DNA of 64,000 nucleotides from Epithemia pelagica (lineage: Eukaryota; Protista; Bacillariophyta), in NCBI GenBank assembly GCA_946965045.2, contig OX337234.1, positions 1,798,001 through 1,862,000 on the forward strand, written 5' to 3'. This document shows positions 1-64,000 of this stretch, piece by piece (the first letter of the stretch is position 1; every line of letters begins with the position of its first letter). The notes under the pieces are model-generated. The model was not told where the DNA came from. It did not search any database and saw only the letters and a program-made list of their open reading frames with translations. Both the position numbers and the translations under genes were made by a program.

Positions 1-3000
1 TGTTTGTTTCAGCCGCCACCAGCCCAAGCCCCACTCTCAGCAAAAGTGAACGGATCAATCACACCCTTTCGGCTTATGGCAAAATGAAACAACCTGAACA
101 ATGGGGTCACAAATAATGTTCTGTCATGTGTGGTCTGTCGGTCGCTATTTCAATCACACCCTTTTGGCTCATGGCAAAATTAAACAACCGTTGATTCTGG
201 GGAAGAGGAGGTCGTGGAAATAACCGATGAGGACGAGGTGGTCGAGGTCACAACAACACCACTAGTGATCATTTTATCGGATGATGAGGGACGAGACTTG
301 GAGCAGTTTCTTATTGATCATATTACTTATTAGTACTACCAATGCTTCTCACATATGCATCAAAGTTGTCGATCATATCCATAAAATATGTTTGTGTTCC
401 ACTTTGCAATTCTCATCCGATATTTCCCAGATCCTGCTCGCACATAGGACAAGGGAGTGTCCCATCATCTTGGCTTTGCATACGACCCGGTCTGAAGTTA
501 AATTCAGCCGGAAGCCAGTCACCGTGACCAGCATTACCACCACCACCATCACAACCGTCACCACCACATCTGTATATTTGACCGACTCATACCACCGACT
601 TGGTTTGACCGCTGCCAACCCCTGTGGCTGGTACAAGCAATGTCCTCATTCTACAATTAGAACATCGACTGGGCCTCGCTGCGACAGCGTCAATGGAAAC
701 CGGCTACTGTAAACTGGTGGAACACCCATGTGGAACACCCATGTCCTTGGGTAATTCCTGGGACAACGGGTGGTGTTGGCAGAGAGCATCCTGTGATTCC
801 ACTGTCCATTTGCATTTCCATGTTTTCGTGTGTGGTCTTCATGAACAAAAGGTGAATGTTCATTTGTAAGCTTCCGGATAACATGAATCAATGTCCTACA
901 CTATAGTCATAGACTATGCACAAATCTGGACATGTCTCATTTTGGAGGACAGCAGCCTGGGGAGACTTATTAAATAACTCTCCAAAGAGTGATTACATTT
1001 TTGGAGATTCTGATATTATTGTTTAGTAATAGTGACCAAACGTGTTGGATGTACCATATCGGACTCTGTATTGGCCGTTAGTGCGGGGCGATCGAAGCCA
1101 CTGCTATAAGTTGTATTGATGATGTTGGTGAGAACGATATTAGGAGTACATGAACACAAGCACAAAAAATGGACTACCATATAGCTATATAGTGACTTCA
1201 TGATCCTCTAAGGTGTGTTGTAGATCCTCCGATTCGATAGATTACAACAAGGTATTTTTACGTATGCAAGGGCACATTGATGATGTCACGGATAACGGAT
1301 AACAATAGTAGGAGTTAAGAGTACATGAAACACGACCATACCTACTAGGCGACAATAAAAGAGCCAAGCAAAGTTAATAGTATTCCAACATGATGTATCC
1401 GAAAGACCTGCGAAGTTAACAACACAAACTCATCCCCGCACGTAACCTGATATATTCGGCTGAGAAAAAGCCATTCGCTGCAACGTAGCGCACAGTGATG
1501 TGGGAGTAGTTCGTTATTTTAAAGCTAGGTATGCCATTTTGCTCGTAATGACCACCGCTGTTTGTGATACGCCCGTTGCCCTTGTATATAATAAAAGTCT
1601 TGCTTCAGAGAGAAGGAAGAATGACTTTCATGAGAATGACAACTTCGTTACAGCGAGGATAGTGTAGGTTCTTCTGGGCCTTCCAACATGGAATATATTC
1701 TCGTTCTACCAATAATATAAACGTCATTGCTGACGCTGACATTAATGTAAGAAACTGGAAAGCTTTGTATCATCATGGACGGCTACGTCTATATTGGACC
1801 CCGTAAATGCACATGTGTTCTCGAGGCTATTTAGTACCAGTTGCTAGTGCGTCATGAAGAAACTGACTCAACATGCTTCTTCAGATTCGATCACTTCAAT
1901 CAAATTCATATGTATATTCTACCTTGTTCATATTTGTTCCTAGACAACTTTTTCTCGTAGATAGAATATATTCTTGTTCGACCAAATATACAAACATCAT
2001 TGATGAAGCTGACATTCATGTAAGAAACTGGGAAGTTGTTGACATTGGTTTGGAAGGAAGATGTATGTATGCAGAAGTTGTGTTTTATTGCCGAGGACTG
2101 ACCAACGTCAGCGATGAAGGATGAAGATGTTGAGGGCATCAATTGCATGCTGGAGACAATCACTGGAGACTAATGTAAGTGATTGTGATAGATCATTGTC
2201 ACCTCGATCGGTGTCCATCATCGGAAGAACATTCTGCTGACAATGATCAATCGCACCACACGTATTTTTGACTGATGCGGCTCCACAGATCCATCCGCTC
2301 AAGACGTCCTACCTAGTAGCCTAGAAGGTTTTGAAATTTGGACTGAAGGTTTGTTCATACCATTTCCTATACAGGGTGCCACAGTATACTTTGAACTTTG
2401 AGTCACGTAAGAAATCAAAACCTTACCATGATAGAGAGCCTTCTATATGATGAGGATGTGGCTCTTCTCTCCAGTCAACGCTTCTTCAAGATATGTGCTT
2501 CCAGTATCTGCTATCCATACTTCCAGGTTGTTTAGGGAATCAAGAAATTAAGTAATGCACAGATTACAGATGGAAACAACTCCAGAAAACATCATTTCTA
2601 TGGGTTCTTCAATCAAACGTCAATCGGCAACAAGTCGTGCCTTGTGTCCACCATCAAAGACAAGATGTACTTCAATCTTTTGATATCCCTAGGTGCATTT
2701 GATAGTACCTTGCTGTTTATGAAAATAGCCTTCCCATGATCCTTGAATGTCTTGTAGTATTGTATCTGAGATAATTCCAATTCGGTTGCATCTTGCCACC
2801 TAGTAGTACCGTCTTGCTTCTCAAGACAATCTAGAGAGGGATGGGCCACTGAAAGAGATGAGCTCTTATGTTCCAAGATCCATAAGAAGTGAAACAAGTA
2901 CAGCTTCCACTGCTTTGGATGTACCCGGACAATCGTTTGTGTGAGAACACCAGCAAAGGAACCCCTCTTTCCTTTTGATGACACCAAAATCAACGAGAGC

Positions 3001-5064
3001 AATGATGTAAATACATTCATCCCAAACATTCGTTGGTGAGAGAAGATTTAACCTAAAATATGCGTTGCACGTGCACCCATGGGATCGTGGAAGACATACC
3101 AGCTCAAAAGGCTTGTGAAAAAATGTGTCCATGAAAAGAAATCTGTCTGTTTGCTGGCATTCCGCGTAATGCTGGCAAAGCAACTGGCTACACGCCTTGT
3201 CCTGGAATGCTACGCAAACTTGAGAATCAAGACAAAATTGACGATGCTCCAAAAATGTTGGTCGTCTCTGGAAATTTGCTTTGGAAGGTTGGTTACAAAA
3301 TGGCTATGGCATTGTCCTCTTTGACAAAGCTGGATTCACCAGGTATCATTTCTGAACACTTCATTCATCTTGTTGAGGCTGTACCAATTTGTTATGCTAC
3401 AAGAGGGAATCTCTCTGGAAGACATCAAGTTCTACACCGAGGTTTGTAGCCTTTCCCCCACTGACCACCACCATGTGTCTGGCACCTACTTCGTAAAGCT
3501 TGTGCACATACATCCCATAACCTATATGACCAACGTATGGGCTACCGTGCACAATTTAGTCAATCGACGATGAAGGCACCCATGTCCATCCATTCATGAC
3601 TTTTTTGCAACCAGGTCAATTTTTGCAAGTTTGCCTTTCTTTTAAGGTTCGAGGCGGAAAAACTTCAAGGTTTGCCCCCCTCATGGTTGAAGGGGATATG
3701 GGGTGCAATCAAGGAAAACAATGACTTTTGTAAAGAATTTGCGCAACAACAACCCAACAAAGCAGGTTTGCTGGTGGATGTCATTGTATGCACCTCGGTC
3801 GTCAGCGCTGGTTTTTCCATCAACATGTGATTCAACATTTTCCATGCATTCATTTAATATGATCCTTCCCCATGACGAAGAGCAACAATTCATTCGATGA
3901 CTTCGTTTCATCATGGAATCCCTCCCAAGCAACACCAACAGGAATAAGCAGAAAACCAAGGCACTCGTAATGGGTTCTCCATGGTTAAGAAGGTCTTTCA
4001 GTTTGTATGTAAAATTCTAAGCAACTACGAACAATTTAGACGCTGGAAAACACTCAAGTCTGTGTCCAAACAGAAAGGCCAGAGTTCTTTATGTGACATT
4101 TGGATCTATGGAAGAACTGCGGCAACACGACATTATAGACATCTAAGGGGTTAAAAAATACATCCCAAATGCGCCCCAAATGCACCCCTTATTTCTGCAT
4201 AAAATGTACCCCTTATTTGTGCATAAAATGCACCCCCTTTCATACATATAATTTGCCCTAATGGGCCCATTAATTATTGGAAAGTTGGCACATTTTCATT
4301 TCATAATAGGGGTGCGTTGCTGTCCATTTTATACCACCACCCATATGTACGTTTTCCATGAATGTAACCAGAACACTAATGGACATGAACAGTCAAAACT
4401 GATCATGCCCAAGCACATCATCTTGCACATTATACAAACAACAACATGGACATTCCACTGACATTATAGCAACCACACATCTGCAAAATTGCCATGAAAG
4501 AAATTACTGCAGTTCGCAAATGGTTCAACGTTGGAGTTAATTTTTTAAGATTATGACTGAAGAAAATGAAGAGCATGTTGAGGTTATTTATCAAGGAGCA
4601 AAATATCAATCTGATATTTGTTGGAAGGGACAATTGTTTGGTCAGATTGTTCATATTGTTCATATTCAAGAATTTTGCACTTGCATATGTGTCTTTCCTT
4701 CAACTTCAACCAAATAGTTTTAGTTTTGTAAAGCAAATATCAGGAATGAGGGGAAATACCACCATGGTTTATCAATCTTCATTAACTTTTCACAAAATGC
4801 ACATTGAATCATCTGGAAAATGTCCAACCAGGTCATCTGCAACCCTCCGACTAGGTGTCCACTTCTTGATGGTTTGTCCCCTTCCCGTCATTCCGTCTGT
4901 CCTCCCATCCTCCACTTGTCCTTTTTTTCCACTTCCTTGTATTTTTTCAGATCAAATGATCTTCAACCCGAGCCAGCCGTCCCATTCGTGCCTGTCCATC
5001 TTTTTGATCCAACTGTCGTTTCTGACCACTGGAAAAAGTTACCTTTCCCAAGAACAGTAACACC

Positions 5065-8000
5065 ATGGACCAACAACTTGCCCAAACAACGATCGACGAT
5101 GCTATCAGTTGCCAGTTTAATTGGACGGCAGAACTATATTTTAGTGACATCGAAAACTCCAATGGAGATCCCATCGACTTGTTCCATTACACCAACAAAG
5201 AAATCTATAAACAACAGCGGTCCTCTCATCACCTCGTGTCATCTTTGACAGAAACAAATACCCACCGAACAAGGATGGTTTAAGAAAGCTCTGTATAGCT
5301 ATAAAGACTGAAGGGATCAAGTATGGCACAAATTTGATTTCCCGAAACAACCCCCTTGTCCTTTCATGCTACCGATGCAAAAAGCATTCTTCCAAGGTTA
5401 AGGAATTGCGTCGTACAAGTGGGGATTGTGATGGAGAAAACAAAGAGAATGCTCATGATGTAGACACCGATATCCTGGTGGAGCATGGAGTTTGTCTAAA
5501 TGGTGTTCACTCCCATCAATATGACCAAGATGGGATCTTGCTCGGAATTTGATCTTACCAGTTGCACCGCGATCGGCATAATGTGAGAGCTGATGGGAAA
5601 TACGCAATACAGGGTACCTGCACAATGCGCCCAACAAATTCAACGGATACTTGCCAAGTGTCACTACGACTTGGCATTCAAGAGAGAGAGATATTTATCT
5701 CAAACAGGGATGTGGGAAAGCAACGCATACCTTTCATCCAAAACCACGTCAAGGCGACCTTCGATTTCAAACACGCCATTTGAACAAAAACACCAAACAG
5801 CTTGTTGTGTCTGGAGGAAATGCTTCAACTGGAAACACGGCCCTTCGTTATCTTGTTCTGGAGAACCAGCATGAATTGGTCTCAAGGAGTACAATTCAAC
5901 ACATTCAAATGCTATCTGACTTTCTGCATCAAAATCAAACAGAACGTTCTGCTTCCCTTATGGTAAATTGGATGCGTACAAATGCAAATGATCAAAACGT
6001 AAATCTCCAATACTGCTTTTTGTCAAGCCATTCTGTTTGAAACCCAAACTTCCATTGCCATCCTAAGGGAAGACCCTCCCAGCAAGGTCGTCCCCCTCTC
6101 AGTCAAGTGGAGCAACAAATGGAATATAACGATCAACTAGTCAACACCTTTCGGGGAAATGACAGAGACACTGAGGAATCCCAAGAACTGCTACTGGGAC
6201 AAGCTGTCACAATGGCAAGGTCAATCCAGGAGGATTGTCATATTGATACAGTTTCCAACCGGATTCTTCTAGGAGCTGGTTGGGTAGACAAAGAAGCACA
6301 CTCTCAATTCCTGCGGTTCCCAGAAGTTCTATTCATTGACTCCACCCATAAAACCAACAATGAAGCAAGACCATTGTTGATGATATGTGGTCGTGATCAA
6401 TGTGGGAAAGTATTCGTGGTAGCCCGAGTATTCATGCCTAACGAAACAGTGCATTCTATCGATGGGTTTTCTTGAAGTGCTTGCCTTGTATTCTGGGTAG
6501 TGACAACTTGAAACGTGTTCGGCTAGCGATAACTGACGGAGATGCTCAGGAATTTGAAGCAGTGGAAGAATCTTGTCTTCAATACTTGACAAATGCCGTC
6601 AGAGGAAGATGTATGTACCACATTGTTCAGAAGACTTTTGAACAAGCCATTTCCAACCATGTATGCCGGAATGGAACTGGTAACATGGTACTTAAACAGA
6701 TCAAGTCATGGATCTATACATGGGGTGACGGGTCATCGTGTGTCTCAGATGAACAGTTCCAATTATCAAAATCTCTTTTTCTCCAACACCTTCACTCAGG
6801 TTCACTGAATTCATCCATCACAGATTCTGGACTGGCTTCCATTGAACAGTGGTTACAAGAAACAATTCTTCCGCATGAAAAACATTTTGTTTTCTGGAAG
6901 AAACAATTTCTTCGATGTTTTGATGAGTATGTTAACAATTCCGGTGAAGCAATGAACCGGTCCTGCAAACGGTCAGACCTTTCCACAAAACCTTCTACTA
7001 TGTCAATGCATGTTTCAGCAAAAACCATGTTGAATCAGTCTAGAATGTCTTCAAGAGATCGACAGAGTAATCAAATACGACAGCTTGTTGAGGTACCACT
7101 TTTTATCAAGGAAGATTCAACTCATGATTTGGACACCATGAAAAAGCTAACAAACATGGCGCGACACATGTTAATCCGTCAATACTCGGAACGCTCCCAC
7201 TATACTGTTCTGCGTCATAATGAAACAACATGGTATGTTTTGCGAAACTCTGTTGTTCCAAGTTCTGAATTTCGTGGTAATGACAGTATCTGTCCGCTCG
7301 TTCCACCACACTTCAAGACAGCGTGGTGTATATCATTAGACCACCGTGGAGTCCTTTCATGCAATTGCGGCTATAAACATCGGAATGGCATCCCTTGTCG
7401 ACATCTTTTTGCCATCGAAGAAGAGTACAATCTATCGGATGTTGCTGTGAGATGGCAAACGGCATATGCATACTACGCGTTCCACCCGAATTGTCAAGAT
7501 GTAACTGATTCATTCTGCACTGCAGCCAAGGTTGAGCACAATGGAATTTATCTGAAAACAGATATTTTGACTGCAGATTTGACATACCCGTACATTTGGT
7601 CTGGTTCCCAATATAGCATCCAAGACATATACGTTGTGATAAACAGTCCAGTCCCGTTGTGTTGGAACTACAGTCCTGATGAATATCCTGAACCATTTAG
7701 ACGTATGGCAAAACACTCAACTTCAAGTCAAACTTCTACGGAAATTGATTTAGATGACGGAAACCACGAGGAATGCCATGAAATTGGCCACCAGAATGAG
7801 GATGGAGTAGCCATGTATACACAAGAATCCGTAAGAGAGGCTTCGGAAAACGAAACAAACGGACACTTGACCAACAATGAGTCGCACAAATTCGCCGTCC
7901 CTTTGAACCAAGAAATCACCCATTCACAAATCATCACAGCATTGAAGGATATGCTCCCACTTTTCAACACGGCCAACTCACGGAATGAACTTTTCTCTGT

Positions 8001-8223
8001 TTTAATGGAAGCTCGACAGTCACGTTGTCAAAGATTACTTGACAAAAGCCCAAATCAGTCAACAGCAAGTGGGCGTCTATCAACATGGATCGGCAGTAAT
8101 GAATCATCAAATGATTCTGATCAATCTGATCGGTTTGTTTCTTCCAACATTCCATTCGACAAATCTCGTCAGAGTCATCAGCACACGTATAAAAGAAATC
8201 GTCACCATCCCAATCAGATATAA
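5065..8223 (+). pseudogene. MULE (Mutator-like) DDE transposase with SWIM zinc finger, disrupted
   Basis: Motifs: FPEVLFIDSTHKTN (D1), LAITDGD (D2), RCMYH, NNSGEAMN (E), and SWIM CNCGYKHRNGIPCRH. A 1-nt frameshift at about 6449 joins ORFs 6107-6475 and 6472-8223 (NET-AFYRWVFLKCL). Upstream fragments 5065-6040 have stops and frameshifts and include a GCGKATHTFHP segment resembling a MULE DNA-binding domain. Confidence 0.88.
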
Positions 8224-8243
8224 AATATTTCATACTAACTTAT

Positions 8244-10430
8244 TCATTTCTGACACACACCCAACTTGGGATCTGGCCCCTTCGACAACATAGTTTTTTG
8301 TTTTTCATAGATACAATCTCCGGATACATAGTCTCCATCATATGGCCAGAGCTTAATCATTGAGCCATTGATGGTTGTCTTCTTGCCGTCTCTTCCCCAC
8401 GTTTTGATTCCATTCTTTGTAACTTCATACAGTGCTTGTGACTCCCATATCAAATCATGGAATCGATTATGCGACTGCTCCTCTGTTCAACCACTTCTGT
8501 AAGCTTTGCATACGATGTTTTCAGCGTGCCGTCTTGTGCATAGACGACCTGATTTTTCTTCAACAAATTTTGATATAGAATCAAATAGTTGATTTGTACT
8601 TGCCTCTCCTTTACTCAATCCATGTTCCCGAATGAGAAATGCCACTCCACGGGACTCCTTTCCTCCCTCGAATTCATGGGCATACCAGAATGGGAGAATA
8701 CCAATCAAAGCCATTGCATTCATCACATGGTTTGTGCCAAGAACACCACAGTTGGGGAGACATGCTTTCAAGCCGTTCATTGTTCCCTTGTTAAGGGACG
8801 ATCGTTGCTTTTTTATGAAGGAGGGTCCACATGTGAAAATGATTTGATACAGAAATAGACCAGACGTGTTGCTTCCACCTTGTATGTAGTGAATGATGGG
8901 AGTAAGGGTTCCTTGTATTTTGGGAAACGTAGTCCTGGAATTTTTTCATCCGACTCTTTTATTTTTCTCGATATGTCAAACACTCTCTCAAGAAGGTTGT
9001 ATCCAAAGAGCACTCGTCGATAAGGGAGATGTTCCATCTTCAATCGTTCAATCAATGCTGCAACAACAAAAAATGTTGTATAAGGACACATAGCAAAGGC
9101 TTTCATGATACCCACAGCTTCGACAATGTCGAGATCAAATTTTCGAATCATGCAATTTGAAAAGTACACAACGGAGGAAATGTAGATCGATGGATGTAGG
9201 TGGCATTTTGTTTCGATGTACTGCTCTCCACCCCATTTGCCATTGTACTTAACTCCCTGCAGATACCTGATCAAAGAATCAATGAACCGTTGCTCCGGTT
9301 GAGTGTCTGTGTATTGGTTGTAGACAAATTTCACGGCGGGACCAATTCCACATGTCTCTCTCTTCTCTGAATCTCCAATGGCTTTTCGGGTAGCACCAAT
9401 GATAGATATGCGGAACTGGTTACCATCGGTGTCGTGGACAAGCTTCGACAGAATTGCAACTCGACATAGCTGTGTGTCGTTGAGATCGTCATCATGAAAG
9501 TGGCAGTGTCCCAAATTATCTTCACCAACACCATCACAACCACCAATAGCAGAATGCTGTGTCAGTGCTACCCGGCAATACTCAATAATATTTTCCTCAT
9601 GAATCTTCTTGGAATATTCTTCAAGACGATGATCTGATCTCTCTATCCAAATATCAGGACAGCATTCCAACAAGAGTCTTGAGAAAAGAATCATAATATA
9701 TTATTCATCAATGGGTCCGCTGTGCCATCAAGTAAATTTGGACGGCTGAGGCAGTAATTGCTTGGATCCCTGGTGTAAGACCTTCCCCCACAATAACCAG
9801 CATCTTTCCAAACTCGTTGTCGCCGACTGGTACTCACACTCATGGTTTGTTTTGCCTTGTCCGACGCACAAAGCAACATATTCTTGATCTCATCCTAGGG
9901 AAACTCTGTACTTGTCACACTTCTTGATTCGACAAACTTGACCGTTTCAATGGTCTTAGGAAACGGACTGTTGGATGGGACCACTGTCGTGACGGGAAGT
10001 CCAACGTCTGGCATTCGACAACCTTGTGCAGAGGTCACATATTGACCATGGGGCACAGCAAGTGTCTGTATTACGGATAACATTGATCGATGTGTTGACT
10101 GATAGACTGCAAAGAGTCCAGACATGTGAATGAGCCGTGGCTTGTGAAAGGGGCCATGGCTCATCAACTCTTTTTGCACTGTCCGTCCTATCCCCTTCCA
10201 TGACTCTTTAGGGACCTCGATCAGGAATGGATTATGCATATCAATAGTTGTGTTCAATCCGGCACAGTCGTGTCCAGTCTTAATCTTTTTGGGCAGTGGT
10301 TGAGAGGAAGGGAGCACAGCTTGATATTGATTGGTCGATGATGGCAATGATGATGGCAATGCATTATCACTGTCCAGCATATCAGCAATGTATCGAAGCA
10401 ATCCTGACACCTGACTTGAGCGCAACATAT
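8244..10430 (-). pseudogene. Large disrupted gene convergent with the MULE transposase (possible passenger; function unknown)
   Basis: Collinear minus-strand ORF pieces 9895-10512, 9691-9879, 8813-9694, 8487-8780 and 8244-8453. They are joined by in-frame stops at 9895 and 8487 and frameshifts near 9700 and 8800. The last piece ends 20 bp from the transposase stop. Confidence 0.6.
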
Positions 10431-10461
10431 TAGTACCATCTCTGGTTGCCATTGTGACAAC

Positions 10462-11330
10462 AACCAGCAGAATGAACGGCCCAAAACCACCAAAGAGGGA
10501 GACACCAATCAACCTCTCTCTTCAGGGAACCCTCCTGTGGATTCAAAATACCCAACAAGCAGTCTCCTTTGGACTGCTCCAAGGGGGAATGGGGAAACAC
10601 CACCAGCAGAATGGACAGCCCAAAACCACAAAAAAGCGAGACACCAATCAACCTCTGCCTTCAGGATGCCTTCCAATGGATGCCACAGAGATAATGGACT
10701 TGATAAAAGAGAAGCAAAACACCCAAAAAGCGAGACTCTCCTCCTTTGGACTGCTCCAAGGGGGAATGGGGAAACACCACCAGCAGAATGGACAGCCCAA
10801 AACCACAAAAAAGCCAGACACCAATCAACCTCTGCCTTCAGGATGCCTTCCAATGGATGCCACAGAGATAATGGACTTGATAAAAGAGAAGCAAAACACC
10901 CAAAAAGCGTGACTTCCCTCCTTTGGACTGCTCCAAGGGGAAAGGGGAAACACCACCAGCAGAATGGACAGCCCAAAACCACAAAAAAGCGAGACACCAA
11001 TCAACCTCTGCCTTCAGGATGCCTTCCAATGGATGCCACAGAGATAATGGACTTGATAAAAGAGAAGCAAAACACCCAAAAAGCGAGACTCTCCTCCTTT
11101 GGACTGCTCCAAGGGGGAATGGGGAAACACCACCAGCAGAATGGACAGCCCAAAACCACAAAAAAGCCAGACACCAATCAACCTCTGCCTTCAGGATGCC
11201 TTTCAATGGATTCAAACCACCAAAAAAGCAATACAAAGAAAGACTTTTCCACCTTTGGTCTGCTCCAAGGGTAAATGAGGCAACACCACCAGCAGAATGG
11301 GCAGCTGACAACCACAAAAAAGCAAGACAG
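10462..11330. repeat. 177-bp tandem array (about 4.3 full units plus diverged terminal units)
   Basis: CTCCTTTGGACTGCTCCAAGGGG recurs at 10564, 10741, 10918 and 11094 (spacing 177, 177, 176). Diverged units lie at about 10462-10563 and 11250-11330. Confidence 0.95.
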
Positions 11331-11804
11331 CGACCAATTCACCTCTTCTTATCCAAGGGAATTCAGCAGTGTGTGACTCTTGTGCTGTTGCAAGCCACAA
11401 AAATTGGTTCTTGTCCAGCAAAAATTTGGGCCAGTAGGCTGCCCTAAATGATGAAGTGCCATGGTGTCTGTTGCAATGTGTGGCAATACGAATGGGAGTG
11501 GCTGAGAAACAATTTTTGGCAGTTGGTGAACGCATGGCCGTCTGGGGTTATCAAAATTTCACTCTGTTTTTTTTTTCGGGAGTGAGGAGATATGGTGTGG
11601 GATGGACAGACCCTATTGCTGATGACAGGCAGACCATCAAAAAGCGGACATCTAGTCGGTGCCTACCAAAAAGAAAGGCAAGGAAAGATACCAAAAGGCT
11701 TTTTTGCTGCTTATGCAAGTCACATATTGCACCCAACTATAATAAATATTGCCTTTCTCATTCAATTATTCATGACCCTGAGCCAGAACAGGATGTATAT
11801 GGCT

Positions 11805-12056
11805 GTGTGGCAAATTATGTGGTATATGCATGATCTATCTTTCCACCTTTTCCTGAAACTAATAACAAGGAAACAAGAATTGTGACAATTATCCAACCCA
11901 ATAAAATAACAGCCCAGATATTGGCAATCACCCCAACTTGCCCAACAATGTATATGATGTATACAACCACTTGACAAATTATGTTCATGATCTATCTTTC
12001 CCACACTTTTCTGAAACTAGTACAATAGCCAGGAATTGTGACAGTATCCAACCAGG
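11805..12056. repeat. Imperfect tandem duplication, related in inverted orientation to 19320-19552
   Basis: CAAATTATG..CATGATCTATCTTTCC..CTGAAACTA..GAATTGTGACA..TATCCAACC occurs twice; the reverse complement matches 19320-19450. Confidence 0.75.
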
Positions 12057-12374
12057 TGAGACTGTTTGCATACTCTAGAAAAATGTTCCGTGTGTCATCA
12101 TAGTGTTGTCTCGAGAATTGTTCAAACCGATTGTTGTGTGCTGTCTAAGTTGGTTTCGTTAAGCCCCCAAGTATGTACCTACAAATTGGTCATTTCAAGA
12201 CACTTCTCTGCGAATTCTCCACTGTCGTGTCCGAGTTTAAGTCCATTTGGGTTGCATCCAAACAGCCCAAAGATGCCCTCATCTTTTCTTGGATTTCTTA
12301 TTGATCAAGGAGCAAAATATCAATCTGATGTTTGTAGGAAGGGACAATTATTATCCGGTAGAAGTTGAATTTGG

Positions 12375-12794
12375 TCAGATTGCATTGGTAGAGTTTCCTT
12401 GATCCATGCTCACATTGAGGGATGTGGCCTGCTGCTTGGAGTCATTCTCGGAGGTTACATTGCCATGGTGACTCATTTCGTTGGGTTTCCTTTTGTTCTG
12501 TTGATTGCTTGCTTGTACGATTTGACTTGTGCTTGGATCTTGCTGAGACTGAGGTTGCGGGGTGTTTCCTGGACTATTGTGATATTGTCCTTGGCTTGGA
12601 AGAATGAAACCGTGCGGTGGAGGTGGTATCCCGTGCATTGGTGGTGGTGGAGGTGGGTACATTGCCCGATTTGGACCTGGGAACGGTTGTTGCCTTGGTG
12701 GGAACTGTTGTTGGCCTGCATCGGGGGCCATCTGAAGTTGTTGAAAGGACTGTAATATTTGCTGCTGCATTGCTGCCATTAGCATTCGGATCAT
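12375..12794 (-). other. Q/P-rich low-complexity ORF, possibly a gene fragment
   Basis: 139-aa ORF (QQQFPPRQQPFPGPNRAMYPPPPPPMHG); no recognisable domain. Confidence 0.25.
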
Positions 12795-13199
12795 TTCATT
12801 CTTGTCACGCTCATGTTGTTCTTTTTGATCCTTGATATATATATATGAAATCGAAGATCTAGTTTGTCAAACCATGTTTTTCTGCTCTTTCATCCAGTCG
12901 TACTCTTCCTGACTGATTTGACTTGGTTCCATATCTGATGACTTCCCTTTCATAATTACCATTTGTATGGGAACAGCGCTTGCCCATGCTTGAGTGGTTC
13001 ACCCAGTTGCAATTGGGGGGGGGGTGGGGGTGGGTTAGGATGAGTTGTCTTGTTTTCTGTCCCCTTCACATTTACTTTCCCATATGCTTTATTCAATGTC
13101 ATCATAAACGTTGCGTATGACCCACCATGTGAGCTAGCAGCAGATGAGTCTTCATCTTCATCGTCATTGGAATAGAGATTGCGTTTTATAGCAACTCTT

Positions 13200-14640
13200 C
13201 TGGGTAGATGGAATGGCGTAGGATTCGTCGACCTCGGAAGGCACAACAGCAGTAACAGTGTCCAGCTTATCGTGGTGATGATCACGCATCTGCTCCATGT
13301 GGTCTGTCTCTGCTTCTTAAAGATGACGATTCTGCTTGGCAAGCTTTGCTTTGGCAATGACCAGCTGTTGTTGAAGCTGAGCATTGTCGTGTCGAAGCTT
13401 TGCACTTTCCTCACTCGTAGCGCAAAGCGCTGCATTCTCGCGACAAAGTTTCTTGTAGACTTTTTGCAGCTTTCGGATTATCTCTGTCGCAGCTGCCATG
13501 GCGAAGGTGGAACTGATTAGCAGTAGGAGAAAGAAAAACACCGCAAAGGGCAACGTCCATTTGGATTTGGCCAGCTCCCATTGGAGTATGAGGATGTTCG
13601 ACAAGACTTCGTTCGACAACACTTCGTAAAACATCATGGTCAATCGTATTTCGTTCGTATGTTGTTTTTGTGCGTGTTGGATTGTTGCGTGTTGTTGTTG
13701 TTGGCGTTTCGTGCTGTTTAGCGATCGGAGACCTTGGAGATTCATCTCCTGTTTAGCCATGGATTTGGATGAATGATTCAATTGCATCAGAATATCCCCT
13801 CTTCCAATACTATAACTATCCTTGTGTTTTGTTACACGTTTGACGCCTTCAATTTCACATGGCTTGTGATTGAGAGACCACATGATTGTAGAGTAGATTC
13901 CACGATTCGGACGATTTGACATTCTCCCAAGTCACGGTTTTGTTTGATCATAGCGTTGATATATTTCTCTTTTCTCAACGTGTGACACATGCGGTGAAAC
14001 AACAATTCTGGGTTGTCTTCATAGCCTTGTCACTTTCGCATGAGCAGATTTGAGTTTTTGTAAATGGAGAAACAGTGGTGAATCTCACTGTGTGCAATTC
14101 AAGAAAGAGTTCGATGAACTACCGTGTAGATTGGTGATCTCTTCTTATTTCTATTCCCTTTCAAATACTGCAAGTCATAATGGCGAAGATATGCTTCTAT
14201 GTGAGGCGAGATATGTTTTCAGTGGGGGTGGGGGAGAAGAGGTGGCGACCATGGAAGAAGGGGTAGAGTTTCGAGGAGTTGATTCGTCCCCCAAAGTCAT
14301 CTCGTTGTCGTGGTCCGGGAGCACAGGTTCAGGCTCAGGCTCATGACGGTCGACTGGAACTGGAGGGGTCTGGTCAGCGTCAAACTCTTCACAAAGCACA
14401 ACAGCAACGTCAAACTCTTCACAAAGCACAACAGCAACAGTGTCAAACTCCTCGTTACAATCGCAAATCTGCTTGATCTCTGTCTCTGCTTCTTCGAGAC
14501 GACGACAATTCTCGCAATGTTTCGTTGCAAGCTTTTCTTTGGCAATGACCAGCTGTTGGAAAGTTTCTCGTTTGGCCCGATTAAGCTTATGGATTGTTTG
14601 AAGGTGCATTTTGTCGATCTTCTCAGCGGAGTTCTGCAAC
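13200..14640 (-). pseudogene. Two paralogous coiled-coil fragments (about 13200-13500 and 14330-14640)
   Basis: Both encode QQLVIAKxKLA...EAET; the DNA CTTTGGCAATGACCAGCTGTTG is shared at about 13348 and 14537. Confidence 0.45.
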
Positions 14641-14979
14641 AGCGGGGTGGTCGTTCGCCCCAGCATCCAGCTGACAGGAAGACAGGAAATAAGGTGGATG
14701 ACTGACATCCTCATCCTAACGTGGATGGCTGACACCCTCATCTTTTTCAACTAATCCTGTTGCAAAAAAGGCTGTACTGCTGCTTTCGACCTCTGTGTAG
14801 TGGCGCCGGAACTGAGGAAACAGCAACAACAACAAGCAGAAAACATCCTTACTTCAAAACTGTTACATGTGTCTTTATCATTTTTAAGATACCCAGTGCC
14901 CATCTCTACCTGGTCTTTATCATTTTTAAGATGCCGAGTGCCTATCTCTACCTGATGCCAGCTATGGTGAACACGATGA

Positions 14980-15340
14980 TGGGTCCTTTCATCATTATAC
15001 AACCTAGGAACATTTTAGTCATGTTGGACATGAAGAATTCCAACCTTTGACGACGCCCATCTGGGGCACGTGTACATCGATGCTAAGACTTGGACGACGC
15101 CCAACTGGGGTACATGGATATCGATGCTAAGACAACGAAAAGCATGTACAAGTTTGTTAACCATTCGTGCAACCCAAACTGCGTGCGTCGTTGGTGGACA
15201 TCGACCATGGACGACGGTGATGATGAAATAGAGCATCTGTCAATTGTCGCTCGTAGACCAATAGCAGAAGGAGAGGAGCTGACTATGCGTTATACATGAC
15301 AGACCGGCCAATGTCATTGCTTGTCTTGCGAACCAGTGTC
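14980..15340 (+). pseudogene. SET-domain (histone lysine methyltransferase) fragment
   Basis: IDA...KFVNHSCNPNC...IVARRPIAEGEELTMRY, then a stop and a post-SET-like QCHCLSC. The ...ATCGATGCTAAGAC segment is internally duplicated, and the N-terminal part is degenerate. Confidence 0.8.
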
Positions 15341-16604
15341 AAGTTACCCAATGACGCGTCACATTTGAAACGTATTGTGCTTTGCAATGGAAGAACTCAT
15401 AAAGGACCATATCAGAAACCTGGGTCAGGAAGCCACGTTTGAACATTTTTTCTTGGACTGCTACTGGTGTCCCGGTAAGTAGGTAAGAAAAAAATTATCA
15501 ATCTTGAAGAAATTGAAAGAGCTACATTCGCTGCTTTCTGCCACAGGCTCCATTGTCCTTCCGGCGTCAAACGATATTGTGGAGCTACTGGTCGAGAATT
15601 TGTGGCAGTTGCTTATAGAACGACAATAAAGGACCTCTCGACGGGATTAGCACCGGAGCGATCAACAAACAAACAGACATCCTCGCCGACAACAAAAAGA
15701 ATAGCAGAAAATATCATCCATGTGAACAGATTCTGTATTCAAACAGAAACAGGTGACAATGGAATAACCAAAGTCCCTGTCAACGTGTGCCTATAGATAA
15801 CAGTTTTTTCGAAAAGACAAAGTGAGAAAAAAGTGGTCTGCATCAAATCTTTCTTTTCTTGACAATGGGATGGGTCAAAGCTGGGATCTTCCTCTTCTTG
15901 GCAATGGGATGGGTAAAGCTAGAGAAATGAAAAAGGTCTCCTGCCAAACAATGAGAACGAAGCCAGGGTGTATCTGTCCATTGTCGGAAAACCTTCTCAA
16001 GAAACCGAACGTGCAAGTATAAAATGTCTTTTTGGGAATCAGTGACCAATGTCACATTGGAGTCTACTATCAGACCAGGACAAGCTTGGTGGGTGATTGT
16101 TCCATTAGTGACATCTTTATCCCCTTTATCCCCTTTAGACATTTCCACAGTACGGCGTTTGCCACAATGCATTGTCTGGTGTACTTTGCTTCCAAGATGG
16201 TTAAAGACAGAGACAACATTGGCGGAAAGATGGTTTGGGAAATGACAAGAGCTAGGGACTCGAAATAAGGTGGGGAATATGTTTTCTTTATAAAGCAATA
16301 GAGACTCCAATGGTGCTAAAACGGCATCTGAGTCACTTGGCCTGGTGGTTGAACTTTGGGGACCAAAGAATATCTTCTGCAAAGAAAGTTGTGACACAGC
16401 GAAAGCTGTAGAAACAGTTTCTTGGTTGTCAAAGTGATAAAGACGTTGCTTCTGTTTTTTCCTTTTTCTTGCGGGTATATCGTTGATGATTTACAGGATT
16501 GAAATGGGCAAGGAAGGGTAAAGATACCTTGTAAATCTGGGTACAGTGTGAACAGAGAGCTTTCTTGTTTTTTGATTTAAAGGAATACACAACCTTGTCG
16601 AAGG

Positions 16605-16912
16605 CATCATCATCAACAGCTTGTCTCATTTACCCTGATGTAAATGTACAGGGGTTGGGGTCGGTAAGCCTGGTGGCTAGCCCGCCAGAGATCATTCTGG
16701 GATGGAAAATTCGCAAGCTGTTAGATGAATGATGTTTGCAGGATGAGGCATCATCAACAGTGTGTCTCATTTGCCCTTACGTAAACGTACAAGGGTTGGG
16801 GTCAGTAAGCCTGGTGGCTTGCCCGCCAGATAGCCCACCAGATAGCCCGCCAGAGATCATTCCACGATGGAAAATTCTCACACTGTTAGATGAATGGTGT
16901 TCGCAGGATGAC
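16605..16912. repeat. About 140-bp imperfect tandem duplication
   Basis: GCATCATCAACAG..TCTCATTT..GGGTTGGGGTC..TAAGCCTGGTGGCT..GCCCGCCAGAGATCATTC..CTGTTAGATGAAT occurs twice. Confidence 0.85.
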
Positions 16913-16977
16913 AACATACTTGGCATACTTGGTAAAATACCAGACTGATTGTGGACAGTTGGGGGAGACCTATAATT

Positions 16978-17052
16978 CATTCTTGTAAAAGTCATTCTTG
17001 TAAAAGTCATTCTTGTAAAAGTCATTCTTGTAAAAGTCATTCTTGTAAAAGT
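16978..17052. repeat. 15-bp minisatellite x5
   Basis: CATTCTTGTAAAAGT, five perfect copies. Confidence 0.97.
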
Positions 17053-17374
17053 TTTTGCTGGTACATAACAAATTTGTTGGGAAATGATGCCTAAAATGGT
17101 GGCAAAGTCATCACGAATTCTTTGGCTGAAACAGTAAAGTTTTAGTATCCCTCCTTATTGAATCAATTTCAATAAGTCAAGTCTGTGAACCAGCACAACA
17201 CACAAAACAATCAAACAGTGAATGGTCAAAACGCAACAACAACAACAACAACAAGAAAAGCATCAACGTAACAACGTATCAACTTACTTTTCTGTTTCGT
17301 GCAGACATCATATAGAACAGAGCAATTTGCATCTCGTCGTAGTTTTCATTGCCCTTCAATTAGGCAAAGTTTGG

Positions 17375-17535
17375 GTTCTACGGCTGCTCTCATTAGCTTC
17401 CACTTCGCGATGCACCACAACAAACAAGAAATCCTATCACAGCTACATAGGCAAGGCAAGCATGGGTGTCTGGGCATTCAGAAAGTTTCGGCCATTTGTG
17501 CTTGGTCGTGAGTTCACGTGGATGACCCATGCGTG
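17375..17535 (+). mobile_element. Ty3/Gypsy RNase H relic
   Basis: SRCTTTNKKSYHSYIGKASMGVWAFRKFRPFVLGREFTWMT matches the Gypsy RNase H pattern E..YHS..GE...G.WA..K.R.Y..G..F.W.TD. Confidence 0.7.
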
Positions 17536-18189
17536 TAAAGAAGTGGGACATACTGATGAACAATATTATGAACAATATAATGAACAATATTATGAACAAT
17601 GGAATCTTCACCAACTTTGATCAAAAGGAAACTCATGGTTGTGATCCATCAAGGATGATCTCTTCGCTGACGGTGTGGGAGTTGGAGGTGGTTTACGAGT
17701 TATCCGAGGGAGGGGCTTTGTTCTGTTTCATATTCTTGGTTGCTGCTGAAAACTCTGCAAACTCTGCCAAGCTGACTTTGTCTGGTATCACGCCAAGCTC
17801 GTTCAAGTACGAGAGCCCTGATGCTCTGATTCTGATTCTTACACTTGGCCAACGCTGTTGGACATGCCGCCAAAGTTTTGATCCTTCGGCTCCAACAACT
17901 GAAGGGTTTGAGTCGCAGAGACTCCAAAGGTCGAAGGTGTCTCGAGTCTTCTTCAAATGTATCGAGGTGAAGACATACATCCTTTCATCCATGGTTTGCT
18001 TCCTTGACCCGTATACATGTAATCCTCGTACAGGGAATCAGGGATACTAGGTCTTACTTTCTTATACTCAGCACCAGTGAACTGATCACAAACAAAACAC
18101 ACCCAGGGAGAAGTTATGTTATTCTATGTACAATACAGAGAAGACATTCTTCTATTAATTCTGTGGAAGGACATGTAGTGGTAAACCAT

Positions 18190-18582
18190 GTGGGCTTGTC
18201 TGCAGGTACCCCTGAGTTAGTTACATATGCATCCTCGTCCTACCTAAATGCGCCTTCATGGGAGACCTTTATCAAGCAACAACAGGGTCCGAGTGATCTA
18301 GTGAAAAGGTGGGCAAAATTCAAGATCCAGCAGCACACTTTCTTGGCGGGAGCCCCTGTCCAGTTGAAAACACAACCGTGGACTCAAAAACAAGTGGACT
18401 AGTGCATCACCCAAGCAGCCCATACCTCTGCACAGGAGTATGTTGACTTTCTCTTCGAGATGTTCAAAGACATGATGACGAAAGGTCAGTGGACGGTACT
18501 CCCAGCCGACCTAGTGCGTCCTCTGGGAGTTGTCCCCGAGCGGGAGAGGCGGACCCGTACCATCTGTGACTACACCTTTCAC
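18190..18582 (+). mobile_element. DIRS/Ngaro-type (tyrosine-recombinase retrotransposon) RT relic
   Basis: The frame continues past the TAG at 18400: AHTSAQEYVDFLFEMFKDMMTKGQWTVLP..RPLGVVPERERRTRTICDYTF. This matches the N-terminal RT pattern of Ngaro/DIRS-like elements (SP.GVVP.R.RRPR.I.DYS). Confidence 0.7.
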
Positions 18583-19577
18583 TCTTGCATTTAGTCTACA
18601 CCTTGGAAATGATGAACCCTGGAGACTGGGGGGGGGGGGAGCTCTGGACTCGTCTTGTTCTTCATTTGACTCTTCTTGTTTGTGTTAGAATTTTGCCCTG
18701 TCCAATGATCCCTGGTGTAAGTGGCTTCAGCTGTACCAACCTGAAATGATCCCTGGTGTAAGTGGCTTCAGCTGTACCAACCTGAACCCTGGTCCGACAT
18801 GTTCTTGGTACTGCTTGGTTGACACACCAAAGCATTTGAGGTGAGGCTTTGAAATCAGGTCAAGAGCAATTTCACTGACAGGTTGACCACTGCGAAACTC
18901 CGGATAGTGTTGACTTGCTCGCTTTTCGAAATGAGTTTTGCGTGTCTTGAGCCGAAACTTTCTGTTTTTTTGCTTAGTGCAAATCTAACCGGTTTTGATG
19001 TTCTTGACAAGGTTTGCTACACATTCAAATCAAGAAACATTCAAATCAAGAAACAACATTTTGTTCCCATTCAAGAATAACCACCAATAAAAACAAACAT
19101 AGAGGTTGCAAAACAACAGGTGCACCAAGTCCAGTGCTGTTGGCACAAACTGAAAGGATGGTAGTAAGCCTGTGGATGCCTGTGGATAACTTGATTTCAA
19201 TGGGGACTTCTCTTATGAATGCCAGCAACAATGTATTTAAAATCAACAGCAACAATATATTCAAACTCAGCATATGTAGTGTTGGTAAAGTTCCAGAAAA
19301 GAGATGACAAGTTTTCCAGTAGCCAATGTCTGGGGTGTGATTCATTAGGTTGGATAATTGTCACAATTTTTGGTTCTTTGTTTCAGAAAAGGGGCAACAA
19401 ATATGTAGCAGGGAGAGGAGAAGCAAAAATTTCCTGTTACACATAAATTGCCATGTCACAGTTTTTGGTTCTTTGTTTCAGAAAAGGAGCAATAAAGACG
19501 TAGGAGGGAGAGGAGAAGCAAAAATTTCCTCTTTAACATAAATTGCCATGCATGCATGTACATTGTTGAGGTTCTTA

Positions 19578-19717
19578 TGCTAAAATTTCGCGGTAAATCA
19601 AAACTATAATATCTTTCACATCTACTTGGGAACTTTCACACATTCGCTTATTCCCTCACATTTTGGCGACGTGGCTCGCCCGGCTATTTTAGCCGTTTGG
19701 CACCCGTTATTTCAACA
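19578..19717 (-). repeat. 3' LTR of Copia-1
   Basis: TGCTAAAATT...TTTCAACA. The adjacent CTCCTCTC (19718-19725) is the PPT GAGAGGAG on the minus strand. Confidence 0.97.
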
Positions 19718-19862
19718 CTCCTCTCAAGGCGGAACTACCCTGTGTAGTTTCGTCTTGTCATAGCTGGTGCCTTGTTAGTTTCTTCCAGTTTAGGATGGTT
19801 CACATCTTGTTACATCCACCCTCACACAGTGGTTCAATGTTGTATCTACTCCACTGATTGAC

Positions 19863-22800
19863 TCACTCTGCATTAGATCCGAAGATGTGATGCAGCAGAT
19901 TGCGCACAAATCCATTTCTCTTTTCACCGTTTGGCAACCGTTTCGTAAGAAGGTCCGCTTCGTTGTTGTGCGTGTTTACATAGGTTGTCCTCCATTCATC
20001 CCGCGCTGATCCCTCACGAACAAAGTGAAAGGCTATGCTTTGACTCTTTTTCTTCAATGTGGAATCGGGAATGGTGGTATTGGCTAGGACTGACTGGTTG
20101 TCGCCATATATGAGCGCTGGCCCATCACATGGTATTCCCAGCATCCTCAATTTGTAACGAAGTCCTCTCAGATATTCACAACATTGCTTCATCGCAATGA
20201 ATTCTGAACCAAAAGATGAAGATTCGACACTTGTCTGCTTCTTGCTCCACCAATGCACAAGTGCACTGTTTAGATAAACAAGAAAACCAGTCCGTGAGCG
20301 CCTTGTCACGGTATCCGACGCGTGATCTGCATCGACTTTCGCTCGGATAACGAAACCTTGTCCTCTGGGCTCAGGCATATTCGGCGGTAACTCTTCCTTC
20401 CCATCAATGTGCCCAAACTCGGACGCTGTCCAATCCTTTCGCTCGAAATCACTCTCTTCCACTACGGGATCAGACGGATCGTATACCAATTCCGTATTGT
20501 GATACTTCTTCAGATAAGAGAAGATTTGGAGGACCTGACAAAAGTGGCCTTCTCTCGGCAATGCAAGATGGGATGAGAGGAGTGACACTTCCAGACAGAT
20601 ATCAATTCTTCCCAACTCAACAATCCACCTCAGCACCCCAATCAGGGACTGGTAGTACGATGCCAATTTTGGTGTCAATTTGGGCGTCACGTCGAGCTCT
20701 GGTCGATATGTTGATTGCATTGGGGTGTCTGCCTTAGCTGGTAGCTTCCACCTCTGGTTTTCTTCTCGACCAAGGTACTCCTCAACATTTCTTACGGCCG
20801 CTTGGACGTACTGCGATGAACTAAAGGCCCATGCCTTTACCCCATTATCCAGTGTGACTTTTCGGACTCGACCACCAAGGTAGAGCGTGGGAGGTCCAAC
20901 TGACTCTTCTTTCAGCTCAAAGTATCGCCCGATCTCATCACGTAGAATGCGTTCAGCGTTCTCGCTCACCACGAGCGCATCATCGACATATAGTAGCACA
21001 TACTCATAATAGGTTGCTCCATCCGACTTTTCAGCTGGCCTCATCCATACATCAGGGTCGGCTGGGCAGGACTGGAACTTTAGGTGATGCATGCAGGAGC
21101 GCAGATGGTTCCTAAAGTCCTTTCCCGCCGTTTTTCCCCCATACAATGCTCGATGTATGAGTGCCACACGGCCGACGTTTTCGAGTCCGAACTCAGGACC
21201 ACATATCACATAATCCTTCTGGGACGACGGAGCTTGGAGATATGCATTGCGGATGTCAGCCGCAAACACATCCAACCCATTCAGTGCTGCATATGTGAAC
21301 GCTATGCGGACACTTTCTCGAGACACAACACCAGCAAAGGTTGACCCTATAGGATCGGGGCACTTGTGGCCATCAAGTACCCACCTTGCCTTTCTCGTGA
21401 AGTCCATCTTCACGTCCCATACAAGATGGCCAGACGCATGATTCCAACCAGGCGGCGCCTTTTGTCCCTCATCAAGAACTTCAAACGCCACTCCCACATT
21501 GTACATTTCCTTGGCTAATGCGTCCATCCACATCGTGTTTCCATTGCGTCTATCGAGTTCCTTTGCGTGTTCTACCGATGCCGGTACTTAAATCCCATAT
21601 TTATGCGTCGTTTTCCGTACACGGGTTTTGACAGCTGCAATGATGGCATCTCTCTTCTTAAGGGTGTACGGAACCCACCAGCAGAAGGCAGCCTCATCGT
21701 CAATTCCCTTTGCCTTTGCATACTCTGCTGTCTCAACAGGATGGGATTCCTTCATTTCGGAGAGCTTGATCCAGGACTCGCTCTCGTCCTTCCATCTGAT
21801 TAGGAGTTTCCATCCAGCTGTGGATTTCCGGAGCCTCCTCTGTCCAGATCGTGTTATGATATATTTTTCGTTCTTTGGGACGGCAACAGCGTCGTCCCGT
21901 CTGTGGTCTACTATCCCTTCCATGATCGTTGTGCTGAACCCTTTGGAGTCTACCTGAGTGAGCATGTTCTCCGCTATCAGGTTGGCCGAGTATTCTCGCA
22001 CTTGCCCATCGGCAAACTCAACTTCGTAAATCATGGAGTTCAGAAATGGGTTGTGGTCATACTTCCCAGTGACCTTTCCATCGGGTCCCAATGCCCGTCA
22101 CGTCACTTTGCCCGTGCGATATTCTTCACCCAGCTGCATTTGTACTTCTGCTTGGAGCAGTCGATCATACGCTGGAAGTTGGTTGAGAAGGCGTCCATTG
22201 GTGTCCACCATGTCTTCAATTTCAGGGACTGGGCGCGAGGGTTCGTCATCGTCCTCGTAGTTTTCAAATTCGTCGTCATTGGGTTTTGAGATTTTGGGAG
22301 GCGGGCTGGTCGATGTCCCGTATCTCCTCTCGATCAGTTCGTCGAACAACTGTCGCTTCTTGATCTCGGTGGGACTGTACTCCTCTGAGGCGTGGAGGGG
22401 GCGAACAGAGCGTCGTGGCACGACTCGTCCATTCGCCTTTAATACCCACTGAGCCATTTCATTTCCTTCACCTCGTGCAGGGCCTAGCACGCGACCAAGT
22501 ACCTCTTGGTTGTGGGGAAATGCAGCCGTATGCTCCCCACAGTAACACCACTCGTACCATTTATACTGACAGAGGTTCGAGATGTCGCCTTCCTCTCCCA
22601 TTGTCATGGTGTAAGGGTTGGTTCCGCGAATCTTCGGATGATCCCGTGCAGTCAGGTTATAGATCCGCACCCGTCGTTCAAGACAGTAATCCCAGAATGG
22701 TAGAGGGGAATGGGATTCCCGCATATCCTTTCGGACGGCTTCTTTCATTAGCTTAATATATAAATCCGCCTTATTGGACCATGGTGTCCCTTCTTCCAAG

Positions 22801-24356
22801 GCTCGGAGAGTTGTGCCAATGTCATTCAGGAAGAGCTTGACATCGGGTTTCATTTGCTCGCCTGACATATCGCAAATAATGGCTTGTGGTGCACCGATTT
22901 CCTTAGCAAACTGCTTTACCGCGTACATCACTTCTGATTTGCGTTTCAGTGGTACCAAGTAGATGAAGCCTTTATCCGTAACAAATAATTGACAGCAAGT
23001 GTTCCCACGCGACGATTTCCCACCTTTACTGGTTGCAAACAGCGTATCCATGAAGAAGTAATCATTTATTCTTCGATACCTCAGCATCCGATCGTTGGTC
23101 CCATAGTTCTGCGATAAACTAGGGTCCATTGGCCTCATGCTGTTCTGCGTGGTTGCTGCCAACGTCCGTGTCGCATCTTCATGACTGATGCGCCAGATTT
23201 TGGACAGATGTGCCGCGTCCACTCCTCGTGGGTTGCTGGCGTCGACGGCTGATGACATAAAGATGTTGTCCAGGTCGTCGGACGTTTCCAATTCCATCCA
23301 GTCATTCTTGTCGAGTTCATCATTGCTCCCATCACTTTGCTCCTCTGAGGACGATGCATCTGTCACAATCAAAGGGTCGTCGTCATATGGGGCCGTCAAT
23401 TCACCAATGCCTATGGCGTCATATCCAAATTCAGCTCTTTCCTCCATTGCTCTTGCCATGTTGGATTCGGATAGCGTTGAAGAGATAACAGATAGGTGGT
23501 TTGTCAATTTGTCCCAGCCATCTACACTCCGTGCATCCATTTGAGCTCGGCATTGACACACGCCGTCGATTGCTTCGGTTTCCATTGATGATATGGTGTA
23601 CCGACCGTGCTCGTCCTTGTCGTCAGGTATATCATCAATAATCACAGTTACTCAGTCTCTTGGTTCACGCATATTGCCTACCCAGTCCAACATATTGGCC
23701 TCATTTGCCGCATATGCATCGGAGTGAGGATTCCAAATTGTTGGGGTAAGGACGTATGTGTCAAGACCAGCCATCAGATCGTCCTCCGATGGTCGTTGGG
23801 TGGAGAAAAATGAAAAGACTCCCCACAAGGATAGTTGAATCCGAAACCCCGTCGTCGGGAACACTACCGCATGGTCATCGGTTGTCGGATCTACCGTGTG
23901 GATTTTAGGCTTGTCATTGACAATGATGCCTGCCTCTCGCATGAGGAATGGTGGTATGAGATTATGTTCCATTGCCTTCACATATATCGCATTTCTCACC
24001 ACTAGTATGTAAGTTTTGCCCTCATATGGGCAGTCATATTTCAATGCGGCATCAACCAATTCTGCCGTAGTCGTGGAATAGTCGGGCGAGAACGGGCTCA
24101 CGTCCACCGTTCTTCCGGTCCAATTCAGGACGTAAACGTTCCGTCCAACCACGGGCATGTTGGCATGGCTGTCGAGTTCCGTTCTGCAACCGCCATCGGT
24201 TGACATCTCTTCCATGTCGTCATGAGTCATATCACTTGCAGCCACGAGAGCCGTAAAGTGTTGTTGGGAAATTTGAATTTTTCCAGGATCCCAAGTTGTT
24301 GTGTCCGGCTGCAGTGATTGTCCTCCTCCTCGTGACGTCGTGGAGGAGATGTTCAC
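19863..24356 (-). pseudogene. pol: Copia-1 pol (protease, integrase, RT, RNase H) with three in-frame stops
   Basis: Protease ELDSHAN; integrase MDT...ICD...NKAD (Asp where the catalytic Glu is expected); RT RKARWV, DIRNAYL, YVDD; RNase H DADHA, SEF, GDNQS, ADLLTK. In-frame TGA at 23652 and 22098, and TAA at 21588. Confidence 0.95.
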
Positions 24357-24368
24357 CGCCGGACCTCG

Positions 24369-25910
24369 TCAGGCCTTTGCCTGTTTTAAGATGGAGCGCA
24401 GGGTGACTTTGGGTTTGGGTTTGTCATCAGCTTTGGGCTTCGTTTCATCGAGTTGTTGCGCCACTGCTGCCTGTACGAGGCTGGCAATATTGGCTTCTTC
24501 ATCTTCGGCCTTTGACTCCTCTTGAACCAATTTCTTTAGTTCCTTAGCAATCACCACTGCGATCTGCTTTTTCGTCCCTTTGAATCGCTTATTGCCGCCA
24601 GAGGTGTTGTCAGAGTCCTTTTTAGGCGGCGGGTTCTTCGTCCGCCACTCTCGTAATTCGTCCTTTTGCTCTTTCGACAATCCACGGTACTCATGGCTTT
24701 GCGTTTCTTCGCTGTCGCAGTTGCACTGGAGGCTTGGGCCGTCGGGTCATCATCGATCCCTTCAGCAGCATCAACCGCGGAGATTTGAGAGGATCCACGT
24801 TTATTCGTCGCCGTTGCGCGGCGTTTGGCCACTGGATCGTAAGGCAATAAATGAGCTGCCGCTCTTTCGAAGTCATTTCGCATTCCAGTCGGGCCGTCGT
24901 CGGTCCGAAAACTGGCCATGGCAGCTTGCAGACCAGCATCCGAGCACTGGATGCCCTCTAAGAGATAGCTCACTCTTGTGAATTTGGGAGTTGATACTCC
25001 ACATGGGCAGCACATTGCTGCATCGAAACGAAGGCATTTCTGTGCTGCCCAATGAAACCTTCTAAAGGAAAGTTGGATTGTCCCTTCCAAATCCTGGTAT
25101 GTAGAAGGTCGTCTTGCTTCTTCAATTCGGCCTCCCACTTGTCCTTTCCAGCGTATTGGTTGGTTAGAGCCAACCATGCTCCCCTTCCATCCTTGCCGCG
25201 TTGGAATGGTTTGATCGAAGCTGCATAGACAGTCCCTCGTGTCGCCTCTTCCAAATGGTAATAGACTGCCGCGTTGTCGTCGCGATACAATTCATGGGCA
25301 TGAGAGGCTCGGGCAATCAATTCTCCCTCAACGGATCCATGTTCTTCCGAATGTGGCTTATTCGTCACAAGGGCTGGGGCAACAACAGGGACATCCACAG
25401 TTGCTCGCGTGACGTAAGCCAGTGGAATGGTCCGAACACCGATAACTCGATAGACGAAATCGTGGAAAGCTTCCGACCACTTGATAATTGGTAGAGCCTT
25501 GCTAATCTTGGGCACCTCAGGAACATCGTCGTCCTTCCTACGGGCCTGTAGGGCCTTCCACTGTACTTCAAAATTTCGAGATTCGCAGCAGTCATTTCAC
25601 GGTCCGTTGTATTGTAGTAACGAACGATTTCGCATGCTACGCTCAAGCGGTGTTGGGACTTGGCCCCGAAAATGAACGGTGGTGTCGGTATCGTTGCACC
25701 AGGAGCCACTCCGGGGTTAGGATCAGGGATTCGCCCTGCCGGTTTCCTGAGGTTGTCAGCCAATTGCTGCAAAGATTCCTTGTCGAAATCGGCTAGATCC
25801 GCGACAACTGCGATACCTTCCACTTGAAGTTGGACAACCGTTGCGTGTGGGATGCCCATTTGGGCCGGTTGTTCAAAGAACGCTGTCGTCTGCGCTGCAG
25901 TAAGTACCAT
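24369..25910 (-). pseudogene. gag: Copia-1 gag with three frameshifts
   Basis: MVLTAAQTTAFFE..., PLAYV, GDKWEAEL-like (GKDKWEAELKK), CSDAGLQAAMA, PYDPVAK and LRSILKQAKA. The frame changes near 25580, 24985 and 24705. Confidence 0.9.
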
Positions 25911-25967
25911 TGTCGTCAATCAATCTTTGTACTGCACGTGAAAAACTCGCCAATGGGTCTGATAAAC

Positions 25968-26107
25968 TGCTAAAATTTCGCGGTAAATCAAAACTATAAT
26001 ATCTTTCACATCTACTTGGGAACTTTCACACATTCGCTAATTCCCTCACATTTTGGCGACGTGGCTCGCCCGGCTATTTTAGCCGTTTGGCACCCGTTAT
26101 TTCAACA
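25968..26107 (-). repeat. 5' LTR of Copia-1
   Basis: Identical to 19578-19717 except one base (CGCTAATT vs CGCTTATT). Confidence 0.97.
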
Positions 26108-26789
26108 CTTATTGAGGTCATTTTTGGTAGAGATTGTTGGATTGTTGGAGATGATGGTCTCCTTACAGTAGTTTTTTCATCCTTTTCTAGCTAATGGTCA
26201 TGCATAAGTGGTAGCTCGGGCCCTCCTCCCCCGTATCCTCGACTCGTTCGACCAGCACACATGAGAAGCTGGGCCATATTGGGGAGAAGGCAGTGAAAGA
26301 GACAGCGAAGAAGCTCGGGCAGAAGCTTACCACAACGACAATGGAGAAATGTGCAGCTTGTGCGGCTACTAGCCCGAGACAGGGCGAGAACTGATCCACT
26401 CTCCCTCAGCCAGTGGGGCCAGCGGTTGTTGTCCAATGTTTGACAACTCCAAGATTCTTAGTCTTTTGTTCATGACAAAAGCAAGCACCACCACACGATA
26501 AAAGATCCCGCTTCCTGCGGTATATCATCGTCATCAGTCTTTGCCGACTCACCATGCCACTGGCATTTTGTCTCGTCGTGAATAATTAGTAAATATACTT
26601 TAGTAGCTGAAGGTGGACGAGGAGGAGCTAGGGTGTGAAGAGTGGCTTGAACGATGAGAAAGGCAATAGCTTCTCGTCGTGGCCTGCCCTCCGGAGATCC
26701 GCGTTGCCCTTCCCATATGTGATCAGTCAGTTGCAAACACATCAAACCTTGGGATGGTAGTTTCTCTTGTCGTCTACAATTCTTCGATG

Positions 26790-27125
26790 AGAACCGCAGC
26801 TCGGGCTGCTCCGACATCGTGTGCTGGTCAAGGTATCTGCTGAGGACTTCCTTGAGGACGGCGGTGAAGGCTCGGAAAAGGGGAAGCGACCGAGTGTGCC
26901 AGTCGTCAAAGATGCTTCGATGGTATTTCGACAAGGTGACTACTTCTTGGTTTTTGCAGAGCGTGAGGGAGCGGGTCATTGTCGCGATAAGGGATGGAAC
27001 TGCCATGCTGCTTGCGTTCTGTATGCCAATGCCTCCGAGGTGGTCTCGCATGGAGGTGATGTACAGCGCATGATTGGGGATGGGGTCGGGGTGGTCCAAC
27101 TGTTGTTGGAGGAAGTGCATTTGTA
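26790..27125 (-). mobile_element. Non-LTR retrotransposon relic (post-RT region)
   Basis: ALYITSMRDHLGGIGIQNASSMAVPSLIATMTRSL resembles the LP.R.GGLG....A..AF.AS motif C-terminal to the RT of RLE-type LINEs. Confidence 0.5.
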
Positions 27126-27126
27126 G

Positions 27127-27400
27127 ATTGGCAACTTTGGTGGTAACAACAGATTCCCAAAGGGGATGAAGCTGTTGGCCGTTGCAATGCTGAGGGACAA
27201 CGTCTGCCCAAGGACATGGACAATTTTGTCTAAAGATGTTGCAGAAATGGCAGGACACTCTCTGCAAACACATGAAGAATTTTATACAACGGCAATGAAG
27301 AATGCATCGGAAGTGCGTTATCAGAAATTCCATGAGGTGATTGGGGACACTGCAGTTGTGGAACAAGACTATGCGATTCCACGAGCACAGTTTCAGCACC
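27127..27400 (+). pseudogene. Possible tyrosine-recombinase C-terminal fragment
   Basis: VAEMAGHSLQTHEEFY resembles the A..MGHS..T...Y box; the upstream HxxR is not seen. Confidence 0.35.
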
Positions 27401-28560
27401 TCTGATTGACGATGTTATGTTCAGGCCATGAGGTGATTGGGGACACTGTGGTTGTGGAACAAGACTATATAATTCCACAAGCATAGTTTAAGCACCTCCG
27501 ATTGACGATGATATGTTCACGCCAGAGAAGAAACTCGCGAGTGTGTAATAAAACAAAACCTCGATATATTTCATCTCAAGAATCCCTTCCACTACGACAC
27601 TTCCATTTTTATAAAGGCACTGTCCAACCAGAAACATCTCCTTGGATCTTGCAAAGTCATCGTATACCATGAAGCTCAGGATATGATAGTGCAACAGGTG
27701 GAAGGAACCACGAAGACTTGATGGAAAGCCCGGTCGATAGTGTGTCCGGAGATCTGTGGTACGGCATCCAACATGGCACAGGAAGAGCTAGACTGGTAGA
27801 TCTGTGGTATGGCATCCAACATGGCACAGGAAGAACTAGACTGGTTTTGAACAATGGCCAAATATTGAAGCCTCTGCTCAGGCTGGGTTGGGAGCCGCAA
27901 CACATGCTCTCTGTTCATCTCTGGTGGTGGAGAAAGAAAAGACGTGCGACAAGAAGAGAAGTGTTGTATCTGGTAATCTGTTTCTAGGAAATCGTGAGAA
28001 ATGAAGAGCCCTTCGCAAACAGAACTCAGTTAGCGCAGTTGGATGTATACTGTATTGAAGGAATTAAGGATTTTCTGGAGCAAGAGTATCCTAGGTTTCA
28101 GATTGTGTCGTCGTAGCCACTCTGTCGTCTTGTAGCAACACTTCCCCACTGGTAGGAGACCGGGGCACGCATGCACTGTATGGTGCTGTTGATTGTTTTT
28201 GGCGGCAGTGACTCCCCTTTGGGGAGGTCTTGAGACATCCGGGGAACTCTGAGTCGGAATAGTTTGCACTGGTCCAGAGATATTTGATTAGGTGCTTCTT
28301 CTTTCCTCCTCGGGTATCATTTCCTTTTGAGTCTTGGTAGCCCCTGGGCCAGGGTTTGTCGCAGGAAACAAATCCGTACGGTCAACGTGGAGGGGAAGTC
28401 CTTTGGACTCTTTGAATATCTGAAGAAATACATTCTTCGGCTGTCCACGTTTGCAAACGCGGCAGCGACACACAAAAGATTAGTAAGCTCCTGATGGCCA
28501 TCCCTTTTGACCTTGTTCTTGCTGAAGGTACAATAGTACTGAGAGCCCTTCGCCATTGCT

Positions 28561-29025
28561 TCATTCCAAACCATCTCCCGAAGAAGGCCCTGTGTTTCTC
28601 ATTGCAGGGTGAGGTTTTTGCAGCTGGCAACAGCCAGCTTGTGCATGTGCATTGCTCATTCTTGGGCGATTCCATAGTCCAAGTGAACCATATTTTGATG
28701 CAATATAAAGCTTGTACAGATGATGCCGGGTGGCATGATGGTGTCCATGGTTGTGTTTATTGGCTTCAGCTCCGGTGGTTTGAAGGGTTACCTTGTAGGT
28801 AACACCATCACACGGTGGAAAGCCACAATCATCACAAATCAAGTTGTTATTTGTCTTGTTGATGAAGGATGATACAACACCAGGAAACTTAGAGTCTTCG
28901 TCTTTCTTTTCATTTTCAGCATCTTCAGATGGTGTTTCTCCATTGACATCTTTCTTTCCCTCTTCCCCATCTTTCTTGATGGTATCATTCACATCTGATT
29001 CTATGAGAATGGAGACCCAAGACAC
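28561..29025 (-). pseudogene. Cys-rich unknown gene fragment
   Basis: Acidic low-complexity stretch followed by ICDDCGFPPC...RHHLYKLYIASKYGSLGLWNRPR. Confidence 0.35.
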
Positions 29026-30429
29026 CCAGCAGGTTGCTGAGGAAGATTACTGAGGAAGAGAAAGTGGACACTACCGAAACTGAATTGGTATCCACGGATT
29101 CTGCTCCAACGTCACCGGAAGAAGATAACAAGGACACTCCTCCCGAGCCCGAACCTAAGACAGATAAGTCTGAATGTTAGGTGCATGGCCAACATTGCCA
29201 AATATACAACAGGCAATTCCGGCCGCTTACCAGATGCCAGCACTTGAATCTACAATAGAGCACGAGTTGGCTGAAGTGTTGAGCTAAGTTTTCCGTGTAG
29301 ACTACCGCAACGACCTTGAATCTACTGGCAATCCGTTCGACTGTACAGGCACTCATGTATTGGTATCAAACGTTGGGACAGTAGGTCGGGCTCGAACGGG
29401 GGGCCGTGTTCAAATCTTAAACTATGTGGCGCCCGGCCCCGACGAGCAGTGGAGTGATCGTGATCAAGCTGGAGTTGTCGCCCGTGTTACCAAGGCAAGA
29501 GTATGTGAGGACGAACAGCGGGCAGTTGGTACAGCGAGGCTTGAACAGCGTTGAAGTACTTGAAATGGCCTGCCAAATGGACGAGACCTGTGATTCCGCA
29601 GGAGGGCCCCCGACTAAACCACTTAGAACATTGACCTTGTTCACTAAGTTATTCAACTGCTTGTTCTGTTCACTACTTGCTCCGATGTAACTTGTCCTAA
29701 CTGGGCAATGTGAAAAAGGGATGGCAAGTACAGATGGACCAAAATAATCATTAATCTCTAGCAATAATTGTTTCTATCTCCTACTTTTTGTGACTTCGGA
29801 AGGTAGAAACTATATTGTTGGATTGTCTTTCTCCATTTTTGCGGTCTCAGTCCAAGTCTGTATCATCCAAGCCTCGTCCATCCATCCCAAACCCATTACT
29901 TCTCTCCAAAAGGTATGGAAGAACCTCCCCCATCTCCGCCCCCCCCCCCGAAGAAGTGGACCCCAAACCATCTCCGACACCTGTGCCCCCCCCAGAAGTG
30001 CACCCCAAACCATCTCCGACACCTGTGGCGACAAGCCTGCACACCGTTGGAACATCAAGATGACTCCACCAATGCATGAGCATCAACATTGACCCCGGCG
30101 CACTCGATGTCATTTGAGCTTCGCATCCCATCGAGGGCTATAATGACCCTTTTCGTTCCCGGATGTTCGATGAGCTCTACTGCTTCATCTGACTTGCGAG
30201 GAAGCCCATGGTTTCGTGAACAGCCCATCACACTCATTGGTCTTCATCGAGGTTGATCCCAATTTTTTGGCTTCGCAATTGGTGCTGGTTCCTAAGGATT
30301 GGGTGGTCTTGTTGTTTTTGCCGTCGGGGTGGACGCGTCCTGCTCTCCCCCAGGTCCAATGGATTACTGTCACCCACAAACAATGTGGCGGTATTACCTT
30401 GGTCTGAGTCAATGTGGGGAGACGCAACA

Positions 30430-30600
30430 TCCTCTCTTTCCCACATACCGACCATCACGGGTTATGTACCCCTTCGTTGCACGTATAGCTTGAATGTCAT
30501 GCTCGAAAAACAGCCGGGGGTCACAAAAGTGTCTAAAATCCAAACCATTTTGTTGTATGAGGTCAACTACATCATTTTGAGTGTGAATTTTGGCACAAAA
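30430..30600 (+). mobile_element. Non-LTR (LINE) RT relic, diatom type
   Basis: IPTITGYVPLRCTYSLNVMLEKQPGVTKVSKIQTILLYEVNY matches the LNVMLEK.PG...V.KLR.ILL.EAD motif. Confidence 0.65.
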
Positions 30601-32403
30601 AGCAAAAACCAGGTAAGTTACCAGCAAATTATGGGTGACACAGCTATGCCACTGAAGGGTGAAGGTAATGTCTGAAGGGTGAAGGTAATGTCTGAAGGGT
30701 GAAGGAAATGTCACCTATGATCGCATGTTGATTTTGGGAAATATCAGCAATTCAAGTGGGAATGTTTTGCATTACTCTTCAAAGAAAAAACTATTTCAGT
30801 CAATGTTTTATCTAATGCTCCCATCCCTTTGCAGATTCACTCCTCTCACATTGCAGGGTCAGACAATCACAACGCAGATGTGTTGTCCCGCCCATCCCTG
30901 GCACCTAAGTGGGACTCCGTTATAAAGTAGCCACGGCCTCCCTTGGATAACTGCTCCATCACTGCTCGTCCATTCCAAGCCCACCCTTGGCCGCCAGCCC
31001 CCTAACCGTGGCAACAAACGAGCTCCCACTGCCATGCCACCCGGCAAGCCAAACCATCCCACAGCTATGGAGAAAAAAGCCTTCCAACTGGACCACATTT
31101 GTAAACTTTCATCATTGGTCAGGGATGTGAGTAGTTCGATTGAGTATTCATATCAGACAGCCCACCGGTGAAAGTGGTGGGCTCTAGAATCCACAGTGTT
31201 ATCTTTATTTCCGTGGTTGCGGGAAACTTGTTTGTGAGGAGTAAAAGAGTCGAGAGAAGTTTTTGCAGCACTTGGTAGGCGGTGCACCATGGTGATGGTC
31301 GACGGGTCAAGGGGCTGAGGACTACTGGGGCCGGCTTGGAACGTCAGAAATGATATGCTATCCAAAGTTGTGAGTAAGACTTCTTGTAGATATTCACGCC
31401 GTGTGTCTCTGTGACTAGCGGGTAATGGATAGCTTGGTCACCAGCCAGCGGGTGGTAGGGGATCAGTCCTTTGTTAGACATGGGTGTGTGGGCAAAGATC
31501 GAAGAGGTTAATGGACAGATTGCGTAGCTCATCATTTTGACCTTATAGACTTGGGGTAAAAATCGAAGACGTTGATGAACAGATTGAGTAGTTTATCATT
31601 TTGACCTTATAGACTTGGGGTTCCCGCGGGCAATGATCACACTTTCTGGGCAGCCCCGGCCTCGAAGAGCTTCCATTCACATGACATGTCACAGTTGGTA
31701 CTAATTGTCAGCTGCAAAATCCCATATTTCGTGGGAAGTACTAGAAATGCTTGCTTAGACCATGCTTGAGACTTTGCCAAAGTTTGCCCAGCGAGGATTG
31801 GTTCCAGGACTTGGGATAGTCCACAGCAGATTTTTGTTTTGTCGCACATACATAAGGCTGGTCGGTCGCAAGTTCTCCTTCCACACATACATGACACATT
31901 CAAGTAATCCCTAGTCAGACGTTCATTCAAAACAATGAGACCAAGGAAAAATGAAACAATCGAACATTGATTTCTTGTTAGCAGTGCAAGATGATCTCGG
32001 ACGAACCGTGACTTATCACAGAAATCTTACGCAACAGGAGGTCCTCCTGACTCTTTTCCGTGGCCGGATGCCGTTCCTTCGGGCCATTACATCCAGCGAC
32101 TGGAAGGAGATTTCAACAAAGAAACAGAAGGGAGTCAACAATGGGTGAAACAATTGCGTACTGCACGTTGTGCTTCTACGTAAAACAATCATTGACAAGA
32201 CACAGGAGAGACTAAGACTCAAAAGAAGCTCACATTACTTGAAGAAAAAATGCCAACGTAGCAGACCTGATTGAGTGGAAATTTTTTTGCTCCGCACTAC
32301 CTTTTTACGAGCTCGTAATCCTCCGCACTTGCTCCCGCCACCGTCGTGGGCAATATATGGCTATATTAGACGAAATCCTACTACTTCCATTCCGAGGAGC
32401 TAT

Positions 32404-32493
32404 AGTAGTATTAATAATTCCCAGTGTCGAGTCCTTTCAAGAAGGGACCACCCGGCGCGGAGGGTAGAATGACGAGGAGGGCAATGGTCGAGG
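32404..32493 (+). mobile_element. Fragment 1 of a second copy of the 59031-59419 mini-element (opposite orientation)
   Basis: 85/90 nt identical to the reverse complement of 59330-59419, starting with the same terminal AGTAG. Confidence 0.9.
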
Positions 32494-33319
32494 TGGAGTT
32501 AGTTCTCTACACTAATGAGATCCAATGCCAGCTCCTTCTCAAGCATTTTCTTCTTCTTGAGTAGGGTCTCATGCTCTTGTTTTTTCTTCTTCTTGGGTAG
32601 GGTCTCATGCTCTTGTCTTGAGACTTTGATGTCATGTCCATTCAAAAATGCGGAGCATCGACCAGAAGCTTTCTCCAAAAGGCTTGCGACATAGACCACA
32701 AGCCACCCCAAAGGGGGTCACAAGTATTTCATCTTAACAAGTTTCTAAAATACAAGCCCAGCTGATGGTTAGTTTGCCTTGATAGAAATGACACAAGATT
32801 TGGTTCTACATCCGCGACCTCCCGGAACAACAGAAATGTGCTGACAATGGTACCATCAACACTGTGATAGTTGTATTGCTCTCGTGTGGTTTCGAATATT
32901 TCTGACTCGGGGTGAAGAATTCCCCGTTGGGAGGTGAGAACACATCTCGCTCGACATCTGACTGATTAAGCAGCTCCAGCAACATCTCTGGGACGTGCAC
33001 CACCATCGAGTACACGTCGGCAAAAGGGGGGACAGTGGTAGCTGCTTGGCCGAGTAGGACAGTGGTAGCTGCTTGGCCGAGAAGGATGAGTTCTCGGCAG
33101 TAGTCTGAATGAAATACATCGATGCATCGTCGTTGTCTTCTCCCACATGCAAGTGCATATTGATGATGTCACCGGGAACTATACTTGGAGTACATACCTA
33201 GGTCATAAAAAATAGATTTTGTCATGCAATAAGGTGTGATAAATCTCCTCTGATTTGATACAATAGAACAAGGTATTCTTATGCATGCAAGTGCTTATTG
33301 ATGATGTCACTGAGAACTA

Positions 33320-33640
33320 TACTAGGAGTACATCAACATAACCATACATGTTCTTGAGGATGGTGTCGTTGTGTATAATGTCCACAGTGGACTGATTGTC
33401 TAAGAGTATCCAATCGGGGGAAATATTAGACTGCATGGCAGAAAAAGAGACACCCCCTAGGATCAAAGGAGTTGAACTCCTCTTCTTCTTTGGGGGACTC
33501 CATAGCTTCATGATATACATCTTGTTCGACATCAATTTTGTGATCTAAGACACCAGATTCCCATAAGGCATCACTAGTTAACACTACAGTGGGTAGCGTA
33601 TGTAGCTCTTCGTCTGTAGGAGGATGCATAGGCATCCTAA
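33320..33640 (-). mobile_element. Chimeric Copia relics
   Basis: MHPPTDEELHTLPTVVLTSDALWESGVLD (CoDi post-protease motif) is fused to PDWILLDNQSTVDII (Copia protease motif). Confidence 0.7.
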
Positions 33641-34289
33641 ATAATCCTTGGTAACATTGGGTAGAGCTTCACGTTGCGCGCACGCATGGTGTGCCACCGT
33701 GATCCTCGTATGAGGAAACATTCATCTTTGAAGCTTTTTCATTCTTCCAAAAAACACAAACGACGACAGGTGGAAACAAGCTTGGAAGATCCCAACAACA
33801 ATGGTACCCCGTAAGATCTCAAACCAGAAGATGGTACAAACTAATAGAACAAGAATGGTAAGATCAGTAATTGTTCTAAAGATTGGGAGGATGCAGAGAC
33901 GCTGGACCTTCTTGTGCGAGGAGGTCAAATTCCAAAACTTGCAGGCGTCCGAAACATTGATCATCACTACCAAACCAAGTGCATTTGTATCAACTTGCAA
34001 TGGGCGACACTATACACCCTGCCTGCTTTTGAAGGCATGTTCCCTACCTTTGTCCCCCATTATGGGGAACCCACGGGGATACAACCTCTATTTCCGCATT
34101 GGCCCTGATACCTTTACATTAGATGAAGAGAAACTCCGGTTCTACCCGGGCTTTCCCACCGAACTGCTCCCCCCACCAGTCGCAGCAGCAAATCCACCAC
34201 GTCCGCAGTGCCTTGGTTGAGCGTGTCACGGGTAGCGGGAGCAAAGGAGCGCAAGTTACGGGGGGAGGGAGGCGGCGGAATCTTGATAC

Positions 34290-34890
34290 TGTCGGCTAGG
34301 TGAGTTCTTGCGTGGTTGAAGCCGGCGAGGTAGCATGAGAGGTGTGCTTGGCATGAGAGGTGTGCTCTCAGTTCACCCGGTAGCGTGTAGTAGGAAGGGC
34401 TGTTTTTGCCCCGAAAATCATGTAAACGGGGATGATTAGGAAATGGCCGAGAACGCTAGCGAATGCAAGAGCGGCGGCGGGATTATATGTCACCCGGTGG
34501 AACGCGGCTTTTCTTCATTCTTGATCTATCCCCCAGGTTCCGAATGCACCTGGCGGCATTGGGGATTTCCAACACTCCCTCTCACTTTCAATTTTGCACC
34601 TTTGTGACTTACCAGCCTAGTATGCATTTGCGCAAGCGCGTGAGTGTGTCGAATCATGACACTGGTTTTGTGAGGTAGTCCGCGAGTTGGTTCGCAGGGT
34701 AGTCCGCGAGTTGGTCCGTGGGGTAGTCCGTCAGTTGGTCCGCGGATGCTTTTTTGTGGATCGCGATGCTCCCATTCTCGACATAGGACCTGAAGTGGTG
34801 CAGTTTGACATTCAAGTGTTTTGTCCTGGGTCGGAATGTGTAGACTTTTGCCATCTCGAGAGCCCCGCTGTTGTCCTCGAAGACTTTTCA
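34290..34890 (-). mobile_element. 5'-truncated Copia remnant: RNase H end, PPT and 285-bp 3' LTR
   Basis: VFEDNSGALEMAK..RPRTKHLNVKLHHFR..QLADYLTKP, with DQLADY triplicated. PPT complement CTCCCTCTCA at 34575. LTR TGTCGG...CCAACA spans 34290-34574. Confidence 0.88.
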
Positions 34891-34991
34891 GGTTTAATAT
34901 GAAAACTCGAAGCACTGTTCGAAAAATTCCTTTCAGATTTCAGATACTTAACAGAAATTGTTCTCTACATGAATTGCCGCGTGCCCTCTAT

Positions 34992-35072
34992 GCCCGACAA
35001 GACATATGCCCGTCGAGTCATTCTCCCGACAAGCCGGGCGCCCGACGAGGAAGGAATGAGAAAACACAGGGG
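34992..35072 (+). mobile_element. Fragment 2 of the second copy of the mini-element
   Basis: GCCCGACAAGACATATGCCCGTCGAGTCATTCTCCCGACAAGCCGGGCG matches the reverse complement of about 59240-59320. Confidence 0.85.
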
Positions 35073-35173
35073 AACAGACATTCAATCCCCTTGCTCACCA
35101 ACGCCAAGCTTTGGACGCCCGTACAGTATTGATTGCAACCTTACCACTCACAGACATTCAATCCCCTTGCTCA

Positions 35174-35622
35174 GGCTGTCCCAATACCATTTACAAAACC
35201 AAAACCGGGCTGCTGACGTCATCACACTTTCAATTTTGGCGGCAATATCTTCCCAATGGCATTTACCAAACCAAAACCAAAACCCGCGCTTTTCCCCCAA
35301 ATTCACTTTGATGCATTGACTACAAGAAAGCTCGACAGTAGGACATGAGTAGGACATATGCAGGTTCCCAGTCAGGGACCGTTGGAGGCGAACGCGCGCC
35401 ACACCCCACACCATCATTTCTGTAGGAGGCTTGTACACTGCTATGAATGTTATAATAACCTTAATGAAAATCATGCTTTTGAAGGTTTACCAAAACCGAG
35501 TCAAGGTTTTGTAACTCCCAAAGGTGAGAAAGAGATGAACCCGAAAATATGACGCAAAAATGACGTCAAATCCGGGTTTTGGGGGGTTCAGTTTTGGTTT
35601 TGTAAATGGTATTGGGACGGCC
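35174..35622. mobile_element. PIF/Harbinger (Tourist-like) MITE-1, 449 bp
   Basis: TIR of about 32 bp, GGC(T/C)GTCCCAATACCATTTACAAAACCAAAAC, with 1 mismatch. 3-bp TSD TCA at 35171-35173 and 35623-35625. No ORF. Confidence 0.92.
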
Positions 35623-36282
35623 TCACCAACCTCTCCGAGGCAACTTCCTGTCGATCACCCCACGTGGTTCACGAGTATACGGTTGAAACACGTCCACTCA
35701 ACTCTGTCCCCCTCCGCCTACATCCCGCTCCTTCGCCGCACCATGGAAGAACGTGGTCAGTTCACCTTCGACCGATGCATTTACCAGGACACAGACCAAC
35801 TCCCTCCTCACATGATCCAGTGGATGTTCCTTGGCATCGTAGCCCTGCATCCCGACCCTCCCTACCAACACTCGACGCAACACTCGACGCCCCTCCTATT
35901 CCCCAGAACTCCTCCACACCCCCAGTCACATTAACAACAACTGGCTGCGCCAAGTTTTACCTTATGCTGGTACTGACCATCGCAGCTCGTGGCAAGAAAA
36001 CAATCAACCACAGTGGCGCGGATGATTGTTCTGATCAGCCGAAATCATGGGTTTGGCGTTTTCCAATGCATCTCAAGACGTAGTACACCTTGTCGGAGAT
36101 TAGTAGGGAAGATTTTGTTTCATACCGAGCCTCATTCATTGAGGTTCGTGGCCCAAGTATGATTTCTGTTGTTGCCCAACTTTCTTCCACAGCAGCAAGT
36201 GTCTCCTCCATTTCTCCCATGTCTGATACAACAAACCATACCAACACTCAAGTCGAAGGGACATCTGCCTCCCTCCGATAAA

Positions 36283-36620
36283 GACAATGGCATGAACACA
36301 CCACCACCCTGTGGGACCTTCTCAATCACATTGGTGATTGGCCTAAACTCAAGAAATACCATGACAAAAAGGGTAATAGTCTCGAGACGAGCAATCTCCC
36401 TGGTCTATGGAAATGCCTTCGAGTTGTTGCAGAATCTGATGAACCAGGTAACGAGAAGGACAAGGACCTATTGTGTATCTCCAAACGAATGGTTGTTTGC
36501 CCTCAATGCTTCTCAAACCCCGTCAAACCTCTGTCAGAATGCACCATTGTGTGTGGTAGAGATGGATTATCCATTGGGCAGAACAAGCCTGGCAAGTGCA
36601 ATATGCATCCTGCCGAGCTA
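36283..36620 (+). pseudogene. Possible BED-like zinc-finger fragment between 90-bp direct repeats
   Basis: LWKCLRVV...MVVCPQCF...CNMH. Flanking repeats at about 36202-36290 and 36682-36770. Confidence 0.3.
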
Positions 36621-37449
36621 ATCTTGAACATGCCACTGGTCAGGCTGTTAGTGAATCTCTTCAAGGTTTTCCGTATTTTCTCTCCTCCATTTCTCCCATG
36701 TCTGAAACGACAAACCGTACCAACACTCAAGTCGAAGGGACCTCTGCCTCCCTCCAATCAAGACAATGGCCCAACATTGAATGAAGACCCAGTAGGCCTT
36801 TCTGTCATTGCCAATGAACAAAACAACGCAAACCCAGCCAACACTAATCAACAAGACCAAAGTACCTCTGCAGCCACTACCGAGCAAGTTGAAGGCACCC
36901 TACTGTCCCTAATCAAGCACCAGATAGAGCCTCTACAACCAATTCTTCCGAGCCCAACGCCTCGACCAATAATGACAATCCTGGGTTAGTAATATGAAAA
37001 ACAAAAGTATGCCTTCTGAGTTAGTAATATTGAAAACAAGAGTATGAATTGTGATACTTTATTGGATTGAATGGGTACAGATAGGTATGGTCCTTTTAGG
37101 GTTAGGAACACAACATGGCAGAGCATTTTATTGGATTGTTCTGTCACAAATCCCCTTCAAACTTTAAATGCAGGAGAGAATTAACAACAGATAGATAAAT
37201 GCTCAACTTCAACAACAAGGTCTTGAATTGTACTGACAACAGATGACATGCCATCATCTGCTGGTGGCATGATTGGTACAATCCCAAAAACAAGATAGAC
37301 ACAATGGTCTGTGGTACACAAGCAATATATGGTTTCAGTTTCAGAACCTTTTGAACCCAAAACAGCATTACCCTTTTGTCCAACATCCAGGCATTCCATG
37401 GTGATGGAAACTCTTTCTTCCTTATCCTTCCATCCAGTGTCTCTTGAAC

Positions 37450-38060
37450 ACAGACACAGGGATCATAGTTGCACATGTAGCATGTCTTGTGCTGTCCTAT
37501 CACAACAAGAGCTGAACTCTGACTGTAGTTGAATGGCAATGGGGTCTGATCCATATTTTGGATATGATAATCTTTGTGCCTACAGGTCTGTGATAATTTT
37601 GGTGTTGTTGTGGCTATCCAATCCAATAAGACTGTTATTTCTTCAAAGAGCTGCTTCACCAATTGAACAGAATCCTGACTTGTCCACCCATCAGATAAAA
37701 ACACAACCTCTGGTGGCAGTGCCTTTGTTCCAGCGCCGCAAGTAGGGGTAGCAAGCACCAATCTTCTTTCGAGTCACACAGTCCTTGGCTCGAAATGATT
37801 GATGAAGAGTTGGAATTGACTTGGTTCCACGTCAAACTTCTCATCTGTGCTGATTCATGAACGAGTGGCTTGCTCATAGTACTTTCATTCTTATTTTGTG
37901 CTGAAGTTGAGTTGCTGACCGATTCCAGCTCGGAGTGGGGTCCTGAGGAGGAATGGTCCTGGTCCTCCTCCTCCTGCTCCGCCACCACCGCCACATGCTG
38001 CTACTGCTGCAGCGGCAGCGGCTGCGTTAGCGGCAGCGTTTGCAATGGCTTGCTGGATTG
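37450..38060 (-). mobile_element. Copia gag relic
   Basis: Ala/Gly run, then GPFLLRTP...LNFSTK...KYYEQAT...EKFDVEPSQFQLFI read through stops; CoDi gag N-terminal pattern. Confidence 0.6.
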
Positions 38061-38214
38061 CATTTTCCAGTCGGAGCTCCAATTGTGAACAAAGAAGTTT
38101 GAAAATGTACCAATGGAGGACGACTCTAATATGGGTACACGGGGCCAATCTGCCAGTCTTAAGGAAGGCTTTGGGAGCAACCACATCAGTGGATAACTTC
38201 TTCACAGATGTTGT

Positions 38215-38520
38215 GATTATGAAGAGGCCAAGCAACGGGCTTTGGCTATTCGCTTCATTCGTGGCACCAACGAAATCCACAAAGGATATCTCAAGCACCT
38301 CCGTAACAGTCATCTAGATAACCATGACAACTACTCCAAGACAGTACATGCCGCGTTCAATATCCTTCAGAGACGTGAAGAGGACAATGTGGCGATTGTC
38401 CCTGAAAATGATGGGGTAGCCTTTGCTCAATCCTCATCCAACGGCCGTGACATGAGTCAAGTGATTTGCTACAATTGTGGAGGTCCTGGTCACTTTGCCA
38501 GGGACTGTCCACAACTGAAT
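38215..38520 (+). mobile_element. Copia gag relic with CCHC zinc knuckle
   Basis: ALAIRFIRG...YLKHLRNSHLDNHDNYSKTVHAAFNIL...CYNCGGPGHFARDC. Confidence 0.8.
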
Positions 38521-40581
38521 AATGACAATGATGGTAACCAAGAAAACAATGACAATGGTGAGAGCACTGAAATTCATGTCGTTACATTTTCATTCTTGCA
38601 AACTAACATCAGTCATCTCCCCTGCCAGTTTCTTGTTTTCCTTTGATGACTCCTTGTCTCCCTGGTGGACAAGGTTGGCGGATGCCGGCAGATCCTCTGG
38701 TTCCAAATGACCTTGTTCCGAGTCGTCTGCATGTTCGTTAGTTTTCTTCAACACACTCCTTGGATCCATCGACTGTTTTTATGTGGATCCACTCCCATAA
38801 TCATGTCACGCAGTTTGTAAAATAGTTGTCCTTGCAACAGTTTGTTGGGTGCTATTCTGTTCTTCAAGGAGGTCAGATGCAACTATAGAAACTACTAGAA
38901 CAATGTCAACATCCACCTTCTCATGGAGCTGTTCATCGAACAAGTACTCCATTGTCAGTTTGGTCTCAACTGTAGAAACTACAACAATGTCAACGTCCAC
39001 CTTCTGATGGAGCTGTTCATCCAATGCAGAGTCCAGTTTCCCGACAACATCTCAACCAGGACACTTCTTTGGGACCCATATAAATGATATTAGCTAAATC
39101 TTGTGTTCTGATCCCTTTTTCACATCCAGCATCATCCAAACAGTTTTGTCTAACTCCATGTGCTGGCGTGGTTGAAGATCTCAAGGACAAGGATCATGGT
39201 CTCGGAATGACATAGCATGTTGCATGAATTACCCCACAGCATGGGCTCGAATGCCGGCCCGAACACGGGGCCTATCGATTCTACATGGTTATTGCCGTCC
39301 AAACATATGGCCTTCCCATTCAGGACATGAAGCATAACAAACACTTTCTAGAATTTCTCCAATCAACTGACACCTGGATGACTTACCACAATCATGGTCG
39401 GTGAGAAAAGGGGGAGGGTTACGGTTACAGTGAGAAGGGGGCGAGAGAGTAAGTCATAAAACATCCATGTATCAATTGAAATTCTGACTTACAGTCAGTT
39501 CAGTCATTTTTCATAGACAAATGATTTTTTTTATTCATTCAATGCTAGTCCAGGACGGCATCTGTCAACAGAACTACAAGGTTGTGGCTGCAAATTGGAG
39601 CGCCAACATTCATTGCGGACGACAACACCCAAAAAATTCGCTTCCAATGAGATGGCAATTCATCAACAACTCTGGCAAAACTGCAAAAACAACTACAAAG
39701 AAGCTACACCACATGCATAACAAATTGGACAATAGTTTTGTTCATACTAGTTGGATCCACTCACATAATCATGTCACGCAGTTTGTAAATAGTTGTCCTC
39801 CTTGCAATGGTTTTGTAAAGAAATCGGCCACCATGTCGTTTGTTGGACAGTGCTCGATGGAGATTTCCCCCTTTTTGACTTGATTCTAGTACTGTCAAAC
39901 AACAGGTTTCTAATAAAGTACTAAACCCATACAATTTTTTGTTCAAAATTGAAGCAAAGACCCTTGCACTATCAAGGAAGTCCTCTGTCAGAAGGGCAGG
40001 ACTGGCAACGATACCTTCAGATGAACTAATCATAGGGATCAACTCTCACGAAGTGAAGGAGGCACCCAGTGAATCTTTCTTTGATATTGCATCCAAACGT
40101 TACGTAGTCAATGCCTCACGCCAAAATGAGAGGTATCTGATTCTAATTTGTTGGTCTTGGGTCCAATCAAGACAAGGCAACACTTGCAAGGCAGACCTTC
40201 CCGTGAAGAAACTCTTTGCTGTACCAGGGTCTTCTTACAAAATTTGTTCAAGGGATGTTTTTCTCGCAACAAGGAGTCTGTTATCAGTCGCTGAGACACA
40301 GACACCATGTTGATTCAGATGCCGCTACATGGACCAAAGTTCCTAAGAGGAAGAACCAGAGGAGGATCAGGCAGAACCAACAACAATCCACATATGGGTT
40401 GTTCATCCTCTTGGCCCCGGACGCACTGTTGCTGCTGCCATTAAGGCCTTCACCTGCCATGGTTTTTTTTAAGCGCTAGCTTTTTTCCATGTATCTAATA
40501 ATCCCCTCTTTATGACCATTGCAAAACTTGTTGAGGATTGTTGTTTTTCGTTAGCCGTAGTGATAGGAAGTTTTTTGGCGC

Positions 40582-40625
40582 TCCATCGGCACCCTCATTG
40601 TCGATCCATTTCGGGTGCCGATGGA
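40582..40625. other. Perfect 13-bp GC-rich inverted repeat (hairpin, 18-nt loop)
   Basis: TCCATCGGCACCC (40582-40594) and GGGTGCCGATGGA (40613-40625). Confidence 0.9.
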
Positions 40626-42156
40626 TCGGCATGATGAATTGCCTCCATATTCCCTCCATTCCTAAGTCCGATACTCCGTAAATTTGTATGGTAGGAAACC
40701 TTGTCTTACTTCGTCACTCTTGCCTAAAGTATAGTAAAATATTTCAAAACCTTGGAGGTTTTCAAAGGTTTGTCTAAGTAATATAGTAGGAACGACATAG
40801 GTTTTGGAGGTTTTCCACCAATCATATCTCTGCCTTAGCTAAGTGTACTAGTCCGTCTTGTGAAAATATGGGGGGGAAAGGCCAAGAAGAGGAGGGAAAG
40901 GGAAGGAGGAAGAAGAGAGAAGGGAAGGGAAGGATTTGTAACTAAGATTCCATTGATTGCAAGATGCAACCAAACCAATTCTCACTCACATTTCGTTGCT
41001 TCTGAACGAATGTCATGCTTTCAAGGCATCCTTCTTCTTTGTTCTTGAATGTGAGTATCAGAGGGGAAGAGGCGCGTACATGTTTTCCTTATAACCTACT
41101 GGCACTCACATTCGCTCTTTTTGCCCTCCTTACATTTAACTTCTCAGACAGTCGGAGGAGAATCAGACTCATTATTGCAAGGTACGTGTGTGCTTCACGC
41201 ATTCGCACGGATCATCGCGCGAAGATCTCACGCGTCACTCCTCTGCGCGCGAAGATCGCTTGCAGAACTTGCTACCTGCTACGAAAAGGATTCGCTGATA
41301 ATTTTTTTATTTCATTTTTCTAACTCAAATCTTTTCTCGTTGCTGTTGTAGTTCTTTCAGATCATGACAGTGGTTTTCTCATTCAGTTCTTGCAATATTT
41401 TGGTGCTTTGTCTTTCAAAAATTCATTTGGTGGTATTGTTTGGATGTGGTGGTGGTTTGGATGGCATGATGGTCGTGGTTTGGTTTTGGCAGTGGATCCA
41501 AGATGAAGTGGACGACAGTCTCCATTGGACTCATCCAGCCCTTTCCTTCCTTTTCTTTGTGTTGGTGTTCTGCTTCTTCTTGGGACAATCATCATCATGA
41601 GGAGGCCGGCCTCTCCTTCCACCAGTATCACAATATGAAAAATATTTGGCACAACAGAACTCTGTTTGGTGCCGTTGTGATGTTGTCTTTGGTGGGTTCA
41701 TCGAGTGGCCCAGCATGTTCCATGACCTCCCCATCGAGCGAATTTCTTCTTGAGTCCTGACCTTCTCTCTGGGGAGTGTTTCGTCTGTCATTCGACAAAC
41801 TCTTGCTCACAAATTGGATTTCACATCCTTTTAGTTAGAGGGAAACTAGAGGCAGAAACTATCCTTGTCAAAAAATAAAAAATGTAGTTTCTATTACCAT
41901 AGTAACAACACGAGGCCAAGACGGGGACAAATCATGACAGGGCAAAGCTAATGAATGGTATGCTTATACCATTTGGCAGACCTTTCTTCAAGAATGATAC
42001 ATGATGCACCAACTTGTCCTTTGGTCAGTCTGGCCCTGAACTTTTTAATGAGTTTTTTTTCTTTCCATTTGTTTGTCCGGGGAGGAGCCACCCTGTTGGG
42101 CCTGGAATTCCAAAAAGGGACAAGCTTGATATTAATCAAGCAAGGCTGAAATTAGG

Positions 42157-44215
42157 TTAGTGGTATCTCAGAGGCCATATTTTGGATTTTTTCAGTTGAC
42201 AAGCATACCCCGGGCCCTGTTTGTCAATGAACTGTTTTGATGATAGCTCCGTGGCAGCTGCAACAAGACTAGGCACACCAGACTGTTTTCCACGGGAGAT
42301 AGCCTCCTCGACCGCCTTTTTTGCTTTAGCCTTGACCTTCCTTGAAATGTCTGGGCCAAAAGGGTGAGAATGCATCATATTGATGCAATGGAGACGGACC
42401 TTGGTCAGGAGTGCTGCAATGGTCATTTCCTGCAGTTGTCCATCACTCATTCTCAGGCCAAGTGACCGGGACCTTGGTTGTCTCATAAGTTCCATGAATG
42501 AATTTGTCATCTCACTGGAGGGAGCTCTTGGTGGCTCCGGGGTGGGATCCATGGTGGGATTGTTCGATGACACTTGTGGCTCTTTGTCAGTGTCGTTGTT
42601 GTTTTCTTGTTGGGCCTCCTCAATGCTTGTGACCGGAGTGATTTGCTGTTGCTGTGTCAGTACCAACTGTGCCATCATTGTTTTCATTTCAGCCAGGTCC
42701 TTCTGGAGGAGACGGTTCTCATCACGTAGTAAGGCTAGCTCTCTATGTGTCGCTTTCTGTTGTTCGACTAGAACCTTTTCGAATCCGTCACACTGCTTGG
42801 CTTTTGACTCCATAATGGCATGGTATGCCAGACTGTTGATTGTTTGCATTTTATTGTGAATCTGTCTTCCCCATTGTTCAATACTGTGGTCTTCAATACC
42901 AACATCATTGCATTGCGCAATAAAGAAAGCTGCCGCAACATGGTCTTTTCCGTACGTCTCCACCACCTGCTCTTGATACATGAACAGACTGGCAAGGATG
43001 GTGTCACGGAGAGGCTGAAATGCCAAGCTGGTCCATTCTGGAGATGAAAAGATGCTTAGGGCCAGATTGTCAATCCGGATAAGGTTAGATGAGGCTGTTT
43101 CTATGGCAGCAAGAGTCGGCTGAGACACAGTTTGCTCCGAATGCTCGTACCCGGCAAGAATCTTTTCGGACATCGCAATGTACTTCTTCTCGAATAGGTA
43201 CCGGAGCATGGTACATTCCGAAACAAACTCCCAACCACCACGGAAAATAGCTCCAAGGACTGTACCAACAACGTCCAAGGAGTGTACCGTTAGAAGCATG
43301 TCGTCAGCTGCTCCAGCTCGAATGCCGTGGCCTGTAAGCTTCCCATGTAAACCTGGGATTCGGGCACTTTCACAAACATCATGAATGGTCTTGGTTAATT
43401 TCCCTGCTGCCCCTCCATCCACATAGAGAGAGAGCTTGGGGAAGAGAAAACTCCTCTCTCCTTGTTCTGTAGGTTGTGTTGCATGATATCCTGGTTTGGT
43501 CACGACCATACACCCAATGGCATGGTAAGGATCCAACATCAATCCACGGGCATCTGGATAGAAATCCAGTAGAGTTGATTTTGCATTCTTGATCTCTCCC
43601 CAGTCAATAAACAGTCTTTCCTGCCATGACATTCCATGGAAGGAAACAAGGGCCACCTCACTTGATCGTCCGGCTGCTTGTCGTAGAATCGCCGTCATAG
43701 CCGTGCGTATCTCCATGTCATCTGAATTTGCTTTTTTTAGTTGATTGATGCATTCCCCTCATAATGCCATCCACAATAGAGTGGAGGGCATGATAGTGAA
43801 TCCCTTCAGTTGTTTCTTCCAACTTGCCCCCATACTTGATGCACTCCGCACGTGATCGGAACTTGAAATCTGAGTACAGCTCCGCCCACCACCTGCTCTT
43901 CGGATGATCCTTCTGCAGCCAATCTGCATCTTGGAATCTCTCAGCAAGAATTGTCTTCGGTGTTGCAAAAAACTTCAAATAGGAAGCAGGGGAATATGGC
44001 ACTGATTTCCCATCAACCACTTGCCGTAGCTCCAGTACATAGGTGGCGTATGAGCGGAAAATGTGGAGAAGACAATAGTTGCCAGCTTCATCCATTTCAG
44101 AGACTTCAGACAAGGTGAAGGAAAATAATTTGGGGCATCCATGAATCTGGGCAAAATCATCAAGAAACCGGGAGGCACATCGTGCTTTCTCACAGGACCG
44201 TGAAGTTGACTTCTG
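42157..44215 (-). mobile_element. Crypton-like tyrosine recombinase gene (one frameshift)
   Basis: Catalytic set R (AAGRSSE), K (EIKNAK), HxxR (GHGIRAGAA), W (RGGW) and Y (LRYL), followed by ILAGY and a coiled coil. An extra G in ATGAGGGGAATGC (about 43755) separates it from the upstream 43718-44215 frame. Confidence 0.75.
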
Positions 44216-44814
44216 TCAGAATGGGGGAATGCGACCACTCATTTCTTTTTCAAGCACTTCAAGAGGAACAGCATTGAATACTGGGTCATCCAGCAGCAGC
44301 TCAGAGGGTATGGACTCCATGTTGGTTGACAGCAGCAGCACACACTCAAAACTCTAAACGGTTTGATTGTTCAGGTGGAGAGATTTGAACCCACGAGGAG
44401 ATTTGTGGAAATGTGGCGGTTTCAGCTCCAGTTGGGCGCGAGATCTCGACAGGCAGAAATTAGTTAGGCCAGAAGAGGGCGGGCGTCCATCTCCTCCTCC
44501 CCTGCGCAGGGACATGTCCCTGGGCAAAAAACAAATCCCTTCGGGAAAGGCGGCCGAGTTCATAGTCATGCCGGAAGACGAAAACGTAGAAAGAACAGCG
44601 AGGGAGTACACACTGCGACTAGGAACGCTATGTATATGTCGAGAACTAATTTGTACTCCCATAGCAACTCTAGCTAAAACGAAACTCCCACGCCGGGAGC
44701 TAAAATTTTCCTGTTTACTCCTACCAATTAGCGTAACGTTAATTAGGCGTGTAGTACACAAACCGTGGAAACACACCATTCCCGCCCGTACCCAGCCCAA
44801 GCTAGAAGCAACCG

Positions 44815-45100
44815 TGGACTACCACGTGTCAAATTACCAAAAAGGCCCTCATTTGGTTTGTTCTTACTTTTTGTCATGTCCCAACCTAATAAATGTGAAA
44901 TTGTGATTGAAAGAATGTTTGTTGACAACCCAGGGTAGGATATTCTGATGTCCTTACATGCCTTCATATAGTTATCGATGCCATCTAAGTCAACCTCTGT
45001 AGGATCTGGTGGAATGCCTTTTCCAGTCTCTGCTGCCATCATAATACGTATAGGATAACAACATTTCAGTCACATGACACTTTGTGGGACCCAACAATTC
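44815..45100 (-). mobile_element. Helitron Rep-domain relic
   Basis: RISYPGLS...HLLGWD...EGLFGNL resembles the segment preceding the HUH motif (EEQGR.TLH.H) of Helitron Rep; the sequence is truncated there. Confidence 0.5.
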
Positions 45101-45449
45101 ACAAAAATGAATGGATGTCTTGTTGTTTATGAAAATAAGGTGGTTTTCTTCTTTTGTATTGGTCCACAAACCACAAACCATGTACAAGAATGGTGGAAAA
45201 TGTGGTACCGTGGTGTGAATCAGCTCTCTTTACGGAGGGAATAAAGCTTATAAATCTCTGTAAGGCCCAAGGAGGTGCGCAGTCATGTCGGGATTGGATT
45301 TCCTGGTCCAACATCGGATAAAGAATCTCTTCTGCAAAGGTGCTTCTCATATGGTGGCCAGATAAAGACCAAAGAGGTGCACAGTTGTGCTGGGATTGAT
45401 TGTGGGTCCCACAACCAATACACCAGTAGCTCTGTGGAGGTGCGTTTGT

Positions 45450-45640
45450 CAGGTGGGACTCATTTTGGTACCAGAGAGGTGCGTAATCTTGCCGGGATTG
45501 GAGTCTCTGGGTCTGAAAGAGAAACTCTGTAGAGGTGCGCTAGTAGGTGGGACTCATTTTGGTACCAGAGAGGTGAGTAATCTTGCCGGGATTGGAGTCT
45601 CTGGGTCCCAGAACTGAAAGAGAAACTCTGTAGAGGTCCA
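45450..45640. repeat. About 95-bp tandem duplication
   Basis: GGTGGGACTCATTTTGGTACCAGAGAGGTG..TAATCTTGCCGGGATTGGAGTCTCTGGGTC..GAAAGAGAAACTCTGTAGAGGT occurs twice. Confidence 0.9.
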
Positions 45641-47520
45641 ATAGTCAGGTGGAACACATATGATACAGGTGCAACTGTGGTGGGAATGAATTTACATGTT
45701 AGGAGTTGGATGTCATTTGAAATTTTCTAAATCACAGGAACCATTCTTAAGAGGGGTGAGTGGCAATGTCATGATGGGTATGAAATTTTCTGTATAGTCA
45801 GGTGGGACACATATACAGGTAAAACTGTGAGTGGAATGAATTTACATGTTGGGAGTTAGGTGACTGTTGTGAAAGTTGCTGAGGAATCACACAAACACAA
45901 ACCCTTCTTATGAGGGGGGGGGGGGGGGGCATGAATGTTAATGCCGTGATGGGAATGAAATTTCCTGTGTTGCCTGTGATGGGAATGACAGTTTTTGCGG
46001 GAATGATGAATGTTTTGACACTCACAAAAAATGTGGTTGTGTCAACTCACCATTGTGAAGGTGAGGATGGGAAACTACGTGGGAAAAACATGGATTCCTT
46101 AAAGCAATGAGGGGATGCAGATGTGATGCGGAATGTGACAAGCGATCCCATAAATTCAGATCAATTCATTAAAAACCATTGTTGTAGTGCTTGAGGCCAT
46201 GGTAAGCTTATAGTCCATTTGCATCATGATGTTTTATGATTTGCCTCTGATACATCATGATCTATTCATTTGTTGTCCAACACTATTGACCAGAGTAACA
46301 ACTACGATCAGGCGACTGAATCTCCACTGGGGATGAGAGCCAGTGTTGGCAGTTCCAGGCCATCAAAGCTTACTCCCACCAGAACCAAAAAGTATCGGAT
46401 TCCCATGATGCAGAAGGGAGTGACCAAGACTATGGCAGGCAAAAAGGGGCCAACGATTACGGAGGTACATAAGGAGCAGTGTGGCCCAGGTAGAATGCCA
46501 TCAAGTTCTTGGATTGATTCGGATATGTTGAGTTCACAATCGAACCCGTCGCTCCGGCTGTGGTCGACAATTCCCCCAGCATATAACGTGGACCAGGATA
46601 GTCGTAAAATAATGAATTTACTATATATATCTTGAGTTCGCAATCGAGGTACCTGCGGATATGCCATAGTTTGTAAGTGTGGTCCGCACCTAATTCACAG
46701 GAAATAGTTATTCGTGGTTTTCAATTCCAAAGTCTAGTGGAAGCTGGTGTAATGCTCCTACTCCCAGTACGAGTAGGTGCAAGTAGGAGTGTCCCACGAT
46801 GTCGGTGGTAAGTGCTGCGTGGTGGTTGCGGGTAGATCAGTCATGGCAGCTGTAAATGTAGTGCCAGGATAATGGACAGAAAATGTGTGTGGGAGTACCG
46901 GAAAAACGTTTCCATCGAGATAACGGTCGTATACTTGTTCGAAACGGTCAGATTCCACTATTCCGTAGGTCCTGGTGACTTTGAGCTTCCACATCATTGA
47001 AAGTGGACCTGGATCATTTCAAGGACCAAAGACAAAAAGTCCTTAGAGACCGACATCAAATGTCTGTGACTCCTACAGTAGAGCTTGTTTTTAGTGTAAA
47101 CTAGAGTATGCTTTTGCAGCTGGCGCGACGCCTGCCGTCGGTCATTTATTAATTTAGTTCCATATTTTGCGCAATCTTGGTAGAAGAGTTGTGGCCATCT
47201 CCAGACCTCTGAGCCTAGACGGCTTACCCGACTCGTTCATACGTGAATCGTTGATCTTTTTGATGAACTCCGGAGGTACGGAAACCCAAAAAAACGGTAC
47301 CTGTGCATAGCTAGGTATAGAGTTAGTCCGTGGGTCTAGGTAGTGGAGCTCAATTCGTTCAGGTTAACTCGGACTCCACATCTGAGTTCCCTCTTTTCTT
47401 TTATTTCTAATCACACCGCCACCATGTAGTGATTGGTGAAAACACTGAGCTGTGAATCTTTTGTGGTCAAAGTCCAAAACAAATGATCAGGATCTTCTTC
47501 ATGGAAGTGTTTTGCTAGTT

Positions 47521-49558
47521 TTAGTGATGGAAACCAGAGCCTCTTCTATTTGTATGGAAGCGGTTTCGATCGTTGAACGGGCGGCCTCTGTGCACATTTC
47601 TGCCATGTGAGCTACTATGTCCTCTGCCGTACTCACCCCCAGAGCGACCATTGAAAGTTCGATGTTGCCGAGGACCACCACCACGACCAGCATTTTGATT
47701 CCTGCCTTGGTCTCTACGACCAGAGCCTGACGACACAATAGTTGGCCTGCTGTTCATTGCTGCCAAGCACCTGGCGACCACCTCCACGTGATCCGGCGAT
47801 GTTGCGAGCAAGTTTTCCGCTCCTTCTCTGTACTTGTCCACTGCACTGCCTGGCACTGCTTTCAGTTTGTTCAAGGCCGTTTCGGTCTCCAACGCTATCA
47901 AATCATTATCTGACGGGGGATCTAAAACTTCAAAGCGAAACTCATGTCCCAATTCTTTTTCGATATAAAACAAGTCTCTCTTTTCATAGTGTCGGAATAT
48001 AACAAGCGATGTTCCCTCTCGGCCAGCTCTCCCCGTTCGTCCCGATCTGTGGACATAAGTATCAGTGTTTGATGGAGGGCCTATCTGAACAACAAGGTCA
48101 ACTTCCTTGATATCAATTCTGTTGGAAAACATAAAACAAGACTGAGAACAAAGTAAAAGTACAAGACTTGTTCACCGCGTGCAGCACACTTACCCTCGAG
48201 CAGCGACATCAGTTGCGACAAGGACATTAAAGTTTCCTCTGCGAAATCCATCCAAGGTCTTATCTCGTTGCATCTGAGAGTGGTCGCCATGAAGCGACGC
48301 GGCCATCAACGTCTGAAATACTCCCGACATGACAAGTTCGTCGGCTTCTCGCTTTGTACTTGTAAAAATAATTGTTTTGCCATGCGCGCTCTTTTTGGTG
48401 TCATTATCCGCCTTCTTGTGAGATAATTGGAGCCGGATGACGTTTTCCAATATGGAATAGATTTCATGGTCGGCGCCAGGGACTCGCACGGCGATATGGC
48501 GCACGGTTGTGGCAACCCGGGCACCTCCTTCATCGCTGGTGGCGTCAATTGAAAATGGATCCGTCTGGTACTGACGACCAATCCGCTTCACCCAGTCAGG
48601 GGTCGTGGCAGAAAACATGAGACTTTGCGGCTTTTCCTTATTCGCCGTGCCCATCTTCCCAAGAACCTGTTCCACCTGCTGAGAAAAGCCCATGTTCAGC
48701 ATTTCGTCGGCTTCATCCAACACTGAAATGTTACATTCACTCAAGTCCAGATTTCCCGACTCAAGGTGGTCAACCAGTCTACCAGGAGTTCCCACCAAAA
48801 TATCTAAACCGGCCAGAAGCGCGTCCATTTGGGGGTTGTAAGAAACTCCACCATGAAAAACTGCAACACGGAGACCTAGAAGATCAGCATACATGGAGAG
48901 TTCGTCGGAGACTTGGCGAGCAAGCTCCCGTGTGGGACATAGCACCACCATCGAGGGTTTCCGTCCCCGCGCCATGCGACCGCTGGTGTTGCGGGTTCCT
49001 TTCTGGACAGTCAGATCCACAAGTCTAGTCATTGTTGGGAGTCCAAACGCCAGAGTCTTCCCGGTACCTGTTCGGGACCGACCAATTACATCTCGCCCCT
49101 GGAGGACTGGTTCAAACGACGCTCCCTGAACAGGCGTGAAGGTTGTAATGCCGCGACGATTCAGCAGCCTTATAATGTCTGGGCTAAGACCAGCATCAAT
49201 CCAATGTGGATTTGAAGTCGACAAGAATTCCTCGCTGTCGTCGACAGAGGCCTGATATACAACCGCACTTTCGGTTAGCTAGAAAGACATCTCCTCATCA
49301 CAAGAACGAATCAGCACGTACAGAACTTTCGTACTCTGCCATTGGCGCAGGAAATGCAGTCTTCATACTGGGGGAATAGCATCGGATCTGACTTGCAACA
49401 AGATGGTGCTTGTTGCTACCGGTAGCTTCGACGATACCCCCGTCGGATTCAAGGAATTTGAAGCACGACCGGTCATGCGTCGTGAGGAGAGACGCAGGAT
49501 ACGTTCGCGTGTTTGCCACGCGGCTCAAACATCGCAACAGTGATTTCGACATCGTCAT
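47521..49558 (-). CDS. DEAD-box RNA helicase, DDX21/RH3-RH9-like, probably organelle-targeted; 3 exons (49558-49322, 49251-48194, 48118-47521)
   Basis: Q motif FTPVQ, SRTGTGKT, PTRELA, GTPGR, DEAD, SAT, ATDVAARG|ID and HRSGRTGRAG. Removing the GT-AG introns 49252-49321 and 48119-48193 restores one frame. The N-terminus is R/S/L-rich and the tail RG-rich. Confidence 0.93.
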
Positions 49559-49970
49559 TAGTCACAATAAAACAATCCGGCTTTCTGCAAAAAGTTGATA
49601 TCCTCGAATTCCGTTTAGATCGTTTTCTCTGCCAGCATCGAAGGTCCAAGAAAGATTTTCTGGGCGACTTTGGAGTGAACAGAAAAATCTCACCAGCTCA
49701 GCTGTCCTGGGTGCCTGGGTGGTTCACAGGAAGATCAGTCTGGAGCAAAGGACGGACGATGGATGGTCGCATGTGATGATTATATGCGACTCGTGTGTGT
49801 ACCGTTGGAGTTGGAGGTTGGAGGGCGTTTTTGGTCGGAGCTTTGTTCACGCACGACAAGAAATGACCTTAGAATTGCACCGCTCCGTTGTCTGTTGACT
49901 TGTCGTGACTTTCGCTGTCTTCTGTCGATTATTCCAATCCATTGAACTGTGTCCGGTCTCCAAGTGAACC

Positions 49971-50881
49971 ATGTCGAATCAACCAGGGAATCCGTCCGCA
50001 GCTGGGACCGCATCATCCATAATGGGTGTAATGACCATGGCGTAAGTCCCACCTTCGCGCGGTCATTGCCTGGACTATGGCGCACGTCTTCCTCCGATGG
50101 ACCCGTCGACCAGATCTCCATGTGCGACCTTGACTTGTTAATGGCATTCTAGTCTCTCACATTGAAATCACAATACTTCGTTTCCAGGAAGGAGAAATGG
50201 GATGCGAGTGGAGCCAGCGAAGCGATGGGTCGGGTTTCTGCTTCGATCCCCGATTCTACCAAGAAATATGTGAGCGGTGTGTTCAAACGGGAACACTTGC
50301 GATCATTCGCTGTCTTTTTTGGCATTGGAGAGGACCGCCCTTTCTATCTTGAAAGCACCCCGTCTCTCCTCATGGACCGGTTGCGCCACAATGCAATGTT
50401 CTTCTACCTCAATTACCTTCTCTTGACCGCAATTTTGTTCTGTCTTACTCTGATCATAAGTCCATCAGCAATTATTGAAATGGCCCTGTTAGCTGCTGCA
50501 TGGATGTGGATAATCCGTGCTTCGCAATCCGGAAGTCTAAAAATCGCCAGTGAGTATTCGATGATTTCTTCAAAGAAATTCCAGGCCAATCACTTCGTCG
50601 TTGTTCTTACAGTTTTGTGTGTTCTTTTAGATATTACCATACCGCAACAAACTGCCACTATTATCATGGGTGTCATCTCAATCTTTGTGCTCCTATACGT
50701 GCTCTCTGGAATATTCTGGTGGACGCTGTTCACGAGTGGGTTCTTTGTTGCGGTTCATGCGTTTATGAGAGATGCCAGTTTACACAAAGATATGGAAGAT
50801 GTTGTTGCAATGGAGGGTGACATGAATATTGGCGGTGAGGATGCCGCCTTCCTGAACGTTGCATCTGTGGATCAGGTGTAA
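49971..50881 (+). CDS. PRA1 family protein (prenylated Rab acceptor); 3 exons (49971-50041, 50188-50549, 50631-50881)
   Basis: RLRHNAMFFYLNYLLL motif, two hydrophobic hairpins and VHAFMRD. GT-AG introns at 50042-50187 and 50550-50630. Confidence 0.88.
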
Positions 50882-51390
50882 ACTAATTCAAAATTTTCAT
50901 TACCGCGACCTTAATTGACCGACGAGAATGGACTAATCCTACCAGGTGTATTGAGAAGGGGTGAAGACTACCGCACCACTGATTACTTCAGATATACTTG
51001 GTGATCTGCTTGATATCATCGGCATCCATTTTCCACTTAAAGCAGACTTTTCGGTCAACCCTTGAAGAGCGATAAGATCATAACAATGCTCCAAGTAACA
51101 GAAATCATGGTCATCATTTCCATCCTGCTAGTAGGTCTTATCAAGCGACAGAGCTGTGAACTCTCGGTTTGTGTCCAGGTTGATCGAACTCGTTGTTACC
51201 TGGGGAGGTGACTCAACCAAGCACCAGAAAATCGATTCGACTCGACTGATTGCACCTGTCCTCAGCTGAAAGACAGGGAAAGATCGACCAAGTCACTCTC
51301 TCCGAGTGCTGTACTCTCAGTCATTCTAACAGGAATTCGCTCGTCGATGGAGGTTCCTCAAATCCATCTACTGCCCAAAAAAGTACCAAG

Positions 51391-52545
51391 CTACGCCTTG
51401 GCACCTGAAAAGACAAGAGGTACACCATCGACAAAAGGCATTGAAGCCGTCTCGAACTTCAACACATTCACGACTTCAACCAAAGTTGAGCTTCGTATGT
51501 GAAAGAAAACTTGACAGTTACCAAACAGCATGCTGTAACTTTCTCCATTATCGGATGCGGTACCGCGTGCATTCCGCTTCAACCCCTTGTGTGACGAACG
51601 AGGATCCTGGGCCAAGACTTCTTTGATGGCGCATGCAGCTGTTTCTTCACCATTGTTCTGGCTGGTGTACAAAGGTGCCAACTGTCCATTAACAACAATG
51701 TCCCGTAATTGCTGTAAAGCGACATCCGTAAACGAGATCTCTGGGAAAACATCGGATTCTTTTACCCAGTCGGGTACTCTGAAACCACTCCCATGACTTC
51801 CCATGTCCACGAATACAGAAGATATCATCTTGCTGTGATAAAAATTTGGAATGTCCCAAGGAACGCACGGCTTGACATCATAAACTGGGGTTCCATTGAC
51901 CAAATCCAACCCGACTACATGGAGTTGCTTTGCTGAAGAATCCCAACTTTGAAGCTGGACCAAGCTTAGTCCAATAGCGTTTGGTCGATGAGGTGATCGG
52001 GTTGCCAACTGTCCGACTTTTTGTCCACCCGCTCTTGGAGGACGGATTTTTGTTTTCTGTGTTTTGCCTTCCGCTTGAATATTTGTGTTTGCGTGGAAGC
52101 CAAAAATAATCCAAAGGTGACTGTACGCGTCAATTCCATCCAGTGCTGCACTTTGACAGCTAAAATGAATAATCCCACGACTTGACGGTACCAGCTGAGA
52201 TTGCCGTGGAGTGCCCATGCGTTTTGTAAACGGAGATTCAACGGTGCCAATACAACGTAGCAACAAAAGATGCGAGGCCACGTCCTCTTCGGTACGCGTT
52301 TCTTGCTTTCGCAAACGTTCGAGTTTAAGTTGCTGCAACTCTTTCTGAACGGTTCGTAGTTTCACCTCGGCTCGTATTCTTCCTGTCCTCTCCTCCTGAC
52401 ACCGTTGATTGGTTTGGTCTAACGTTTGCCTGTCAAGACTTCGATATACCACAGCAGCGGCCACAGCGAAAAGAGAAAGGACGCAACAGGAGACAACAAT
52501 TTCACTGAATAACCCTCCCTCATTTGTTTTCTGTCGTATCTCCAT
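51391..52545 (-). CDS. TRMO: tRNA (adenine(37)-N6)-methyltransferase TrmO (TsaA/YaeB family)
   Basis: IGTVESPF..RMGTPRQ, SHLWIIFGFH, KIRPPR, ATRSPHRPNAIGLS and DLVNGTPVYDVKP; intact 384-aa ORF. Confidence 0.92.
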   Translation of the reverse strand: MEIRQKTNEGGLFSEIVVSCCVLSLFAVAAAVVYRSLDRQTLDQTNQRCQEERTGRIRAEVKLRTVQKELQQLKLERLRKQETRTEEDVASHLLLLRCIGTVESPFTKRMGTPRQSQLVPSSRGIIHFSCQSAALDGIDAYSHLWIIFGFHANTNIQAEGKTQKTKIRPPRAGGQKVGQLATRSPHRPNAIGLSLVQLQSWDSSAKQLHVVGLDLVNGTPVYDVKPCVPWDIPNFYHSKMISSVFVDMGSHGSGFRVPDWVKESDVFPEISFTDVALQQLRDIVVNGQLAPLYTSQNNGEETAACAIKEVLAQDPRSSHKGLKRNARGTASDNGESYSMLFGNCQVFFHIRSSTLVEVVNVLKFETASMPFVDGVPLVFSGAKA

Positions 52546-52894
52546 TGTTTTCAGACTTTGGCGACGTAAATTATCTTGAGTGAAAGATCGTCAGATTCTC
52601 TCGGTCATTCATCAAGAACGCCTACCGAATTCCGACTCTCTATGACGACAAGCATTCGACCAATCGGTAGATTCGTTCAGAAATAATGAAACGCAGTAAT
52701 ATCGGGAAGGTACGGGAAAGGTCACCTTTCACCTCAACCTAGATCTTTGGCCACGTCATAGAAATTTACCTAGTCTAGAGATGTTCGAAGTACTATGATT
52801 CATCGAATAAAGCTAATAGAGATAGGTTAGTAATATTGGGAACTTGTAAAGAAGCTCAACCAATATCAGTCTCAGCACGACGTAGTCTATAAGA

Positions 52895-54394
52895 TCAAGT
52901 TTGTTCGTTCGAGTTGTCCACCATGTTTGCATCGTCGTCGTTGTTGAGGTCGGCTCCGTCGTTGTTGTCGCTGTTCTCGTGGCCGCGTGGAGTTTTGTAT
53001 GCACGACGAGCACGACGTGACTCGGGAGTGTTTGACAGCGTGGACAGATTTGAACAGATTGTCGAATTGCTGTCCGACTGACGGCGTGACGACGATCTGT
53101 AAGGAGAAGCAGGGAACTGACCGATTGAAACTGACCCTGGGACAGAGGCAGTAGGATAGAGCGGAATTTCGGCAGTAGATTTGACAGACATGTCATCAGC
53201 AGAGGTCAAGGAGTAGGATCCTTGTTGACGGCCAAGTAGCTCGACGTGCATGTGCTTGGACCCATCGGGATAACAGTAGATGTTGATCCCATTGAAGTTA
53301 GGATCTTCACTCTCATTCACGTAGCGGTTCTCAACGGGGAAGGGCAACTTCAAGCGGAACTCATCGATGAGATGCTCCGATCGCTCTTTCTTCAACTTCT
53401 CGAGCATCGAGCGACGGGCAATGATCTTCGGATGCATGGTCATGATATCCGAAACGAGTTTTGCCGTGTTCCCACTCATGTCATTCTTGACGACGTCTCT
53501 ATTCAACGTGAAGGAGTTGAAGGCTAACTCGGCCGACGTCATGTAGGTATTCATCACAAGCGTGATGACGAGCTCCCAACCAGATGCTGAAACACGTACT
53601 CGGATGACGGGGTTATTGCCCGAAGGCAAAACCATCTGCAAGCTACAGCGCTTGCGGAGCTGGGGGTCCTTCCATATGTCCATAAAATATTGCATCGCAC
53701 TAAGGGTGGTCGACGTCATCGTAGTAAAACAACCTTCACACTAGAGGAGCTAGAGGCACTGCGAGAAGAAGTAGCATTTGATGCGCGCACAGTACGACTC
53801 GAGACTGAACCCCCCCACCACGACTCGTAGCAGAAGCGCGACTGGAAACCGAGCGGTCGTCTGACTGTCCCCCACCTCGACCAGACACGGAGGCAACCAT
53901 GGAAAAACCATCAATGGTCATACCGCCAGCAATGGTGGCACGATCATCCCCTTCTTCAGGGATTGTTGGGATCAACCCATGGTCTGCAACCATATAAAGA
54001 GGAAAAGGTAAGACAGGGGATTGATTTAGTCGAGAAGCAACGAGGGAAGAATTCACAGCAAGGAAGGAAGCAAGGATGGAAGGAAAACCACAATGCAACA
54101 ATCAAACTCACATTCGACTCCAGGGACATGGGAGGAGCGATCCATCACCTCTTTGAAGTGCTTCTTTCGACAGTTGGCAAGAGCAGAGGCCAATGCCTTG
54201 CAGGTGAACTTCTCGAAGTTCGGATACTTTCGCATCACTTGCGAAGCTGTCCACTCCTTCGGGATCAGGCCTTGCGAGACAAGAAGCTCAAGTTGCTTCG
54301 CCTCATCCCATTCCTTCGACCAGTTTGTAATCCTTCCTGAGCTACTAAACTTACAGCTAGGGGTTTGTGCATTAGGAGCTCGACGGGGTGCCAT
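52895..54394 (-). CDS. Harbinger-associated second protein (helical N-terminal domain, Ser/Gly linker, beta-rich C-terminal domain)
   Basis: MAPRR...WSKEWDEAKQLELLV...ALANCRKKH. The intron 53984-54111 joins GVE|YHGLIP in frame. The join at about 53720-53810 is unresolved (frameshift in a G7 run, or an intron). The C-terminal ORF is 52895-53719. Confidence 0.6.
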
Positions 54395-55090
54395 GGTCGC
54401 AAAGCAAATGTCGTTTCCGATCTTCCTCTTTTGTGTTTGTTGAGAATGGGTGCAAAATGAATTGGTGTCGATCCGCAAAAAGGGAGAAAACGATGCTGCA
54501 CGCCTTGCGTGCAAGCAAGGTGAAACGCCGCACGTGCCCGTACCTTGTGACCAGTCGTATTTGAACAAGGTGTCATCGAGAAGTACACTAAATAGCGAAG
54601 AAGTTATTTAACAATTCTCTCCTTAGAAAAAAATGACGAAGAAAGGACATAGGGCGTCATTTTCTCGTCATTTTTTAGTACGGTGGAACTATGGTAGGGT
54701 CACCCTAGAAGTCACCTTACAGACGAGGTGAATGACGAGGTGACGTTTCTTTTACGAGAATCACTTTTTGTCTTTTCAGAAACAGAACTGTCTTTCAATG
54801 TGATTGCCGGATGACATTTAAATGAGTGAAAGATTTTCATTAAATGAAACTCATTGATCGGACATTCTTTATCATTCTGTTTCAGAAACAACGACAGACA
54901 CAACAATATGATACTTTGAGTGTGTCACATTGCAGTCACATTGTCACATACATGTCCTCACCAGTCGCCATTGCACGATTCATGGCAGAGGCACCTTCCT
55001 GGAATCTGGAATGTTTTTGCATGCCGAGAGAGTCGCACAAAGCATTGCAGTGAGGAAGGTTGATTGCTGCAACGACCCAACTAACAAATA

Positions 55091-56089
55091 ATGCCACCAG
55101 TCCCCAACCACCCATGGCAAGGTGTTGCCTTTCCTGTCACCCCCCCTCACATGCTCTTTCATGGCTTGGAGATGCTGGGCCGGGTTGCTGGAGCTCCGGA
55201 CAACGCGTACCGTCGTTTCATTTCGTTCTACGGTACGGATCCACTCGTAGTTGCTATCCTATGGCTAGAGCTACAGAATTGGATCACACAGCTGAATGGC
55301 TGTGTCCTTAATCATCTATTTTGGTCTCTTTATTTTCTAAAGAACTATGGGACAGAGGCCCAACATGCTGCTGTGTTCCATGTCGATGAGAAAACACTTC
55401 GAAAATGGGTGTGGTTCATTCTCAAAGGAATGACCACACTCCGCGTACAATTTGTAAGTTCTGTGGTCAGTGACATTCTAACTCCCCCACGAAATCCCCC
55501 ACTCACCAATTTTTTCTCTACCTGTTTCTGTACACAGATAAGATTGGGTAACCGCTTCATGCAAGACACCCACCAGCGCTCAGCGCTGGTCGTAGATGGA
55601 ACCGACTATAGAATCTTCGAGCCTAGGGCACTAGGTTTTAACCCTGGTTGGTTTTCGCACAAATTTCGTGGTCCGGGTGTCCGTTGGGAGGTAGCCACGT
55701 GTATTAACACGGGTTGGATAGTTTGGATCCACGGCCCTTTCCCTTGCGGGACCTACTCGGATCTTCGTATTTATCGCATGGCCTTGAAGACCCACTTGCT
55801 TCCTGGGGAGCGTGTGGTAGCGGATGGAACGTACAAAGACCCTACCGTCATTCTCAAACAACAAGCTCGGAATCCCGAACACGCACGTGAGATGGCCCTT
55901 GCTCGCTCTCGCCATGAGATCGTCAACGGACGATTCAAGGACTTCGGTGCGCTCTCTCAAGTTTTTCGTCATGACCGAAACAAGCACCGCTTTGTATTTA
56001 CTCCTATTGCTGTCATCACACAGCTAGAAATCATGACTGGGGGTGCACCTTTCGACATCACCGCTCAGCACAACCATGCTCTCGCCTAA
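55091..56089 (+). CDS. PIF/Harbinger (DDE_Tnp_4-like) transposase; 84-bp intron 55454-55537
   Basis: VVDGTD, FSHK, GPFPCG..SD, VVADGTY and RSRHEIVNGRFK. In-frame GTAAGT...CACAG intron. Confidence 0.9.
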   Translation: MPPVPNHPWQGVAFPVTPPHMLFHGLEMLGRVAGAPDNAYRRFISFYGTDPLVVAILWLELQNWITQLNGCVLNHLFWSLYFLKNYGTEAQHAAVFHVDEKTLRKWVWFILKGMTTLRVQFVSSVVSDILTPPRNPPLTNFFSTCFCTQIRLGNRFMQDTHQRSALVVDGTDYRIFEPRALGFNPGWFSHKFRGPGVRWEVATCINTGWIVWIHGPFPCGTYSDLRIYRMALKTHLLPGERVVADGTYKDPTVILKQQARNPEHAREMALARSRHEIVNGRFKDFGALSQVFRHDRNKHRFVFTPIAVITQLEIMTGGAPFDITAQHNHALA

Positions 56090-56787
56090 ATGCATGGTCT
56101 CTAGATCACTTGAGATTGCATCTAGCTAGATTGCCATTCGACCTTTAGAGTCTAGAGTGGCCATAATCATTCTGCTAGTAGACATCATACATGCTATGTG
56201 TCCTTATGCATTTTCTACGTAGCTACTACTCCTCTAGTACTACTCCTACTCTAGGAGTACAAGGGCAAGTCAAGTAGTGGGTAGCTACCCGTAATGCCTT
56301 GTTACTTACTCCTTCTGTCAGACGTCAGTGATATATTCACTGACATGATGTCAGTCGGATTTCAGACGAACTGAAATGAAAGATCGGAGCTAAAGTTAAC
56401 TGCTTACTAGTTCATTCGCACCACAGACTGTATTTCTAAAAAACCAAGAGGAGACTTGATGTGATTGCAATCTCATCTATGTATTGGCTACTCTCTCTAG
56501 TCTTCTATGCAATACCAGTCGTGGTGATTCTAAAGGGGCCCATAGTTCCGCAAGTAAACAACTATTTAGAACAATTTGTTAAACTAGGGCTGCGGCAAGG
56601 ACGAAGGTGACCTTATCATAGCATCAGCTTCATGGCTGTACATCCTGGTCATCTACGTCATTCCCGTACCTTCCGGGGTGATTGGAGAAAGGATGAATTC
56701 TTTCACTTGGCAGCGAAAAGATGTGGGAAACGAAATGGAACGGTTCCCTTCCTACCTCCAAGCGGTTTTAGAGTAAATTTCACATAT

Positions 56788-57537
56788 TGTGAATCTTTAT
56801 TTAGTGATCTCGACTTCGCCATGCCTGAGTGTAGTCAGAGACCAATGCGTGGCCTGCGCGTGCCATCCACAATCCACCCCCCAATCACTTATTCGTGTCG
56901 TAAGGCCATTCCTATAGCATTGACAAAACCAAACCTGAAGCGTGACGTCATCACTAAATTCAGTTTTGGCGCGTTTCGCCGTCCTATAGCACCGGCAAAA
57001 CCAAAACCCGATTCCGCGCTGCATTCCCCCAAGGCCCCCAACAGTCCCCATATTCACTTTTAATAGTTGAATACTAAAAGTTTTGAAAGTAGGACATCAA
57101 GCCCGCATGTTTCATGTAGCCTCATTGGGGTTAGGGTGACCGTTGAAGTCGAACGCGCGCCGCGCATATAGTAACCGTCATTTGTCATTTCTGTAGGAAA
57201 AACATACACTAGCATAGATAAAACACTATCCCTAATGTCATTTCGGATTATCCCTAATGGTAAAAATTGGTTTGGAGGGTTAAAAAAATTACAAAACCTG
57301 CGCTCAGCTTTTGTCGTTGCAAAACCTGAAATGACAGAAAACCCGGATTTGACGTCATATTTCCGGGTTTTTCGTGACGTGTCACGCTTCAGGTTTGGTT
57401 TTGTCGATGCTATAGGAACGGCCTAACGAAAGCAAGTTCCAATTCAAACAAAAGACTAAGCTTAGAAACTACGTAGCTTGGATCCGCCTTCCAAGTACAG
57501 AGGTAATGGGTAAATGACTATGACCGTTGGATTCGCA
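56788..57537 (-). repeat. 3' LTR of Copia-2 (about 227 bp after removing the nested MITE)
   Basis: Termini TGTGAATC / GATTCGCA (7/8 inverted match). PPT complement TTCTTCCCCCC at 57538. Confidence 0.75.
56904..57423. mobile_element. PIF/Harbinger (Tourist-like) MITE-2, 520 bp, nested in the Copia-2 LTR
   Basis: 43-bp TIR GGCC(A/G)TTCCTATAGCAT(T/C)GACAAAACCAAACCTGAAGCGTGAC. TAA TSD at 56901-56903 and 57424-57426. Confidence 0.95.
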
Positions 57538-59030
57538 TTCTTCCCCCCCAATGTCCCCAAGGACCGGGACTGATCTTTCCAGTCCCGACCACCCGAATTA
57601 AACAGTCCCCGCAAGTATCAAAACTGGAAGATAACATTTTTTGGGACTTGCTCAACAATCAACGACGGGGCGACTACAAGTCGGCAGCATTCGTAGATGC
57701 GATGGTCGGTGGTCCACTCATGCCGAAAGCGGAAGAATATGTGAACTGAGAGATGAGGGCATTGCGACGTTCACGGGGCAAGATCTTCGTAAATAGGTCG
57801 GCCAAGTTTGTTTCGGTATCTTCTTTGCCAACTCGCAAGATCGAGGCGGCCGCAGCCTCTCGGACGGAATGGTAGTTGATGGCATTATGGCGTTTGGAAA
57901 GAATCGATGAAGGGAGGCTGGTATTTTTTACCACCCCGCGATTATCACACAGGACATCTGCGGGTGCTACAACGGGCACGCCGAACATTCGAAGCTTGTA
58001 TCGAAGCTCGATGATCATCTCCTTGGCGATCCGCAAAGCAACAAATTCGCTTCCGAAACTGGAGGTCTCGACGGTGTTCTGTCGTTTCGAATATTAGAGT
58101 ATCGGTGCGTTCTGTAAAAAAATGTGTATGCCACTGTGAGATCGACGGGTAACAACATTCCCAGCGTGGTCAGCATCAACGAAGCACGTGATCTTTATCG
58201 GGCTTCCTAGCGGCTCGGGCATGTTGGGTGGCAGCTCTTCAACGACGTCCCCGTAAAATTCTTTCCATTCCGCAATGGGTACTTGCGCGAAGCAACTATC
58301 ATCGAGTGTCACGTCTTTAGCGTCAAACACAATCTTCAACTTCAGATGTTTCTTAACAAAGGCAAAGATATGATACACGGCCTCAAGGTGGCCGGCTCTC
58401 GGGTTCGCAAGATATTGGGACATCAGCGACACTTCAAGATAGATGTCAAGCCTCCCCAATTCGACCGCCCAACGCAGGATTCCAATCAACTGTTGGTACC
58501 TGTTTGTCAACTCTGGCCCCAACTCTGGGGTTGTGTCCAATTCGGGCTTATAAGAAGCAACAATAGGCACTCTGGCCGTGGTTTTCAAGTGTTGCCCGTC
58601 CCCGTCTTTTTCTAACATGTCCTCCACAATCTTTATGGCGTTTCCCAGGTACTTTTTACTGGTCATGCCCCAAGCCCATTGCCCATCAGGAAGGCTGTGC
58701 TTGTATATTTGGGCGCCGAGATAGACACTTGGTTCCCCAATGCTTCCGGATTGAATCTTATAGTATCCGTCAATCTCGTCCAACACTGGCTTAGGATCGG
58801 CACTAACCAGTAGTATGTCGTGGACATAGACTAGGATTAGCTCATAATATTCCTCGCCGTTTGCCCGTCTAGCCCGCCTTCTCAACACGCAAGGGTCGGC
58901 CCTTGTGTCAGCGAAACCCATCTCGTAGAGGGTATTCATCAACGTAATCCTCCAACTAGCCCCGGATGATTTCAATCCGTATAACGCTCGTGTCATCACA
59001 CATACCTTTCCTTTATCCTCGTTCCCTACT

Positions 59031-59419
59031 AACTCCATACCAGACTGTGTAGGTAGTTCGTCTCACATTTTTATACTACAGTAGGAATTTTTTGTACGAT
59101 CGGGAAGTAGTTTCGTGCGAGTCGCGCGGTTTCCCTCTCGTGTGTGACACTTGTGTGACACTTGTGTGACACTTTGTGACATGGCTTCCAGGAATTTCTC
59201 ACTACCTACACAGCCTGATAGGGAGTAAGTTTACTACTTCCCTGTGTCTGGCCGTCCTCTCGCGTCGGGCGCGCCCGGCTTGTCGGGAGAATGACTCGAC
59301 GGGCAATTGTCTTGTCGGGCGTGCGCCCTCCTCGACCATTGCCCTCCTCGTCATTCTACCCTCCGCGCCGGGCGGTCCCTCCTTGAAAGGACTCAACACC
59401 GGGAAGTATTAATACTACT
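59031..59419. mobile_element. Non-coding 384-bp insertion in Copia-2 RT, flanked by CTACT; unclassified
   Basis: CTACT occurs at 59026-59030 and 59415-59419. Removing the insert and one CTACT restores GPEV-GNEDKG. It contains two adjoining inverted-repeat units and an 11-bp tandem TGTGTGACACT x3. Confidence 0.92.
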
Positions 59420-62400
59420 TCCGGCCCACCTAGGAACCAGACTTTTTCACGACACGGGGCGTTCAGGTACGCGTTCCCGATGTCACAGGCCATCACCTCA
59501 AGGCCGTTCAGTGCCGCAATCAGGAACGCCATCCTGATTGAATCCCGACTTACCACGCTCGAGTATGTCAAGCTCGTTGGCGCATCAGTCAGATGCCCGC
59601 CCGCTACCAGACGTGCTTTTCTCGTTAGATCAAGCTTGATATCGAAAACCATATGGCACGTGATTTCCGTGTACCCAATGAGTTGTCGCCCGGCGCGTAC
59701 TCGATCTATATCTAGGTCTTCTCTCGCTTCCCAGGCTATTTTGACTGCTTTTAGCTCCTTGTCGATAGCTTTCCTCCAGTAATCCGTCCCCGTCTGTTCG
59801 TCGATAGCCAAGGCTTCTTCGACCGAATGCGGTAACCGGATTCCGAACTTGCTCGTTGTCTTCCAATATTTCTTTTTAACCTTATTTATCATCCGCTGCA
59901 TGTGGTTTCGTGTCTCTGGCACCCACCAATGGAATGCCGGTTCTGTTTCTATCTGTTGGGCCACAGCGTATTCGGCTAAATCGATAGGATATCCATCCTT
60001 GACATCTTTCAATGGCATCCACACTTGGGATCCGTCTACCAGTTCGACTGCGATCTCCCAACCTTTGGTTGTTCGCTTCGGATGACGATTCCCATTCAAT
60101 CCAACATGGAACCCATCCTCCTTTGGGACAGCGTCCCCGTTTTTTTGATGCCCTACAATTTCTCTCACCAGCAAGAAATTGTTCCCGTCGTCATCCACCT
60201 TGGCATACAGGTTTGCCGCGACGATATTCGCCGTATACTCGTGGATAAGACCCCCAGGAAACTTCACTTCGTAAGTGCGGGAATCAAATAAGGGGTTTTT
60301 GTGTTTCTTGCCAATAGGCTTCCCGTCTAACCCTTTCTGTCGTTTTGTGACCGTACCCACCATGTTCTCGCCTCCGATGTCCATTCGGATCTGGGCACCG
60401 ACATACTTGTCGTATTGGCTGCCCATATCGTCGGCGTCAGGCGTCTGTTCTTCTATCATCTGTCCGTAGTCCTCGTCGGACGGGACCAATCCGCGTCGTC
60501 GCCACTCTTCCTCGTCGTCTTCGACGTCTTCCAGGTACCCGGGTCGGCCATCGCCGTCGTCTTTGAAGTTTGTGTCATCCAACCGTTCTGCGACAATCAA
60601 CCGGAAATTCCGAATTTTTTCGCGAACATCTTCTTTCTCCTGGTCCTCTTTTGTCACATGCTGCACCGTCGTCCGTGTTATCACTTTCCCAGACTTGGTT
60701 AGCACCCAGTAACACAAGTCACTACCGATGCGATGAGCAATGCCGAGCCAATACCCCAGATGATATTGCTCGTCGGCGGTGTCGGTCTTTTGGTTGGTAT
60801 GATACCAAACCAAGTCAAAGAATTGGAAATCAATCCACTCCGATATATCAGGCGTCTCCCCAGTGAGTCGTTCAATTCCGGTACGACCGTCCTGTCCCCG
60901 GGCGACTCGACTGAGGAGGCCCGCCTCATATACTAACCCGTAGTCCCACAATTGATTCGGAACACGTCTTTTATTCATCCTTTGCCTCCAGCGCTGCTTG
61001 AGAAGGCCAATCTCTCGTTCGGCTTTGTGGTTTTGCTTGCCAGTGCCTTTTTCGGAATAATGAAACTGGATTCGATGAAAACAACCAAGTTTCGCAAACA
61101 TGGTGGCTGCACCTGTCTGCTCAGTAGCAAGATCGGCAGTCAAGTGTTCGGGCACGCCCACATTGTCAATAAATTCTGCCAGAGCTTGACCGGCATGGCT
61201 TTTCGAGGCCATCGGGTATACTGCTGTAAACTGCCCGTCTGTAAAGACCTGGGCGCACTTCTTTCCTGCTAATGAAAGCGTTTTACTAAACAACGTATTT
61301 GTGTAGATGCGTGTGTTGAGCCGATTACGATGCAACGCAAGGTTATCCACGCGGTAACACCGCGTAATAGGTGCAACCGCAGTACGGACTCCCTGTTGGG
61401 TGGTCACTCGGAGGGTGTTACGTGCCGTTCCGAGTCCAATATTCCATTTGCGACTGAGTGACTCCGGTAAAACTCCAGAGTGTCGCGAACTCGCGACCTG
61501 ATGCAGGGAAGTAAGGGCGTGACCAAGACCATTTGGATCCAACGCGATTGAAACTTTCCCGATTTCGCTACTGGCAATCGCATGTGCCTCCTCATACGGA
61601 CTCGCGCCAAGTAGCCACGATAAATCAACTTTCTTCGGGTCCCAGCTTTCCTGCCTCGTGATGACCACGTCCGGCAAATTTTCGATTTCATGGTGACTCG
61701 GGGCACGGGACTCAAAGTACACCGTCGTCCCCTCCATCTTGAATGGCACGTGGATCCCATCGACCCAAATGCTGAATCCATCTGCTCCCTGGCGCGTTGG
61801 GTCGTCCCTGACCTCATGCCCCGCATGGCGGATCTGGTTCTGATTTAATAAAGTTTTAGACAAATTCTTCCCGAACCACAACATTTGGTGGCCGATTATG
61901 ATCGTTTCTAGACCACTTTTCTCGTCCCGAATCAAGGTGGCACATGTTGCCACTAGGACATGGCTCTTTCCAACTTGATTGCCTGCGAAATCGTTCACAG
62001 CGCATTCCATCCCAGTCGTCTCGACCAGGGTCCAATTCTCACCGGCGCAACAAGTGTCCGCCATCGTGTCCATCTCGTTTCGTCCGAGCACTGGCACACT
62101 CGAATTCTTGGTATCCAACAACCAACCCTTTTCGACTTGTCCTACGAGTCGTCGTGGCCCACAAGTCACCATGGAGACATCCCTTCCGTCGCCGGCCGTC
62201 GGATATGCCCCTGCCCCGAACCTGCGGCCATTGGTACCACCACGATCCCCCGTCTGATCGTCGGTCTGTGTATCCGGTGCTCGCTGCCCTTCAGCACAAT
62301 TCTCGTCGGTCTGGACGTTTCCAACGTCACGTCCCCCTCTGTTGCCGCCACCCTGGGCGTTCCCCCGACCATTTCCTTGGCCGTTTCCCCTGTTTCTACT

Positions 62401-64000
62401 GCGGCTGCCTCCACGGCCATTGCCACCATTTCCTTGGTTCCTCAGCCGTGCCCTTTCCTGGAACACGTACTGCTGCCCGGTCGTCCCAAGGGTAGCCATT
62501 TCTTGGTCGGTAAAGCGACGGTTGACGTCTGTGACGTCGACTCCATACAGGGTGTAAACGCCATTTGCGTGGCTCAGCCCTTGGATTTGCTGAGGGCGGG
62601 AGTTGGTCTCGGAAACGAAACGATGTCAGTTTCCACCACGAGTCCCCTCAACTACCACCTGAGGAAACAGCTCGGATACCTCCGTAGAGATGTAAGAGAT
62701 GGCGCCATGCAAGTCAGAGCGGAAGTTGCTCCTGACGTGGCCCTTGATAACGGCAAACTCGGCCGTGTTAATCTTGATGTTTTCGAGCAACGCTCGCACT
62801 TGGTTTGAGGGGGTGCGAGGATTTGGGGTGTTCTCCAGCGTTCGAAAGGCTCGGAGGATCTTAGCAGCATAAGCGTCAAAACTAAAGACGTGCTCATTAT
62901 TATAGAAGAGGTTTTCCAACACTGCTTCCGCTTTAATGATTCTCTTCTCCTTTTGCCCGCCACCATCATAGTGGGCAACAAGGGCCATCCAAGCGCCTCT
63001 TCCATCCTGTTGGGACTGGAAGGGCTGGATCCAGGTCGCGGGTTGATCCTTAACCCGATCGCTTAGCAAGCGAAAGACTTGACGGTTGTCTTCACGGAAG
63101 AAAGGTCCAGTTAGAGGATAACTATATTTTTCACGTTCGCTAGGGGTAGCAAACACGTGACCAGGCTCTAGCTCGAGCCTAATAACATAGTCCAGCGGAG
63201 CTTTCTGCTTTCCCGACACATGGGATAGATATGTGGGGAATTCTTGGGACCATTCCTCCCACGCATCCTCCTTGAGGATGTCTGGTTTTATATCAGGTGA
63301 CGTGTCGGTCGTGTCCTCAATTTCCATGCCGTCGAGGGCATCGGAAAGAGTTCCTGCATCAAACTCGCCCGCATAGATAATACGTCCTTGTCGTCGGGCT
63401 TTCCTGGCCCAGAAACAGAGGCCTTGAATGTTCTTCACGACTCCCGTCGGAATGCTAATAGGCGGGTTTCGCTTTTCCAGGCGAGATGCCAGCTGAGATA
63501 CGTCATCCGCGGACATTCTCCCGAAAGCTTGAAGGGAATTAAGCCGTTCTGTGACTTCAAGCACTTGAATTTCGGTCGGGTCGGCCCCGCACACCGTCAA
63601 GGCGAGTCCAACAGCAGATAAGGGTAAGGGTGGTCCAGCGCCATGTCCGGCGCCTCTTCCAGCACCTCCTCCTCCTCCTCCTGGCGCTCCTCCACCGCCA
63701 CCGCCGGCTCCACCGCCGGCTCCACCACCGGCTCCACCGCCAGCTCCATCACCGGCGCCACCACCGGCACCACCTCCGGTACCTCCCGTGCCTCCTCCGG
63801 CACCTTCACCTCCGCCGGTGCTTCCTCCGGTGCCGCCTGCACCGTGTCCTCCGCCGCTCCCGGCGTTGCCAGTTGCACCTCCTGCGGTGCGCCTGCTAGT
63901 CCCTCCGTGGGTACTCGTTCCAGTACCAGCGCCTCCTGCGCTCATTCCTCCGCCTCCAGCGGCGTTCCCGCGATCCGTGACATCAGGATCGCCCGTGTTG

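Follow-up and report, generated by a model that had tools for sequence, protein, structure and literature searches.

Background

For DIRS1, it has been proposed that reverse transcription uses an internal complementary region as the template of the circle junction. Among the DNA transposons of eukaryotes, Cryptons are the class least understood. They have been described as being without structural features and therefore hard to annotate, and these papers infer their transposition from sequence, with no transposition assay (PMC3212892; PMC12130899). Published Crypton direct repeats are 4–6 nt long; the CryptonS elements of oomycetes and the diatom Phaeodactylum have direct repeats of 5–6 bp, and most of them TATGG termini (PMC3212892). 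Non-autonomous Cryptons are known, i.e., CryptonI-1N1_RPro (Rhodnius) and CryptonA-1N1/N2_OL (medaka), and QRICH1 has a DUF3504 domain reported to descend from the recombinase of a Crypton (PMC3212892). The mini-element described here, henceforth mini-1, lies in a 64-kb window (i.e., the whole stretch of DNA that was analysed) of Epithemia pelagica and has a structured split-palindrome end, a feature that these Crypton papers do not describe (PMC3212892; PMC12130899).

Insertion site and boundaries of the window copy

A reverse transcriptase (RT) gene of copia type is broken by the mini-element in the window (Table 1). Beyond the insert the RT frame resumes, ORF 59356–62499 (-) being continued by ORF 58094–59038 (-), and a 98–99% identical paralogue (L032) represents the empty site, reading GTTCC-CTACT-TCCGG without a break. 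Because this paralogue is uninterrupted and has a single CTACT, 389 bp were inserted at the window site. A first, sequence-only reading of the window had fixed the boundaries by the interrupted RT frame, with which both the RVT_2 match and the empty paralogue agree. Its CTACT at both ends is present in the window copy (59026–59030 and 59415–59419), but family-wide CTA alone is constant at both ends, and at the position of the extra CTA the other copies read nTA. Target-site duplications of CTACT (5 bp), of 3 bp or of TA were rejected, since the left three bases vary and the right CTA is constant. An introner was likewise rejected, as no choice of GT...AG on the RT-coding strand excises the insert in frame (by eye). 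Elsewhere in the window, ORF 55091–56089 resembles a Harbinger transposase in appearance and had no Pfam match at 1e-5.

Table 1. Coordinates of the features in the window, with strand and basis or remarks.
Feature	Position	Strand	Remarks
Mini-1 element, CTAACTCC...TTAATACTA	59029..59417	+	389 bp including CTA at each end; 386-bp unit in tandem arrays
Extra CTA, left of the window copy	59026..59028	+	Makes CTACT with 59029-59030; single CTACT in empty paralogue
Left CTA direct repeat (putative crossover core)	59029..59031	+	Constant in copies of all four families
Left-end module common to long partners	59032..59113	+	86% identity to long A, positions 4-88
Middle filler, absent from long partners	59114..59199	+	Matched by neither long A nor long B
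Internal inverted copy of the joined ends ('ICR'), outer part of palindrome arm 1	59201..59247	+	Inverted repeats, consensus fold
G+C-rich inner palindrome	59254..59392	+	Centre near 59322/59323; inverted pairs I1, I4
Right-end arm	59396..59414	+	Pairs with 59229-59247; small dyad AGTA-N4-TACT
Right CTA direct repeat	59415..59417	+	Followed by target C-Y (59418-59419 = CT); C at +1 in 28/37 copies
Copia-type RT gene, downstream half (insertion host)	58094..59038	-	Pfam RVT_2 E 1.6e-8, profile positions 108-209
Second right-end fragment of the mini-1 family in the window, 5'-truncated	32406..32496	-	94.5% identity to mini-1 positions 299-389

Copies, target and tandem arrays

Ends were searched genome-wide with 28-mer patterns allowing up to 3 mismatches, which gave 95 left and 100 right ends (reversed-pattern control: 0). 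Mini-1 was matched by 57 of the 172 candidates, 40+ of which were full copies at 96–100% identity. The consensus and the boundaries were derived from 35 full copies (of about 100 in the genome) aligned with their flanks, and the median identity to the consensus was 98.5%; judged by its sequence, mini-1 is a young repeat. The 5' ends were precise in nearly all copies. The filler contains three 11-nt tandem units TGTGTGACACT at 59141–59174 (repeat family D1), and mini-1 copies vary by one 11-nt unit (end spacing 361 vs 350).

In all four families (mini-1 and mini-2, and the long families A and B described below), CTA stands at both ends, and a single copy occupies the empty position at two sites. 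Of these, L043 (counterpart of the occupied L063) reads ATTTC-CTA-CTGGAG, and L064 (an 84% paralogue; L024 is occupied) reads GATTTT-CCA-ATTTA in the same register; a gapped-pattern search for allelic empty sites of L004 and L006 found none, and circles, excision footprints and insertion polymorphisms likewise went unobserved. Homotypic head-to-tail dimers were present at L003, L005, L021, L023 and L027, with a second copy that is partial at L011, and mixed tandem junctions at L052 and L055. Dimers and mixed junctions alike have exactly one CTA in common (dimer junction TTAATA-CTA-ACTCC), and L047 contains a self-insertion at the internal CA-CTA-CC. The 386-bp dimer period together with the two empty sites contradicts a linear 389-bp insertion without overlap. 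The window copy nevertheless added 389 bp, not 386, i.e., 3 above the prediction of the CTA rule, which counts against the explanation preferred below.

At the family level the target is TA-CTA-CY on the element strand, corresponding to RG-TAG-TA on the other, with T at -2 in 30 of 44 copies, A at -1 in 32 of 44 and C at +1 in 28 of 37 (each p < 1e-7). The direct repeat is CTA (3 nt), which lies within TACTA in about two thirds of copies. The AGTAG specificity proposed earlier corresponds roughly to this target, but the quasi-palindrome of right end and target (GGAAGTA-TTAATAC-TACTTCC) that had been likened to a recombination site is restricted to the window copy, its flank being unconserved in other copies.

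Several classes were rejected on these grounds. The ends ACTCCATACC... and ...GAAGTATTAATA are not inverted copies of each other and, the fixed CTA apart, nothing is duplicated in the flanks, in disagreement with a MITE or other TIR transposon. For a SINE, a tRNA was missing, no Rfam family matched at E up to 1, and the 5' ends were precise. A ribozyme or viroid-like retrozyme (a tandem, rod-folding unit) was dismissed, as no Rfam family matched three dimer loci at E up to 1.

Long partners and their enzyme

Long elements with the ends of the mini-element, for which the sequence-only reading had recommended a search, were found at L050–L054. L050–L053 (long A) are 4.15–4.6 kb long, are 98–99% identical to each other and match mini-1 positions 4–88 at 86% and 175–393 at 82%, so that the end modules in common with the 4.15–4.4-kb elements comprise about 88 nt on the left and about 220 nt on the right. 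With an identity of only 82–86%, the nearest long partner found is no more than a candidate for the actual mobiliser of mini-1, which counts against the explanation preferred below. A second mini/long pair consists of mini-2 (L055–L066) with long B (L054). Perfect ends 2–11 kb apart (L043–L049), considered as autonomous copies, were discarded as mini-elements split by unrelated nested insertions.

The partner recombinase gene contains one or more introns, and the protein pieces were searched apart and unspliced. None of the Pfam recombinase models recognises the partner protein, and matches were obtained neither by Pfam nor by PDB phmmer nor by a shallow profile. A profile of 82 relatives searched against the PDB gave XerA as its sole, weak match (E 0.12), aligned on box II (R-x-x-R, H, Y); in this weak HMMER alignment the His of H-x-x-R is Arg in the partner family. 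Conserved candidate motifs are G-x-R-G-x-E (box I), T-x-R-x-x-R-R-T, R-H and Y, with a box I segment G-x-R-G-M-E-V at the end of the upstream partner ORF. An AF2 model of the relative P0002 (63% identical to the L051 ORF) had a pLDDT of 85.8, and its top Foldseek matches were tyrosine recombinases, nearly all of the matches listed having a probability of 0.96–1.0; the best by E-value was Tn1549 Int. The model reached VIA Z 17 to the Cre catalytic domain (190–204 residues, rmsd 3.0–3.5) and VIA Z 11.5 to QRICH1. The only recognisable gene product of the long partner is, as modelled, a tyrosine-recombinase fold, and RT, RNase H, methyltransferase, DDE and Rep gave no Pfam match in 14 of the 19 partner ORFs of at least 80 aa (L050:450–4700).

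Mini-1 is thus very probably non-autonomous and descended by deletion from a DNA transposon of Crypton type (tyrosine recombinase only), and Crypton-type rather than DIRS because the same-ended 4.15–4.4-kb partners have a predicted tyrosine-recombinase fold and no detectable RT (14 of 19 ORFs scanned). Both the earlier proposal of a non-autonomous miniature of a tyrosine-recombinase element and its exclusion of MITE, solo LTR and SINE are borne out by these partners; of its two alternatives, DIRS-like or Crypton-like, the second was retained.

Rolling-circle or single-strand transposition (HUH-type, Helitron- or IS200/IS605-like) would also account for site-specific insertion without target duplication, for subterminal hairpins and for tandem arrays, and mini-1 has no TIRs, adjoins a fixed short motif, is strongly folded on its right side and occurs in head-to-tail arrays. 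It is nonetheless highly improbable, since the partner's sole recognisable product is the predicted tyrosine recombinase, with no Rep/helicase in the 14 of 19 ORFs scanned, and since the single CTA of an empty site reappears to the left and right of an inserted copy, the hallmark of reciprocal exchange at a common core. Helitrons in particular were excluded by the partner's recombinase and by termini that read CTAAC...CTA within TA-CTA-CY, not TC...CTRR.

Internal complementarity and the split palindrome

Inverted-repeat searches paired 59028–59057 with 59201–59230 (30 nt, 87%, i.e., the same 26/30 as counted in the sequence-only reading) and 59396–59422 with 59221–59247 (27 nt, 78%), which recovers the proposed pairing of the right end with an internal segment. 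Further inverted arms were 59254–59279/59367–59392 and 59285–59321/59324–59360. The complementarity of 59201–59247 to the right end joined to the left end was confirmed by these inverted repeats and by conservation in the four families. The ICR is one arm of an imperfect palindrome of about 250 nt that spans the end-to-end junction, and the palindrome is complete only with the ends joined, because its other arm consists of the right end plus the left end. The first ~26 nt of the left-end module (59032–59057) form the outer part of arm 2 and pair with 59201–59226. AGTAAG at 59224–59229 faces the junction CTAAC, its second A (59227) standing opposite the A of CTA; in the consensus fold (alignment columns 44 and 240) this A opposite A is unpaired in each of the four families. 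The dyad AGTA-N4-TACT is missing from long A only, being shared by mini-1, mini-2 and long B.

Folded as single-stranded DNA, the natural tandem junction L021:1283–1544 reached -62.5 kcal/mol vs -33.8 +/- 3.7 for 200 shuffles (z = -7.8), none of which was as good. The consensus palindrome has 77 pairs, 54 of them invariant and 12 compensatory across the four families; compensatory changes occur near the palindrome tip, where one position has four different pair types. Cells were paired in 95.5% of cases vs 37–46% with the partners slid, and the paired count was reached by 0 of 2000 shuffles and the compensatory count by 1 of 2000, in a sample of four related, diverged families in which concerted evolution (e.g., intramolecular gene conversion) could mimic selection. 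The pairing between ends and internal region, for which covariation had been suggested as a check, is therefore kept, with 12/77 compensatory pairs over the four families.

A DIRS-like retroelement derivative, in which the internal region templates the circle junction in reverse transcription, would show this geometry, in which a single internal stretch pairs first with the right and then with the left terminus, and its partner would encode a tyrosine recombinase, as DIRS does. We consider it very unlikely: RT, RNase H and methyltransferase were missing from the 14 of 19 ORFs scanned and there is little space beside the recombinase ORFs in the 4.15-kb partner; the two termini are not mutual inverted repeats; and the complementarity covers the whole right 220 nt as one palindrome, far more than a junction template requires. 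As no RT was found in the partner ORFs scanned (14 of 19), DIRS-style templating by the internal region is without basis.

The same repeats could be read as two TIR elements (MITEs) side by side, at 59028–59230 (30-bp inverted ends) and 59221–59422 (27-bp), each half being bounded by an inverted repeat and certain genomic matches spanning one half only. However, the half-length matches inspected were whole copies with unrelated nested insertions or internal deletions, no half being independent among them; independent halves were what the sequence-only reading had named as overturning it. In addition, the halves overlap by 10 nt, and the boundaries are always CTAAC...CTA in 50+ copies. The two 'TIRs' of the left half, i.e., the left end and its complement, are separated in the long partners by 3.9 kb that include the recombinase gene. 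Two adjacent elements are accordingly extremely improbable.

Alternatively, with the element a Crypton derivative all the same, its palindrome would be conserved chiefly for a hairpin RNA, as a small-RNA source or as a signal in the recombinase-gene transcript, and not for a DNA recombination structure. In the long partners the recombinase gene, on the minus strand, has the palindrome directly upstream, and the covariation fits RNA pairing equally well. This appears unlikely, as no Rfam family matches and as the transcript of a single integrated copy is unable to form the whole structure, because it takes a circle or a tandem array to bring the left end next to the right end.

For the Crypton-type derivative, we infer that the split palindrome is a circle-specific recombination-site architecture that would mark the joined (integration-ready) as opposed to the integrated form. 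Whether it is also a working recombination substrate, foldable only in the joined circle as a cruciform or single-stranded hairpin, is a possible but rather doubtful extension that draws on analogy with bacterial sites.

Proposed mechanism

Mini-1 would keep both cis-acting end modules, the recombinase gene being replaced by ~85 nt of filler. The recombinase of the long partner would act in trans and recombine the direct repeats at the ends (CTA, usually within TACTA), and a 386-bp circle would be released while one CTA stays in the donor site. The circle would then re-integrate at TA-CTA-CY, and the new copy would have a CTA to its left and another to its right. Head-to-tail arrays and self-nested copies would form in the same way, because the element ends and the internal CA-CTA-CC are target-type sites. 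The excised circle and the trans-mobilisation are thus putative, and indirect signs of the circle are the one-CTA tandem junctions and the palindrome completed by joined ends.

Discussion

Mini-1 is young, abundant and, at 389 bp, small, and it has exact boundaries, a defined target and natural end-to-end junctions; moreover, a putative recombinase partner has been identified and the conserved structure is mutable with compensating changes. Because of these combined assets, it could serve as a minimal substrate for a first mechanistic test of Crypton transposition. The split palindrome is also a structural mark by which Crypton derivatives without genes can be found, and an ICR-like geometry in a recombinase element without RT bears on how DIRS elements gained theirs. 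If the folded substrate is real, folding would bring the junction face to face with its mirror copy, the crossover being marked by a fixed A-A mismatch, and the substrate of this eukaryotic recombinase would be a folded site, like that of XerCD in CTX-phi attP or of IntI in attC. The direction, integration or excision, would then be set by DNA shape and not by accessory proteins, and the 389-bp miniature would be the minimal substrate.

Comparison with known systems

In common with DIRS1, mini-1 has an internal segment complementary to both termini, a partner with a predicted tyrosine recombinase and a presumed circular intermediate. It differs in that RT, RNase H and methyltransferase were not found (14 of 19 ORFs), in that the termini are not inverted repeats, and in that the complementary segment, instead of being a short template for the junction, belongs to a single long palindrome.

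The likeness to Cryptons comprises a tyrosine recombinase as sole recognised enzyme (here as modelled), the lack of TIRs and LTRs, a proposed circular intermediate and a gene with intron (Goodwin et al. 2003; PMC3212892). In contrast to the 5–6 bp of CryptonS, mini-1 has a direct repeat of 3 nt, CTA, which is extended to TACTA in roughly two thirds of copies; the ends carry a conserved junction-spanning palindrome of ~250 nt, and the partner protein is detected by no Pfam model, its Crypton link being structural (QRICH1, Z 11.5). Like non-autonomous Cryptons, mini-1 is internally deleted, retains a few hundred bp of both ends and outnumbers the autonomous partners (PMC3212892). Those of Rhodnius and medaka were reported without terminal repeats, whereas a fixed CTA, a defined target and tandem arrays are present here; end identity to the autonomous partner is 98% in the former and 82–86% (nearest found) here.

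The attP site of CTX-phi with XerCD and the integron attC site with IntI are alike in how they work only: an imperfect hairpin of two inverted site copies, with a fixed mismatch at the crossover that may correspond to the A opposite A at CTA. CTX prophages form tandem arrays too. These sites belong to bacterial single-stranded phage or cassette DNA, whereas the palindrome here is several times longer and no single-stranded stage is known. Conjugative transposons of the Tn916/Tn1549 type likewise have tyrosine-recombinase integrases, which cut the element out as a circle and insert it at sites of only loose definition. The integrases differ in VIA Z (11.5, against 17 for Cre), and the elements in their variable coupling sequences, where the element described here has a fixed core.

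Copies, boundaries and target of the mini-element

The mini-element of the window (mini-1) interrupts a copia-type reverse-transcriptase gene encoded on the minus strand (coordinates of all features are collected in the table). A search of the 60.5-Mb genome of the organism itself yielded 57 scored matches to mini-1 among 172 candidates, more than 40 of them full length with 96-100% identity, and median identity to the consensus was 98.5% among 35 aligned copies. The left-end 28-mer occurred 95 times and the right-end 28-mer 100 times (up to three mismatches), with 0 occurrences of the reversed control patterns of both. Mini-1 is hence a real, young, and abundant repeat. In many copies, left and right ends are 350 rather than 361 nt apart, which corresponds to one 11-nt unit fewer.

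Alignment of the copies with their flanks showed that the conserved sequence begins with CTAACTCC and ends with TTAATACTA. On its left side, three bases are variable, nTA being the prevailing pattern (30/44 copies with T at -2, 32/44 with A at -1), and the right flank starts with C in 28/37 copies, C or T coming next (p < 1e-7 for each of the biases at -2, -1, and +1). The family-level repeat is CTA within a TA-CTA-CY target. CTACT does flank the window copy on both sides, as the sequence-only reading had it; since the left three bases vary between copies, it is a feature of that copy and not the end repeat of the family. Likewise, the near-perfect palindrome of right end and flank holds for the window copy and is absent from other copies.

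Three paralogous empty sites were compared. For a copy of a second miniature family (mini-2, locus L063), the empty site reads ATTTC-CTA-CTGGAG (L043), and for a mini-1 copy (L024), an 84%-identical locus reads GATTTT-CCA-ATTTA in the same register (L064); both are consistent with a single target CTA that is present on either side of the element once inserted. The empty site of the window copy reads GTTCC-CTACT-TCCGG in a 98-99% identical locus (L032) and in more distant paralogues; given this single CTACT, the insertion added 389 bp, three more than the CTA rule predicts. CTA precedes 7/30 copies, and out-of-register excision from such a CTA-preceded donor, or slippage, would account for the extra 3 bp.

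Several insertions (flanks of L015, L016, and L021/L054) lie in DNA rich in AGTAGG/CTAGTAGGAGTAGG motifs with many TAG/CTA cores; this DNA might be a repeat favoured for landing, or it might derive from older family members. Two copies with a common early end reflect either duplication of one locus or a variant form of the right end. Two fragments in the window, 2.5 kb apart, are consecutive in element coordinates and look like one copy that a nested insertion has broken at the palindrome centre; this copy may be a chimera of the mini-1 and mini-2 families.

Coordinates of features (window positions unless a locus is named)
Feature	Position	Remark
Mini-1, window copy	59029-59417	389 bp
CTACT at left and right end	59026-59030 and 59415-59419	
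Internal complementary region	59201-59247	imperfect reverse complement of joined right and left ends
Left end/internal inverted pair	59028-59057/59201-59230	30 nt, 87% complementary
Right end/internal inverted pair	59221-59247/59396-59422	27 nt, 78% complementary
Nested inverted pair	59254-59279/59367-59392	
Nested inverted pair	59285-59321/59324-59360	
11-nt unit TGTGTGACACT	59141-59174	three copies
Host gene, downstream ORF	58094-59038	matches Pfam RVT_2 from profile position 108
332-aa ORF (+)	55091-56089	PIF/Harbinger-type transposase look by eye; no Pfam match at E 1e-5
Mini-2-like fragment (-)	34990-35073	element positions 214-297, 98.8% identity
Mini-1-like fragment (-)	32406-32496	element positions 299-389, 94.5% identity
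Early-ending copies	L014:1501-1886; L030:1501-1886	stop at TATTAA, then 12 nt in common (CGCCAATCGTAA)
Tandem junction	L021:1283-1544	
1.4-kb element	L047:1344-2747	perfect terminal inverted repeats of at least 43 bp (start CGAGCTCCACCAATCG), TA duplication
Split mini-2 copy	G000:C5:3482374-3482571 + 3484607-3484812	2-kb insertion near position 195

A split palindrome across the joined ends

The complementarity of both ends to an internal region, noted in the sequence-only reading, was recovered by an inverted-repeat search of the window. Owing to the further nested pairs, the whole right half of mini-1 forms one long imperfect hairpin centred near 59322, with the internal complementary region as the outer end of one arm. 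At a natural tandem junction (L021), this region, the G+C-rich core, the right end, and the next left end fold into a single hairpin of -62.5 kcal/mol versus -33.8 +/- 3.7 for shuffles (z -7.8). Circular folding of the 386-nt unit gave the same rod, the remaining 142 nt being weakly structured (z about -2).

For covariation, the mini-1 and mini-2 consensus sequences and one member each of two long element families (L050, L054) were permuted across the junction, aligned, and folded together. Out of 77 consensus pairs, 54 were invariant, 12 carried changes on both sides that preserve pairing, and 4 a change on one side, so the complementarity is conserved. Paired cells amounted to 95.5%, compared to 37-46% with partners slid by one to three columns, and column shuffles reached the observed paired count in 0/2000 and the compensatory count in 1/2000 cases. 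Coming from four related sequences only, this is good but not conclusive evidence for selection on pairing. The covariation extends to the segments named in the sequence-only reading: within each family, right end and internal segment carry the same family-specific motifs, and a CTGTG/CTATG change in the left end is mirrored internally. Instead of selection, intramolecular conversion within the palindrome could preserve the similarity of the arms. At the junction, the A of CTA is faced by another A (AGTAAG against CTAAC) in each of the four families, the one fixed mismatch at the crossover.

Tandem, mixed, and nested copies

Homotypic head-to-tail dimers were found at five loci (L003, L005, L021, L023, L027; partial second copy in L011), with a 386-bp period and the junction TTAATA-CTA-ACTCC, in which exactly one CTA is held in common. 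Mixed tandems comprise a long element followed by mini-1 (L052) and mini-2 followed by mini-1 (L055). At L047, one mini-1 copy lies inside another at CA-CTA-CC, where the internal complementary region begins, and is likewise flanked by CTA at either end. Reciprocal exchange between a circle junction and the CTA of a resident copy would give such tandem and nested arrangements. The inner L047 copy, nested in an older one, itself carries a 1.4-kb element in its internal complementary region. The split mini-2 copy is interrupted at the start of its own internal complementary region, the same hot spot as the L047 self-insertion.

Long partner elements and their recombinase

Where two perfect ends lay 2-11 kb apart, they turned out to belong to a mini-element interrupted by unrelated insertions. 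Long elements with corresponding ends, for which the sequence-only reading had proposed a search, were found through a slightly diverged left-end variant. Four of these (long A, L050-L053; 4.15-4.6 kb, 98-99% identical among themselves) share mini-1 positions 4-88 (86%) and 175-393 (82%) without a match in between, so the ends of the nearest long partner found for mini-1 are only 82-86% identical. The same variant led to a second long family (long B, L054). Mini-2 (at least 25 copies, 88-97% identity) is 75% identical to mini-1 and, over the right 220 nt, matches L054 with 87-88% identity, so there are two miniature/long pairs built on the same ground plan.

The long ORFs of the partner all run antiparallel to the mini-element, and sequence searches of them against Pfam and PDB returned no match. 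Relatives of the partner protein numbered 8 by word-index search and 179 by exhaustive HMMER profile search. A profile of 82 relatives had a single, weak PDB match, the tyrosine recombinase XerA (E 0.12), and the aligned stretch is box II, where R-x-x-R, H, and the tyrosine agree. The partner ORF pieces were searched separately and unjoined, and a natural database protein, P0002 (63% identical to the L051 ORF and including the upstream box I segment), was folded in their place (AlphaFold; mean pLDDT 85.8, pTM 0.80). Top Foldseek matches of the model were tyrosine recombinases, nearly all of those listed at probability 0.96-1.0. VIA-align gave Z 17 against the Cre catalytic domain (190-204 residues, rmsd 3.0-3.5), Z 13-14 against XerA and XerH, and Z 11.5 against QRICH1, a protein with a DUF3504 domain that reportedly stems from a Crypton recombinase (PMC3212892). 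In the partner, the upstream ORF shows 56% identity between its final 80 residues and the first 80 of P0002 and ends in G-x-R-G-M-E-V-S at the box I position, so an intron or short gap splits the catalytic domain. Pfam searches of 14 of the 19 partner ORFs of at least 80 aa revealed no reverse transcriptase, RNase H, methyltransferase, DDE transposase, or Rep. Together with the modelled recombinase fold, this makes the partner Crypton-type and not DIRS-type, the two possibilities originally proposed.

Proposed mobility and comparison with known Cryptons

The proposal of a non-autonomous tyrosine-recombinase miniature is borne out by ends common to long elements that encode a relative of a protein with a predicted tyrosine-recombinase fold. 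Mini-1 is very probably a non-autonomous Crypton: the recombinase of the long partners would act on it in trans, and it would move as a circle, with both formation and resolution of the circle taking place at the CTA core. Since only joining of the ends completes the palindrome, a role as circle-specific site architecture is favoured. That it serves as a folded recombination substrate (cruciform or single-stranded), by analogy to the folded-substrate sites CTX-phi attP and integron attC, appears unlikely.

Published work already covers Cryptons with short direct repeats at their termini, the occurrence of Cryptons in a diatom, and derivatives that are non-autonomous (PMC3212892). Neither this work nor a 2026 paper on CryptonA elements (PMC13465315) or an introner survey (PMC12130899) mentions a palindrome or hairpin in Cryptons. 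In all three, Cryptons are characterised as devoid of terminal or structural features, whereas in mini-1, mini-2, long A, and long B the joined ends form a long conserved palindrome.
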